Shown here: piece after piece, positions 1-64,000 of the stretch
How positions within the stretch are numbered: position 1 is the stretch's first letter
Layout of the letters: each line of letters starts with the position of its first letter
Assembly: GCF_009914755.1 (NCBI RefSeq)
Contig: NC_060934.1
DNA: 64,000 bases
Direction: 5' to 3' (one strand)
DNA from: the human T2T-CHM13v2.0 reference genome, Homo sapiens
Translations under genes and position numbers: made by a program
Notes under the pieces: model-generated
What the model saw: only the letters and a program-made list of their open reading frames with translations
What the model was told of the DNA's origin: nothing
Databases searched by the model: none

Positions 1-68
1 TATCATGGGGATTAAGTTTCAGCAGATGAATTTGTATAGGCCGTAGGACACAAATATTCAGTACTAGG
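1..68 (-). mobile_element. MLT1-type (MaLR) LTR terminal fragment, cut by the window edge
   Basis: ggggattaagtttcagca...gaattt...gacacaaatattcag resembles the MLT1 LTR terminus also seen at 23196-23252. Confidence 0.5.
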
Positions 69-1512
69 AGTAAGAGAGAATTTATTATAGTTAGCCACAA
101 AGTATAAACCTAAATTTCACCAAGAATGAGCATTTGATAACATTCTTAAATTTAATTGTCAATACACCCACCTTTTCCTTCTGTACTTTTCCTTCTGTAC
201 TTTTAAAGTAATACCAAATCAGCAAACACACTTAAAGTTTTTACTTAGAAACATTATCTAATTAAAATTATTCAATTACAAAAGAAGAACCTCAATCTAA
301 CATTTTTTTTCTAATTCAATAGATTTTTCTTTCTTTTTAATGCAAGAAATATTTGAATTTAAAAGTAGTGGTCTGCTATAGTTTGTACTTTTCAAATTTA
401 GTAGCTGTCCATTAGTTTAACAAATGACTGATAATTCATGAATGTGTAAAATGATTTGTTCTACATGTCCTTACTATTTTTGTTATCTAAAAATGCCTTA
501 GTCAGAAAAGACTGACAGTATGGGCGTAGGGTCTGAGCAAACTGATCCTTGACTTATTCTAATTTCATGGTTATTAATGTAGGTTGGCCAATCTTTGTGG
601 GGGATTTTTTGTTTTTTATTTTTTGAATTATTTATTTTATTAAAGCCAAAATTGACAAAGCCTTCCACTCAAAGACCTTTATGAGATAAGGTCCACACTA
701 CACGGAGGAAAAACAAAGAGAGTCGTACACAAATTGAGCATAATGGGGAGAATGGAGGTAAAGATCAAAAGAGTGTGGGTAGGGAGTGGGGCAGGCAGGA
801 CATCAGAGCCAGGAGAAAACCACAGAAGAGGAAGTATGTGAGGTAGAAGAAGCTATTCTGAAGATAGCCTCCTCCAAAAAGTTTAGTAAAACTAAATTCA
901 CATAAACTCAAGCCTCAGAAAAGTTTTTAAGTTAAAATCTCGAACAAGTTAATGTAAGTTAAAATAGAAAAAAAGAGCAGAAAGTAAGTGAAATGCTGTA
1001 GTTGGTGTGCTCTTTTATTCTACTTAGTTAATGGTTGCTGGTACTAAGCAATACCAATGATATATTCTTTCTGCCTCTACCTCTGCATGTTATATGCCTG
1101 TATTTCTATACCAGTAGTGTTTTTCTTAATGGTTACTTAGAATAAGAGTGTGAAGAAGACCAAAAAAATAAAAACTCAGCAAATGCATTTTTATTAACTA
1201 GGAAATAACTTACTTATAGTTAAAATTAGCTATTTCATGTATATCCTGAGAAATGTTAAAATATGAATCAAAGAGGACACCTTGTGTCGGTGAGGGGGAG
1301 GCTGCTCCCCAAATCCCTAATCCACTTGACTGTTAGTGTTTCAATTTCCTTTGAACAGAGGAAGAGGAGTCTGAATTTATTCATTCCCACTATTCGCAGT
1401 CTTTCCCACATTATACCTGCAACTGAATGCCTTGAATAATTAGATGCTACAAGGTCCAAGTCAATGTGGCAAGTCTAATCCATGAAAATACATAGTTTAC
1501 TTATCTGGTTTA

Positions 1513-1514
<2 letters not shown>

Positions 1515-1543
<29 letters not shown>

Positions 1544-1546
1544 AAA
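1515..1546 (+). repeat. (TAAA)n microsatellite
   Basis: direct reading. Confidence 0.9.
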
Positions 1547-2261
1547 GTGAAAATACCCTGTGTGATTCTCAAAAAGTTCTTGATGGTACAAGTCAATACA
1601 ATCTCTATTTGTAAAACGTGTTCTTGACTCAAGATCGTATCTTTTATCAATTGCACAACTCCTTCCCAGACTCTTGTATGGGTTAATGCCTTAACCCTAC
1701 TTGACTAGGTTCTTTTTTTTCTCTTAGCTTACATTATTTTGTAATATAAACTATGTAAACTTTGGGTAATTTTATTTCTGCAAACTGAAAATCTTCCCCA
1801 CACCTCTCCACCTTACTGACTACAGCAACTCAGCACAGTGTTCAAATGTATGTATACTTTCAGGCCTAAAAATTATGTTATTTATATTTGGTCTTTATGC
1901 CAAAATTAATATATTGTTTTTTACATTACTATGTGTATAAACCTACATGGTACCATATTTTAAAAAATACAAAAATTTCTTATTATTTTTCTTATAGCTC
2001 TCCATTATTGACCTGGATAAATTTGTTTGCTTTGTAAGAATTTGATTATCTTCAAAATTAATAGCAAACTGTAAACTCTATCATCTATGAGAATCTACCA
2101 AGGCGTATAAACTTTGTAGGTCCATGGTTTACTTAATTAGGTTATTTTCACAATTCTGTTCTCTGTTTTTTTTTTCTTTTTTCCAAAAATATTACCAAGA
2201 AAAAGGAAGACACTCTGTGGGAAAATCATGAGACTCATATGATACTGACAAAATATATTAA

Positions 2262-2559
2262 TGTACTTGCTCTCATCCACAGTTTTGCTTCTTGTGATTT
2301 CAGTCATCTGCAATAAAGTACAATAAGATATTTTTAGAGACCACATTCACATAATTTTTATTACAGTATATTTTTATAATTATTTTATTATTATCGTTTT
2401 TTATTTTTTATTATGCTGAATTTATAAATTAAACTTTATTACGTGTGTATATATACATTGGAAAGAACATAGTATATAAGGTTTGGTGTTACTCATAGTT
2501 TTAAGCATTCCCTGACACTCTTTAAATGTATCCCCTGCAGATAAAGGGAGACTTCAGTA
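2262..2559 (+). mobile_element. MER44A (Tigger7-derived non-autonomous DNA transposon)
   Basis: agtacaataagatattttt-agagaccacattcacataa...aatttataaattaaactttat...gtatcccctgcagataaagggagac matches recalled MER44A consensus. Confidence 0.8.
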
Positions 2560-2899
2560 ATTCTGAAAGAAGAAAGTATAAGTGATACAGGTTATGAGTC
2601 AGTACAACAGTGTACTTAGAGCCTACCATGAAATAAATGTTTAAATAGAAAAGTATCCAAAAAATCATGAGAATTGCGTCCATATCCAGGGAATGTTCTA
2701 TACAAATGTGTGACCAGATCTTATTTTAATATAGCTTATTTAATTTTTACAGTAAAACTTTGTTACTTATTCCTCAACATAGAACAATTTGGAATAAATC
2801 ATCAGAAAAGGAAAATCACAATAAAGTTGGTTGAGGCATACATCTGTTGTTTTTACATTCTAGCAGAGAATTTTCAAGATAATGGGTTATAAACCATAT

Positions 2900-3392
2900 C
2901 ATACTGAAGGAGGATATTGTGCTTGCACCTGGTGTGTCCCGAATTCTTGTCTGAGAGGAATGAGGTCACGTGGACAAATTGAAGGATGGTAAATGTGGAA
3001 AATTTTATTGAGTGATGAAAGTGACCCTCAGTAGAGAGTGGAGAGCTGGAAAGGGGATGGAAAGGAAAGCCACTCTCCCCTGAAGTCAAGCTGCCTCTCT
3101 GCCTCTCTCTTCTGAAGACAAGTTGTTTCTTCCTGACATGCAGCCACTTCTTCCTCTTGTCCAGCTGCTTCCCCTCTCTGCTGGCTGAGTCTGGGGTTTT
3201 TATAGGCACAGGATAGGGCAGGGTAGGCCATTGGTAGTTTAGGAAAAGGCAACATTCAAGAAGGAAAACAGTGATAGAAATTCTTACTTTGGCCTGCAGG
3301 TTTCAGGATTTTTGTCTTGAAGGTGGGGTTTTGCCAGGGACTCACCATTTTCTGCCTTGAATATCTCTGCCTCCTGCTTTTATTATTGTATC
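2900..3392 (-). mobile_element. ERV1-class solo LTR (LTR1/LTR27/LTR28/MER52 group)
   Basis: minus strand starts TGATAC...caggaggcagaga...ccctggcaaaaccccaccttcaag; TATA-like cctataaaaacccc; subfamily not resolved. Confidence 0.6.
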
Positions 3393-3542
3393 AATACTAG
3401 CACACAGGTTTTGTTCAGCTTACACTGTTTTTGAATCACAGTGTGTTTAAAAATGGAATATATCACATAAATATTTATCTATCTGTCTATTGCCAGAATT
3501 CTATTCTTTCCTGATAAACATTAAAAGTTTTGTGAGCATATT

Positions 3543-3868
3543 TCTTTTTTTTCTTTCTTTCTTTTTTTTTTTTTTTTGAGACACGGTGTGTTGCTGTGTT
3601 GCCCAGGCTAGAGTGCAGTGGCCTCAATCATCACAGCTCACTGCAGCCTTCACCTCCTGAGCTCAAATAATCATTTCATCTCTGCCTTCTGAGTAGCTGG
3701 GACCACAGGCATGTGCCACCACACTGGCTCATTTTTAATTTTTATTTTTCTATAGACATGAGGTCTTGCCTAGTTACCTAGGCTGATTTCAAACTGTTGG
3801 GCTCAAGCCATCCTCTCACGTTGGCCTCCCAGTTTTGGGATTACAAGTGTGAGCCACTGCACCTGGCC
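3543..3868 (-). mobile_element. AluJ
   Basis: poly-T then diverged dimeric Alu ending gagccactgcacctggcc; J-type cacagctcactgcagcc. Confidence 0.9.
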
Positions 3869-5260
3869 TTGTCAACACATTCAACATGATGACAGTCAAC
3901 TTGAGCTGAGATGCTGCTGTTTTAGATGGGCCATGCTCCATGGATCCCATGCTCCCTTTTCCTCCAACATTGAGACTATTTTCTGTTCATCTTTACTGCC
4001 TTGAATTCATGACCCTTAGTCTACAGAAGGTGTTTGAGAGTATGAATATTAATTTCAAACTACTATTTCTACTTCTTCAGGTGAAGAAATAGTCAATGAT
4101 AATTGATACTTTTAAGAAGGTGCACTCTTTCATAATCAATAAAACTTTAAATTAGCCTTAGTAGCATTAAATGGCACCTTTGAATTAAGTTTTCAACAAA
4201 ACAAATAAAAATTTTCTGTTTAACTAAGGTAATCAGAAAATTCAATTAACCTGGACTATTGAATAAACACTAGCATTATTAAAATGTTTATTTTTTAGGA
4301 ATAAATGATGTATTCAACATACAAGTCAATTTTAAAAGTAACATTTCTATAAGAAAAATATATCTTAAGTTTATTACAATTATATATTTCAAATATATTT
4401 TGTTTTAACGTTAAGTGTAAAATTAAAATAGTCTAGTTTGAATATATAGATATGTATTTAATTATTAACTATTTATTAAATTTCTAACATACATATCATA
4501 TCATTTAGACACATCAAACCTCCTGTGAATATCCAGACTGTTCAGGGTATAAATTACTCTAAATAAGTGTCATTTTAAAACTGCTAACAATGTTTTTTCA
4601 CAATTCATTTAAATGCAGATTATCATTAAGAATTTTCATTATTAGGGTGTGCTGTAATAAAATTAAGACTATACATCCTACTGATGTGAATAAGTTTCTT
4701 ATTTGAATGATCCTGGACTATTGTGATTTCAGGCTTTCTAGATATTATTTATACAGAGTATTCTTTCAATTTTACATTTAACTCCTACTTCTCATCTTCT
4801 CATATGCCAGAACAATTATTATTTTCTACCACTGAGGCTCTTTAAATTTATACAAGTAATACATTTTTACTATCAGTATTGTGATATAAAGACTGTCATT
4901 GAGAGTCTTTTTGACTGTCTAGCACTCTGTTAATGAGTTTGTAAGAAAACATGGACAAATGTTGTGTTAGTGCACCAATTTTTGCTTTAAATTATGGTTT
5001 TTCTATAATAAGAGTGTGAAGAAAGTTTTGGCTTCTAAATTTGGAATTATGAAGCTTTATACTTATTTATTTACACTAACAAGATTAAGGATAGAGGAAG
5101 TGTGCCTTGAATGTAAAGCTAGAAACAAGACAATACAATTTAAAAAATTACAAAATCTAAGTGTTTTGAGCTTATACTTGTGCCTACTAAACTGCTCCTC
5201 AAACGGCAGAATGATAAAGTAGAAAAGTAAAAATGCTGAAATGTGGAGACCTTTGTGGGT

Positions 5261-5573
5261 TTTTAATTTTGTTTGTTTGTTTCGAGACATGTTGTCACTC
5301 TGTCACCCAGGCTGGAATGCAGTGGCATAATCATTATGGTGGCTCACTGCAGCCTCCACCTTCTGGGCTTAAGTGATCCTCCCACCTTAGCCTCCTGAGT
5401 ATCTGGGACTGTATTGCATGGGCTACCATGCCTGGCTAGTTTTTATTATTATTATTTGTATAGATGAGATTTATCTATGTTGTCTAGGCTGATCTCAAAC
5501 TCTTGGGCTCAAGCAGTCCTCCACCTTGGACTCTCAAAATGCTGGGATTACAGGCATGAGCTATTGCCCCACC
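5261..5573 (-). mobile_element. AluJ inserted into a MIR
   Basis: diverged Alu; MIR-like sequence on both sides (5205-5250, 5580-5715). Confidence 0.85.
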
Positions 5574-6322
5574 AAAGACCGGACTTTGAATCTTCGGTAT
5601 GATATTTACTAACAAGGACCATAAGGAAGATATTTAACATCTCCTACCCTTGATTTACCTACCTGCTAAGTGAACAGAAGAAAGACCTCATAAGTTTGTG
5701 AAGATGAATAAATTTTGTCAAAATGAATAAACAAAATAATGAAAATCAAAAAGAAAACTCTAAGGTGTACATTTAGACAATTGATTTATTTTGCTCTTTT
5801 TAAATAGAAGTTTTTAAAAATAATTGCCTGACATTTGCAGTGTTAGTTGTATGTGCTGACAACTTGAAAAACCCACGTATCATCTTTTAGTCTCTTTCAG
5901 TAAAGTATTGTTTACAATCCTTATCTGTTGAGGTATTACAAGGATTAGTATTTGTAAAATGTTTTAAAAGCCCTTTGTTAGGTATAAAAATCATTGCACT
6001 AGCATTTTTCCTAATCCACAGTAAGAGATATGCATGGGTGTTTATTATTAAGTAAATGCTCTAGATAATCCAATTTAGTGAGATTGTAACGGCTGACTGG
6101 TTAATACAAATTCTATTCCTGTAATACCTATTGATAGGGAATTTTATATGAGGAAGTGAACAAAAAGAGTTGGTGTAATAAAGCTGGGGTCTGAACAATA
6201 GAGCTCAAGATGATTATCTACAAATAATCTGAAAAGATATTTTATTTGATACACTACAGGTGCATCTTTTTCCTGATCCTGATATTTAGAATTAAAACTA
6301 TCATAAACAACAATTTTAACTA

Positions 6323-6691
<369 letters not shown>

Positions 6692-7254
6692 TTATTCCTA
6701 TATCCACCATTTTACATTTTACCATTCATAGAAATCCTTGACTCCTTACTTTGTTAACAAATTGAACAGTGATTAAAAATACAACATAGAAATGAAAACA
6801 GTAGAAATTTTAAGTCAAAAGAAAATTTAATTTCTTAAGCCTAACCAAATAAGAAACAAGAACTAAATAATTCTATAAAATTGGTTGTTAGTAATTAAAA
6901 CAATAACAATAACAACACTAAGTTCCCTTGTAGGGATAATATGGAAATAGAATTATCAAATTTATACAATAAAATGTATTTCATTTTAGGTTTCAAAGAA
7001 GAAAGTGGAAAGCAAGCTTAAGGCACTAGCAAGCATCAAGTAGAATAGAACATTGCAAAGGCAAAAGGTGAAAATAGCTTTATCTCTCAGACACAAACAA
7101 CTATCTCAATCTCTATTTTGAGTGTATCATTGCTGATTTCAAATGTGCAGAAAGAAGCATTCTTAATCATTACTTGATCATGAATATAATTTCAGAAATA
7201 ATCACCTTAAAAAGCAGGCATCTTCACCCAAAATTAAGGCTTACGTTAGTATAG

Positions 7255-7500
7255 TAATGTTCAATCTGCATGGAAACTGGTCTGAGATAAAAGAAGTTAA
7301 ACTGAACATCAAGAGAATTTTGCTCTAGTTTCATGCTTTTCAGTATTTGAGTGATCTTGGAACATTCTTTTACCTTCTCTGCCTCAGTCTTCTCATGTGT
7401 GTCAGGGATGATAATAGCTATATCCTCTAAAATCTAAATTACTAGATTGTTGTTGTAATATAGTGATATAATGAGTAACCAACTGCTTAAAACCTGAGTA
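7255..7500 (+). mobile_element. MIR
   Basis: gtgatcttggaaca...ccttctctgcctcagtcttctcat MIR core. Confidence 0.6.
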
Positions 7501-8039
7501 TAATGTGTACGTTATTTAAACCTGGTACTCATTCATTTTATATCATAGTAACACATTTGCCAGTGTCTTACAGCTTATTATTGAAAATGAAGCTGTTATT
7601 AGCCATCATTGTCCATGTCTTACATTTGATTGCATTTAAGTTAGCAACTGACTAAAGGAGGGAAAACTACTAACTGGACAGTAAGTAATATGAAATAAAA
7701 GTAACTCTAGCCAGTGTTTCAGAGGAAGCAATAAAAAATGAGAATTGTGTGGCTAAATTTGCAAGTATGTTCCCCACAGCATTGGTAACAATATGGGAAA
7801 TAAAGACAGTAAAATCTAGATGAAGACAAATAAAAGAAAAATGTCAAATTAAAAAATTAAAATGGTAGTTAGTACCACAACCGATTTTTAATTATTTTCG
7901 TATGTATATACAACGATACTTTTTAGGTATATGGACATATGTGTACTTATGCATATATTCATGTATAAATATACACATATGTATATGTGTATGTGTGTAT
8001 AAAAATCCCTGTGTGTACTGTGTTTCTGTGTGTATGAAG

Positions 8040-8580
8040 GGATTTCACCTTAGGCAATTGTGTAAACTGGTTACACAGTCTCCATAAGGTAAAGTTAATG
8101 CTACCAGGACTGATGTTGGAGCTTGAAGTTAGTAAGACAGACCAGTAAGGAAGAGAAGATAAATTGGAAGAGAAAACTACAGAATGGAATCCGTAAACTC
8201 AAGCTGGAGCTCACATGGATGGGCTGAAACATGCTTCAGTTCTATTCACATCCTTAGACTTGCTGGTGCCCTGCAGACGCTGGCACCTAATAAATTAGGC
8301 TAAGTGCACTCTCACTTCTCCAAGAGGCAGAAAAGCTGAAGAAGGATCAAGGAGAAGGTAGAATATTTGTAGATATGGACATTGCCTCACCCTAATAGGT
8401 GAATCCGTTGATAAACAACAAAATGTGGATAAACAACAATACAATATGGCTGAGTCTTTACTTCCACCCTCCAAATCTCCCACTAAAATTTCATCTGAGG
8501 CTCATGCTAACCAGAAGCATGTAGGAGAGACAATTCTGAGAAATTCATCGCAGACTGAGTTGACACATTACAAAACTACA
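8040..8580 (-). mobile_element. Old ERVL LTR (MLT2-like) nested in old L1
   Basis: ends gagttgacacattacaaaactaca, like the MLT2 terminus; preceded by a TG/TA-rich tract. Confidence 0.4.
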
Positions 8581-9550
8581 CCTTAATACAGGTAACTTCG
8601 ACAGTATACTTCCACTCCCCTGAATTTGTCTCTCTGTTATTACCATAAATTTTACTGCTAGATATGCTACAACTCATATAATTTTTTATTATTTTTGCTT
8701 TAAAGCAGAAAATTTTATTTTAAGACTTTATAGAAAAATGGAAAAATGGTTTGTATTTAACCTATTTTTTGTGCTCTCTATTCTTTTGTGTTGATGCAAA
8801 TTTCCATCTGGTACCATTTTATTTCCTCCAAAATTATTTCCTCTGACATGTTTTCTGGTAAAATTTCTTGACTTTTGTTCTGAAAAATTATCTTAGCTTT
8901 GATTTGTATTGCAATAAATTCTCCTAAGTTTTATTCACCTGATAAAAACATCCTTATTTTAAATTTGATCTTAAAATAAGATTTTGCTTAGGAAATAAGT
9001 CTACATTGACATATTTTTAGTACTTTAAAATGTATTTATATGGCATACATAGTTCTGATAAAGAGTATACTTCAATTTTTATATTTGTTCCTCCATAAGT
9101 ATTTACAAAAGACAAATAGATATATAGGTTGAGGCATAAATAAAAGTAGATATATTTTCTAGAGTACTGAAAATCTGAATGTGTATATATACATGTGCAT
9201 ATATTTGTATACAGTGAAACGGTATAGTATCCATTGGAGGTAGATTGTGATAAGTTCGACATATTTTGTAAATCTCAGAGAAGCCACTAAATAAATGACA
9301 TAAAGGAGTATAGCTAATAAGCTGAAAAAAGTCATTAAACAAAGTTGTCTAAAATCAAAGATAGATGAAAAAAGAAAAAAGAATAGATGGGGAGAAAATA
9401 AAACAAGTAGGTGCCAGATAACAAAGCAGCCATATTATTATATATAAATAGTTTAAATCTCCATCTAAAGGCAAAGATAACCAAAATAGAAGAGAAAAAT
9501 GAAGCCAAACCCCACTGTACGCTGACTACAAAACCCATTGCTTCTTCCAG
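8580..9550. mobile_element. Old L1M fragments
   Basis: T-rich degraded antisense L1-like sequence followed by an A-rich sense piece. Confidence 0.45.
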
Positions 9551-9907
9551 GAAAAAATATTTCTATATATTGCATATAAATATTTACATTATAATGAGCA
9601 TGTTTCCAGTAGTATTAGGAAACATAGATGTGCAATAAATTATTAAAATGTGGGTTTCAGCTAAGGCTTTAAAATAATGTATCAGATACCAATATGATAC
9701 AAACACAAGATACCAATATGCTTTGCCAGATAAGCCACATGTAAATTGGGATGATATTCAGTGCAAATGTACAGATATGCAAATAGCAGTTGTTAACAGT
9801 TCATTCTGGTTGGTGGTACCCATGGACTCCTGCTTAGTAAATACTTTTAATATTAATCTTGCCTCTAGGGCTGGCATAAACCAGATGTCAAAAAATAGGC
9901 TAGATAA

Positions 9908-10199
<292 letters not shown>

Positions 10200-10336
10200 A
10201 ATGATTTTTATATACATATAGGGCTTAACCAATCAAGAGACAATATTGAAGGATTTATATTTGAAGACATTTTATTTGGCAAACCCTATGCATTGAGGTT
10301 ACCAAAACAGGTGAAGGATAGGGTGACTTAATTTAT

Positions 10337-10570
10337 AGTAGTTCTCTTGAGGGCAATTTTACTTTAAGGGGACTTTTGGCAATGATTAGAGACATTTTGA
10401 GCATCATGACTTAGACAGGTGTATGTTACTGGCATACCCCATCACAGTGGGTACACTGTGAAATATTCTACCATGCACAGGATCAGCCCCAGTTCCCACA
10501 ACAAAGAATCATCAAGTCCAAAATATTAACTATGCTGAGATTAACTATGAGATTAATTATGAGAACCCTG
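10337..10570 (+). mobile_element. MER20 (hAT-Charlie)
   Basis: agtagttctc...ggggacttttggcaatg...atgcacagga...cccacaacaaagaat...gagaaccctg matches recalled MER20. Confidence 0.8.
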
Positions 10571-10699
10571 TAAACCCTATGCCTAAAGAGGCTTGAATGA
10601 TATCATTAAGAATGCATTAAATCTACTCCTTGCATTTTGGAGGGCAGAATGAACTATGAATTATTCCTGAAAGTCTAAAGAGAAAGCATACAGCTGAAG

Positions 10700-11520
10700 C
10701 TGTCCATGGGGGTAAAAGAATGGCTATAATTTAAAGTTACTGCATCTCAGAGTCTGTTGGAGAAAGAATGTCTGTGTGTCTTCTGCTGCATATCTGTGTA
10801 TCTCATACCCAAAAGAGCAAATTTGAGATTGTTTTAGATCCGAGAAGACTACTTGGAAGAGGAATTGGTCCTCAGCAAAATGAAGCTGTAAGTGTATTAC
10901 AGGAGGCATATGAAAAAAAGATGTTGTTTCATATGATAAGATAGAGACAGCTAAGGTCATTTGCTTAAAAGGAACTTCTTTTAGTGAAGAAGACATTTGT
11001 AGTAAAAAGGGTGACTGTGACTAAAATTAACCCCCTAGGCTCCTCAGAAAATGTCATTTTTGAACATCTACTGATGCCAAGCTGCATTCATGTCTATCAA
11101 ATGAGGCCCTTCCTGTCCCTTTCTACTTTCCCCTTTTGACTTTCCAGACAGCAAGAGTTCAGGGATTATAGTTAAGAAGTTGGAAGAGGAAGAGTAGATG
11201 TGCAAGTTGGAGAGAAAGGAAGATACTGACTACACTCTATCTCTGAGTGAAGTCTTCTCCATTTACAACAAATCAGGCTGGGTTGGTAGGCGGGAGGTGG
11301 GTGGGGACATTTCAACTTTCACTGAAATTTACAACTTAGAAAATTAGGAAGGATTGGACATTTTAATTACTTGCCTGAGGGTTTTTTATAACCCAAGTCT
11401 GATGAAAACACAAGGGCTACCATGTTTCATCAGGATATGGGGACTGAGTAGCCTTACGGAATAAATGTAAGGGAGGCAATGTTGGGGAGAACAGCTTTCC
11501 TTTGTTTATAATTATAACTT
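10700..11520 (+). mobile_element. Ancient LTR (LTR78-like)
   Basis: 3' part ggacattttaattact...aaggg(a)ggcaatgttggggaga resembles recalled LTR78; boundaries uncertain. Confidence 0.35.
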
Positions 11521-11643
11521 GCAAATTATGTTTTGGTGATATGCAGATGGCACCATGTGAAGAGAGAAATCACTGACTCCTACGGGTGTAAGAATTTAGA
11601 AAGTATCTAAACTTTGCCTTTTAAATGTTAAATTAAAAACCAA

Positions 11644-11973
<330 letters not shown>

Positions 11974-12809
11974 TTAACAACTCTGTAAAACATAATTTAT
12001 TTTAACAGGAATTTCTTACGGATGGGAAAACAAAACAATTTGGTAATTTATTGAAGACCATGTGATTAAAATGCAGAGTTAAGACTATAATCCAAATTTT
12101 CTGGTTCTAATCTCTTATATCTAAATATTGTTTTCTAATATTTTAACTCTTTGAGGCAATGAACTATAGCATATGTCCATTTGACACTATGCTGTGTTTT
12201 CAAAAATACACAAAACATGCTTTTAAAAAAAATTGGTATATTCTCAAGGATAATCAGAAACTGGCCTATCTTGAGTTTGCTCTCTCTCTGTAACACTTCG
12301 ATCAACAAAATGCTTTATGCTCAGAGCCTTATATTACCCAAGAGACATGTCCCAAATAAGCACTGGAACCAGATGGGATTTCTGTTCTCATTTAGTGTAA
12401 TCTCTCCAAAGGTAATCAGCATATAATGACCTTTGGAGGGGCTGGTGTTACTTTTGATAGAGTTTAAATCTGAATTCACTGCACACGTCAGTCTCATATT
12501 TTCCCCCACACTTCAATCACAGCCAGCAAATTACTGTTTTTGAGTTCTGGAATGGTAAAAATCCTTACCCAAATCACGGTTTTTCCTTGTTCCCTCTGTT
12601 GAAGTAACACCATTTATTTTGAATCTTAAATTGTACCCTCAATAACATTCTGTGTTTTTCCTTTGCTGGAATCTAGTCAAAAGGGGTACACAGAGGGAAA
12701 GACTCTTCTTTGTAGTTCAGTGAAATTGTGGACCCTATCTTTTATAAGATGTTGTAAAAGAACCCAAAATAACACCAGTAAAACAATTGATAGGTAATAT
12801 AAAGAACTA

Positions 12810-13109
<300 letters not shown>

Positions 13110-14392
13110 GAACTAAATGACACCTGAGTGTATTCACTGTTTGCTTAGTAGCCCTTAACAGTTCAAAGGCTCCATTATTGGACATAATCAACCATCAAAC
13201 AACACAGTATTTTAACCCATTTGCCTTATATTCATTTAACTCAAACGTTCCATCAGGAAAAAAAAAGGGGGGGCGGTCTTTCCTTTGGCTTATATTTCTT
13301 TTTAAACACCACTGAAAAAGCAATTTTAAATTAGGCTCTATTGTTTTATTATGCTGAACATAGCATTACCTCATAAAATGTCATGCGATTAAAAACGGTT
13401 CTTAAGACAATTAGACAGAGTCCAATAACCTCCCAGCCTGTATAAGTCTAAGATTATTTTTCATTAACATTTATGATGAAGAACTCCAAAGGACAAAAAT
13501 CTAATATTTCTGTTTCCAAAACAAGCATCATCAATCTGTTTGAGTAATAATTATGTCAGTTAAACGGTTGCAAAAACATGGTTTTTTTTATAATAAATAC
13601 CAAGATAAAAATAGTGGACAGGAAGTAGATTGATTGACATGTCTACTAAATAGACTAATACAAATTTTATTTTTATCTTACATTAGTTGCACACACCAGT
13701 TTTTTTCACTCCTTTTGAACAATACAGAAAACAGAAAACAAGAAAACAAAAAATACAGAAAATAAGAAAAATAATCTCCTTTTCATTAAGGCAAATGTAG
13801 GTAAAGCTGCAAAGTTGATCAAGTGTCTGTACATTTCTGTTTCTACTTCCTGCGTCTGTGGCTGCTCAGTGCACCCCTCTTTTCTTTATTCTTTCACAGG
13901 AGATACTTTTACCATCCCATTGTTTGCCTAGATGTATTTACTTTCTCGATAAATGCAGAGATAAAACAACGTATATGCACACCTTGCGTGGTACAGGATG
14001 ACTTCATAAAGGTATGAAGAGCTTCACTGCAGAAGAAACAATATGAAGTTTGCTTAGAACAAGAATCACAAATGTAGTTATCTCCAGGGTCCATGCCGAT
14101 CGTAACTGAGTGAAGAAGGCTTACGGTACTTTTGTTTTCATGTTAAATCTTTGAAATGAAAACTTGACGTAAACCAGCATACTCATGCATTTTCCTTAAA
14201 GCATGAACCTTTAAATTTTATTTATCTTACTTTTAATATTTGAAAATATTAGAAAAATAGTTTCTACTCTAAGAATAGCAAAATATAAAAATATCATTTA
14301 AACTTATACTAGACAGAGTTTGGAGGAGTTCATAAAAGAATATAGAAGAATATTTGAACTGGAATTCACATGATCCTTTATTTAAAAACTGT

Positions 14393-14540
14393 TTCATTGT
14401 AAATCAACAAGTTATAGTTGGACTACAAAGTGATGTTATGAATACAATGTAGTATAATTAAATCAAGCTAATTAATATATCCATCACCACAAATATTTAT
14501 CATTATTTTGTGGTGAAAACATCTGAAATTTACTATCTTC
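14393..14540 (-). mobile_element. L1MA 3' end fragment
   Basis: aattaaatcaagctaattaatatatccatcacc...tttgtggtgaaaacatctgaaatttact. Confidence 0.7.
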
Positions 14541-15369
14541 CTCTTTTAAAGGGGTAACCTTTACTCATCTTGAACATACCTTTTTCATGTAAAAATTTAA
14601 GACTGGATTGCTTGAGAGCCTAGGATTTCTAGAGAAGCCAAAAGTACAGATTTGAAATGAAAAAAAAAAAACTCTTTTCAAAAACATTGTATTGCAAACT
14701 CAATTTTTAAAGCTTACATTACTCATATTCACATGTCTCTCTCTCTGGGTACATACATGCATGTTCATGTGTGCAGGCATGTGAACGTGTGTGTGCATGT
14801 GCATGCTAATGATCAGATTTAGCCCACAGGCTAAGGATTTTCAGCTTCTGGACTTGAAAATTAATTTCATAAAACAAATTAAATCATGAATCTATTACCA
14901 TCACAAGCAACATTACCCAACTTACTACTCTCTAATTTACTGAGTACATAGCTCACTAGCACTTAAATAAGCCAAGCATATATGTTACCCTTCCACAATT
15001 CACCGGTTGTCACCTGTTTAGGACCAGCTAAGGTAAAATGTCTAGTTGGGATGAATATTGAGCACGGGAAGGTTTTGTATAGCAGAAAGTAAAACAGGGC
15101 AAGTTGTTTGCATCCTGTTTTCCTGTCACAGTAAATGTGTACTGCCATATTGTTGGGCATTTTATGCCATATGCAGAGAAAATGAAGAACAGAGAACTGA
15201 ACATTTCTGAATTAATTCAATGTTTAATTATTGCAGTAAATCTAATTGAAGTATGATTTAATTCATTGTCTCATTTATGTTCTTGTGAAGATACTGATAC
15301 TGAAAATATAATTCCTTGTCACACAGACTTTGGTGGCTTTCTTGGTTGCCAGATGTCTACTTGAATTTT

Positions 15370-15911
15370 TAACCTTTTATTGATGCATTACATATATACA
15401 GAAAACTGAATAAATTATAATTGGACAGTTTGATGAATTTATACAAAATGATCACCTGCTTCACCAGCTCTTGGATAAGTTACTGGGCATTTCTCAATTC
15501 CTACAGTAGCCTCTGTTGTGCTGCCATCCAGTTTACTTCCCTAAATTAGTAACCAGCACCCTGATTTTTAATACCATAGAGTAGTTTTCAAATCATCTGA
15601 ACTTCAAATGTTGTGACTAGGTTCTTTCATTCAGTATTAGATCTGTGAGATTAATCTGTATGATAGCATGTGGGTGTAGCTGGTTCATTATTATTGCTTT
15701 GTGATGTTTCCTTACATGAATACATCACCATTTATTTATCAATTTTCTCTTGATTGGACTTATGTAGTTTTAAGTTTTGACTTTTACAAGTGGTTCTGCA
15801 TTCACATTCATGCATGTGTTTGGGGAACATATATGTGCATTTCCTTTAGGAAGAAAGTAGACTTGCTGGGCCATTGTCTGCTTGCTTGTCACCTATCTAT
15901 CTGTCTGTCTA

Positions 15912-15955
<44 letters not shown>

Positions 15956-15997
15956 ATCTATATCTATCTATCATCTATCTATCTATCATCTATCATC

Positions 15998-16039
<42 letters not shown>

Positions 16040-16330
16040 ACCTAAGCTATCACCTATCGTTGACTATGACTTTCTAGTACTGCTGGTTTCCCAAATGCAA
16101 GAAGTTAATTGCACTATTTCAGACTGCCAAAGCAATGTATGAGTTCCCATTTCTCAATATTCTTCACAATACTTAGTTTTTAAATTTATCTTTGGTATTT
16201 TATTCATTCTAGTGGGTATGTGTTTTAACTTCAATTACTCCTGATGACTAATAAACTTAGGCAATACGTGATATTATTGCCCATTAGACTTATTCTTATT
16301 CTTTGGTGAAATGCCTATTAATGCATTCAT
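15370..16330 (-). mobile_element. Old L1ME/L1MC 3' region
   Basis: degraded antisense L1 3'UTR motifs; hosts the TATC STR. Confidence 0.55.
15893..16040 (+). repeat. Compound (TATC)n tetranucleotide STR
   Basis: two pure TATC blocks separated by interrupted units. Confidence 0.97.
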
Positions 16331-16340
16331 GTGTTTAGCT

Positions 16341-16343
<3 letters not shown>

Positions 16344-16409
<66 letters not shown>
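16344..16409 (+). repeat. (AC)n(AG)n compound microsatellite
   Basis: direct reading. Confidence 0.97.
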
Positions 16410-18689
16410 TATTGTGTATTCCAAATTGCATAAAAACATATCAATTTTTTGGCAATTTTATAAGAATTTGATTAATGAGTTAAACATAAGTAACAGCTTT
16501 TGTTAAATTTGTAAGGGCAGTCTACTCTTTTAAAAATTGTTTCCAAAATATTAGAAATCACTTTCAGTTGAACTTTTCTGTGCTTATAGTCCTCAAACAA
16601 AATTAAAGCTGAGGATCTCAGAAAGTATGCTTATCAACAGGAGAAAATTATAGTAAAAATGACAATTTAAATTTCAATTTACTTTATAATAATTTTGATC
16701 ACTTAGTCATGTTTCAGATATTTTCTGAGAAACTAGGCAAAAGCCAATACACAAATTTTTACCCCGCTATAAGGAGAAAACTCAAACCAATTCAACTGGC
16801 ATAACAACTCTCATTCTTATTTGTTTTTAAATTAGAAATCAATAAAGAGCATCATGATCTCTCCAAAACTGTCCCTGTTGCCATTATGAAACCCATTTCT
16901 GAGTTAAAAGAACCAAGGTCTCCCACAGTGTATAATTTTCTTAAGTTTTAATTAATGTGTATTTTCTACTTCCAGAATGTATTTGATTGCTAGAAGAGAT
17001 AAGGTGAATGTAAGGTTAAGGATGCAATGGCTTGAATCCACATTGATTTTCTGTGAGCAAATCATTTCTGATGGTTTGTGATGATGAATTACATCTCATT
17101 TAGAAAAGGAAAATATCTCCTTTGTCTCTACTGTTTTCTGACTGTTTGAAAAGCCCCTGTGTTAATAGATGTCTTTCAACCAAATGTAAACTGTCTGTAG
17201 TTCTAAACTTCATACTTGTAAAGGAAACACATTCATCTGGAAGAAAATAACTCAAGAAGAATTAAAGTAGATTTTTCTTTGACACACCCAACAGCAAAGT
17301 TAGTCTCAGATTTTCTGGGTTGTTAAAATTAATTAGTCTTGTTCTAGCAACTGGATACTTTGACAACTATGTTTTTAGAGAAGACATAGAATGGAAGCAA
17401 TGGAATATGTTAAAGAAAAAAAATCTTCCTCCTTTAGAACTTATAAATTAGTTTATTGATTTTAAACATTTTGGCATGATATGGAGGCTGGATTATTCTG
17501 CACATCACTCACAATAGACACTAGAATCCCATACCTGTTTTTATAGATTCACTTTATTTTGATTTGGTTGTTTTGTTTCTAGCTGTATTTTGGCTGGTTT
17601 TCTAAGATGAAAAATTTGCTAGGAAGATGACATCAGTTTCTAAATAGGTAGACTAATAAACGTGTGTAAACGTAAGAATGAATAAAATCTCCTTTTTATC
17701 CATGATATTTCTTGAGAGCAGAGTGCCAGGCATTGTAAGTTTATGTCATAGGGCCTGCTTGTTACTTAATAAATGACAGTAGAAAACAATAAGTTCATAT
17801 ACAACTTTTGAATTTCAAAATTATTTTTTAAACAAAAGACAAAGCCAACAACTATAGTAGCTTTCAGGAATAATTTGTGGGTGTTCTTGATCATCACCCA
17901 TTTCTATATACTATGTTCTACCATATAGAAACAAGTACTTCACATGAAAACAATGTGCTTGCTAGGAAAAAGCAATAGTTCTAACACAGAAACTACCATA
18001 AATAAAAGTATCCTAGCTGTTTTCCACCCAGCTAGTCACTCCATGCCCTCCTGCATAAAAACTGCGTGTCACTGAAAATACCCTGGAAAGAAAAACTAAA
18101 AGGTTTTATGAATTATAAGAACTTGGCTTTTGGTATATAAAAGCAAAAACTGAAGAGAATTAAGACATAAACTTTATACTGCCAACAACTGGCATGTTCT
18201 ATCCATGTGACCAAGCTAGGTAAAGAAAGGTAATAGAGAAATGTAGGACAGAATATAGTATACTCTTTGGTTGGCTGAGAAAACTTCTAAACCTCTTGAA
18301 CCTACTTCAGAAGTGAATAAAGTTAGAAAAGACCGAGAGATTGATGGAAATCTTGGATCAGAGAGGAATGTGCCTATTTCTTAGTTGTGGCATGGAATAG
18401 TAAGGTACTCCATACTTCCCCCTAAATTTGGATGTACAAGGGATGTTGTGGTCAGGTATGTTACCGCAGAATACAGTGCACCTGAGACAGACCATGAATC
18501 TCTTAAAGTCCATGCATGTGACTGAAGAAGAGCTAAAGTTTGCTGCGATGCTTTGAAGCACACAGGAATTTTTGAAAGGGATAAAGTCAATGTTCAAAAA
18601 GATTTATGGTCCTAAAAAGGGAAAGTTACAAAAAAATGCAGGATGGTATGTATGACCAAAGTAATATAAATGCACACACATCTCAGTAG

Positions 18690-19145
18690 ATGCTATATCA
18701 CTCAGCTATTGCCATGTAACAAATCATTCTTGATGCTTTAGTGATTAAAGCAATGGTGGGAATCAATTTTCACAGATCTGTGGGTTGGCTGGGGGTTATG
18801 GGGGTCTGGTTTATATTTATCTGACCTTAATTAGCAATGTTCATGAATCTGAAATTAGCTGGATATTTGGCTAGAGACTGGCCAGACTAGCCTATGATGA
18901 CTCACTTGGAATGCCTGCTCTCATCCTTGTGTCTCTGACATTCTTCAAGTAGTCATGTTCTTATTTTGGTGGTAGATCCCAAGGAAGAAACAAAAATGGG
19001 CAAGCATATTTCCAAGGCTCTGCTTCTTTCAAGTATGCTGCTGTTGTATTGATAAATCAGCTCTCATAAGATGGGATTGTACAGTTACATGACAAAGGAT
19101 GTGAGTAGAAAGGCATTAGTTGAAGATATTAATCAAGTCTACATC
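18690..19145 (-). mobile_element. Old MLT1 (MaLR) LTR
   Basis: cagctattgccatgtaacaaatca...ttcacagatctgtgggttggctggg typical of older MLT1 subfamilies. Confidence 0.55.
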
Positions 19146-20273
19146 AGATGACAAAGGGGAATGCTGATGACAGTGGACAATGGTTTCCCACCAGACAGTA
19201 GTTTACAGATAGTACAAGGGCAAAGGAGGTATTTAAATTCCTTTAGCCCAAGAATTTAGATATTATATCCAGACAGAAGTTAGAGAAGACCACGCTGAAT
19301 TGAAAGAGTTAAACTTGAAAACTAAAAATAATATGTTTTCCTGAAAATTACTAAAATTTTCCCTACAAGTATAATGAAGTTACAAGATAGAGACAATGAT
19401 AATTTATAGTGAAAAAAATAATGATTTTCAATACTAGGGTAAATGATCTGAAAAGTCTGAGTAGTACATCGTTTTCACATGTGTCTGATTTCATTGTAAA
19501 ACCAAAGATTTAAATTTTTCTGTTAATTTTAATTGACCTGTGTGTACTTTACACAGTACTTTCACAAAACCAATGGAGTTCTGTGTAAATAAGTTGAAGA
19601 TAAGCTGGTTTTTAATGCTCTGAATTATTTTATAGTTATCTGATTTTACTTTTCAGCATTACCACCTATTTCAAAGCCTTATTATATGCCTATACAATTA
19701 AATCAGCTTTCTGTCTTTGTTTGATCTGTCCCTGGTCCAACATAGAGAGTTGTAGTAACAGTAAGTTAGCCCATGCACAGCGCTCACACTTGTGACTGAC
19801 ACATAATGACTTCAATTTTATAGTTATTATGATACTTAATATTAAATTAACCTCAGTCAAAATGCAACCTCATCAACAATGGCATTTTTACTTTTCTGCT
19901 TCTACAACTTCGCTGATTCTTTTTCTGCGGGACGAAATGTCACATGCATCATATTAATGTCATTCTTTCATCTCCCACTCAAGCTGCCCAGCTGAAATTC
20001 TGTCCACTCTTTAAGGTCCTCTAGGAGTGTCATTCCTCCATGAAATGTATCTTGCATTATAACTACCAGGGAAAGGATTTTCCTCTCTTCTGACATTGTA
20101 TATTTCATTAGGTTTGTATATATACAAATATAATGTATGCAACCTTGGAAAAGAGGAAAATAGAAATCAAATGAAAAGATGACACATAGAACTAAATCTG
20201 TTCTTAATTTATATATATATCTATTTTACCCACTGAATATTAAAAATAATTTTCCTAATTTATTTTATCATAC

Positions 20274-20724
20274 TGCATTAGTCAGTGTCCTCTAGAAGGA
20301 CAGAACTTATAGGCTAGATGTATATATAAAGGGGAGTTTATTAAGGAGTACTGACTCACATGCTCACAAAGTAAAGTCCCACAATAGGCCATCTGCAAGC
20401 TGAGGAGCAATGAAGCCAGTCTGAGTCCCAAAGCTGAAGAACTTGGAGTTTAATATTCAAGGACAAAAAGCATCCAGCAAGGGAGAAAGATGTAGCCTGG
20501 GAAGATAAGCCAGTCTAGTCTTTTACGTTCTTCTGCCTGCTTTTATTCTGGCCAGTCTGGCAGCTGATTAGATTGTGCTCCTCTAGATTGAGGGTGGGTC
20601 TGCCTTTCTCAGTCCACTGACTCAAATGTTAATCTCCTTTGGCAACACCCTTACAGACACACCCAGGAACAATACTTTGTATTTTTCAATCCAATCAATT
20701 TGACACTCAGTATTAACCATCATA
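20274..20724 (-). mobile_element. MLT2A1 solo LTR (HERV-L)
   Basis: full-length match to recalled MLT2A (cccacaataggccatctgcaagctgaggagcaa...ttgacactcagtattaaccatca); 5-bp TSD CATAC at 20269-20273 and 20725-20729. Confidence 0.9.
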
Positions 20725-20966
20725 CATACTAAAATGTTGATTGACAGTTTCTTTTGAAATATTAGAAGAACTGAAGTCACTAGGATTGAATTCCCAAATA
20801 TCAGGGCTTTCTAGTTTGCTACAGTCCCAATTATTCTCAACTGTATCAGAAGCTATTTACCATTGAAACTGTGCTCTTCATTTTCTACACTGAAGTAGAT
20901 AAATATATTTATTGTTTCTATAAGGAATGAGAAATTTAAAAGGACATCAAAAGTATTAGGCGTTTT

Positions 20967-21294
20967 CCTGAGGTCAGGAGTTCAAGACCAGCCTGGCCAA
21001 CATAGTGAAACCCCCACCTCTACTAAAAATACAAAAATTAGCCAGGTGTGGTGGTGGGTGCCTGCAACTCCAGCTACTCAGGAGGCTGGGGCAGGAGAAT
21101 CTCTTGAATCCGGGAAGGGGAGGTTGCAGTGAGTCGGGATTGGGCAGTGAGTCAAAATACATTCATTCCATTCGACTAACCCCAAAATCTGAACCCATTC
21201 CAGCATCGACTCTAAAGTCCAAAGTCTCATCCAAATATCAATGTGAGCCTGGATGTCAGAATGAGACTCGATCTCAATAAATAAATAAATAAAT
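20967..21294 (+). mobile_element. 5'-truncated AluS with internal 96-bp non-Alu insertion
   Basis: starts cctgaggtcaggag; (AATA)n tail; 17-bp TSD AAAGTATTAGG(C/T)GTTTT at 20950-20966 and 21295-21311; foreign segment 21152-21247. Confidence 0.92.
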
Positions 21295-22220
21295 AAAGTA
21301 TTAGGTGTTTTGAAACAAGGGAGCAAGCATATTTCTTTGTGAGAGGAAAAATATTTTGTGCATGTATAATAAGCAAGCATCTGCTCTGCTACTCTCAAAT
21401 GTTACTCCTGTAGGCATTTGATTTTGCAACCCATGCTCTGATGATACTAGTCACATATTGTCTCATTTTTCAAATATTCTGTGCATATGGTTCATGTCAT
21501 CTTCTAGATTATATACTATCTGAGGATAAGAAATAATATTTTTTCATAATTGTAATGCATAGTTTACACTTAATACATGATTGCTTTAAGTAAATTTATA
21601 TTGACAAATGGTTTTACCTTGTTCATATACGTGTGTATGCATGCATGCGTGTATATATGTTCATACATATACACATAGTAAAACAATAACATAAGTATTT
21701 GAGGATTGTAAATTTTATCCTATTTAATGTAGGGATTAAAGGAAATATTATGTGTCAGTTGTAACTGCTTTATAATAATAAATATTGTAATTTTCATTTC
21801 TCTTATTATTGCCACTTCTCAATTTCCATTTAGCTATGAACAATTTTGGTTTAGATGAAATTTTAGGTAGATGAAGTTCTGTTTAGTAATAGAATATAAT
21901 ATAGCCTTCTAACTTCTAATATCCATTTATGAGCCACCTCTCATTCTTTGGTAATACAATCCGTAGCCTTCCTTATCAACATCTCGCCCTATTGTGATGC
22001 TTTTGAGTAGAAAGTGAATCAAGGCCAGGTAAAATGCGGTGAAGTATATTTTTATTTTGGAAGTTTTTTAGCAAATGTTAGTGTGTTCCAGGCTCCCATA
22101 AGTGTGTTGAGGTGAAGAAACTTCTTCAATTTAGTATGACTCAACATTTTCCAATGTATTTGACTATAGAGGATTCTTTTTCATACCTATTGGAAATGAA
22201 GTCTGGTTCCATGTGGAGTA

Positions 22221-22256
22221 TGTGTGTGCTTGTGTGTGTGTGTGTGTGTGTGTGTG
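22221..22256 (+). repeat. (TG)n microsatellite
   Basis: direct reading. Confidence 0.9.
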
Positions 22257-22466
22257 GTATCTATCACCTTTACCATATGAACATAGCAAAACAACATTGT
22301 GAAAATTCAACTCATAGCAATGTATTTAGTTAATGTCATGAAGAGAATTTAGACTCTGGCTAAAAGGCAAAGTGAAGTTTAAAGCTAAGCCAATTATCTT
22401 GTAGCATGACATATAAACACAAATAAAATATAGAATAGATTTTTGAAGTACAAAAGTAATCTTGAT

Positions 22467-22626
22467 TCTAAAGGATCCAAAATCATTATATAGGTTGACT
22501 AAACTATTAGATGAACCAATTGTGGTTCATATTAGATGAATGAATGGTTCATCTAATAGTTTAGTCAACTTATATGGTTCATCTAATAGTTTAGCCAACT
22601 TATATAATGATTTTGGATCCTTTAGA
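22467..22626. repeat. 52-bp inverted repeat with internal 30-bp tandem duplication
   Basis: 22467-22518 is the reverse complement of 22575-22626 (2 mismatches); 22545-22574 duplicates 22575-22604. Confidence 0.95.
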
Positions 22627-22873
22627 TATAATATGTCCATATTGCAGTTTTATCTATTTTGATTTAGTAAGTGGAAAAACTCTCTTTCTGTGTTTTTTAA
22701 TAGTATTACGCCTACATTTTATTAAGAAACATTTATAATTTGTCACAAATGTTAAGGGCTATTTCAGAAGATACTATCAGTGGGAATTTCTAAAGAATGT
22801 TCCCTAAGGATGCTTCTATATTTATAAATTCTAATGATAAGAGAATTAGGGTTCTTTATAAAAACCAGGCATA

Positions 22874-23380
22874 TGTCCAACTCAGTTTAGGCTGTTATAA
22901 CAAATTACCATAAACTGAGTGGCTTAAGAAACACTGTGATTAAGAAATTGTGGCTTAAGGAATTGTGATTCTTGGGGCTGAGAAGTCCAAGATCAAGGTA
23001 CCAACAATGTGGTGTCTGGTGAGGCCATGCTTCCTGGTTTAAAGACGGCAGTCTTCTCCCTGTATCCCCATAGAGTGGAATGCAGAGAGAGAGGAAGTAA
23101 GCATTCCTGACTCTTTTCATAAAGGTGCTAATTCTATCATTAGAGCTCTACCCTCACGCTCTCCTAAAAGTCCATCTCAAAATACCAACATATTGGAGAT
23201 TAAAGTTTTAACGCATAAATTTTGGGAAGACATAAACAGTCAGTCTATTGCATTCCACCTCTGTCTTCACAAAATTCATGTTCTTCTCACACTCAAAATA
23301 CATTCATTCCATTCTACTAGCCCCCAAATCTGAAGTCATTCCAGCATCACCTCTAAAGTCCAAAGTCTCATCCAAGTATC
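22874..23380 (-). mobile_element. MLT1A-type LTR plus ~130 bp of MLT1-int 3' end
   Basis: LTR 22874-23252 (ggctgttataacaaattaccataaactgagtggctta...agtccaagatcaagg) followed by int end (caaaattcatgttcttctcac...tctaaagtccaaagtctcatc). Confidence 0.85.
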
Positions 23381-25349
23381 CATGTGAGAAGTATTTGTTG
23401 TTTAAGCTCTTAGCCTATGGTCTTCTGTTATATCAGTCCAAAGTGACTAAGACCAAAATTGGCATGAAGAAGTGGGGTGCTCCTATACCAAATATCTGAA
23501 AATATGAAATTGGCTTTGGAACTGTATAATGAATGGGAAGAGACTGAAAGAGTTTTGAGATACATGTTAGAAAAAGCTGACATTACTGTAAAGGGATTTT
23601 TAAAGATTATTCCAGTGAGCACTCAGAAGAAAAGAGAAAAGCTATAAAGAAAGCTTCTGTCTTCTTAGAAAATATGTAAATAATTGTGTACACAATATTG
23701 GTGAAATTAAGGGCAACTCTGATGAGGTCTCAGATGGAAGTGAGGAACACTTTATTTGACAATGGAGTAAAGGTGATCCTCGTTATAAAGTTGCAAAGAA
23801 CTTGGCTGAATTGTGTTCACGTTCTCGTGTTTTGTGGAAGGTAGAATTTGCTAGTGATGGAATTGGATAATTTAGGTGAAGATATTTCTAAGCAAAGTGG
23901 TGAAAGAACAGTTTGATTTCTTCCGATTGCTTATAATAGCATGCAAAAAGAGAGAATTGAATTGGAGATATATATATATATATATGTATGTATATATATA
24001 TATTATATATATATGAAGTAAAAATGAACTTAAGGATTCAGAAAATTTTCGGCATGTTCATATTACAAAAAATGAGATAGTATGTTTGGAACAGAACACT
24101 AAGGGTGTGGAAAACTAACCTACTGAAAGATTAGTGTGGGTGTGAACCATAGAATAAATTAGCTATTTCAACAGAAGCCAAGAATAGAGATGGAATTATA
24201 TCAGCAGAAATATTGCCAGCTGGAACTGAGGAAACAGCAAAAATGGGATAAAATACTGGAAGGCTGTGAATGTGTACAGTCCTTCAAGAAAAGAGAAGAA
24301 GGATCCTAACGGTGAGTCACAGACCTTTGGACCACTGCCTAGGTTTCAACAGGACAAACAACCTCCAACAGAAACCTTAGAGTTAGGGCTGCCAGCTGAA
24401 CCCTGGGGGAACAATTTTTACCTAGTGGAGCTGTGTGGGCAGGACCCCAGCCGACAGCCATATCATGAACAATGTCCCACTGAGCCTTGCAGGTAACAAT
24501 GCTACCCCATTCGGCCTGAAGGGCAGAGCATCAAACCAAAGAGGATTATTCTCGAGCCTTAAGATTTTATAGAATTTGCCTTGCTAGGTTTTGGATTTGC
24601 TTAAGGTCTGTCATCTCTTTCTTTCTATTTTTTTTTTTTTCCTTTCGGAAGGGAAATGTCTATCCTATGCCTGTACACCATTGTATTTTGAAAGCACGTA
24701 ACTTTTTGGGGGAGTGGATTTCAAGGGTTCACATCTGGAGAAGAATTTGGCTGCAGGATGATTCTTGCTCATGTCTGATTTAGATAATATTTAGATGAGA
24801 GTTTGGACTTTAGTTCATGTGGGAAGGAGCAAGCTTTTGGGATTACTGAGGTGGAATGAACATATTTTGCATGTGAGAAGAACATGAACCAGGGTGTGCT
24901 GCACAGGTTGAAATTCTATGAACTCCCTAGCCTCTGGAACTGTGAAAAATAGATTTTGTGTTTTTCTTTCTTCTTTTTTTTTTTTTTTTTGAGACAGAGC
25001 CTCCCTCTGTTGGCCAGGCTGGAGTGCAGTGGCATGATCTCAGCTCACTGCAACCTCCATCTCCCGTGCTCAAGCAATCAAGCAATTATCCTGCCTCTGC
25101 CTCCTGAGTAGCTGGGATTACAGGTGTGTGCCACCACACCTGGCTAATTTTTGTATTTTTAGTAGAGACGGGGTTTCACCATGTTGGCCAGGCTGGTCTT
25201 GAACTCCTGACCTCAGGTAATCCACCCCTCGGCCTCCTAAAGTGCTAGGATTACAGGCGTGAGCCACCGCGCCAGATCCGATTATGTTTTTTCAATAGAT
25301 TTGTTTAAGCCTATGGTATTTGTTACAGAAGCCAGAAATGACTAAGACG
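23381..25349 (+). mobile_element. MLT1 provirus remnant (partial LTR - int - partial LTR)
   Basis: LTR end tgactaagac, int start aattggcatgaagaagtggggtgct...tggctttggaactg, int end ~24915, second LTR end tgactaagac at ~25348; interrupted by an Alu. Confidence 0.8.
24961..25279 (-). mobile_element. AluS
   Basis: full Alu, poly-T, small internal duplication tcaagcaa. Confidence 0.95.
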
Positions 25350-26099
25350 ACATATTAAAAATTACACTTTATATTTTATAATCTAAATTATCTAGATTCC
25401 ATGCAAATGTTTAAAAATCATATTGTCTGTGATCTAGTCAAACTGAATATTCTTGGGTTGCCATCAACAAGATTGTATCAAATTATAAATTTCATGTATT
25501 TTAACTTCCTGGAGAGCACAATAAAAAAAACATAAAATTTCCTTTGTCTCTCTCTCTCTCGTTTTACTTTTATATCAATTTTTTAAAAATATGATTTATG
25601 AGATTACCCATATTTGGCTGGATATGATTGTACACATACAGATTAAGCTTGACTTTAAATAACTCTGAAGGATGTTCAAGGGAAGTGAATTATTTATCTC
25701 TATATTCCCAGTGACTGGAATACTGTACCACCTAGCAGGTGCTTGGCAGTGTTCCATGAATATTTCCACTGCTGTGATCCTTGTTTCAGCCTATGGCACC
25801 TGGAGGCTCACTTTACTCCTCTCTCTCCCCCATTCTCCTCCTTTAGCTAGTCACCACACTCTGTCCACATGGCATTCTGAATGTTTTTAAAATTCATTCA
25901 CTTTCCCATTGGCTCTTCCTTGGTTCAGTCCTTAAGTCACTTTTTCCCTTGATTGTTTCAGCAGTCTGCTGTCTGTTCTTTCTTACTTCACCTTCTTGAA
26001 AAGACTTTTGGAGCAATTGGAATAAAACGAATGTATTTTGCATGTAGGAAGGACATGAACTTTGTGGGTAGAAAGGTACAATGCTATGGATTGAAGGCT

Positions 26100-26680
26100 C
26101 TAATCCATCCCCCACACCATTGCATACCTGATAGCACAACTTCCTATTGGATGACTCCACTAAGGCAATCACCAGACTCCTGAGTCTGGCACACAAGGCC
26201 TCCGCCACCTAAGCACTTGATTAAGATCTACTATTATTATTATAAGTGATATTACCTGACCGTTGTCTCTTCTCATGCCTTGTCAATCTCCATCTCACTC
26301 TTCATGCTCCAAATATCGTCACTTAGCATTCTCCCCAGAATGCATGCAGTTTCACACTTTCAAGCCTTTGCTCTGCAGTGTTTGACATGTGAAGAATCTT
26401 TCCCCACCTTCACATTAGGATTTCAGGACACTTTATCATCAGCCTGTCTGTAAAGACTTCCTTCCTACTTGGTCCCATGGCAGGATAAACAGCCTCCTTC
26501 ATTTGATCGAGGGTACTCAATCCTGCTAGCACATGTACTACAAGAGATTACATTTGCCTATTTACTTTTCTGTAAACTGTTTGAGGGCAGGAACAGTGTT
26601 TTATTCTTCTTTGTCTCCTCAGTGCCTTGGATGTAGTACATGATCAATGAATGTGTTGGTGAGCTGTTGTGAAAAAAATA
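26100..26680 (+). mobile_element. L2 3' region
   Basis: ctgtaaactgtttgagggcaggaacagtgttttattc...cagtgcct...tcaatgaatgtgttgg L2 3' end. Confidence 0.7.
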
Positions 26681-27019
26681 AACAAATAATAAAAGAAAAT
26701 AAAATGATTTAAACTGAGAACTCCAATTTTCTCATTTTATCATGTTATCATCATGATGGCAGTAAAGGAAAAATAGGTTGTTTCTGCCAATGCATATAGA
26801 AATCAGTCCTCAGTCAAAAGAGTTGAGTGGATCTCTCTCCAGATCTCTGGAGTTATTCCTTTTTCACAACTCCACTGTTTAATTATACTATCTTGCCATT
26901 CTATCTGCTTTGGTCTCAAATTTCAGTATCTGTCTCCTCACCTTAGTGAGACAATTAATTCTCGTGGGTTTCACTTGCTGCTGACATGGCTTGGAAACTG
27001 ACTCTAGGAAGCAAGCTGA

Positions 27020-27342
<323 letters not shown>

Positions 27343-27709
27343 TGGCCTTCTTTTTTAACTTTCTCTGAGTAATCAGAGCCCACTGCCTCTGTCCAATGTC
27401 AGAAAATTGCTGTTTCATATAGTTTATCTTTTTTTAGTCATTTAATGTGTCAAGAAGAATCTACTCTCTCTTTCATCTTTGCCTGTGCATACATTTTTGA
27501 AAGTTAAACTTCCTTTGCATCCTGGGAGAAACTCTATGTGGTTTATATGCATTATATTTTTATATTATATTGCTGGGTTTATAATCAAATTTCTGCAAAC
27601 CAATACAAACAGAACAACTTAAAAGCAGCCTATGAAGAAAGATACATTATGTACAGAGAAACAAAGAAAAGAATGTTAAAACTTCTCATCACAAACTATA
27701 AACCAGAGG

Positions 27710-29467
<1,758 letters not shown>

Positions 29468-29856
29468 TGTCAGGCCTCTGAGCCCAAGCTAAGCCATCAT
29501 ATCCCCTGTGACCTGCACTTATACATCCAGATGGCCTGAAGCAAGTGAAGAATCACAAAAGAAGTGAAAATAGCTGGTTCCTGCCTTAACTGATGACATT
29601 ACCTTGTGAAATTACTTCTCCTGGCTCAGAAGCTCCCCCACTAAGCACCTTATGACCCCCACCACTGCCCGCCAGAGAACAACCCCCTTTGACTGTAATT
29701 TTCCATTACCTACCCAAATCCTATAAAACGGCCCCACCCCATCTCCCTTTGCTGACTCTCTTTTCGGACTCAGCCTGCCTGCACCCAACTGATTAAAAAG
29801 CTTTATTGCTCACACAAAGCCTGTTTGGAAGTTTCTTTACACGGACATGTGTGACA
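29468..29856 (+). promoter_or_regulatory. LTR7-family 5' LTR (TATA 29722-29728, polyA signal ATTAAA 29792-29797)
   Basis: TGTCAGGCCTCTGAGCCCAAG...TGACA termini. Confidence 0.95.
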
Positions 29857-29858
29857 TT

Positions 29859-29876
29859 TGGTGCCGTGACTCGGAT
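29859..29876 (+). other. Primer binding site, tRNA-His
   Basis: TGGTGCCGTGACTCGGAT, 18/18 complement of the tRNA-His 3' end. Confidence 0.96.
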
Positions 29877-30000
29877 CGGGGGACCTCCCTTGGGAGATCA
29901 ATCCCCTGTTCTCCTGCTCTTTGCTCCATGAGAAAGATCCACCTATGACCTCGGGTCCTCAGACCAACCAGCCCAAAGAACATCTCACCAATTTTAAATT

Positions 30001-30008
30001 GGGTAAGT
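30001..30008 (+). promoter_or_regulatory. HERV-H major splice donor
   Basis: GG|GTAAGT ~145 nt downstream of the 5' LTR, the known HERV-H donor position. Confidence 0.8.
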
Positions 30009-30459
30009 GGCCTCTTTTTACTCTCTTCTCCAACCTCTCTCACTATCCCTCAGCTTATTTCTCCTTTCAATTTCTGCACCACCCTTCAATCTCTCCGTTC
30101 TTTTAATTTCAATTCCTTTCCTTTTCTGGTAGAGACAGAGGAGACGCGTTTTATCCATGAACCAAAACTCTGGCATTGGTCACAGACTTGGGAGGACAGT
30201 CTTCCCTTGGTGTTTAATCACTGTGGGGACGCCTGCTTGATTATTCACCCACATTTCAGAGATGTCTGATCACCATGGGGACAGCCGCCTTGATCCTTCA
30301 CCCTTAGAGGCAAGTACCACTTTCCTGGGGGCAAGCACCCCCCACCCCTTCTCTCCACCCTGTCTTTTCTCTGGGCTTGACTCCTTCACTATAGGCAACC
30401 TTCCACCCTCCGTTCCTCCTTCTCCCTTAGCCTATGTTCTCAAGAACTTAAAACCTCTT

Positions 30460-31630
30460 CAACTCACACCTGAACTAAAACCTAAATGCCTTATTTTCTT
30501 CTGCAATACCACTTGACCCCAATACAAACTCAACAATGGTTCCAAATAGCCCAAAAACGGCACTTTTGATTTCTCCATCCTACAAGATCTAGGTAATTCT
30601 TGTTGTAAAATGGACAAATGGTCTGAGGTGCCTGACGTCCAGGCATTCTTTTACATGTTGGTCCCTCCCCAGTCTCTGTTCCCATGCAACTCGTCCCAAA
30701 TCTTCCTTCTTTCCCTCCTGCCTGTCCCCTCAGTCCCAACCTCAAGCATCGCTGAGTCTTCTCAATCTTCCTTTTCTACTGACTCATCTGACCTCTCCCC
30801 TCCTCCCCAGACTGCTCCTCAGGTCACTCCCCACCAGGCTGAATCAGGCTCTAATTCTATCTCAGCCTCTGCTCCCCCACCCTATAATCCTTCTATCACC
30901 TCCCCTCCTCACACCTGGTCTGGCTGACAGTTTTGTTCCACAACTAGCCCTCCCCAACCTGCCCAACAATTTCCTCTGAAAGAGGTGGCTGGAGCTAAAG
31001 GCATAGTCAAGGTTAATGCTCCTTTTTCTTTATCCGACCTCTCCCAAATCAGTTAGTGTTTAAGCTATTTTTCATTAAATATAAAAACCCAGTCCAGTTC
31101 ATGGCTCGTTTGGCAGCAACCCTGAGATGCTTTACAGCCCTAGACCCTGAAAGATCAGAAGGCTTAGTCTCAATATGTATTTTATTACCCAATCCGCTCC
31201 TGACATTAAATAAAGCTCCAAAAATTAAATTCCAGCCCTCAAATCCCAGAACAGGATTTAATTAACCTCGCCTTCAAGGTGTACAATAATAGAGAAGAGT
31301 TGCAATTACTTGCCTGCACTGTGAGACAAAACCCCAGCCACATCTCTGGCACACAAGAACTTCAAAATGCCTAAGCCACAATGGTCAGGCTTTCCTTCAG
31401 GACTTCCTCCCCCAGGATCTTATTTCAAGTGCCAGAAATCTGGCCACTAGGTCAACGAATGCCCACAGCCTGGGATTCCTCCTAAGCCATGTCCCATCTG
31501 TGTGGGACCCCACTGGAAATCGGACTGTCCAACTCGCCCAGCAGCCACTACCAGAGCCCCTGGAACTCTGGCCCAAGGCTCTGTGACTGACTCCTTCCCA
31601 GATCTTCTCGGCTTAGCGGCTGAAGACTGA
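30460..31630 (+). pseudogene. gag: HERV-H gag remnant
   Basis: proline-rich PPPY (ORF 30610-30927); nucleocapsid knuckles YFKCQKSGH*VNEC and CPICVGPHWKSDC at ~31421-31528; stops and frameshifts. Confidence 0.85.
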
Positions 31631-31669
31631 CACTGCCCGATCGACTCGGAAGCCTCCTGGACCATCACA

Positions 31670-33855
31670 GATGCTTTAGGTAACTCTTATATTGGAGAGT
31701 AAGTCCATCCCCTTTTTAATCAATATGGAGGCTACCCACTCCACATTACCTTCTTTTCAAGGGCCTGTTTCCTTTGCCTCCATAACTGTTGTGGGTATTG
31801 ACAGCCAGGCTTCTAAACCTCTTAAAACTCCCCAACTCTAGTGCCAACTTGGACAATATTCTTTTATGCACTCCTTTTTAGTTATCCCCACCTGCCCAGT
31901 TCTCTTATTAGGCTGAGACATTTTAACTAAATTATCTGCTCCCCTGACTATTCCTGGGCTACAGCCACTCCTCATTGCCACCCTTTTCCCCAGTTCAAAG
32001 CCTCCTTTGCATCCTCTCCTTGTACCTCCCTACCTTAATCCACAGGTATGGGACATCTCTACTCCCTCCCTGGCAACCAATCACACGCCCATTACTATCC
32101 CATTAAAACCTAATCACCCTTACCCCGCTCAACACCAATATCCCATCCCACAGCAGGCTTTAAAAGGATTAAAGCCTGTTATCACTCGCCTGTTACAGCA
32201 TGGCCTTTTAAAGCCTATAAATTCTTACAATTATCCCATTTTACCTGTCCAAAAACCAGACAAGTCTTACAGGTTATTTCAGGATCTGCGCCTTATCAAC
32301 AAAATTGTTTTGCCTGTCCACCCTGTGGTGCCCAACCTGTACACTCTTTTGTCCTCAATACCTTCCTCCACAACTCACTATTCCATTCTTGATCTTAAAG
32401 ATGCTTTTTTCACTATTCCCCTGCACCCCTCATCCCAGCCTCTCTGTGCTTTCACTTGGACTGACCCTGAAACCCATTAGCCTCAGCAACTTACCTGGGC
32501 TGTACGGCTGCAAGGCTTCACAGACAGCCCCCATTACTTCAGTCAAGCCCAAATTTCTTCCTCATCCATTACCTATCTCAGCATAATTCTTCATGAAAAC
32601 ACACGTGCTCTCCCTGCTGATCATGTCCAGCTAATCTCCCAAACCCCAACCCCTTCTACAAAACAACTCCTTTCATTCCTGGGCATGGTTAAATACTTTT
32701 GCCTTTAAATATCTGGTTTTACCATGCTAACAAACCATTATATAAACTCACACACACACACAAAAACCTAACTGACCCCATAGATCCTAAATCCTTTCCC
32801 CGCTCCACTTTCCATTCCTTGAAAAACAGCCCTAAAAGCTGCTCCCACACTAGCTCTCCCTAACCCATCCCAACCCTTTTTTCATTACACACAGCCAAAG
32901 TGCAGGTCTGTGCAGCTGGAATTCTTACACAGGAGCCAGGACCGCGCCCTGTAGCCTTTCCGTCCAAACAACTTAACCTTACTGTTTTAGCATAGCTCTC
33001 ATGTCTGCGTGCGGTGGCTGCCACTGCTTTAATACTTTCAGAGGCCCTCAAAATCACAAGCTATGCTCCACTCACTCTCTACAGTTCTCATGACTTCCAA
33101 AATCTATTTTCTTCCTCATACCTGATGCATATACTTTCTTCCCCCCTCCACTACCTCTCAGCAAGCCGAACTCATTGCCTTAGTTCAGGACCTCACTCTT
33201 GCAAAGGGACTGCAAGCCAATATTTATACTGACTCTAAATATGCCTTCCATATCCTACACCACCATGCTGTTATATGGGCTGAAAGAGGTTTTCTCCTTA
33301 CTAAAGGGTCCTCCATCATTAATGCCTCTTTAATAAGAAGTCTTCTCAATGCCACTTTACTTCCAAAGGAAGCTGGGGTCATTCACTGCAATGGCCATGA
33401 AAAGGCATCAGATCCCTTTGCTCAGGACAACACTTATGCTGATAAGGTAGCTAAAGAAGCAGCTGGTGTCCCAACTTCTGTCCCTCATGGCCAGTTTTTC
33501 TCCTTCTCATTGTCACTCCCACTTACTCTCCCACTGAAACTTCCACCTATCAATCTCTTCCCACACAAGGCAAATGGTTCTTGGACCAAGGAAAATATCT
33601 CCTTCCAGCCTCACAGGCCCATTCTATTCTGTCATCATTTTATAACCTCTTCCATGTAAGTTACACACCTCTAGCCCACCTCTTAAAACCTCTCTTTTCC
33701 TTTCCGTCGTAAAAATCTATCCTGAAAAAATCACTTCTCAGTGTTCCATCTACTATTCTACTGCTCCTCAGGAATTTCTCAGGTCCCCTCCCTTCCCTAC
33801 ACATCAAGCTCAGGGATTTGCCCCTGCCCAGGACTGGCAAATTAACTTTACTCAC
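31670..33855 (+). pseudogene. pol: HERV-H pro-pol remnant (protease, RT, RNase H, N-terminal integrase)
   Basis: ORF 32007-32480 has RT motifs PILPVQKPDKSYRLFQDLR and LDLKDAFF; no YxDD seen downstream; RNase H NIYTDSKYAF at ~33219-33248. Confidence 0.93.
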
Positions 33856-34037
33856 AGAGAACAACCCCCTTTGACTGTAATTTTCCATTACCTACCCAAA
33901 TCCTATAAAACGGCCCCACCACTATCTCCCTTCGCTGACTCTTTTTGGACTCAGCCTGCCTGCACCTAGGTGATTAAAAAGCTTTATTGCTCACATGAAA
34001 CCTGTTTGGTGGTTTCTTTACACAGACACGCATGACA
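33855..34037 (+). mobile_element. Truncated 3' LTR7 of provirus A
   Basis: matches 29673-29856; shares gtttctttacac with the 5' LTR. Confidence 0.93.
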
Positions 34038-35369
34038 GTTATACTAATGTATCTCGAATTTTCATCCAGCCTGAAAACTTCTACCTTTTATTTGGAGGGC
34101 CTATCAGAATTAATAAAATTAACAATATGCTTGAGCTTTGGCTTGCCACCTAAATGATTGTTTTCCATTTACCTTATGTTTTCTTTGATCCTATATTTCC
34201 TCTTTATCAGTCTCCATTTGGAAAAATGAATATTTTTTATTTCATTTTATTTTCATTTTTTTAGCTATTGTTGCGCTGAATTTTATTTCTAAATGTTATA
34301 AACACCACAGTGCTTTTTACACATATTTTTTAAGTTGAACAGGTAGACCTCTGAGCCCAAGCCTGCATGTGTACATCCAGTTGGCCTGAAGAAATTGGAG
34401 AATCACAAAAGAAGTGAAAATGGCCGGTTCCTGCCTTAACTGATGACATTACCTTGTGAAATTCCTTCTCCTGGCTCAGAAGTTCCCTCTACTGAACACC
34501 TTGTGACCCCCACCCCTGCCTGCAAGAGAAAAACCCCTTTTGGCTGTAATTTTCCACTACCCACCCAAATCCTATAAAACTGCCCCACCCTATCTCCCTT
34601 TGCTGACTCTCTGTTTGGACTCAGCCCACCTGCTCCCAGGTAATTAAAAAGCTTTATTGCTCACACAAAGCCTGTTGGTGGTCTCTTCACATGGACGTGC
34701 ATGACAAAATCACTTCTCAGTGTTCCATCTGCTATCCTCAAGGATTTCTCAGGCTCCCTCCTTTCCCTACACATCAAACTCAAAGATTTGCCCCTGCTCA
34801 AAACTGGCAAATTAACTTTACTCACATGCCCCAAATCAAAAACCTAAAATACCTCTTAGTCTAAAAAACCACTTTCACTAAATAAATAAAGGCCTTTCCC
34901 ACAGGGTCTGAGAAGGCCACTGTGGTCATTTCTTCCCTTCTGTCAGACATAATTCACTTTCTTACTTGGCCCCAACTTCGTCCCAGACACCAGCCCTCTA
35001 GGCAACTATCTTCCCGTCCTTCAGCAGGCTAAACAAAAAATTCACCAGGCTGCTACTCTTCTCTTGCCTACTCCAGATTCCCAGCCATATAAAAACAAAC
35101 GCTAGCTAAACAATCAGTTCTTGTTACAAATCTAACCTCTCAAACTCTACAACCTCGATAGACCAGATCCTACCTAGTCATCTATAATACTCCAATTGCC
35201 TTCTGCCTACAGGACCTTCCCCATTGATTCACGGTTCCAAAATACAACTGTGTCCATCGGACAGCCAGCCTGTTCTCTCCTCTTCCTCCTAAAAGTCACA
35301 AGTACTCTCCCCTACTTCCCTTAAACTCACTCACATTTCTAAAAAGCAATAATAACCGTTATAAGCCTA

Positions 35370-36156
35370 ATACATCCCTTCATTCTATTAGGTCTATTCA
35401 TCCTTACCCTACTTTTTGCAACAGGGCTTTATGCAGTCACCCCTACTACTGTGCCCCAAAATCTTGTCATCCCTACTATCTTCTTTCTAGTCACACTCCT
35501 ATTCACCATTCTCAACTGCTTGTAAATGCCCTGCTCTTGTTTACACTGCCGGTTTACACTTTTCCTCCAAACCATCATAACTAATATCTCCTGGTTTTAC
35601 CTCAAACTGCCACCCTTAGGTCTCTCTTAAAATAAATAAAAAATCTTCAGTAACAAAATACACTCCAATACTTTCAACCTAATAAAGTCCTATTCTTTTG
35701 TACTTCTTCTCATTCTCGTTCTTATGCCACCCTCTACCTCTCCCCAGCTATCTCCACCACACTATCAATCTCACTCACTCTCTCCTAGCTGTTTCTAATC
35801 CTTCTTTACCAAACAATTGCTGGCTTTACATTTCTCTTTCCTCCAAAATCGCCAAAGTCTCAACTAACTCACTACAAAACAAACAAACAAAAAAACCCTC
35901 TATATTTTTAATTAAAAAATATTTTTACCTAAACCAACCTAACCTAATATATGATAACATAAAAAAACTCAAAAATAAAGACCCAAAACTCGCCAACCAA
36001 ACAAATAATCACACTATACCCCCTTAAACACTCTCTAATTAAATGTCCTGGGTCCCCCCAATTCTTAGTCCTTTAATACCTGTTTTTCTCCTACTCTTAT
36101 TCAAACCTTGTGTCTTCCGTTTAGTATCTCAATTCATACCAGGCCATCACCAATCA

Positions 36157-36189
<33 letters not shown>

Positions 36190-36300
36190 GGAGTCTCACT
36201 CTGCCGCCCAGGCTGGAGGGCAGTGGCATGAGCCAATCATTCTATACAACAAATGCTCCCTCTAACAACCCCACAATATCACCCCTTACTCCAAAATCTT
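35370..36300 (+). pseudogene. env: HERV-H env remnant (TM region)
   Basis: ctccaaaatcgc (LQNR, immunosuppressive domain start) and FYLNQPNLIYDNIKKLK in ORF 35698-36027. Confidence 0.75.
36159..36232 (-). mobile_element. Severely 5'-truncated Alu in env remnant
   Basis: poly-T plus ~47 nt of Alu 3' end; TSD CCAATCATT at 36150-36158 and 36233-36241. Confidence 0.9.
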
Positions 36301-36699
36301 TCTTCAGTTTAATCTCTCCCACTCTAGGTTCCCACACCGCTCCTAATCCCCTTCAAAACTGCCCTAAGAAACATCACCCATTATCTCTCAATACCACCCC
36401 CAAAAATTTTTGCCGCTGCAACACTTCACCACTATTTTGTTTTGTTTTTCTTATTAATATAAAAAGACAGAAGAGTTAATTTTCATATTAAGAGAAAAAA
36501 CCTAGGGAAGTTATACCTTGTGCTTAAATATTTGTCTTTTATGGTCCTCTTTGATTCTTTTGTAGATCTAAGTTTCCAATGGGTTAGATTTTCTTTCTGT
36601 AAAATACTGCTATTTATTATTTTTGGCAATGTATTATTGCTAGTGAACAATTTACTCAGCTTTTGTTTTGAAAAGTTTTTTTGACGGTGTTCGTCAGAT

Positions 36700-36965
36700 G
36701 ACTAGTTAATTTGTGGTTACAAAGACCCAGCCCCCTTGACACAATTTTAGAAAACATTTAATTGCTGTTTCTCCTCCAGATATCCCTTGGGCTTATGGGT
36801 ATAGGAAGATCTGCCTTCTGCCTATGTCATATTTACCTCTTCTTCCCCCTTATGCTATTTCCATTGCTCTTGTACAGTTTTTCGATCCCAAGGATACTGT
36901 GCAATAACTTTCTGCACTCAAATCCCTAACTCAGCTTCTGTTGCCTAAGGAATCCAACTTAAGAT
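36700..36965 (+). mobile_element. LTR16-like ERVL LTR fragment
   Basis: caataactttctgcactcaaatcc...ctcagcttctg...ggaatccaacttaagata 3' end. Confidence 0.55.
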
Positions 36966-37193
36966 AATGAGTTTAAAAGAATGCCAGTGCATATGTAGAT
37001 TTAGTATTCAAATATAGTACTTTCACAGATTCATACAAAAATCATAAACAGCCACAAACACTCACAAGTATTTATATTTGTATATTTATATGTGTATGTA
37101 TGTGTACTTTTGCCTGCCAAAGATTTTTAAATTCTCATACATTTTTGATTGACATCATGCTTAATTCCAATAAACCTTATCAGAGTAAACGGG

Positions 37194-37807
37194 TGTAATC
37201 TGAAATACCAACATAAACACTCCTTTATCAACTAAGACAGACCCAAAGGTTAAGGAAACAAGGGTACCAACAGGTCCAAGGTTCAGAGCCTGGCTGGCCT
37301 GGCAAATCTCTAAATTCTTATGGCTAAACTCCCTAACAATAGGAGCTATCAGCTCTGATTTACAACACAGTCACTACAACTCTGATGGGACAAAGGACCA
37401 GCCTTACAAAAATTCGCTTCAGATAAGCTACTGCAGACCTTAAGCCAGTTTCAACCAGCTTATATGGGCTACACAGTCTTTGTATCCTATAGTTTCCCTT
37501 TTGTCCTACAGTCAAATTCCACTTCATTTTAATGCTGAGACCCTGCCTTGAAATGAACATGAAATGTATGTTACATACATGTCTACCCACCATGCATGGA
37601 CTCAGCTCCCATCATAAATATGCATAGCTTTTGTCCCAAACCTGCTGAATGTGTGTGATACCAACTTTGTGAGGCATAAAACCTAACCTGTCTTTCCCCT
37701 CTTCAAAGAGAGAGGTGGAGACTTTCTCTTTCCAGCCTGCAAACCAGTATCACCAGAAAAGCTCTCCTTTCTACTATTTAGCCATTCTGGTGGTCCTTCA
37801 GGTGACA
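37194..37807 (+). mobile_element. MER39-like ERV1 solo LTR
   Basis: TG...CA termini; ggttaaggaaacaa...ggcaaatctctaaattc; aagctctcctttctactatttagccat. Confidence 0.7.
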
Positions 37808-38993
37808 GGGATATTAAGCTTTATGTATAGTTTTATTAAACATCTCTGATAAAGCTCACTGTTATGAACACTTCAAATTTTGAGGACCATGTTCTTTCCC
37901 TAACTCAAATCTCAACTTATCTTTCATTCATAGCTTCCTTTAATTTCTATATTAGTTTTGATGCTCCAATATCTTAGATATAGTCTTAAATTGTAGATAT
38001 CACATTCTGCTAGAATTTCAAGTGTGACAACAGTGAACTCTGTGGCTCCATGATAGTTCTTACAGGAGAGTGGATACGCACCCTTAGGAAGCCCAGAGGG
38101 AATTTTCAATTGTTACTATGTTAAAGTGTTGAGATGACCACACCCCTATCTCATTTGTCTCTAATAAACTTTACAAATTTAACTTATATGGCCATAAAAT
38201 TATTTTATTTGTTTATACCTGATACTTTTTATAGGAATGCTTAAATTCCACTGATGCACATAACTTTCACAATTCGATATACATTCATTATATGTGTTTG
38301 TATTTATATATATATATAATTTTAAGTTTAATATAATGAACACAATCAGAATGTCAATTAACTTATGACTAAATTGCCATTACATTGTGTTCATTAATGA
38401 TATTACCTTGTGTTCATTTCTATTCTGAATGTCTTATTTATTATATAATTATACTAATACTGCTAAATTATAATTTTCATATTAGTTGTAACAAATTTGT
38501 AATTCATTTTGGAGTACTTAAAGTATTTCTCAGAAGAATAAAGAAACTGAAGTCGGAGAAATTAATTAAAAGACTACTTAATTAATCAAGAGGTCAGGGT
38601 AAAAATAAACAGCAAGGAATTGATAAGTTTAAGATACCTATGAGTGCCCTACTTTCTAACGTATTTATAGGTTTCACAGACTTTTTAAATATACAATTAT
38701 ACATAGGCTATTGAATTGGCCACTGCATACCTGAGCATTAAAATAATGATATGCTACCTGGATATAAAAACTTACCTTAGTAAGTTTTACTAAGGCAACA
38801 CTGACCTCACAATGAGTGGACCAGGGAAATACAATTAATTGTCCACATGGAAGCTAGGAAGATATTTCTAAAATGATTAAGATGTTGTGATTTAATAAAG
38901 AGACCAAGCAAGTTCTCACAGTACCCCATCTTTGTTTAGCATTTTTCCTGTTTTATGTGCTGAATCCTTATATATGAATTCATTTATAGATAA

Positions 38994-39323
<330 letters not shown>

Positions 39324-42089
39324 TTGGAATTTTGATTTTAAAAACCAGTACCTTATTCAAGTGGATCAGCATTAAATAACACCCTCTTCCAGAATATTGC
39401 TAATGTATTTTTAGATTTCTGATTTATTCAATAGGTATTTGTTGCCAAGATTTTTCAAAGAATTAAAGAAAACATATTCTGTCCAAAGCATCTTATGTAT
39501 TTCTAATTGTGCTACGTAGCAAGAAGCCTAGGTAGAGAACTTTATATTTATAAGAAAATATGTCAGTGGAAAAGCACTAAAACCATGCTTTATAGGCAAT
39601 CTCAATGAGGATTACTAAATCATGACATATTGGAAAACTTTTGTGATATAAAAACACCTAAGCTTTTGGATTGCGTATTTAACACATCTTACAAACTAAG
39701 ATAAAAAGAATGATTAGAAAACTTCGGAGGCCATAAGTGTCAGGAAAGATGTAATCCACATGGGTGCAAGAGACACGTAGCTGGTGAAATCCCAGTGTAC
39801 ACCCTGGTGGCCTAGAGCTTCTGTTTTAATGGGCTGTGCAAATGTAATGCCCACGTGAAATAATGATGCTCAATCACAGCATTCTCCCTCAATAACCAGA
39901 AAAAAATCTTGCCCACAAAGAAAGAAAAGAATGTTTCAATCTTTTCTCTGGATATAGAAGGAAAATAAACAAACAAAAATCTGTACCTTGAACATCTGAA
40001 ATCTGAAGGGACTTCAGCTGATAATGTAATTTCATAAAGTATTGGGTTAAGCATTGGGACAAAATGGATACTCAAACAGGAAGTCCCAAAATGTTAGGGA
40101 AAGGAAATAAGTCTGAAGAATATCACACAAGAAAAGAAGAGGATTTGAATTTTTATTATTCTTTATGGCTACATTTTATTGTGTTGCAAATATCTGAAAG
40201 AACACAAATATTTTATGTCAATGTTTTCCTCTTGTGATTTTGTAACGTTAAAACAGACCCTGATAAATTGTATCATTTATAGATCTGCACCTTGAATTGT
40301 TGCATAGTTTAACTAATGTATCGATCACATAAGAAACAAAATCTGAAGAAATATTTTTCATTATGCATAAAGCTATTGATATTAACAGTAGGATTTTCAT
40401 GTCATTAATCATTTAGTACACTGCTGAAAACCAGAATGAGAAAGGAAATACTGGGGTTTTGATTTATTTACTTTATGAGGAACAAACAATAAGAGACATA
40501 GCTTATACCTGAGCAAATGTAACTGAAGAAAAAGACAAATTTATTTCAGTAGACTTGTATCATTTTGGTTACTAGTTCAGTGACAAAAATCGATAAAATC
40601 TTACTTCAAAAGGCTTCTCATTTTTTCATAAATAATATTAATAAACAAATCCAGAATTCCCCAATATTTGCAAATTATGGTCTCAGAGGTAAAATGGCAA
40701 ATAATCATTACCTCCAGGATATTTCTGTTATTGAAGAAATAAAATTATATATGATTATATTGTAGAGCAGAAAGTATTAAGTGACTCTAGAGATGACAAA
40801 GTAAAACACCATAGGAAGTAGAAAGCAACATTACTTCCTACTAGGAAATGACTGATGAAAAATATTGTCTTGGGTTCCATAAAATGAAGAGAATTATAAT
40901 ACAAATTATTAAAAGGGCTTATTTTTTTTGCCTAGAAATAGCAAAAAGTACCAAAGTAATTTTAATAATACTTTGCATTTAATAGTATTTATGATTTAAC
41001 CAAACAAGATTAAATGCATAAAACAATCTATCCTATGCTGTAACAGCAGCCTCAGATGGTTGCTAAATCTAAAGGCAAAGGCATTTTGTATATTTTATTT
41101 CACAGAGAGATAAAAAGTATTTACATAAATTTATATTTTGTATACTGCAGACAATATGATCTCACCATAAAAAAATACACAAATTAGAACAGAAATCATG
41201 TCATGAATACAACGGCACTTTTTTCTGCATTCAAGAATTCATACAGTGCAGAACTGTCTGTAAGATTTTGTCTTCTTTTCAACATGCACAAAGTCTTTAT
41301 TATTCTAACTAGTAAACTTTAAAAATTTATTTTCTGGTTATAAACATGTCATTGAATATAGTCAGATGATCCCATTGTTTAAGTAGCTAATGAGCCCCCC
41401 ACTACAAGGAACAGTGAAGATCATTCATATGGTTACTAATCCAGTAGAGAATGCCAAGAATATTTGAAATAAATGCCACTCTTAATCAATAGCTATCGTT
41501 ACAGTGTTTCACGGTGAGATAAAAATAAAGACATACAATTAATTTTGATAAGACATGACTGCTGTAGGTACTGTTTATAAAGTGATACTGTATTTGTTTT
41601 TCTTTGGGTAAAATATCAATGCTAGTAAAACAAATTAATGAAATAAAACAAAAATTTAAAATACACTGCTGCTAGGTAGGTAAAATATTGACTACAGTAC
41701 CTGAGATCAGGATAGTAACATAGTTAATTCCTTTTTAATTTTAGGGTTGAAGCATCTCAACCATTATGAAATGAAATGAAATTCTCACTGCAGCAACTCT
41801 CAAATTTTGAGGCAGAAACATTTTCAATATATATGTCAGATATATTTTAAAGAAATGAATTGTCATTGATATAGCTAAAACCAAGTTTATGAAGATCATT
41901 GCCATCTTGAGTTTACTGGGTTTCCACACAAACAAATAGTACTGTATTTTTTTTTTATTTTTGAAGTGTACATAAATGTTGTTACCTGCTATTCTCATTA
42001 AAATTTTGTTCTCATGTTTTTTATATAAATGCTCATTTAATTAATTCTAGTAGTTTTATTATTTTTTACAAATAAATACGAATCATTAA

Positions 42090-42480
42090 GAATCATTCAT
42101 ATAATTTCTACATTATGATTCTATTGTCTCTTAATTTATAACATATACATACAAAGGGATGTCTGTATGTATCTTAATCGAATTATAGATCAGAAAAATA
42201 AAAAACTCTATAGGATTTTAATAGAGTAATTGGGAAATTGAATATGCACTGGTATTTTTTTTTAAATAGTACTGCATCAGTGTTAAATTTTTTGAGTGTG
42301 ATCATTGTATTGGACTTATGTAGGAATATATTATTATCCGCAGGAGAAACCTGTCGAATAGTTCAGAAAAATAATACATAGAGAATTTTTAAAAATTTCA
42401 AAAAACATTCACGGAGAACATATTCTTTGTCCTATTCTTTTGACTTCTGTATAGGTACAAAATTTTGCAAAATAAGTACA
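42090..42480 (+). mobile_element. Old L1ME 3' fragment
   Basis: taattgggaaattgaatatgcact...cagtgttaaattttttgagtgtgatcattgtattg. Confidence 0.55.
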
Positions 42481-44572
42481 AAATTGGTGTGCACTTGTTT
42501 AATTACCAATGAGAAGAATCCATTTGAGAATAAATGTTTGCGCATATGAAGACAGGCAAGCTGGAAGAAAGAAGTTATCCTTACCTACAAGAAAAGGACA
42601 TTCTTTCCAAGAAAGGAAGAATAAGAAGAAATGTAGATTTGGTCTGAAGCTTTGTATCATCTCTTTGAAGACGGTTCAATATTATGGCTTCAGTTTACTC
42701 TGTGGGATAGGATGGAGGCCTAGCAACTACCAAAATTGACAATGGGATGAGCGTTGACAATTTCAGGAAATAGAGTAAAAGCACACCTTGACCAGGGAAA
42801 CATAGTTGGTTCAAAATAATAGTAAATATTTTAAATTTTTTCATTAATAATTTATAGTATACAATTCTGACTTATCTATCTAGCTACCTAGTTGCTCAGG
42901 TATGGAAAAGCAGATAAATTTCATGTAGGCTTGGGTTTTGCCAGAGAGATAACATGAAAAGACTAAAGGGCAGATAAGTTTTTGTTATACAATATTATAA
43001 AAGACTGGAACATCTACATTGGAAGAACTGTTTTTATAGGAATAATTGAGCAAGCAGCTAAAAAAGAGAGGATATTATTTGTGAGTACAAAGCTGGAAAG
43101 ACTCTGATGTAGGACCATAATAGATCCAAGAAGGCAATATGAACAACCACTGTTTCATCTTATGTAAGCAACCAGTCTCTTTGTTCTAAGAGATCTATTA
43201 ATACTGCAAATTAGTCATAACCTATTAGACAGTATGTCAGTTTTAGATTTAGTTATCTTTATCTATCTTTTTCTTCTTCTTGTTAAATACACCAATGTGT
43301 AACATATTTTCTATTCATAATAATGGAACATTTTTGGACTCATGCATTTTAAATATGATCTTTGAGTGATATCTAATATCTTTAACATAGTTAAATATTA
43401 AATATTCTGGTTATATATATTTCTTCAGGAAAATAAATCTGCTCTTTCTGTAATATTTAACTCTTATCTGATATCTCCCCAAAGACCAACCAAAGAGACC
43501 AACTTTATAAGAAGTTTGATCATTTGTCTGTATTAATATCAGGAGTAAGATTGATAAAATTAACAAAAGCATCTTGAAGAGGAGATATTTATAGTGCAGT
43601 TTTTTGATATGCACTGCAGTCATATTAGCATATGAAACAACAGGGGAGATAAGTAAAGCATATTAGAAATAAGTTATATTGAAAATTTTTCATTGCATAT
43701 CAAAATCAGTGAATTTCTTCCTCATCTACTGACCATTCAATGCTGATGTAACTACATGAATTTCTTATGAAAACATTAATATAGTTTTGCCATTTCTAAT
43801 GTTAATAGTGTTAAACTTGCTGCACTCTAAAAAATTTGTTCTTTTTGACCATAGGGATAATATCAAAAGCTAAATTATATAAATATATAAAATATATAAA
43901 ATAAATCAGATTTTTAAAAAATCATAAAAGCTGTTTATTTTCCATGTAGAAAGCCATTTTTGATTACCTGGTTGCCCAGATATGTATTAGGTACTCTGTG
44001 TTTGAAAGAATAATTTTATGAGGTAGTTGATGTTTTGAAAAGCAAAAGTGCTCATTTAGAACACATAATCCCTCATGTTGGGATTCACAGACTGGAGTCT
44101 CAGAAGAATTAAGCCATGAATCCACTTCTAAGTACCTATGAATACTTTATACAAAGTTTTGTCGGTATGTGAATTTTTTTCCTAAGAAGAAGGTACAAAA
44201 ATAAATCATTCTGAAAAGGTTTCTAGGTCTCTAAATATTTAAAAGTCTGCTATTTTTAGCATTCTTGATAAATGTAGCTGGGTTCACTTTCAGTGTTCAT
44301 TTCAGACAGAGAAATTTTGATCTTTTGCTTATGCTAAATTTATCTCGTCATTTATTTTTAAAAGACTTAAAAATAAAGCTTCTATTTGATTTTAGTGAAT
44401 TTTATTTTTATACAATAAAGTGCCATTATCAAAGAAGCTGGTTACAGATGATGACTTAGCTTTATGTCCTATAAGTCATCTCACTTATTTTTTTTTTTCT
44501 TAAAACTCTTTGGCTTTTAAGACAACATGCAATAAAAAACGACTCAATTATGCCTAGCATTTGTGCAATGAC

Positions 44573-46158
44573 TTTTTTTTAAGTTTCATTTTTAAGTTCA
44601 GGGGTACATGTACAGGTTTGTTATATAGGTAAATTCGTTTCATGGAGTTTCTTGTAGCAATTATTTTGCCACCCAGATATTAAGCCTAGTACCCATGTGT
44701 TATTTTTCCTGATCCTCCCCTTCCTCCTACACTCCACCCTCCAATGGGCTCAATATCTATTGTTCTCCTCTGTTTTATTCTCAGCATTTAGCTTCCACTT
44801 ATAAATGAGAACATGCTATATTTGGTTTTGTGTTCCTTCATTAATTTGCTAAGGATAAATGGCCTCCAGCTCCATCCATGTTCCTGCAAAGGACATGATT
44901 TCCTTCTATATTTTATGGCCGCATAGTATTCCATGGTGTGTGTGTACCACCTCTATGCATATAGACTACAAAATCTAAAAGAAATGGATGAACTACTGGA
45001 CACATACACCCTCCTAAGACTACAGTAGGAAGAAATTGAATCCCTGAAAAGACTAATAATGAGCTCTGAAATTTGGTCAGTAATAAATAGCCTACCAACA
45101 ACAACAAAAAGCCCAGGACTAGATGGATTCACAGCTGAATTTGACTAGATGTACAAAAAAGAACTGGTTCCATTCCTGTTGAAACTATTCCAAAAGATTG
45201 AGGAGAGACTCCTCCATAACTCATTCTGCAAGACCACTGTTTTCTGGATACCAAAACCTGGCAGACATACAACAACAACAACAAAAATAAAACTTCAGGC
45301 TCATATCCTTGATGAACATCGATGCAAATATCCTCAGCAAAATTCTGACAAACTGAATCGAGCAGCAATCAAAAAGCTTATCCGCTACCTCATCAAGTAG
45401 GCTTCATCCTCGGGATGCAAGTTTCGTTCAACAAACGCGAATCAATAAATGTGATTCATCACACAAAAGAACTAAAGCAAAAACCACATGATTATCTCAA
45501 TAGATGCAGAAAAGGCTTTCAATAATATTCAACACTCTTCATGTTAAAAACTCTCAATAAACTAGGTATTGAAGGAACATACCTCAAAATAATAAGAGCC
45601 ATTTATGACAAACCCACATCCAACATCACACTGAAGAGGCAAAAGCTGGAAGCATTCCCTTTGAAAACTGGCACAAAATAAGGATGCCCTCTCTCACCAC
45701 TCCTATTCAATGCAGTATTGGAAGTCCTGGCCAGGGCAGTCAGTCAAGATAATGAAATAAAGTTCATCCAAATAGGAAGAGAGGAAGTCAAACTTCCTGC
45801 TTGCAGATAACATGATCCTATATCTAGAAAACCTCCTATTCTCAGCCCCAAAACTCCTTAAGCTGATAACCAACTTCAGCAAAGTCTCAGGATACAAAAT
45901 CAATGTGCAAAAATTACTAATGTTCCTATACACCAACAAGAGTCAAGCCGAGAGCCAAATCAGGAAGGCAATCTAACTCACAACTGCCACAAAAAGAATA
46001 AAATATCTAGGAATACAGCTAACCAGGGAGGTGAAAGATCTTTACAAGGAGAATTACAAACCACTACTCAAAGAAATCAGAGCTGACACAAACAAATGAA
46101 AAAATATTCCATGCTCATGGATAGGAAAAATCAATACATAAAAATGGCCATACTGCTC
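44573..46158 (-). mobile_element. L1PA/PB with inverted ORF2 segment
   Basis: antisense poly-A and 3'UTR 44573-44950, then sense ORF2 44950-46158 (YKKELVPFLLKLFQKIE; RT region gcagataacatgat). Confidence 0.88.
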
Positions 46159-49100
46159 ATTTGTTTTTATCGTGTGTATTTGCGTATATGCACGTGCCTG
46201 TGGTGTTTCAGATGAAAAACACATGTTCATGAAAGTGTTCCTTGTGTAAAACACTCAGGAACTAAGTAAGGAATATGCAAGAAGCAACTGATTTTCTACT
46301 AATTATATGAAACATTTCTCTCCCACTTTGTTCGTCCTTCAATTATAGAAATTTGTACTACAACCTGGCACTTGGTTATATAAGGTCATTTACAGGCATT
46401 AATCATTGGGGCAGTGAAAATACTACAGATATTTACAGGCTGGGAATGGGTGAGCATCAAACAATCAGAACAAATGCCTATCAGAGTGAGCTTACATTCT
46501 TACAATGAAATGGAGCTACCAGCTGTGTATCAGTCACACTGGGGTAGCTTTAGGAGACTGAAGTTAGAATCTTTTACTAAATCCAAATGATGACATTGCT
46601 GAAACTGTTTTTGAAGTAAATTACATGTATTGGGAAATAAAATATTTGAGTATCCAGGTAACTCAATAAGAGTTTTGATGTTCACATTTGGTTGTGTTTT
46701 CATTTTTCTTTAGATATTTCAACTATTTGCTACATTTGCTACATAGAAATTAAACCTACCTAAAAACATCACATCATCAACAACTACGAGAGAGAATGAG
46801 AGAGAAAGGGTAAATGTGGTATAAATCTTTTAAAGAGAAAGAGTATTAGACAGAAAGACACAGAAAAGCACACTGAAGAAAATCCTAGTATAAAAACAAT
46901 AATTGTATTTAAAAACTGGTACTTAAAAAACATATAAGCCCTAGGCATAAAATGAACACACAAATCTAGGCTGATGCCAAGTTTCTAGTCATTTGTGCAT
47001 TATTAGAAATACCCTTATATGCATTTTATTTACATACTTGAACTATATTGTCAAATTAAATGATGAAAAGGGTAGACTATATTGGTGAAGGGTTTATCTG
47101 AAAACAAAGGATATTTTCTCCTTTATGGCAGATCCCTTGGTCTCTGCAGCATTGCTCCGACAGCTCCATTAACCTTTGTTCTTTGCGCATTTGTGGACTT
47201 TGAATTTACTTGAATTCACATCAATCATAGTTAAAAAATAAAACAAACAAAAAGTTACAGTTATTTAGTCTGATAAAAAGGTATCCTTTTGAAGAAAACT
47301 ACGTTGAGAATAAATCTTGAAATGCATTAACCTTTCCACTAGAGGGACAGGTGTTATCAGAAAATACCTTCATTTTTATATACCATATTTTCCTTAATAG
47401 ATACTGTTTGGATGAAAAACTGAATAGTGTTTACCAAAATACATCTAAAGTCTTGAGTATATCTGAGCATTTTTAGTCATCTTTATTAACACTCAGTTTT
47501 TGAGGCCACTTTTTACATTACAGCTTTTGGTTACTCTTCAAAAATCACTCATCTACTTGAGTTGAGGAGTCAATAAAGAAGGATAACATGGAGAATGTAC
47601 AAGACAATGCAGATAACAAAGAAAACTGAAGGGAAAAATAAATGCAAAGATACTTTTGGTAGGTATTTTTATATAGAAGAAAATGAATAAAGGATGGGAG
47701 AATGACATTATTCAAATAGCTGAGACAATTGGGTTAAAGAGACTTTAAAAAATAAGTGAGTTTATTTACATATAACGAACCAAATACAGCAGGCTGCTAC
47801 AGCTAAAGACTGGACAAATTATTCTATTTAATATTTTTCTAAGTGGCATCACTAAGTACTGATTTTTGGCATTTAATAACAGCTGCTTAATGCTAAATTA
47901 TACATATGATATATTCATATATTAATGTAATATGCAAATGTGCATATCTGTACACTTGAATATTTCAAATTAATTTCATATAAAATTACCTCTTGATTTG
48001 TAATTACAGTAAAGACAAATCAATTAATTAAGGTATATTTTTAATACATTGTTTCATTTCTTTGTTTCTCTTCCAAACTCTACCTTGCCTAACTTTATGT
48101 TTATTCTTATTTATTAAAAAAAATTTGCAACTGTGTGAACATATTTTCTCAAGATATTTTGATTTTTCACTATTAAAATTTCTCAGTTTTGAAGGAAAGA
48201 AAAACAAACTGCTTATTTAAGAAGATACATTTTATAAATATATATTCCAATATATATAAAATAAATATATATATATTTTTTCTCCCAAACTCATTATATC
48301 TTTCTACATTTAGAGGTTTCTGTATCTCATACTTGTGATACCAATTTTATGCAGACTAACTTTTTACTAATTATTTTCTTAATTTTAATTTTATTTCTTC
48401 TCACCTCCTCTCTGTGACTGCATTTCTAAATCATCATCATCACCACCACCAACACTACTATCACCTACACCATCATCATTGTCATCAACAATAACAGTTT
48501 ACATTTATAATGTTTAAACATGTCTAGGCAGTTTAGTAAGTGGTCTAGCATGTGATAGCTTATTTAATAATTCCCACAAAACAAGTGGTAGTCAATATAT
48601 TTATCTGTAGTATATAGATTAGTGTAATGAGTTTACCAAAAATTTGTTCATCTCCTCAGTTAATAGATATTTAGATTGTTTCCTGTTTGAGGATGTTCTA
48701 TATGATGCTACCATAAATATTTACATACAGGTCTTGAGTGTTCATTTTCTGGGGTAAACACTAGAGAAAGGTATAGCTAGATTTTTTAGAGTTTATCTAA
48801 TTACATAGTAAACTGCCAGGGTGTTTTCCAAATGATCTGTTTTACATTCCCTCAAGAAATTTATTAGGATGCTATAAGTTCAAATTCTTGTTTGTAATTG
48901 ATATCATAATTGATATTGTCAGTCTTCTCAATTTGGCCATTCCAGTGAGCATAAAGTGGCATGTCATAGGTTTTAAATTTTAACTCAGCGAATGACTAAG
49001 GTGTTGAATGTCTTTTAATGCGTGTTTTTTTGACATCTGTCTCTTTGCTTTGGAGAAGTGTTTATTTAAATATTTTGATTGTTTTTACTTATTTTTTATT

Positions 49101-51789
49101 GTTAATTTATAAAAGTTGTTTACCTAATTAGGATACAAGGCCTTTATTAAATATGTGTTTTACAAATATTTCTCACAGACTATGGCTTGTCTTTTCACTT
49201 TTTAACGCTGTCTTAGGAAAAATAATCGTCTTTCATTTTGCTGAAGCTATATGATGAGTGCTTTATGTATCCTAAAAAATCTATGCATCTCAAGGTCAAA
49301 ATTATTTTCTCCCATGTTTCTGCAATCAGACCTTATAGTTTTATCTCTTATATTTAGGTTTGCGATCTATTTTGAATTAAGTTATGCATATGGAACGTAT
49401 TTCTTCTTTTTTTGCATATGAATGTTGTTTCCACCTCCATTCCCCTTTGAATTACCTTGTCATTTTGTGAAAGTCAATTGCCTATATGAAAACTGTCTGT
49501 ATGAAAACTCTGTATCTATCATTTATCAACTCTTTACCTATTTTTTTAACTCTTTACCTATCTATAATTACACAAATTCCACATAATCTTGGTTACTGTA
49601 GCCATATAATAGGCATTTAAATCAATTAGTTTGATTCCTGTATTTTTTTGCTTTTAAAAAATTGCCTTGGCTGTTTTATGCCATCTATGTTTTCATATGC
49701 ACTTTAGAATCAAGTTTAATTTCTATGAAGTAACCTGCTGGACTTTTTTTTTTTTTTTTTTTTTTGGACTGTGTTGAATCTATGTCAGTTTGGGGAGAAT
49801 TGGTATCTTAATATTGAGTCTTCTCTTTAATTACCTGTATTCCTCTGTTTCTTTAGGTCTTCTTTTAACAATATGTTTGTACATTGTAATGAAGTGAGCT
49901 TGGATATATTTGTTTCTAGCTATCCCTAAATGTTTTACCTTTTAAAATGATATTGTGTTATCTATATTGTTACAAAATTGGTTTTTATATATTAACATTG
50001 TATCCTGAGATCTTATTAAATTCAAACCTCAGTATTAGTAGTTTATGTATTTTTTTTGGATGATCTCTTTATACAGCTATGCATTTTAGAATAAAGAACA
50101 TTTTGTTTTTTCTTTTCCCATCTGTTTATGTTTTTTAATTGTTTATTCTATTTCTATTCTTATTTCTATGTATATATATATTTTTTTCTTTCCCTTGCCT
50201 TATCGCACTAAGGGCCTCCGGTACAATGTTGAGTACAAGTGATGAGAACAGTTACATTTACCTTGTCCTCAAATTTACTGGGAGCACATTTGTTCTTTCA
50301 CCAATAAATATGAGGTTAAAGATGTTTCACAAGTGGCCTTTATCAGATTATGTGTGAATTTCTGATATTTTTTAAAATTATGATGGATGAATATTGCATT
50401 CTGTCAAATAATTTTCTCAGTCTATTTTAATGATTATTTAATTTTTCTTTTCATCTGACATTGTGAATTAAATTGAACTTTAAAACAAGCTTTTATTCTA
50501 AGATAAACTTCACATGTTCATGATGTATTATTGTCCTTACATATTGCTACATACAGTTTGCTAACAGTGTCATTAAACTTTTTCATGAAGGTTTTGGGAT
50601 TTTGTTGTGGTTTGCTTTCTTGTAATGTCTGTCTTATTTTGAAATCAGGATAGTTTTGATTGACTAAAGTGACTTGGATATTGTTCCCACATATCTTATA
50701 TTCTGGAAGATTTGGGGTAAAAATAACTAAATGTTGGAAGAATTCAGTAGTGAAGACATTTGTGCTTAGGGATTTTTTAACCATAGATTGAATTAATTTA
50801 ACAAATACATATTCCGTTTATTTATTTCTTCTTCATTAAGTTGTTATTTTGTGGTTCTCGTGAAATTGTTGGCTTATATAAACTATCAAAGTAGGAGAAA
50901 ACTAGTCTTATCATTTTCATATTTTGCTCTTAGTGTCTGCAAATTCTCTAATATCTCATTTTTATAATATCTCATTTATTATCCCAATATTTGTAATTTC
51001 TGTTCTTTTTGTTCCTGTAAATCTACCTGTAAGTCTATCATTTTCATGATTTTTTTAAATAATATTTTATGTTTCTTTAAGAATCTCAATTACTTTCTAT
51101 TTACTATGTCATTAATTTCTGCTCATATCTTTATTATTTCTTTGCTCATTCTTACTTTGTTGTTTTTCTCATATAAGCCTTTAATGTTATGGATTTTTCT
51201 AATTATTGCTTTAGCTCTATCTCACAAATTTTGACATACTGTGTTTTCATTTTTATTCATTCAAAATCTTTTCAATTCGTCTTGTTACTTCTTTGATCCA
51301 TCACTGATTAGAGGTGTGTTCATTATTTCTCCAATATTTGGATATTTTACAGATATTTTCCTGTTACATATTTCTTGTATAATTTTTCTGTGTTCAGAGA
51401 ACATAGTATTATTCCAATGCCTTAAAAATGAGTTATGTTTTTTATAGCTCAGAATATAGCCTATCTTGCCTTTAAACATTCCATATAAAAATTTTAAAAA
51501 TGTGCATTGTACTGTGGTTTTACAGATAATTCTAAAATAACAATTATACTAATTTGGCTGGCTACATTGTTTGGATCTTCTATATCTTTCTCTAACCTTA
51601 TTTAATTTTTACTTCTTTGTCTAGCAATTACTAAGAGAAAAGTACTAAATTATCCAACTATAATTGTGGGTAGTATTTTACTTTAAGTATACTGAAGTTT
51701 TGCATTAGGTGTATATACGTTTAGAATGTTCATTTCTTCTCTTGGGATTGATCTCTTAATCATTATGGTATACACCTCTTTAAATTTCT

Positions 51790-52102
51790 TTATTTTATTA
51801 GTAGTAGTAGTAGTATTTTTGAGACGGGGTCTTGCTCTGTCGCCCAGGCTGGAGTGCAGTGGCACGATCTTGGCTCACTGCAAGCTCCGCTGCCCAGGTT
51901 CACGCCATTCTCCTGCCTCGGCCTCCTGAGTAGCTGGGACTACAGGCGCCTGCCACCGTGCCCAGCTAATTTTTTTATATTTTTGGTAGAGACAGGGTTT
52001 CACTGTGTTAGCCAGGATGGTCTTGATCTCCTGACCTCGTGATCTTCCCACCTCGGCCTCCCAAAGTGCTGGGATTACAGGTGTGAGCCACCACGCCTGG
52101 CC
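51790..52102 (-). mobile_element. AluY with (TAG)n-modified tail
   Basis: Y diagnostics; 16-bp TSD ACCTCTTTA(A/C)ATTTCT. Confidence 0.94.
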
Positions 52103-52181
52103 ACCTCTTTACATTTCTAATAATATTTCTTGTTCTGAAATAACTTTGGTTAGTTTGCACAGCATACAATTTTCCCATCTT

Positions 52182-52310
52182 GTAATTTATTTACTTTCAG
52201 AGATGGGATCTAACTATGTTGCCCAGTCCGACCTCAAACTCCTAGGATCAAGCAATCCTGCCACTTCAGCCTCCCAATTAGCTGAGACTACAGGCCTGTT
52301 CCAGCACACC
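52182..52310 (-). mobile_element. FLAM / Alu monomer
   Basis: agagatgggatctaactatgttgcccag...ctcaaactcctagg. Confidence 0.75.
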
Positions 52311-52452
52311 TTTCTAAACTTTTATTTTTAAACCTTTGTCCTTCTATATTTAGTCAGTTCTTAGAGATAAGTACAGTTATATATAAAGTATTGTTTTCTT
52401 ATCTAGTTTCACAAAGTCTTCTTTTTAATGGGCTTGTTTAAACCATTAAGGT

Positions 52453-52676
52453 ATGATGCAGTGGTTAATCTTACGTGCTAACTTGATTGGGACAGAGGTG
52501 CCTTGATATTTGCCCAGTTGTCCTTTCCAATGTAGGTGGACCTCAACTGATTCATTAGATAATTGGATAGAACAAAATGGGGTAAAAGATAATTTGCTCT
52601 CTCTGCCTGTGTGTGTGTGTGTATGTGTGTGTATCCCATTGTTTCTATTTTTCTGGAGAACCCTGATGAATACATA
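52453..52676 (+). mobile_element. MLT2 LTR (internally deleted)
   Basis: gtggttaatcttacgtgctaacttgattggg...tttctggagaaccctgatgaataca. Confidence 0.7.
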
Positions 52677-52951
52677 TAATGTAGTTATTTATATGGTAGG
52701 ATTTCAAACTATCTTGCTAGTTGTATTCTATTTTTTCAATCTGTTCTTTTATTTCATTTTCTGATTTCACTGACTAGATCAATTTTCTTATTAATTGCAT
52801 TTTACTTCCACTATTGTTATATTAGTTACAGTTTTTTTGGTGATTACCATAGAATTACAATATAAAACTCAAATGTACTACAACCCCTATTACAAAAAAT
52901 GTTATACCACTTTATGAATAATTTCAGATACATCATCTTTCTTTTTGCTAA

Positions 52952-53312
<361 letters not shown>

Positions 53313-53963
53313 GATGTTTTTATTTTAGTCAATCAATTATTTATTTGAAAGTTTAAGCATAAGAAAAAAATTCTTTCACATATAAATTTATTTTTACTAA
53401 TTTAGATTCTGTTCATCTCTTTGTATAGATCAAATTGCCATCGGGAATCAAACATCTTCTAATTGAAAAAACTTCTTTTGATATTTCTTATTGTGTGGTG
53501 CAGTGTCAATAAATCCTCTCATTCTATTTGTCTATAAAGGCTTTTTATACTAATTTTGGAAAGTCCTTTTTAATCTTAATAAATTCTAAGTTGATTTTTT
53601 TTTCTATTAGTACTTTGGATGTTTCCTCCACTTTTTACTCTCCTGTATTTTTTTAAATAAAAATTTATGTGTTTCTTATATAGTTTTTTCTTAATATAAG
53701 GGTTTTTTTTCCTTCTACCTCATTTCAAGATATTATTTTTCTTCTTGTTCCAGCATTTTGGCTCTGATAAGTCTAAGTCTGTATATGTGTATAGGAGAAA
53801 GAGAGAAAGAGGGAGTGAGAAAGAGAGAGAAAGGGGAGAAAGACAGAGGAGTGTGTATATGTTTCCTTTTTGTGTGTGTCTCCTTCTTAGAGTTCTCTGA
53901 GAGTCCTGAACCTGTGGTTTGTTAGTTTTGTTATTGTTAGTAATTTCTCAGTCATTATATCTT

Positions 53964-53994
<31 letters not shown>

Positions 53995-54022
<28 letters not shown>

Positions 54023-54309
54023 GAGATGGAGTCTTGCTCTGTCGCCCAGGCTGGAATGCAGTGGCACGGTCTCAGCTCACTGCAAGCTCTGCCTCCCGGG
54101 TTCACGCCGTCTCCTGCCTCAGCCTCCCCAGTAGCTGGGACTACAGGCGCTGCCAACATGCCTGGCTAATTTTTTGTATTTTTGTATTTTTAGTAGAGAC
54201 GGGGTTTCACCATGTTAGCCAGGATGGTCTCGATCGCCTGACGTCGTGATCCGCCTGCCTCGGCCTCCCAAAGTGCTGGGATTACAGGCGTGAGCCACCA
54301 CACCCGGCC
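53995..54309 (-). mobile_element. AluY
   Basis: Y diagnostics; duplicated ttttgtat linker. Confidence 0.93.
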
Positions 54310-54879
54310 ATATTTTCATATATTTCTTCTGCCTTTCTCTTTCTTCTTTTATTAGAGACTTATTTTATTTTATTCTGTTTTAACAATTGGCCATTTAGTA
54401 CTTTCTCTCAGCTCTCAGGTGTCAGTTTTTTTTTTCCAACTTTTATTTTGTCTTTGTGTTTCAATTTGGTTATTTTCTACTCACCTATCTTTATGTTTTC
54501 TGATTCTTTCCTCAACTGTGTTAAGTCAGTTTATAAGCTTGCTGATAAAACCCTGAAAGTTATTCTTCATTTATGACATTTTTTTCTGGCATTCCCATAT
54601 GGCTGTCTTTTGTATGATTATTCATATTTCATATTTTTCTGCTAAAATTTCCATCTGCTTGTGAATGCTGTCTACTTTTCAAAAATAAAGTCTTGAACAC
54701 ATTAACTTCAGTTATATGAAAGTTCCAGTCTTATAGTTCCCACACATGAATCATCTTCTGGTCTTGTTGACTGTTCCATCTCTTGGCAACAAGTTGAGTT
54801 TTTTTCTTTGTCATTTTCTGACAGCATATTTATTTGAAAGTATCATAAGATTGAAGTACATAAATGCTTCTTTTATTTT

Positions 54880-55828
54880 TTCTTCAAATTTTTATTTTGT
54901 AAATAAATATAAAATATATAATTTTAATTATATTTCAGTGTACTATAATTTTAATTATATTTAAGTGTACAGCTCAGTGATATTAAATGTGTTCATATTT
55001 TGGGGCAACTAGGTCCACAATACATCTCCAGAATTCTTTTTGTCTTGGAAAACTGAAACTCTATACCCAGTGAATAAACTCCACATTCGCTCCACCCTCC
55101 AGGCCCTGGAAATCACCATTCTACTTTCTATAATGTTGACTACTCTAGCCGCCTCATATAAGTGAAATCATATAGTATTTGTCTTTTTGTGACTGGCTTA
55201 GTCCATTTACCCTAATGTCTTTGAGATTCATTCATGCTATAACATATGTCAGAATTGCCTTTCTTTTTAACATTGAACAACAATGTTCCATCGTATGTAC
55301 ATACCTCATTTAGTTTACCCATTAATTCATAAATGTACACTTAGGTTGCTTCTGCATTTTAGAGATTGTGAATAATGCTGCTAGAAATATAATGTACAAA
55401 TATCTCTTCAAGACCTTGCTTTCTGTCGTTTTGGTTATGTACCTTGAAGTGGGATTGTTGGATCATATGCTAATACTCTTCTCATTTTTCTGAGAAACCA
55501 CCATACTGATTTCCACAGTGACTGTACCATTTTACATTCCTACCATGAATGCACAAGAGTTCCAGTTTCTCCACATCCTATCCCACACTTTTATTTTCTG
55601 CCTTGTATTTTTTATAATAGCCATCCTAATTGGTGTGACATCATAATCTTGTGTTTTTTATTTGAATTTCCTTAATGATTAATGTTATTGATCATGTTTT
55701 CTTGTACTTATTTATTATTCATATATTTTCTTTGGATAAATGTTTATTCAAGTCTTTTGCCCTTTTTAAATTGTTTGTTTTTGTGGTTTTGTTGAATTTT
55801 AGAAGGTTTCTGTATATTCTGGATATCA
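54880..55828 (-). mobile_element. L1MA/L1MB 3' end
   Basis: catctccagaattcttttt...aactgaaactctataccc...cctcatataagtgaaatcatatagtatttgtc. Confidence 0.8.
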
Positions 55829-56450
55829 GGACTTACTGTAACTTTCATTAATCAAGACAGTGTGATATGGATGAAAGAACAAATAGATCAATGAATCAAA
55901 ATAGAGATCACAGAACTTGACCAATACAATTATGCATCACTTATTGACAGGAATACATAGGTACTGATAAATGCATCATTAGATGATTTTGTTGTTGTGC
56001 AAACATTATAGAGTGTGCTTACACAAACCTAGATGTTATAGTCAAATACTTGTCTAGGCTACATGGTACCCTCTACTGTTCCTTAGCTACAAATCTGTGC
56101 ATGTTACTCTACTGAATACCTTAGGCAATTGTAACACAGTGGTCTAAGTATTTGTGTATATAAACACATAGAAGAGACAGAAGAAAAATATGATACAAAA
56201 GATAAAACATGATATATCTTTATAGGGCACTTAACGTGAATGGACCTTGCAGAACTAGAAGTTTGGATGAATCAGTGAGTGAGTGGTGAGTGAATGTGAA
56301 GCCCTAGACATTACTGTACATTATTGTAGACTTTATAAACACCACGCACTTAGGCTGCACTAAATTTATTAACAATTTTTCTATCTTAATAAATTAATCT
56401 TTGCTTACTGTACTTTTTTATTTTATGAACATTTATATTTTTTATTTTTT
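55826..56450 (+). repeat. Partial duplicate of 61289-61925 (L1M + Tigger3b 5' half)
   Basis: colinear with the downstream copy across the L1/Tigger junction. Confidence 0.85.
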
Positions 56451-56859
56451 TATGGCTTCCTCACTAGAGGACAATTTCCTTTCATAAGTAAATATATTTT
56501 AGTCTTAACAATGTTACAGTCTAGAGAAAGCCTTAAGTCTATGAAAAAAAAACCATGTTTTGCAAATAAGAAATATACTGAGACATAGAAGACCTGATGA
56601 AGGATAGTGATAAAAATAAATGGTCAGAGGAAATAGAAAAGACGGGGTGTCTTTCTCAAGTCTCCCAGGTGGAAGTCAATAGACAAGACATGGTGCTTTA
56701 TCACAGCCTTTGAAATAAGGAGTATAAATGGTTTTCCACGTCCCTCTGTACTCCCTAATGAAAAATTAGTATAACATTCTTCCTTACTTCCATACCAGGT
56801 CCCTGCATCAAGATGAGAAATGACAATTTTTACTTAAAAAGGACGATAATGATTACAAA

Positions 56860-57003
56860 AATAAAATGAATAAGATCTAGTATTTGACATCACAACAGGG
56901 AGCCTACAGTCAACAATAATACATTGTACATTTTAAAAATAACTACAAGAGTATAATCGGAATGTTTGTAACACGAAGAAATGATAAATGCTGGAGGTGG
57001 TGG
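56860..57003 (+). mobile_element. L1MA 3' fragment
   Basis: aatgaataagatctagtatttga...cacaacaggg...gaaatgataaatgct. Confidence 0.75.
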
Positions 57004-57317
57004 GAAAATAATAGGAAGAGATAGCTTATTTAAAAAATCATAAAAATAATATTTATCATGGCTGCTTAAATACTGGCTATTTCCATCGCTAGTGCCATTA
57101 GAGAAGCAGTATGGCATTGTTGCCTGTTTCTTACTTTGTTCATGGTGGTATTTTTCTGTTCCATCAATGGCATCCAGTATTTTTTAATAAAATATATGTT
57201 ACCAAAAGGTAGCTGTAGTTTTGCCCATTTTATTGTCTATTATTTACTTGACAAGCTATACTTTTTCATTCTTTAATGTATATTTTTAAAAATATTTTAA
57301 AAGTTCATTTTAGAATT

Positions 57318-57408
57318 TTTTTGTTTGTTTTGTTTTTGTTGTTGTTGTTGTTTTTGATAGTGTTGCTGTGTTGGCCAGGCTGGAGTGTAGTGGCAAGATC
57401 ATAGCTCA
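57318..57408 (-). mobile_element. Alu 3' fragment (J-type)
   Basis: (TTG)n tail plus ccaggctggagtgtagtggcaagatcatagctca. Confidence 0.75.
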
Positions 57409-57948
57409 AGAAGGATGTATTCTATTTCTAGTGTTTCCATTGTTTCGTTTATGGAAGCTTTAAAATGAGATATGGCACTTATATGTACGGTATATTTTCT
57501 AATTAATTGATAACAGTAGAAAGGGCCTTGAGAACAATGGCTTTATGAAATAATTAAATACAAAATTTTATTTTTTTAAAGTGTATAATATTGCATATCA
57601 GAATATTTATTAAATATGGTATTGGTTTAATTTACTTCTAGGAAATAGAGAAAATAAAAAAATCCTTAACTAAAATTAAGTGAAGAACTTCCTTAACCAA
57701 AGCCTAAACAAATAACTTTCTTTAACAGAAATTAGAGAATAAGATTCTAGTAAATATATTTCAGTCAGTATATGTTTGTTTCATTTCCTATATCTCATAT
57801 GTATTCAATCCTGTGTGAAATATCTCAAATTAATGTTTAGGTTGATGCTGAATTGGGATGTGGAAAACATCAAGCCTGTTTAATTTGCGCAATTTAATGA
57901 GGAGGGACAGAGAACCAAGAATTTTAAATTGTTAAACATTAATATATA

Positions 57949-58028
57949 ATAGGTCAGTGCAAAAGCCATTGCGGTTTTTGCAATTACCTTCAATGGCAAA
58001 AACCACAATGACTTTTGCACCAACCTAA
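57949..58028. mobile_element. MADE1 (Hsmar1-derived 80-bp MITE)
   Basis: taggtcagtgcaaaagccattgcggtttttgc...gcaaaaaccacaatgacttttgcaccaaccta palindrome, TA flanks. Confidence 0.92.
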
Positions 58029-59054
58029 TATGTGCATATATAATATAAACTCATATATGTGTGTATATATTATATATATATACTTCCATCCACATGTGTC
58101 CAAATACATAGATGTGCATATACATCTATGTATGTCATTGTACATGTGTAGTGGAGATATACATTTGAATCAGTTTCTTATTTACTTCATAATTAACTAA
58201 GTTTTAATCTCCTAGAGTGAGACTCTTTTGCCTTTATGAAGGTGAGATACGGAATGAAGCTACCTATCTATATTCTCATTAAATTATTAGTTTTCTCTGA
58301 AAATATAAAAAAATAGGGACTCTAAAGTATTTACTTTTCTTTTTTTGTTTGTTGAAAGACATATAAGTGGAAGAGGTTTATATGTTTTACCATAAAATGA
58401 AGATGAATACATTTTCAAATATGGCATTTTAACAAGAAGTGTTTTAAGCTCCATTGATCTTATATGATTCCCTTTATTTAGACTTTAACTTTTGAAAACA
58501 AAATCCTCACTAAGATGTTGGAGTAGTACTACTAATATGGGTAACATTTGGTTGTGTAAATATGAAGTATTGGTTGACATTTCAGTTAGCTATTATGTAA
58601 AAAACAACAGAAAATATTACTGGCACTCAGCAATAATTATTTATTTAGCTCATGTGTGTCTCTGGGTCACCCCCAGAACAGCAAATCTAGCTTTGGCCCA
58701 GCTGGCATGGCTCTGTTGGGATACCTTGACTTCACATGTCACTCAGCCTCTAGTTGGTCTAGCAGGCAGCATAGGTATGTTGTACCCATGATGATAGCAA
58801 CAGAGTAAGTGCAAGACCAGGTGCACAGTGTTGTATCTACTAATATACCAACATATCTTTAGCTTTGATCATTTCGGCAATTTGATTCAAAGCTTGCTTC
58901 TTCAGCGAATTATTTGTTATGTTCTATTGATTTTCATTTGTGTAATGTTTATTATTTTTCTTACCTTGAATATTTATTACTGTTCTATGGCCTTATGTAA
59001 GTTATTTTATATTTTGTTAATGTCTGATGCCATTTAAATTTTATGAAGTATTAA

Positions 59055-59398
<344 letters not shown>

Positions 59399-59649
59399 TA
59401 GTTTAGAAACTGATCATTTCCCATTTGATTAAAACAACTTTACCTTAGAATATGAAAGCTTAGTCAAGGGAGAACACACTCAATTCAACGTGAACAAACT
59501 TTAGCCCGGGATTTCATGAGGCATTACAAGAAAAATAAAATTATCGAATTTCTCAGTTGTTCATTTTAATGTTCATCAATCCCAGTGAAAGGAGCTATAT
59601 TCTTATGTCTAAGTTACATATCTCATGTCACAATAACTGAAATAGTAAT

Positions 59650-59870
59650 TAATAATTATTGAATAATATCCAACATTCCAAATGCTATGTTAAGCAATCT
59701 GTATGCAATGTCTTATTAATTTTATATAACAAGTCTACTCAGTAGATATTATTTTTATCTTTAGACATATAGAAAGGTTGCCGAAGTGACAAAGCTGATA
59801 GGTGACAGAATCAGGCTATAAATCAAGGCAGCAGACTCTTTTGAGAACTTGTGCTGTAAACAATATGCCT
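59650..59870 (-). mobile_element. MIR
   Basis: agtagatattattttt...ttgccgaagtgacaaagctgataggtgacagaatcagg...caaggcag. Confidence 0.6.
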
Positions 59871-61395
59871 AAATCTATTTTTATAATTTTAGGAAAAATT
59901 TTATTTTTATATAATTAATTGATTTTAATTCATGACTGAAGAAAATCTGAATGTTACAAAAGTATGTAGATTAAAAAGGGAAAATGTCTTTCATCCTACC
60001 CCAGTTATGATCTACATTAAGAAATAACTACTTTCAGTGTGATTTTATTTTACATTATTTTCTATATTTTCACCTACAAACAAGTGTTTGTATATATTCA
60101 TATAGAAGTGATTCGTTTTCAGTTTTTTATTCAAAATAAAAATGATTTAATAAACATCGTATACCTTCTCCTTCATAAATATATAATGTGTGTGTGTGTG
60201 TGTGTTGGGGTGGGGGATACATACATACAGGATACATATCCAGAAGTGAGAAGTGAATTTATTAGTTAATAGGATGCAGAGATGATTGCCTACTTAACAT
60301 TCATTCTCCTCTTTTTGCTTGCAGAATTCCAGTTGTTTTGGAAGTGGTAATGTAGCCATCTTAAAATAAATACATTTCTATTTCAGTATGTAAGTAGATT
60401 GGAAGTTTTAACTCCATCATCCCAACAAGAAGAAAAGCAAAATAAACTAAAAATCAACAAATCTTAATCCATCAAAGAACTGAGTTCACAGGGCAAGTTG
60501 CCACCCTGAAAACCAGAGAGAAATGTGAATACAAACAAACAGATTTCTGGAAACAGAATCCTCCACTGGAGTCTGGTAGAAATCCATAAAGGGTAACAAA
60601 CATGGAGTAGCTTTAGAAATTAAAGCTCCTGAGGGCCCAGCCTTTGTGGAACCTTCACACTGGCATGGGTTTCACCTCTGGGAGTCCTACCAGTTCTCAA
60701 AATGAAGATCAGGAAAAAATCATCTTGTGCTTCATGTAGGGTAAAGGGGAAATAAATTTTGAAAGAAGCCAAAAATAATCAACAAAATCCTGCCGCTAGT
60801 AAACTATGTCATCAGAGTCTAACCACTTGGGTTTTAACAGATCCTAACCAACCCAGGGGAAGAATAATTATCCAGCAGAAAAACCCTAAGGATACAGTTG
60901 AACAGCACAGTCGATCAACTGGATTTAATTGGCCTGGATAGAATATTGCCTCTAAAAACACCAAAATACATATTTTTTCTCATGCTCATATGGGATACTC
61001 ACCAAGATTGTCAACATTCTGTAACATAGAGCACACTTTAACTTTTTAAAGGAATAGAAATCGTAGAATGTAGAATTAAACCACATAGAATTAAACAAGA
61101 AATCAATAACAGAAAGATGGGAAATCTTAAGAAAATTTCGAGATTAAAAAACACATTTCTAAGTAACACATTGATCAAATAAAGTTTCAAAACAAACTGA
61201 TTCGAAAGTTTATACAAAAGGCAAAAGACTAGAAAAGCCAACACAATATTGAAGAAGATAGAAGTATGAGGACTGATACTATGTGACCTCAAGACATCAT
61301 ATAAAGCTTCATTAATCAAGACAGTGTGATGTGGATGAAAGACAAATAGATTTATGAAACAAAATAGAGACCAAAGAACTAGACTCGTACAAATA

Positions 61396-62626
61396 CAATT
61401 ATGCATTGCTTATTGACAAGGATACATATGTACTGAGAAATGCATCGTTAGGCAATTTTGCTGTTGTGCAAACATCCTAGTATATACCTACACAAACCTA
61501 GATGGTATGGCTGAATACACACTCAGACTATATGGTATCCTCTATTGTTCCTAAACTATAAATCTGTACATATTACTCTACTGAATACTGCAGATAACTG
61601 TAAAACGTGGTAAGTATTTGTGTATCTAAACACATAGAAAAGATACAAGAAAAATATGATACAAAAGGTAAAACATGATGCATCTTTATAGGGCACTTAC
61701 CATGAATGGAGCTTGCAGAACTAGAAGTTTGTATGGATGAGTCACTGTTGAGTGGTGAATGAATGTGAAGCCCTAGACATTACTGCACATTATTTTAGAT
61801 TTTGTAAACACTGTGCACTCAAGTTGCACTAAATTCATTAACACTTTTTCTATATTCAATAATAAATTAACTATAGCTTACCGTACCTTTTTACTTTATA
61901 AACTTTCATGTATTTTTTAATTTTTTGACTATTTTGACATAATGCAGTAAATGCAGAGATGATGTAAAACAGAAACATATTGTACAGCCATACAAAAATA
62001 TTTTCTCCATGTGTATTCTTATTCTATAGGCCTTCTTCCATTTTAAATTTAAAAATTTTTTTTTTACTTTTTAACTTTTTTTGTTAAAAACTAAACACAA
62101 ATACACACATTAACTTAGGCCTACACAGGGTGAAGACTGTCAATATCATTGGCTTTCGCCTTCAATCTTGTCCTACTGGAAGGACTTCAGGGGCAATAAT
62201 ATGTATGGAGCTGTAATGTCCTGTGATAACAATGCTTTCTTCTGGAATACTGCCTGAAGGCCATGTCTGAGGCCATTTTATAGTCAATATGTTTTTATGA
62301 GTAGAAGGGGCAAACTCTAAAATAACAATAAAATGTATAGTATAGTATATTAAATAATATACCATAGTAGGATAGAAGTTTATTTTTATTATCAAGTATT
62401 ATATACTGTATATAATTATATGTGCTATGCTTTTATATGCCTGGCAACACAGTAGGTTTGTTCATATAATTATCATCACAAACAGGTGAGTAATGCCTTT
62501 TGTTAAGACATTATAATGGTTACAACATCACCAACAATAGGAATTTTTCACTCCATTATAATCTTAGGGGGCCATCATTGTATATTCCATGTGTTATTCA
62601 CCAAAACGTTATGTAACACATGAATG
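61396..62626 (+). mobile_element. Tigger3b, full length
   Basis: matches recalled Tigger3b (gagaaatgcatcgttaggc...tagggcacttaccatgaatggagcttgcag); TA flanks; host L1 resumes after 62628. Confidence 0.85.
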
Positions 62627-62914
62627 TATAGAGTGATCTTTGATAAAAGAGCAAAGGTGATTCAATGGAAAAGGATAGTATTTTCAACAAATGGTGCTGG
62701 AACAACTGGACATCCAGATGCAATAATTTGCTGTATATTTTCAAAAAGGTAAAGAGAAGATTTTGAATGTTCCCAACATAAAGAAGTGATAAATGTTTAG
62801 GGTGATCGATATGTTAATTATCTTGATTAGATCATTGCACATCATATATATGTAACAAAATAGCATTCTGTATCCTATAAATATGTGCAGTATTATGCCA
62901 GCTAAAAATAATAA

Positions 62915-63120
62915 CTATATATTAATATATAGTTAATATATGTTAATATATAGTTAATATATATTAATATATAGTTAATATATGTTAATATATAGTTAAT
63001 ATATATTAATATATATTTATATATATTACTATATATAAATATATAGTAATATATATTAATATATAGTTAATATATATTAATATAATAAATATATATATTT
63101 ATATATTATATACATATAAT
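62915..63120. repeat. AT-rich minisatellite (10-11-bp units TATATAGTTAA / TATATATTAA)
   Basis: direct reading. Confidence 0.9.
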
Positions 63121-64000
63121 ACAATGATCTTACATTTTTCACAAAAAATTCAAGTCACAGACCTAATATAAAATGTAAACCTACAAACTTCCTTGAAGAT
63201 AGGAGTTCTAGATGACCCTGAGTTTGGCGATGACTTTTAGAAACAATACCATAAGTATAAGAAAAAAACAAATTAGACTTCTTTCCATTGAAAAACAATC
63301 TATTAAAGACATTCTTCAGAGAATGATATGACAAGCTGCAGACTTGAAAAACTAGTTGCAAAACACATACCTGTTAAAGTACTGATACCTAAAACTCATA
63401 ACTCCAAACCTTATTACCTCAGTCTAATTATGAGAAAAACATCAAAGAAATCCCAATATAGGGACATTACACAAAACATCTGTTCACTACCCTCAAAACT
63501 GTCAAGGTCATAAAATAAGAAGTCTGAGAAACTGTCAAAACAAAAAGAGTCTAAAAAGACCAGTTGATCAAATGTAATATTATATTCTGGATTGAATCTT
63601 ACAGAAAAAATGCATTAGGTTAAAACTTAAAAAGGTAATTAAGTTAATAAGTTAATAAAGTTATAAAATTAATAAAATTTTATTAATTACGTTAATAATA
63701 TGTAATACATTAATATTAAGAAAGTTAATAATAGTTAATAATAATTGTTCCTTATTGTCTCTTTAATTGTAACATATATATCATACTAATGTAAGATGTT
63801 AATAATTGAGGAAACTGGGTGTGGAGTATGTGAGAACTCTCTTGACTACCTTCATAACTTTTCTGTAAGACTAAAACTTTTTAAAATTTAAAAGTTTATT
63901 GAAAAATTCAACTATATAAAATATGCATAGGCATTTTGCTAAATATGTTGATTTTTATTTAAAAATTATTGATTGAATGATGCTATCACTTATAAAGTGT

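What the first reader, a model, noticed from the sequence alone, without database searches (positions are those of the whole stretch)
34707..36470. APOBEC3-type G-to-A hypermutation of HERV-H element B
Seen: against the homologous integrase of provirus A, CAAGCT becomes CAAACT, CAGGGAT becomes CAAAGAT and CAGGACT becomes CAAAACT. The stretch 35881-36000 has only 3 G in 120 nt. Against the recalled consensus, ACTGGATGGGTAGAGG reads ACTAAATAAATAAAGG, so Trp codons became stops. The LTR keeps most of its GG. Known: APOBEC3 deaminates minus-strand cDNA, giving plus-strand G-to-A in GG/GA context with a peak upstream of the PPT. Inference: this copy was edited before insertion; both GG and GA contexts appear affected.
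Basis: partly seen in the sequence, partly recalled or inferred. Interest (0 to 1): 0.7.

Follow-up and report, generated by a model that had tools for sequence, protein, structure and literature searches.

The report
APOBEC3-edited HERV-H fragment, chromosome 10
A broken piece of an ancient human endogenous retrovirus has about four in ten of its G bases turned to A, the scar left by a host antiviral DNA-editing enzyme; such scars are already known in other endogenous retroviruses, so this is a clear but ordinary example with an odd one-LTR structure.

Summary
I compared 34707-36470 with 19 other HERV-H copies from the same genome. At 188 sites where at least 75% of those copies carry G, this element has A at 78 (41%). 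C-to-T is 22 of 508, A-to-G 3 of 396 and T-to-C 11 of 474 (Fisher p about 3e-31, unchanged without CpG).

The changes are private: none of 43 copies shares most of them. The adjoining LTR (2 of 56), neighbouring provirus A (32 of 496) and an Alu fragment inserted into the element are not edited.

The footprint is GA-type, not GG-type. GG sites are hit only when the next G also became A (16 of 17, against 5 of 25). A at +2 also favours editing. This points to a TC-preferring APOBEC3 acting on minus-strand cDNA, not to APOBEC3G.

The editing peak lies 0.4-0.9 kb upstream of the polypurine tract, not directly against it.

Element B is not a canonical provirus. It has one LTR, which ends at the processed CA and joins directly to the integrase region. 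Its right end stops at the polypurine tract, with no 3' LTR and no target duplication.

This is a known kind of event in a new locus. Interest is modest.

The parts
29469..29858 (+). Provirus A, 5' LTR. Not edited; serves as a control.
   Evidence: Self-BLAST and mapping to full-length copies. Sequence read. G-to-A 3 of 60. The flank GTTAC immediately precedes it.
29859..33856 (+). Provirus A internal region, from the primer-binding site to the integrase. It stops in the integrase and jumps into the 3' part of an LTR.
   Evidence: Colinear with L023 2790-7052. G-to-A 32 of 496 against C-to-T 48 of 1222. The 3' part, 32359-33856, is mildly raised: 18 of 169 against 13 of 449.
33857..34037 (+). 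Provirus A, 3' LTR fragment. Only the last ~180 nt are present. It ends in CA and is followed by GTTAT, which matches 4 of 5 bases of the 5' flank GTTAC and is a likely target-site duplication.
   Evidence: G-to-A 1 of 22.
34038..34344 (.). 307-nt AT-rich spacer between A and B. It is single-copy DNA.
   Evidence: The genome search found only the spacer itself plus one 42-nt partial match.
34345..34706 (+). Element B, its only LTR (short variant). Unedited. It ends at CA and lacks both the two further bases and the primer-binding site that follow the 5' LTR in A.
   Evidence: G-to-A 2 of 56. The last 67 nt are 93-98% identical to other LTR ends in all but one (89%) of the 39 other scored matches, and none of the 39 continues across the junction.
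34707..36158 (+). Element B, internal part 1 (integrase core, then the env remnant). This is the hypermutated stretch.
   Evidence: G-to-A 74 of 173 against C-to-T 16 of 426. Weak Pfam rve hit when read with X at the stops: E 0.002, 18.8 bits, below the 32.6 cut-off. Six stops in the first 174 codons of the integrase frame.
35607..36056 (+). Zone of heaviest editing within B.
   Evidence: 31 of 45 G sites edited, against 20.4 expected from +1 context. It includes 35881-36000, which has 3 G in 120 nt.
36159..36232 (-). 5'-truncated Alu fragment with a T-run, inserted into B after it arrived. It is flanked by the 9-nt duplication CCAATCATT. Not edited.
   Evidence: Sequence. There is a 9-nt overlap of subject coordinates in the alignments. 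Pooled differences over 19 listed matches in the window (about 13 true Alu copies; the rest are T-run matches or very weak ones): G-to-A 27, C-to-T 22, A-to-G 18, T-to-C 30.
36233..36470 (+). Element B, internal part 2. It runs to the polypurine tract, where homology to other copies ends. No 3' LTR follows.
   Evidence: Eight other copies continue into their LTR at this point, while B diverges into single-copy DNA. G-to-A 4 of 12.

Best explanation
Element B (34345-36470) is a defective HERV-H insertion. It consists of one LTR joined directly to the last ~1.7 kb of the internal region (integrase core to polypurine tract).

I infer that a TC-preferring APOBEC3 cytidine deaminase edited B's minus-strand cDNA during the round of reverse transcription that produced this insertion. 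The C-to-U changes on the minus strand were then copied as plus-strand G-to-A. The result is about 41% of G sites changed: about 75% where an A follows at +1, about 63% where A is at +2 only, and about 13% elsewhere.

Runs such as GGA became AAA. The likely reason is that once the downstream C is deaminated, the next C gains a U (read as T) as its 5' neighbour.

The LTR escaped editing, probably because that part of the minus strand is made double-stranded first. The edited DNA then entered the germ line, was later hit by an Alu, and has since decayed at the ordinary rate.

Shown here: the asymmetry, its context, its privacy to this copy, and its boundaries.
Inferred: the enzyme class, the timing (before insertion), and the reason the LTR was spared.
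For: - Strand asymmetry: G-to-A 78 of 188 against C-to-T 22 of 508, A-to-G 3 of 396 and T-to-C 11 of 474.
- Not CpG-driven: 76 of 186 outside CpG.
- Context: A at +1 gives 44 of 59; A at +2 only gives 15 of 24; no A at +1 or +2 gives 11 of 87. GR against GY, p 7e-7.
- GG is edited only together with its downstream G: 16 of 17 against 5 of 25.
- Privacy: at the 78 sites, 0-3 of 19 copies share the A. Among 43 copies the best sharer is 13 of 35, and that copy also has A at 9 of 54 sites where B kept G. The best whole-genome match to B is 83-87% identical.
- Controls: B's LTR 2 of 56; A's internal region 32 of 496; A's LTRs 3 of 60 and 1 of 22. The other 19 copies are at 2-12%. The Alu insert is symmetric.
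- B's other substitution classes are at the same level as in the other copies, so B is old and is exceptional only in G-to-A.
- Published background: minus-strand editing in TC/CC contexts, with gradients that follow the time the strand stays single-stranded (PMC1635257, abstract read). G-to-A strand bias and hypermutated copies in human ERVs, in GG or GA contexts (PMC6955324 and PMC4866542, passages read).
Against: - The positional profile is not a smooth rise to the polypurine tract. Observed against expected in five bins: 22/23.5, 16/18.9, 5/8.2, 31/20.4, 4/7.0.
- Unfavoured contexts are still at about 13-15% in B. In the other copies the overall G-to-A rate is about 2-12%.
- B lacks a 3' LTR and a target duplication, so an ordinary integration cannot be assumed.
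- The onset of editing coincides exactly with a rearrangement junction (34706/34707). A post-insertion single-strand-damage model would also predict that.
- No orthologous locus or empty site from another primate could be examined, so timing relative to insertion is not directly shown.
- The enzyme cannot be identified from the sequence alone.
- The comparison set is 19-43 copies chosen by similarity, not the whole family.
Confidence: 0.85

Rival explanations
1. Post-insertion editing. The G-to-A cluster was made on chromosomal DNA, when the minus strand to the right of a break at 34706/34707 was exposed by resection or break-induced replication and deaminated by a nuclear TC-type APOBEC3 (a kataegis-like event). 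The same event would have created the LTR-to-integrase junction.
For: - Editing starts abruptly at the junction: LTR 2 of 56, then 74 of 173.
- The polarity is the one expected for the 3'-ended strand to the right of a break.
- The footprint is TC-type rather than APOBEC3G-type.
- The junction is unique among the 40 matches scored, out of 2245 candidates.
Against: - Density is about one change per 22 nt. Favoured sites are 67-91% saturated, and editing continues over the whole 1.7 kb. That is typical of virion-packaged editing and far above what I recall for germline or tumour clusters (recalled, not tested).
- Both ends of the edited segment sit on reverse-transcription landmarks: the processed LTR end and the polypurine tract. 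A chromosomal break has no reason to respect these.
- The flanking single-copy DNA is not visibly G-depleted: C 199 and G 158 in 36471-37470, against C 530 and G 139 in B.
Confidence: 0.06
2. Inherited editing. The deamination happened one or more replication cycles earlier. B would then be a descendant of an already edited genome that was mobilised in trans, rather than the molecule that was edited.
For: - HERV-H is generally held to have spread largely as defective copies complemented in trans (recalled). A genome with stop codons could therefore still be copied.
- Nothing in the sequence separates one cycle from two.
Against: - No sibling was found. At the 78 sites, 0-3 of 19 copies share the A, and none of 43 copies shares most of them.
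- The best genome-wide identity to B is 83-87%. Only 40 of 1261 candidates were scored.
Confidence: 0.06
3. Reverse-transcriptase misincorporation under a skewed dNTP pool. Low dCTP would favour G:T mispairs during minus-strand synthesis and give G-to-A mainly in GA context, with no deaminase involved.
For: - The GA-biased context is the context historically ascribed to this mechanism (recalled, not read here).
Against: - The LTR made in the same reaction is untouched: 2 of 56.
- There is a strong +2 effect, and the coupled editing of GG runs (16 of 17 against 5 of 25) fits sequential deamination better than misincorporation.
- Since the discovery of APOBEC3, this mechanism is no longer the accepted cause of retroviral hypermutation (recalled).
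Confidence: 0.02

Closest known systems
APOBEC3-hypermutated HERV-K(HML-2) proviruses (Lee, Malim and Bieniasz 2008; Armitage et al. 2008). Both are known to me only through citations in PMC4335370 and PMC3576619, where I read passages.
   Same: An individual endogenous provirus carries a dense, plus-strand, copy-private G-to-A excess that is attributed to editing of minus-strand cDNA before endogenisation.
   Different: According to the PMC3576619 passage, those loci carry mainly an APOBEC3G (GG) footprint and to a lesser extent APOBEC3F. Here GG is not an independent target. The element here is a gammaretrovirus-like HERV-H, much older, and it is a one-LTR fragment rather than a full provirus.
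Genome-wide catalogues of edited or 'ultra-edited' LTR elements and G-to-A strand bias in human ERVs (Knisbacher and Levanon 2016, PMC4866542; Ito et al. 2020, PMC6955324). Passages read.
   Same: The signal and test logic are the same: G-to-A against its complement, a strand bias, and a GA or GG motif in primates. ERV1-class elements are among those reported as edited.
   Different: I could not find this locus, or HERV-H by name, in the supplementary files that could be searched. For PMC4866542 one file was not searchable and another was cut when stored. For PMC6955324 nine files were searched. So whether this copy is already listed is open.
Hypermutated HIV-1 proviruses with editing gradients (Suspene et al. 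2006, PMC1635257, abstract read).
   Same: TC/CC-context editing of the minus strand. Intensity is related to how long the strand stays single-stranded. The LTR is spared here (inference for this element).
   Different: In HIV the maxima lie just 5' of each polypurine tract. Here the maximum is 0.4-0.9 kb upstream, and the last 0.4 kb has too few favoured sites to judge.
Sub-genomic circular by-products of retroviral DNA synthesis: autointegration circles, and 1-LTR circles formed from interrupted reverse transcription (review PMC3148978, passages read).
   Same: B has one LTR. Its LTR end is the processed CA joined to an internal viral site. Its two outer ends map to one point of the viral genome, the junction between the polypurine tract and U3.
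   Different: Those forms are described as unintegrated dead ends, whereas B is chromosomal. No example of such a form fixed in a germ line was read here.

Membership tests
APOBEC3-hypermutated retroviral DNA | Large excess of plus-strand G-to-A over C-to-T and over the reverse change | tested here: met
   78 of 188 against 22 of 508, with A-to-G 3 of 396. Holds in all 19 pairwise comparisons.
APOBEC3-hypermutated retroviral DNA | Excess not explained by CpG decay | tested here: met
   76 of 186 outside CpG against 22 of 506, p 2.8e-30.
APOBEC3-hypermutated retroviral DNA | Preferred dinucleotide context (GA and/or GG on the plus strand) | tested here: met
   GA 32 of 47 against GC 13 of 52 and GT 9 of 41. 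GR against GY, p 7e-7.
APOBEC3-hypermutated retroviral DNA | Changes private to one copy (made in one replication cycle), not a clade character | tested here: met
   0-3 of 19 copies share each A. None of 43 copies shares most of them. The sample is limited to the copies that were scored and fetched.
APOBEC3-hypermutated retroviral DNA | Editing follows single-strand exposure: the LTR is spared and editing rises towards the polypurine tract | tested here: inconclusive
   The LTR is spared, 2 of 56. But the profile is not monotonic and the last 0.4 kb has only 20 G sites.
APOBEC3-hypermutated retroviral DNA | Editing preceded chromosomal insertion | not testable with these tools
   This needs orthologous and empty-site sequences from other primates. 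The only indirect support is that the LTR, the flanks and the Alu insert are unedited.
APOBEC3G-type footprint (GG to AG) | The 5' G of GG is edited irrespective of what happens to the 3' G | tested here: not met
   GG sites whose +1 G was kept: 5 of 25 edited. This equals GC/GT at 22 of 93 (p 0.79).
Canonical integrase-made provirus (for element B) | Two LTRs flanked by a short target-site duplication | tested here: not met
   No LTR homology after 36470. No matching 4-5 nt at the two flanks. Provirus A, by contrast, has GTTAC / GTTAT.
HERV-H (LTR7 / tRNA-His primer-binding-site family) | Family-specific LTR and a primer-binding site complementary to tRNA-His | not tested
No tool here names repeat families. 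More than 1200 candidate homologues in the genome fit a large ERV family.
Retroviral integrase (Pfam rve) for 34709-35230 | Match to the integrase core profile above the curated cut-off | tested here: inconclusive
   B: E 0.002, 18.8 bits. Unedited copy L003: E 2.8e-7, 31.1 bits. Both are below the 32.6-bit cut-off.

The most novel reading that the evidence does not exclude
Element B may not be a degraded provirus. It may be a fossil of a dead-end by-product of reverse transcription: a sub-genomic one-LTR circle that was opened at the plus-strand origin (polypurine tract | U3) and captured in the germ-line chromosome by end joining rather than by integrase. The circle itself would have formed either when the processed U5 end integrated into the virus's own integrase-coding region (autointegration) or by closure of a truncated cDNA.

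Heavy APOBEC3 editing of that same molecule would then be mechanistically linked to the failed replication. It would preserve a snapshot, some tens of millions of years old, of restriction in action.
Probability: 0.3. Interest if true: 0.55.

Novelty: new member of a known kind. Interest (0 to 1): 0.33.

Why it matters
The locus is a clean, strongly significant, single-locus record of APOBEC3 restriction of HERV-H, a family now studied mostly for its role in pluripotent cells. Its footprint is TC-type (GA and GxA) rather than APOBEC3G-type. That adds a data point on which deaminases acted on gammaretrovirus-like invaders in early catarrhines.

The phenomenon itself is well documented, for HERV-K loci and in genome-wide scans of human ERVs. 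The main value is therefore as an annotated example.

The less ordinary aspect is the architecture: one LTR, a processed CA end joined to an internal site, and both outer ends at the polypurine-tract/U3 point. If confirmed by comparative genomics, it would show that unintegrated by-products of edited reverse transcripts can reach the germ line.

Tried and rejected
- **Same viral DNA or a duplication of A: rejected.** In the ~130-nt overlap each copy carries its own point changes. B's LTR has the short variant, shared with L002, L003 and L005, while A's 5' LTR has the long one. B's LTR is no closer to A's LTRs (86-88%) than to unrelated copies (up to 91%).
- **Spliced-RNA origin of the LTR-to-integrase junction: rejected.** The junction lies at the very end of the LTR, where there is no donor-like GT.
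- **A clade sharing the junction: not found.** The 39 other scored matches, out of 2245 candidates, all stop at the LTR end.
- **Test of whether the 307-nt spacer and the 3' flank were once contiguous, using paralogous repeats: not possible.** Both are single-copy.
- **Bug.** Its GC-context column was wrong because of a key collision in my script. The corrected figures are, and only and later figures are used.
- **Literature.**
  - Four searches found no paper in the held library that describes a hypermutated HERV-H locus.
  - Anwar et al. 2013 is not held.
  - The supplement searches for HERVH/LTR7 gave nothing relevant. One file was unsearchable and one was cut when stored.
- **Pfam on the raw translation:** I repeated it with X at each stop.
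Full report
**What is in the window**

Self-comparison and mapping onto three full-length relatives fetched from the same genome show two adjacent retroviral elements on the + strand.

Provirus A runs from 29469 to 34037:
- a 5' LTR at 29469-29858;
- an internal region from the primer-binding site to the integrase, 29859-33856;
- a jump into the last ~180 nt of an LTR, 33857-34037.

A's flanks read GTTAC and GTTAT, a likely target-site duplication.

A 307-nt single-copy spacer follows.

Element B starts with an LTR at 34345-34706. That LTR is joined directly to internal sequence homologous to the integrase core, and B continues to the polypurine tract at 36470. It is interrupted only by a 74-nt Alu fragment with a T-run (36159-36232), flanked by a 9-nt duplication. 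After 36470 there is no LTR, only single-copy DNA.

No tool used here names repeat families.

**Check of the observation**

- the three G-to-A differences against A's integrase;
- 3 G in 120 nt at 35881-36000;
- the 16-mer at 34877, where 6 of 15 aligned copies carry exactly the G-rich version and the rest are close variants;
- Trp codons read as stops in the integrase frame;
- an LTR that keeps its G.

**Size of the effect**

A search of the window's own genome with 34707-36130 returned 73 matches from 40 scored candidates out of 1261. The best were 83-87% identical. I used the 19 fetched copies as references, one at a time.

| Change (per pairwise comparison) | Range over 19 copies |
|---|---|
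| G in the copy, A in B | 63-99 |
| A in the copy, G in B | 9-23 |
| C-to-T | 26-45 |
| T-to-C | 23-44 |

At the site level I considered only columns where at least 75% of at least six copies agree.

| Change in B (site level) | Count |
|---|---|
| G-to-A | 78 of 188 |
| C-to-T | 22 of 508 |
| A-to-G | 3 of 396 |
| T-to-C | 11 of 474 |

G-to-A against C-to-T gives an odds ratio of 15.7 and p 2.7e-31. Outside CpG the result is the same: 76 of 186 against 22 of 506.

In a leave-one-out run over all 20 copies, B stands at 41% and the other 19 at 2-12%. Only L005 is mildly raised: 21 of 181 against 24 of 503, p 0.003.

**Boundaries and controls (unless stated)**
- B's own LTR: 2 of 56.
- A's internal region: 32 of 496.
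- A's 5' LTR: 3 of 60.
- A's 3' LTR fragment: 1 of 22.
- The Alu fragment inside B differs from the other Alus in the window symmetrically: G-to-A 27, C-to-T 22, A-to-G 18, T-to-C 30, pooled over the listed matches.

B's other substitution classes are at the level of the other copies. B is therefore as old as they are, and only its G-to-A class is abnormal.

**Private or inherited**

At the 78 sites, 29 are shared by no other copy, 31 by one, 12 by two and 6 by three of the 19.

With 43 copies, the best sharer has the A at 13 of 35 aligned sites. That copy also has A at 9 of 54 sites where B kept G, so it looks independently G-to-A enriched rather than a sibling.

No clade shares the edits in the sample available. 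The sample is not the whole family.

**Context**

By the +1 base seen in the other copies:

| Context | Edited |
|---|---|
| GA | 32 of 47 |
| GG | 21 of 42 |
| GC | 13 of 52 |
| GT | 9 of 41 |

Splitting the GG sites changes the reading. Where the downstream G stayed G, 5 of 25 are edited, which is indistinguishable from GC/GT at 22 of 93 (p 0.79). Where the downstream G also became A, 16 of 17 are edited.

Classed by the bases now present in B:

| Bases in B after the G site | Edited |
|---|---|
| A at +1 | 44 of 59 |
| A at +2 only | 15 of 24 |
| No A at +1 or +2 | 11 of 87 |

C at +2 is strongly disfavoured: GCC 1 of 23 and GTC 1 of 16.

On the minus strand this is a 5'-TC / 5'-TNC preference, with U acting as T once a neighbour has been deaminated. 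It is not the CC preference of APOBEC3G.

Which TC-type enzyme acted cannot be told from sequence. The GxA component resembles the motif reported for rodent APOBEC3 (PMC4866542, passage). I note this only as a resemblance.

**Position**

Observed against context-expected edits:

| Interval | Observed | Expected |
|---|---|---|
| 34707-35006 | 22 | 23.5 |
| 35007-35306 | 16 | 18.9 |
| 35307-35606 | 5 | 8.2 |
| 35607-36056 | 31 | 20.4 |
| 36057-36470 | 4 | 7.0 |

There is a real hot zone 0.4-0.9 kb upstream of the polypurine tract. The last 0.4 kb has only 20 G sites, mostly in poor contexts. The HIV-like maximum directly 5' of the tract (PMC1635257, abstract) is therefore neither shown nor excluded.

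**Most likely mechanism**

A TC-preferring APOBEC3, carried into the particle, deaminated the minus-strand cDNA during the reverse transcription that produced this DNA. Plus-strand synthesis fixed the changes as G-to-A. The LTR, which is made double-stranded early, escaped. I put this at about 0.85.

Rivals:
- Chromosomal single-strand editing next to the breakpoint at 34706/34707. It fits the abrupt onset and the TC footprint. It does not fit the density, the near-saturation of favoured sites, or the coincidence of the segment's ends with reverse-transcription landmarks (0.06).
- Editing in an earlier cycle, with B as a trans-mobilised descendant (0.06).
- dNTP-pool misincorporation (0.02).

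**Architecture of B**

Three landmarks stand out.
1. The LTR begins within about 4 nt of the normal U3 start.
2. The LTR ends at CA and is joined to the integrase zinc-finger/core region. After A's 5' LTR, two further bases and the primer-binding site follow the CA. In B both are missing. This junction is unique among the 40 scored matches of 2245 candidates.
3. The right end lies within about 10 nt of the polypurine-tract/U3 boundary, the point at which eight other copies run on into their LTR.

No target duplication is visible.

A processed CA end joined to an internal viral site is what autointegration produces, and sub-genomic one-LTR circles are known by-products of retroviral DNA synthesis (PMC3148978, passages). 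Opened at the plus-strand origin, such a circle would give exactly B's order of parts.

This is an inference, at about 0.3. The plain alternative is a provirus with an internal deletion that later lost its 3' LTR. That alternative requires two breakpoints to fall on landmarks by chance.

**Relation between A and B**

A lacks the internal region from the integrase onwards plus the first ~185 nt of its 3' LTR. B consists of an LTR plus the internal region from a point 130 nt upstream of A's breakpoint. The two contents are nearly complementary.

I found no sequence evidence that they come from one molecule:
- their point changes in the overlap are independent;
- their LTRs differ by a ~25-nt indel that also separates other copies;
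- B's LTR is no closer to A's LTRs than to unrelated ones.

Why two HERV-H elements lie 307 nt apart remains unexplained.

**What is known**

Hypermutated HERV-K loci and genome-wide G-to-A strand bias in human ERVs, with GG or GA contexts, are in print. I found no paper in the held library that describes a hypermutated HERV-H locus, and no HERV-H entry in the searchable supplements (one file was unsearchable, one was cut when stored). Anwar et al. 2013 could not be read.

**Verdict**

This is a new example of a known kind. The footprint is clear and TC-type, and the insertion architecture is unusual.

Noticed in passing
29469-36470: Proviruses A and B lie 307 nt apart in the same orientation, and their contents are nearly complementary. 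A stops in the integrase and lacks the rest up to the middle of its 3' LTR. B is an LTR plus the internal region starting 130 nt upstream of A's stop. No sequence evidence ties them to one molecule, and the adjacency is unexplained.
   Followed up: partly
32359-33856: The 3' internal part of provirus A has a mild G-to-A excess: 18 of 169 against C-to-T 13 of 449, p 2.5e-4. It falls mainly where A follows the G (9 of 36). Several of these A's are shared with 5-7 other copies. A's 5' part shows none (14 of 329 against 35 of 770).
   Followed up: partly
L005 (G000:C23:72233911-72238086); L041 (G000:C13:96848410-96854204): Two other HERV-H copies look mildly G-to-A enriched. L005 has 21 of 181 against C-to-T 24 of 503. 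L041 has A at 13 of 35 of B's edited sites and at 9 of 54 of B's unedited G sites.
   Followed up: no
36150-36241: A 74-nt 5'-truncated Alu fragment lies in antisense orientation with a ~27-nt T-run. It is flanked by a 9-nt duplication (CCAATCATT). It was inserted into B and is not G-to-A edited.
   Followed up: yes
37194-37808: An old interspersed repeat (about 40 scored copies, 69-79% identical) makes up most of the RefSeq 'enhancer' feature at 37046-37798. The DNA between B and this repeat is single-copy.
   Followed up: no
33850-33860: The deletion junction in provirus A (integrase to the middle of the LTR) shows a 2-nt microhomology, CA.
   Followed up: no
29490-29515 and 34365-34372; L002-L009 3' LTR starts: An indel of about 25 nt near the LTR start separates a long LTR form (A, L004, L006-L009) from a short form (B, L002, L003, L005).
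   Followed up: partly

What the first reader, a model, noticed from the sequence alone, without database searches (positions are those of the whole stretch)
34343..36470. Circularly permuted HERV-H: possible fossil of an autointegration circle
Seen: the order is LTR, then mid-integrase, then env remnant, then PPT. The LTR ends exactly at ...CATGACA (34706) and runs straight into AAATCACTTC (equal to 33728 of provirus A), with no PBS, gag or RT. The element stops at the PPT (ttattaatataaaaagacag), where an LTR should start, and the LTR's first bases are slightly damaged. Joining the two ends would restore the normal PPT-U3 junction. Possible TSD AACAG (34338-34342) / AAGAG (36471-36475). Known: retroviral integrase can attack its own DNA, joining the terminal CA to an internal site and making deletion circles. 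Inference: such a circle opened at the PPT/U3 boundary and was captured in the germ line. The alternative needs two independent deletions, each landing on an LTR boundary.
Basis: partly seen in the sequence, partly recalled or inferred. Interest (0 to 1): 0.82.

Follow-up and report, generated by a model that had tools for sequence, protein, structure and literature searches.

The report
Circularly permuted, LTR-first HERV-H fragment
A broken human endogenous retrovirus copy is arranged as if a small circle of viral DNA had been cut open next to its LTR and pasted into the genome, and at least eight other copies of the same virus family end at exactly that cut point.

Summary
Element B (window 34342-36469) is an HERV-H LTR whose processed CA end (34706) runs straight into integrase-coding sequence, then an env remnant, and it stops in the polypurine tract (PPT) with no 3' LTR.

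- The join lies in the N-terminal part of integrase, about 30 codons before the catalytic core, not mid-integrase.
- The first 7 LTR bases are scrambled.
- The proposed target-site duplication (TSD) is only 4 of 5 and partly overlaps the PPT.
- Neighbouring provirus A is a separate insertion of another lineage.

New evidence:
- The normal PPT-U3 junction reads GACA-GGAA-TGTC, close to the predicted LTR-LTR circle junction GACA-TTAA-TGTC.
- Eight other HERV-H proviruses have a normal 5' part, end at ...AAGACA and lack a 3' LTR. Each has a perfect 5-bp TSD directly after that end. A ninth ends at GGAA.
- So the PPT/U3 boundary is a recurrent end, apparently made at integration. B ends at the same base.
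- B's interior carries heavy G-to-A hypermutation that rises toward the PPT. This marks it as an edited reverse-transcription product.

Best reading (about 45%): an autointegration-type deletion circle was re-opened at this pseudo-junction and integrated. Orthologous primate loci could not be examined.

The parts
29468..34037 (+). Provirus A (context, not part of B). It has a 5' LTR at 29468-29856, then TT plus a PBS, then gag-pol up to 33856. The interior is joined directly to the 3' half of its own 3' LTR (33857-34037). Flanking repeats are GTTAC (29463-67) and GTTAT (34038-42).
   Evidence: RVT_1 and RNase_H Pfam matches. A's two LTRs share variants absent from B and three other LTRs.
34038..34336 (.). 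Spacer between A and B. It is AT-rich and single-copy in the genome.
   Evidence: only a self-match plus one 42-nt hit elsewhere.
34337..34341 (+). Candidate left target-site duplication, GAACA.
   Evidence: It matches GAAGA at 36470-74 in 4 of 5 positions. The register depends on how the LTR start is parsed.
34342..34706 (+). B's single LTR (U3-R-U5). The start is damaged (GGT-AGACC where TGTCAGGCC is expected). It lacks a 23-bp block, as do the LTRs of L002, L003 and L005. It ends ...GCATGACA.
34706..34707 (+). Join of the processed U5 CA end to the integrase-coding region (CA|AAATCACTTC).
   Evidence: No other locus spans this join, with 40 of 2276 candidates scored.
34707..34955 (+). Remnant of the N-terminal part of integrase and the start of its core. 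At 34955/34956 it shows the 295-bp core deletion shared with L002 and L003.
34956..36158 (+). Rest of pol and the env remnant, G-to-A hypermutated. There is a weak TLV_coat match at 35761-35943.
36159..36232 (-). Later insertion: poly-T plus about 47 nt of an Alu 3' end. It is flanked by the 9-bp repeat CCAATCATT (36150-58 and 36233-41).
   Evidence: It is absent from the other copies.
36233..36469 (+). 3' end of the internal region and the PPT, ending ...ATAAAAAGACA.
36470..36474 (+). Candidate right target-site duplication, GAAGA. Single-copy flank follows.

Best explanation
B descends from a circular, internally deleted molecule of HERV-H DNA made during one round of reverse transcription.

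Proposed sequence of events:
1. The integrase-processed CA end of the right-hand LTR was joined to the virus's own DNA in the N-terminal integrase-coding region. This is autointegration in the same-strand sense. It gives a one-LTR 'deletion circle' holding LTR - rest of pol - env - PPT.
2. In HERV-H the PPT-U3 junction of any circle reads ...AAGACA-GGAA-TGTCAGG.... This is a near-copy of the palindromic LTR-LTR junction (GACA-TTAA-TGTC) that retroviral integrases are known to cut.
3. The circle was re-opened there. That left a normal U3 end on one side and ...AAGACA on the other.
4. It was then inserted into the germ line, most likely by integrase itself.

What is shown: the anatomy, the CA join, the shared end point with eight TSD-flanked loci, and the hypermutation.

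What is inferred: the circle, the cutting by integrase, and the order of events.
For: 1. **The join is at the processed CA.** B reads ...GCATGACA|AAATCAC. A 5' LTR reads ...GACA-TT-PBS and an integrated 3' LTR ends GACA|flank. Other copies read ...CAAGG|AAATCAC or ...CAAAA|AAATCAC at that internal site, so microhomology is 0-1 nt.
2. **Joining B's two ends restores the normal PPT-U3 junction** seen in 7 of 7 other copies, give or take a few bases.
3. **LTR and interior are of one sub-lineage.** The LTR lacks the same 23 bp as L002, L003 and L005. The interior shares a 295-bp integrase deletion with L002 and L003.
4. **The end point recurs.**
   - Among 461 exact copies of the 20-nt PPT word (control 1), pattern screens and fetched flanks gave 7 proviruses with a normal 5' LTR and interior that end ...AAGACA and lack a 3' LTR. 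Six show a recognisable PBS next to the LTR; in the seventh (C4:159449086) the PBS was not seen in the printed output, though its interior aligns from the first base after the LTR.
   - Each has a perfect 5-bp duplication of the 5 bases before the 5' LTR directly after that end: GTGTT, GTCAG, GTTGC, GTAAT, CTGAT, TGGAC, ATAGC.
   - An eighth has one PPT mismatch (GTAAC). A ninth ends GACAGGAA|CTTAC.
   - One lies inside a single Alu that reads through once the element and one repeat copy are removed, so nothing of the host was lost.
5. **The pseudo-junction.** GACA-GGAA-TGTC against GACA-TT + AA-TGTC is 10 of 12 identical.
6. **Literature.**
   - HIV-1 integrase cuts the LTR-LTR palindrome after CA on both strands (PMC1905944; abstract and one results section read).
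   - 2-LTR circles are re-linearised and integrated (PMC4372172; abstract only).
   - Autointegration deletion circles consist of one LTR contiguous with a truncated part of the element (PMC7197481; passages).
7. **B is a hypermutated reverse-transcription product.**
   - 36 of 81 private changes are G>A, against 32 of 399 in the compared copies (Fisher p 4.5e-14).
   - The rate per G site rises toward the PPT: 3/31, 9/59, 23/54. The LTR shows 4/56.
Against: - B's left end is not the clean TGTCAGG seen in 7 of the 9 other loci (the other two differ from it at one base). 3 of its first 7 bases are changed or missing.
- B's flanking repeat is 4 of 5, not 5 of 5.
- The eight or nine comparison loci all have an ordinary 5' LTR and gag-pol, and most a recognisable PBS. 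They prove the end point, not a circle. They could come from linear DNA.
- In HIV-1 the four central bases of the palindrome mattered for cutting. Two of the four differ here.
- No fossil of a true LTR-LTR junction was found. 16 hits all had 3 mismatches, and the one that looked like an LTR end was plain flank.
- No second LTR|internal element was found among the loci examined.
- No outgroup or orthologous locus could be examined, so a later chromosomal deletion of PBS-gag-pol is not excluded.
- Hypermutation fits any fresh integration, not only an aberrant one.
Confidence: 0.45

Rival explanations
1. B began as an ordinary member of the 3'-LTR-less class (5' LTR-PBS-gag-pol-env-...AAGACA, inserted with a TSD). 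It lost PBS to early integrase later, in the chromosome. This could be a plain deletion. It could also be a second HERV-H inserting into the integrase region, followed by LTR-LTR recombination with the 5' LTR.
For: - The class exists and explains B's right end without any circle.
- One class member (C1:3.694 Mb) has a later 5' deletion from about LTR base 30 to internal base about 779.
- A nested insertion would naturally give CA|target.
Against: - A plain deletion must start exactly at the processed CA with 0-1 nt of microhomology.
- A nested element must be of the same LTR sub-lineage.
- By my own rough estimate, which no tool computed, either event in one of about ten class members is expected far less than once per genome.
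Confidence: 0.25
2. The same one-LTR deleted circle arose from faulty reverse transcription, not integrase attack. Plus-strand strong-stop DNA landed on an internal site instead of the PBS. The circle then followed the same route into the genome.
For: - B is heavily G-to-A edited with a PPT-directed gradient.
- From memory, not checked here: APOBEC3G has been reported to disturb plus-strand transfer.
- The join has at most 1 nt of homology.
Against: Strong-stop DNA should carry U5 to its last base (CA+TT) and usually PBS bases. B stops at CA.
Confidence: 0.1
3. One reading: an autointegration circle broke at a nick at the PPT/U3 boundary and was captured by host end-joining, without integrase.
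For: - B's first 7 LTR bases are scrambled.
- Its flanking repeat is imperfect.
- Both fit ragged end-joining.
Against: B's right end falls on the same base as in eight insertions with perfect 5-bp TSDs. End-joining has no reason to choose that base.
Confidence: 0.1
4. B is an ordinary two-LTR provirus that suffered two or three unrelated chromosomal deletions.
For: - Deletions are common in HERV-H.
- Provirus A next door has one, from integrase to mid 3' LTR.
- One locus (C19:30.96 Mb) lost nearly all of its 3' LTR but kept about 10 nt of the LTR end and the TSD.
Against: It needs the left cut exactly at CA, and the right cut on the very base used by eight TSD-flanked loci.
Confidence: 0.05
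5. A and B are the two halves of one rearranged provirus. A's interior stops 129-134 bp after the point where B's begins.
For: They lie 305 bp apart, and their contents are complementary with a short overlap.
Against: - A has its own flanking repeat, GTTAC/GTTAT.
- A's two LTRs share three variant blocks against B and three other LTRs.
- B's LTR lacks 23 bp that A's 5' LTR has.
- The overlapping stretch is only 83.6% alike, while A is 86-90% like unrelated copies there.
- B is hypermutated. A was not tested for hypermutation, so this comparison is open.
Confidence: 0.02

Closest known systems
Autointegration ('suicide') deletion circles of retroviruses and LTR retrotransposons, seen as unintegrated DNA
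   Same: One LTR whose end is joined to an internal site of the same genome. The remaining part is colinear, and the PPT-U3 junction is intact in the circle. [quoted passage not shown]
   Different: Those are extrachromosomal dead ends in infected cells or particles. B is chromosomal, germ-line and fixed. It is linearised at one particular point.
Integrase cleavage of the palindromic LTR-LTR junction of 2-LTR circles, followed by integration (HIV-1, foamy virus)
   Same: A circle is re-opened at a CA...TG palindrome and becomes a substrate for integration (PMC1905944, PMC4372172).
   Different: Here the site would be the PPT-U3 junction, which only mimics the LTR-LTR junction (10 of 12 bases). 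The substrate would be a one-LTR circle. No enzyme was tested. In HIV-1, changing all four central bases abolished cutting.
Ordinary HERV-H provirus (LTR7-type LTRs, PBS matching tRNA-His by recall, 5-bp TSD)
   Same: The same LTR, pol, env and PPT sequences.
   Different: It has no PBS, gag, protease or RT and no 3' LTR. The LTR abuts integrase-coding sequence.
3'-LTR-less HERV-H proviruses ending at ...AAGACA with perfect 5-bp TSDs. I found no description of it in four library searches.
   Same: The same right-hand end point to the base.
   Different: Those have a complete 5' LTR and gag-pol (six of the seven exact-word members also show a recognisable PBS), an LTR start of TGTCAGG or within one base of it, and 5-of-5 TSDs. 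B has none of these three.
APOBEC3-hypermutated endogenous retroviruses
   Same: A plus-strand G-to-A excess confined to one copy, rising toward the PPT and sparing the LTR. PMC2041998 and PMC3310730 were seen in the search listing and abstract starts only.
   Different: The dinucleotide context is mixed (GG 11, GA 14, GT 6, GC 5), so no single enzyme can be named.

Membership tests
HERV-H | LTR homologous to other HERV-H LTRs, with TG...CA ends | tested here: met
   84.9-89.3% identity to the LTRs of L003 and L005, and 87.6% to A's 5' LTR. The CA end is intact. The TG end is damaged.
HERV-H | Internal pol-env-PPT colinear with other copies | tested here: met
   Colinear at 80-84% with 7 fetched loci and many others. 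rve and TLV_coat were identified in the homologous stretch of L005.
HERV-H | PBS next to the 5' LTR | tested here: not met
   The LTR is followed at once by integrase-coding sequence. Provirus A has the PBS.
Autointegration deletion circle (as source) | Processed CA end of the LTR joined to an internal site of the same genome, same orientation, little or no homology | tested here: met
   CA|AAATCAC, 0-1 nt microhomology.
Autointegration deletion circle (as source) | LTR and interior come from one DNA molecule | tested here: inconclusive
   Same sub-lineage by two indel markers. The interior is hypermutated and the LTR is not. That is what an editing gradient predicts, but it would also fit two molecules.
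Autointegration deletion circle (as source) | Joining the ends restores an intact PPT-U3 junction | tested here: met
   Right end ...AAGACA(G); left end from LTR base 1-8. The normal junction was seen in 7 of 7 copies. A few bases are lost or changed.
Autointegration deletion circle (as source) | The deletion predates chromosomal insertion (no orthologue with PBS-gag-pol) | not testable with these tools
   No primate genomes are held. The flanks are single-copy in the human genome.
3'-LTR-less, TSD-flanked HERV-H class | Right end at ...AAGACA of the PPT | tested here: met
3'-LTR-less, TSD-flanked HERV-H class | Perfect 5-bp TSD directly after that end | tested here: inconclusive
   GAACA/GAAGA, 4 of 5, and dependent on register.
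3'-LTR-less, TSD-flanked HERV-H class | Intact 5' LTR start and PBS-gag-pol | tested here: not met
Solo LTR or nested LTR insertion into an older provirus | The 5-bp target repeat of the nested element on both sides of the LTR | tested here: not met
   Upstream of the LTR is single-copy non-HERV DNA, not integrase sequence. This would fit only after LTR-LTR recombination, which erases the test.

The most novel reading that the evidence does not exclude
HERV-H integrase could re-open circular viral DNA at the PPT-U3 junction, because that junction mimics the LTR-LTR palindrome. 'Dead-end' circles could then still enter the germ line. One-LTR circles would give the 3'-LTR-less, TSD-flanked proviruses: at least 7 of 461 exact-PPT copies, plus two variants. 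An autointegration deletion circle would give element B. B would then be the first recognised chromosomal fossil of retroviral autointegration.
Probability: 0.4. Interest if true: 0.85.

Novelty: new variant of a known kind. Interest (0 to 1): 0.72.

Why it matters
Circular forms of retroviral DNA, including autointegration products, are treated as dead ends. Evidence that they can re-enter the integration pathway comes mainly from cell-culture work with HIV-1 and foamy virus.

If B and the TSD-flanked 3'-LTR-less HERV-H copies derive from circles cut at a pseudo-junction, the human genome holds natural records, tens of millions of years old, of that pathway working in the germ line of primates.

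It would also give a concrete rule: a PPT that ends in a mimic of the U5 end. That rule can be looked for in other endogenous retrovirus families.

There is a practical side too. Elements annotated as '3'-truncated' may be complete insertion products. This affects dating by LTR divergence and counts of solo-LTR formation.

Tried and rejected
1. **Repeat copies as stand-ins for the empty site.** The spacer (34038-34342) and the right flank (36471-37070) are single-copy in the genome, so this gave nothing.
2. **A second copy of the LTR|integrase join.** Only the window itself spans it. Just 40 of 2276 candidates were scored, so this is a weak negative.
3. **Microhomology as the cause of the join.** An apparent TGA.A match came from A's own derived sequence. 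The other 5 copies give 0-1 nt.
4. **A and B as halves of one provirus.** Rejected on LTR variants, the 23-bp indel and A's own TSD.
5. **G at the first TSD base of the class.** This was an artefact of my patterns, which ended in ...GACAG. It dissolved once ...GACAH was searched. T at the second base (7 of 8, against 38 of 100 by my hand count) remains unexplained.
6. **Fossil LTR-LTR junction.** None was found: 16 hits, all with 3 mismatches, and 10 of them are PPT-U3 junctions themselves. The hit that looked like an LTR end is ordinary flank of a normal provirus.
7. **Shorter PPT core, to widen the census.** This was noise, with controls at or above the hits. 0 of 20 fetched candidates have HERV-H upstream.
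8. **Pfam on B's own open pieces.** Only one sub-threshold TLV_coat match. Integrase was placed through copy L005 instead.
9. **Loci flagged by the screens that are not class members.**
   - LTR present but shifted by small indels, or of a variant type starting ...GAATAGGCCTC.
   - Alu inserted at the PPT with the LTR behind it: L016, L017.
   - A small local duplication and then the LTR: L013.
   - A diverged LTR: E30. Non-HERV DNA: E31.
   - A near-total 3' LTR deletion that keeps about 10 nt of the LTR end plus the TSD: E33.
Full report
**Anatomy**

The window holds two HERV-H elements in the same orientation, 305 bp apart.

Provirus A (29468-34037):
- It has a 5' LTR (TGTCAGG...GTGTGACA), then TT and a PBS, then gag-pol with RVT_1 and RNase_H matches.
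- Its interior stops at 33856 and is joined directly to the 3' half of its own 3' LTR (33857-34037).
- It is flanked by GTTAC and GTTAT.

Element B is the finding:
- An LTR runs from about 34342 to 34706 and ends ...GCATGACA.
- AAATCACTTC follows at once. This equals A 33728 and the same internal site in five other copies.
- From there B is colinear with the 3' third of other HERV-H copies, down to ...CTTATTAATATAAAAAGACAG at 36470.
- Single-copy DNA follows, and no LTR7-like sequence follows anywhere in the window.
- In 7 of 7 other copies examined, the same 3' sequence continues with three purines (GAA, GGA or GAG) and then TGTCAGG of the 3' LTR.
- So the order LTR - pol remnant - env remnant - PPT is real, and it is a circular permutation of the normal 3' end.

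**Corrections to the observation**

- *Position of the join.* It is not mid-integrase. A's RNase H match ends near 33464. In the better-preserved copy L005 the Pfam integrase core (rve, E 9e-18) starts about 30 codons after the join site. A's reading frame there shows the C-x2-C-like stretch and WQINFTH. The join is therefore in the N-terminal part of integrase.
- *LTR start.* The first seven LTR bases are not recognisable without a gap. The best parse is GGT-AGACC for TGTCAGGCC, starting at 34342.
In the register suggested by the loci described below, the pair is GAACA (34337-41) and GAAGA (36470-74). That is 4 of 5 and carries little weight given 2-3 possible registers.
- *Later insertion.* B carries a 74-bp Alu fragment with a 9-bp TSD (36159-36232).

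**A and B are separate insertions**

- A's two LTRs share three variant blocks against B and the LTRs of L002, L003 and L005.
- B's LTR lacks a 23-bp block that A's 5' LTR has. L002, L003 and L005 lack it too.
- The 129-134-bp stretch that A and B both carry is 83.6% alike, whereas A is 86-90% like unrelated copies there.
- B's interior shares a 295-bp deletion in the integrase core with L002 and L003. B's LTR and interior therefore point to the same sub-lineage, and that lineage is not A's.

**The join**

- A 5' LTR reads GACA-TT-PBS. An integrated 3' LTR ends GACA|flank.
- B's LTR stops at the CA, the base that integrase exposes and joins to target DNA.
- Other copies read ...CAAGG or ...CAAAA just before AAATCAC. 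Homology between the two partners is therefore 0-1 nt.
- An apparent longer match came only from A's own derived sequence, and I dropped it.
- A 160-nt query across the join found no other locus that spans it. Only 40 of 2276 candidates were scored.

**The right end is a recurrent end point**

This is the main new result.

*The screens.*
- The 21-nt PPT word occurs 1108 times at up to 2 mismatches (control 51).
- Its first 20 nt occur 461 times exactly (control 1).
- I screened these copies with patterns that demand non-LTR bases after the PPT. I then fetched the flagged loci.

*Flagged loci that turned out ordinary.*
- LTR present but shifted or of a variant type.
- Alu inserted at the PPT with the LTR behind it (L016, L017).
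- A small local duplication (L013).
- A diverged LTR (E30).
- Non-HERV DNA (E31).

*The class.* Eight loci have a normal 5' LTR start and a colinear interior, end at ...AAGACA (one reads AAGGCA), have no 3' LTR, and are followed directly by a perfect copy of the 5 bases that precede the 5' LTR:

| Locus | 5-bp repeat |
|---|---|
| C4:155.136 Mb | GTGTT |
| C9:118.970 Mb | GTCAG |
| C3:57.349 Mb | GTTGC |
| C4:159.449 Mb | GTAAT |
| C1:3.694 Mb | GTAAC |
| C16:53.641 Mb | CTGAT |
| C5:96.668 Mb | TGGAC |
| C23:112.498 Mb | ATAGC |

- A recognisable PBS next to the 5' LTR was seen in six of the eight. The C1 locus has a later deletion from about LTR base 30 into the interior. At C4:159.449 Mb the PBS was not seen in the printed output, though the interior aligns from the first base after the LTR.
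- A ninth locus (C7:147.424 Mb) ends four bases later, GACAGGAA|CTTAC, again with a 5-of-5 repeat.
- The C9 element sits inside one Alu. That Alu reads through once the element and one repeat copy are removed, so no host DNA was lost.
- No LTR was found at least 5 kb downstream in five loci, and about 1.5 kb downstream in the other four.
- A tenth locus (C19:30.96 Mb) is different. After AAGACA it keeps about 10 nt resembling the LTR end and then its TSD. This is an almost complete deletion of the 3' LTR.

*What this means.* Eight independent losses of exactly 'GGAA plus the whole LTR', each preserving the TSD, cannot be random chromosomal deletions. These elements were inserted without a 3' LTR, with ...GACA serving as the right-hand end.

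**Why that end**

- The normal junction reads AAGACA-GGAA-TGTCAGG.
- The U5 end plus its two trimmed bases is GACA-TT.
- By analogy with other gammaretroviruses (recalled), the AA before TGTC are the two trimmed bases of the U3 end.
- A 2-LTR circle junction would therefore read GACA-TTAA-TGTC. The PPT-U3 junction matches it in 10 of 12 positions.
- HIV-1 integrase cuts its own LTR-LTR palindrome after CA on both strands, about as efficiently as it processes normal ends (PMC1905944; abstract and one results section read).
- 2-LTR circles can be re-linearised and integrated (PMC4372172; abstract read).
- Cutting a one-LTR circle at the HERV-H pseudo-junction would give LTR-PBS-...-AAGACA with two processed ends. 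That is exactly the class.
- Cutting an autointegration deletion circle would give exactly B.
- Such deletion circles are described as one LTR contiguous with a truncated part of the element (PMC7197481; passages read).

Caveats:
- In HIV-1 the four central bases mattered, and two of the four differ here.
- The class could also arise from linear DNA.
- I found no fossil of a true LTR-LTR junction.

**Hypermutation**

- In a tree of the env region, B's terminal branch is 0.13 against a median of 0.06, and its base make-up differs from the rest.
- Counting changes private to each copy: B has 36 G>A among 81, and the compared copies together have 32 among 399 (Fisher p 4.5e-14).
- Per G site the rate is 3/31 in the integrase part, 9/59 and 23/54 in the next two segments, and 1/7 in the G-poor last 237 nt.
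- B's LTR shows 4/56, like other LTRs at 0-5.
- The contexts are GG 11, GA 14, GT 6, GC 5.
- This is the pattern expected for cytidine-deaminase editing of minus-strand DNA, with least editing just downstream of the PPT. That expectation is recalled knowledge. PMC2041998 and PMC3310730 were seen only as listing and abstract starts.
- It explains B's extra divergence without greater age. It marks B as the product of a restricted round of reverse transcription.
- It does not distinguish a circle from a linear precursor.

**Weighing**

- With the class in hand, only one rare feature of B needs a special cause: the CA|integrase join.
- If the class comes from circles, a deletion circle taking the same route is a natural minor product.
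- If B instead started as a class member, PBS-gag-pol must later have been removed with a cut exactly at CA. The alternative is a second HERV-H of the same sub-lineage inserting into integrase and then recombining with the 5' LTR.
- By my rough reckoning, which is an estimate and not a computation, both are much rarer than one per genome.
- Against the circle reading stand B's damaged LTR start, its imperfect repeat, and the lack of any outgroup.
- I put the autointegration-circle reading at about 0.45. Later loss from a class-type provirus is about 0.25. Faulty plus-strand transfer making the same circle is 0.1. End-joining capture of a broken circle is 0.1. Unrelated deletions are 0.05.

**Novelty**

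Four library searches returned no paper describing a germ-line autointegration product or TSD-flanked 3'-LTR-less HERV-H copies. The library lacks most subscription journals, so this is not proof of absence.

**What is open**

- Orthologous and empty sites in other primates, for B and for the nine loci, would settle most of this and could not be examined here.
- The census is a lower bound, limited mainly to copies with an exact PPT word.
- T at the second TSD base in 7 of 8 class members is unexplained. The background is 38 of 100 ordinary LTR flanks by my hand count.

Noticed in passing
G000 C4:155136013(-), C9:118970106(+), C3:57349372(+), C4:159449086(-), C1:3693980(-), C16:53641362(+), C5:96667815(-), C23:112497779(+), C7:147423892(-); loci L012, L014, L015, L024, L025, L028, L029, L032, L034 and their extensions: Nine HERV-H proviruses have a normal 5' part and no 3' LTR. 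They end inside or at the PPT (eight at ...AAGACA, one at GACAGGAA). Each is followed directly by a perfect 5-bp copy of the bases before the 5' LTR. Seven of them lie among 461 exact copies of the PPT word.
   Followed up: yes
window 34707-36469: B's interior is G-to-A hypermutated: 36 of 81 private changes. The rate per G site rises toward the PPT (10%, 15%, 43%). B's LTR is not affected (4 of 56).
   Followed up: yes
window 29468-34037: Provirus A has a deletion from just after the first catalytic motif of integrase (33856) to the middle of its own 3' LTR. Its two LTRs are 91.7% alike over 180 nt. Its TSD is GTTAC/GTTAT.
   Followed up: partly
window 36150-36241: A severely 5'-truncated Alu (poly-T plus about 47 nt, minus strand) is inserted in B with the 9-bp TSD CCAATCATT. 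It is absent from all other copies compared.
   Followed up: yes
L016 (C5:98943772) and L017 (C11:70229646): In two other HERV-H proviruses a full Alu sits exactly between ...AAGACAG and the 3' LTR. The AT-rich PPT region looks like a favoured L1-endonuclease target.
   Followed up: partly
L033 (C19:30961560-30961591, minus strand): This provirus has AAGACA followed by about 10 nt resembling the LTR end and then its TSD, GAGGG. The 3' LTR is almost wholly deleted but its tip is kept, unlike the class above.
   Followed up: partly
the nine class loci: The second base of the 5-bp TSD is T in 7 of the 8 loci that end at ...AAGACA (and also in the ninth locus, which ends at GACAGGAA), against 38 of 100 ordinary LTR flanks (hand count). 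The apparent excess of G at the first base was largely an artefact of my search patterns.
   Followed up: partly
several loci (e.g. C2:117565854, C3:58635082, C11:77487761): A group of HERV-H copies has the PPT followed by GAATAGGCCTC instead of GAATGTCAGGCCTC. Their LTR start lacks GTC.
   Followed up: no
window 34955/34956; L002 (C1:115.52 Mb), L003 (C5:163.87 Mb): B shares a 295-bp deletion inside the integrase core with two other copies (a fourth candidate, C5:44.04 Mb, was not examined). This suggests an integrase-defective sub-lineage that was mobilised in trans.
   Followed up: partly
window 29468-37798: Two independent HERV-H insertions lie within 305 bp of each other. They sit about 570 bp upstream of a RefSeq-annotated enhancer (37046-37798). 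This may reflect targeting of one open-chromatin site.
   Followed up: no
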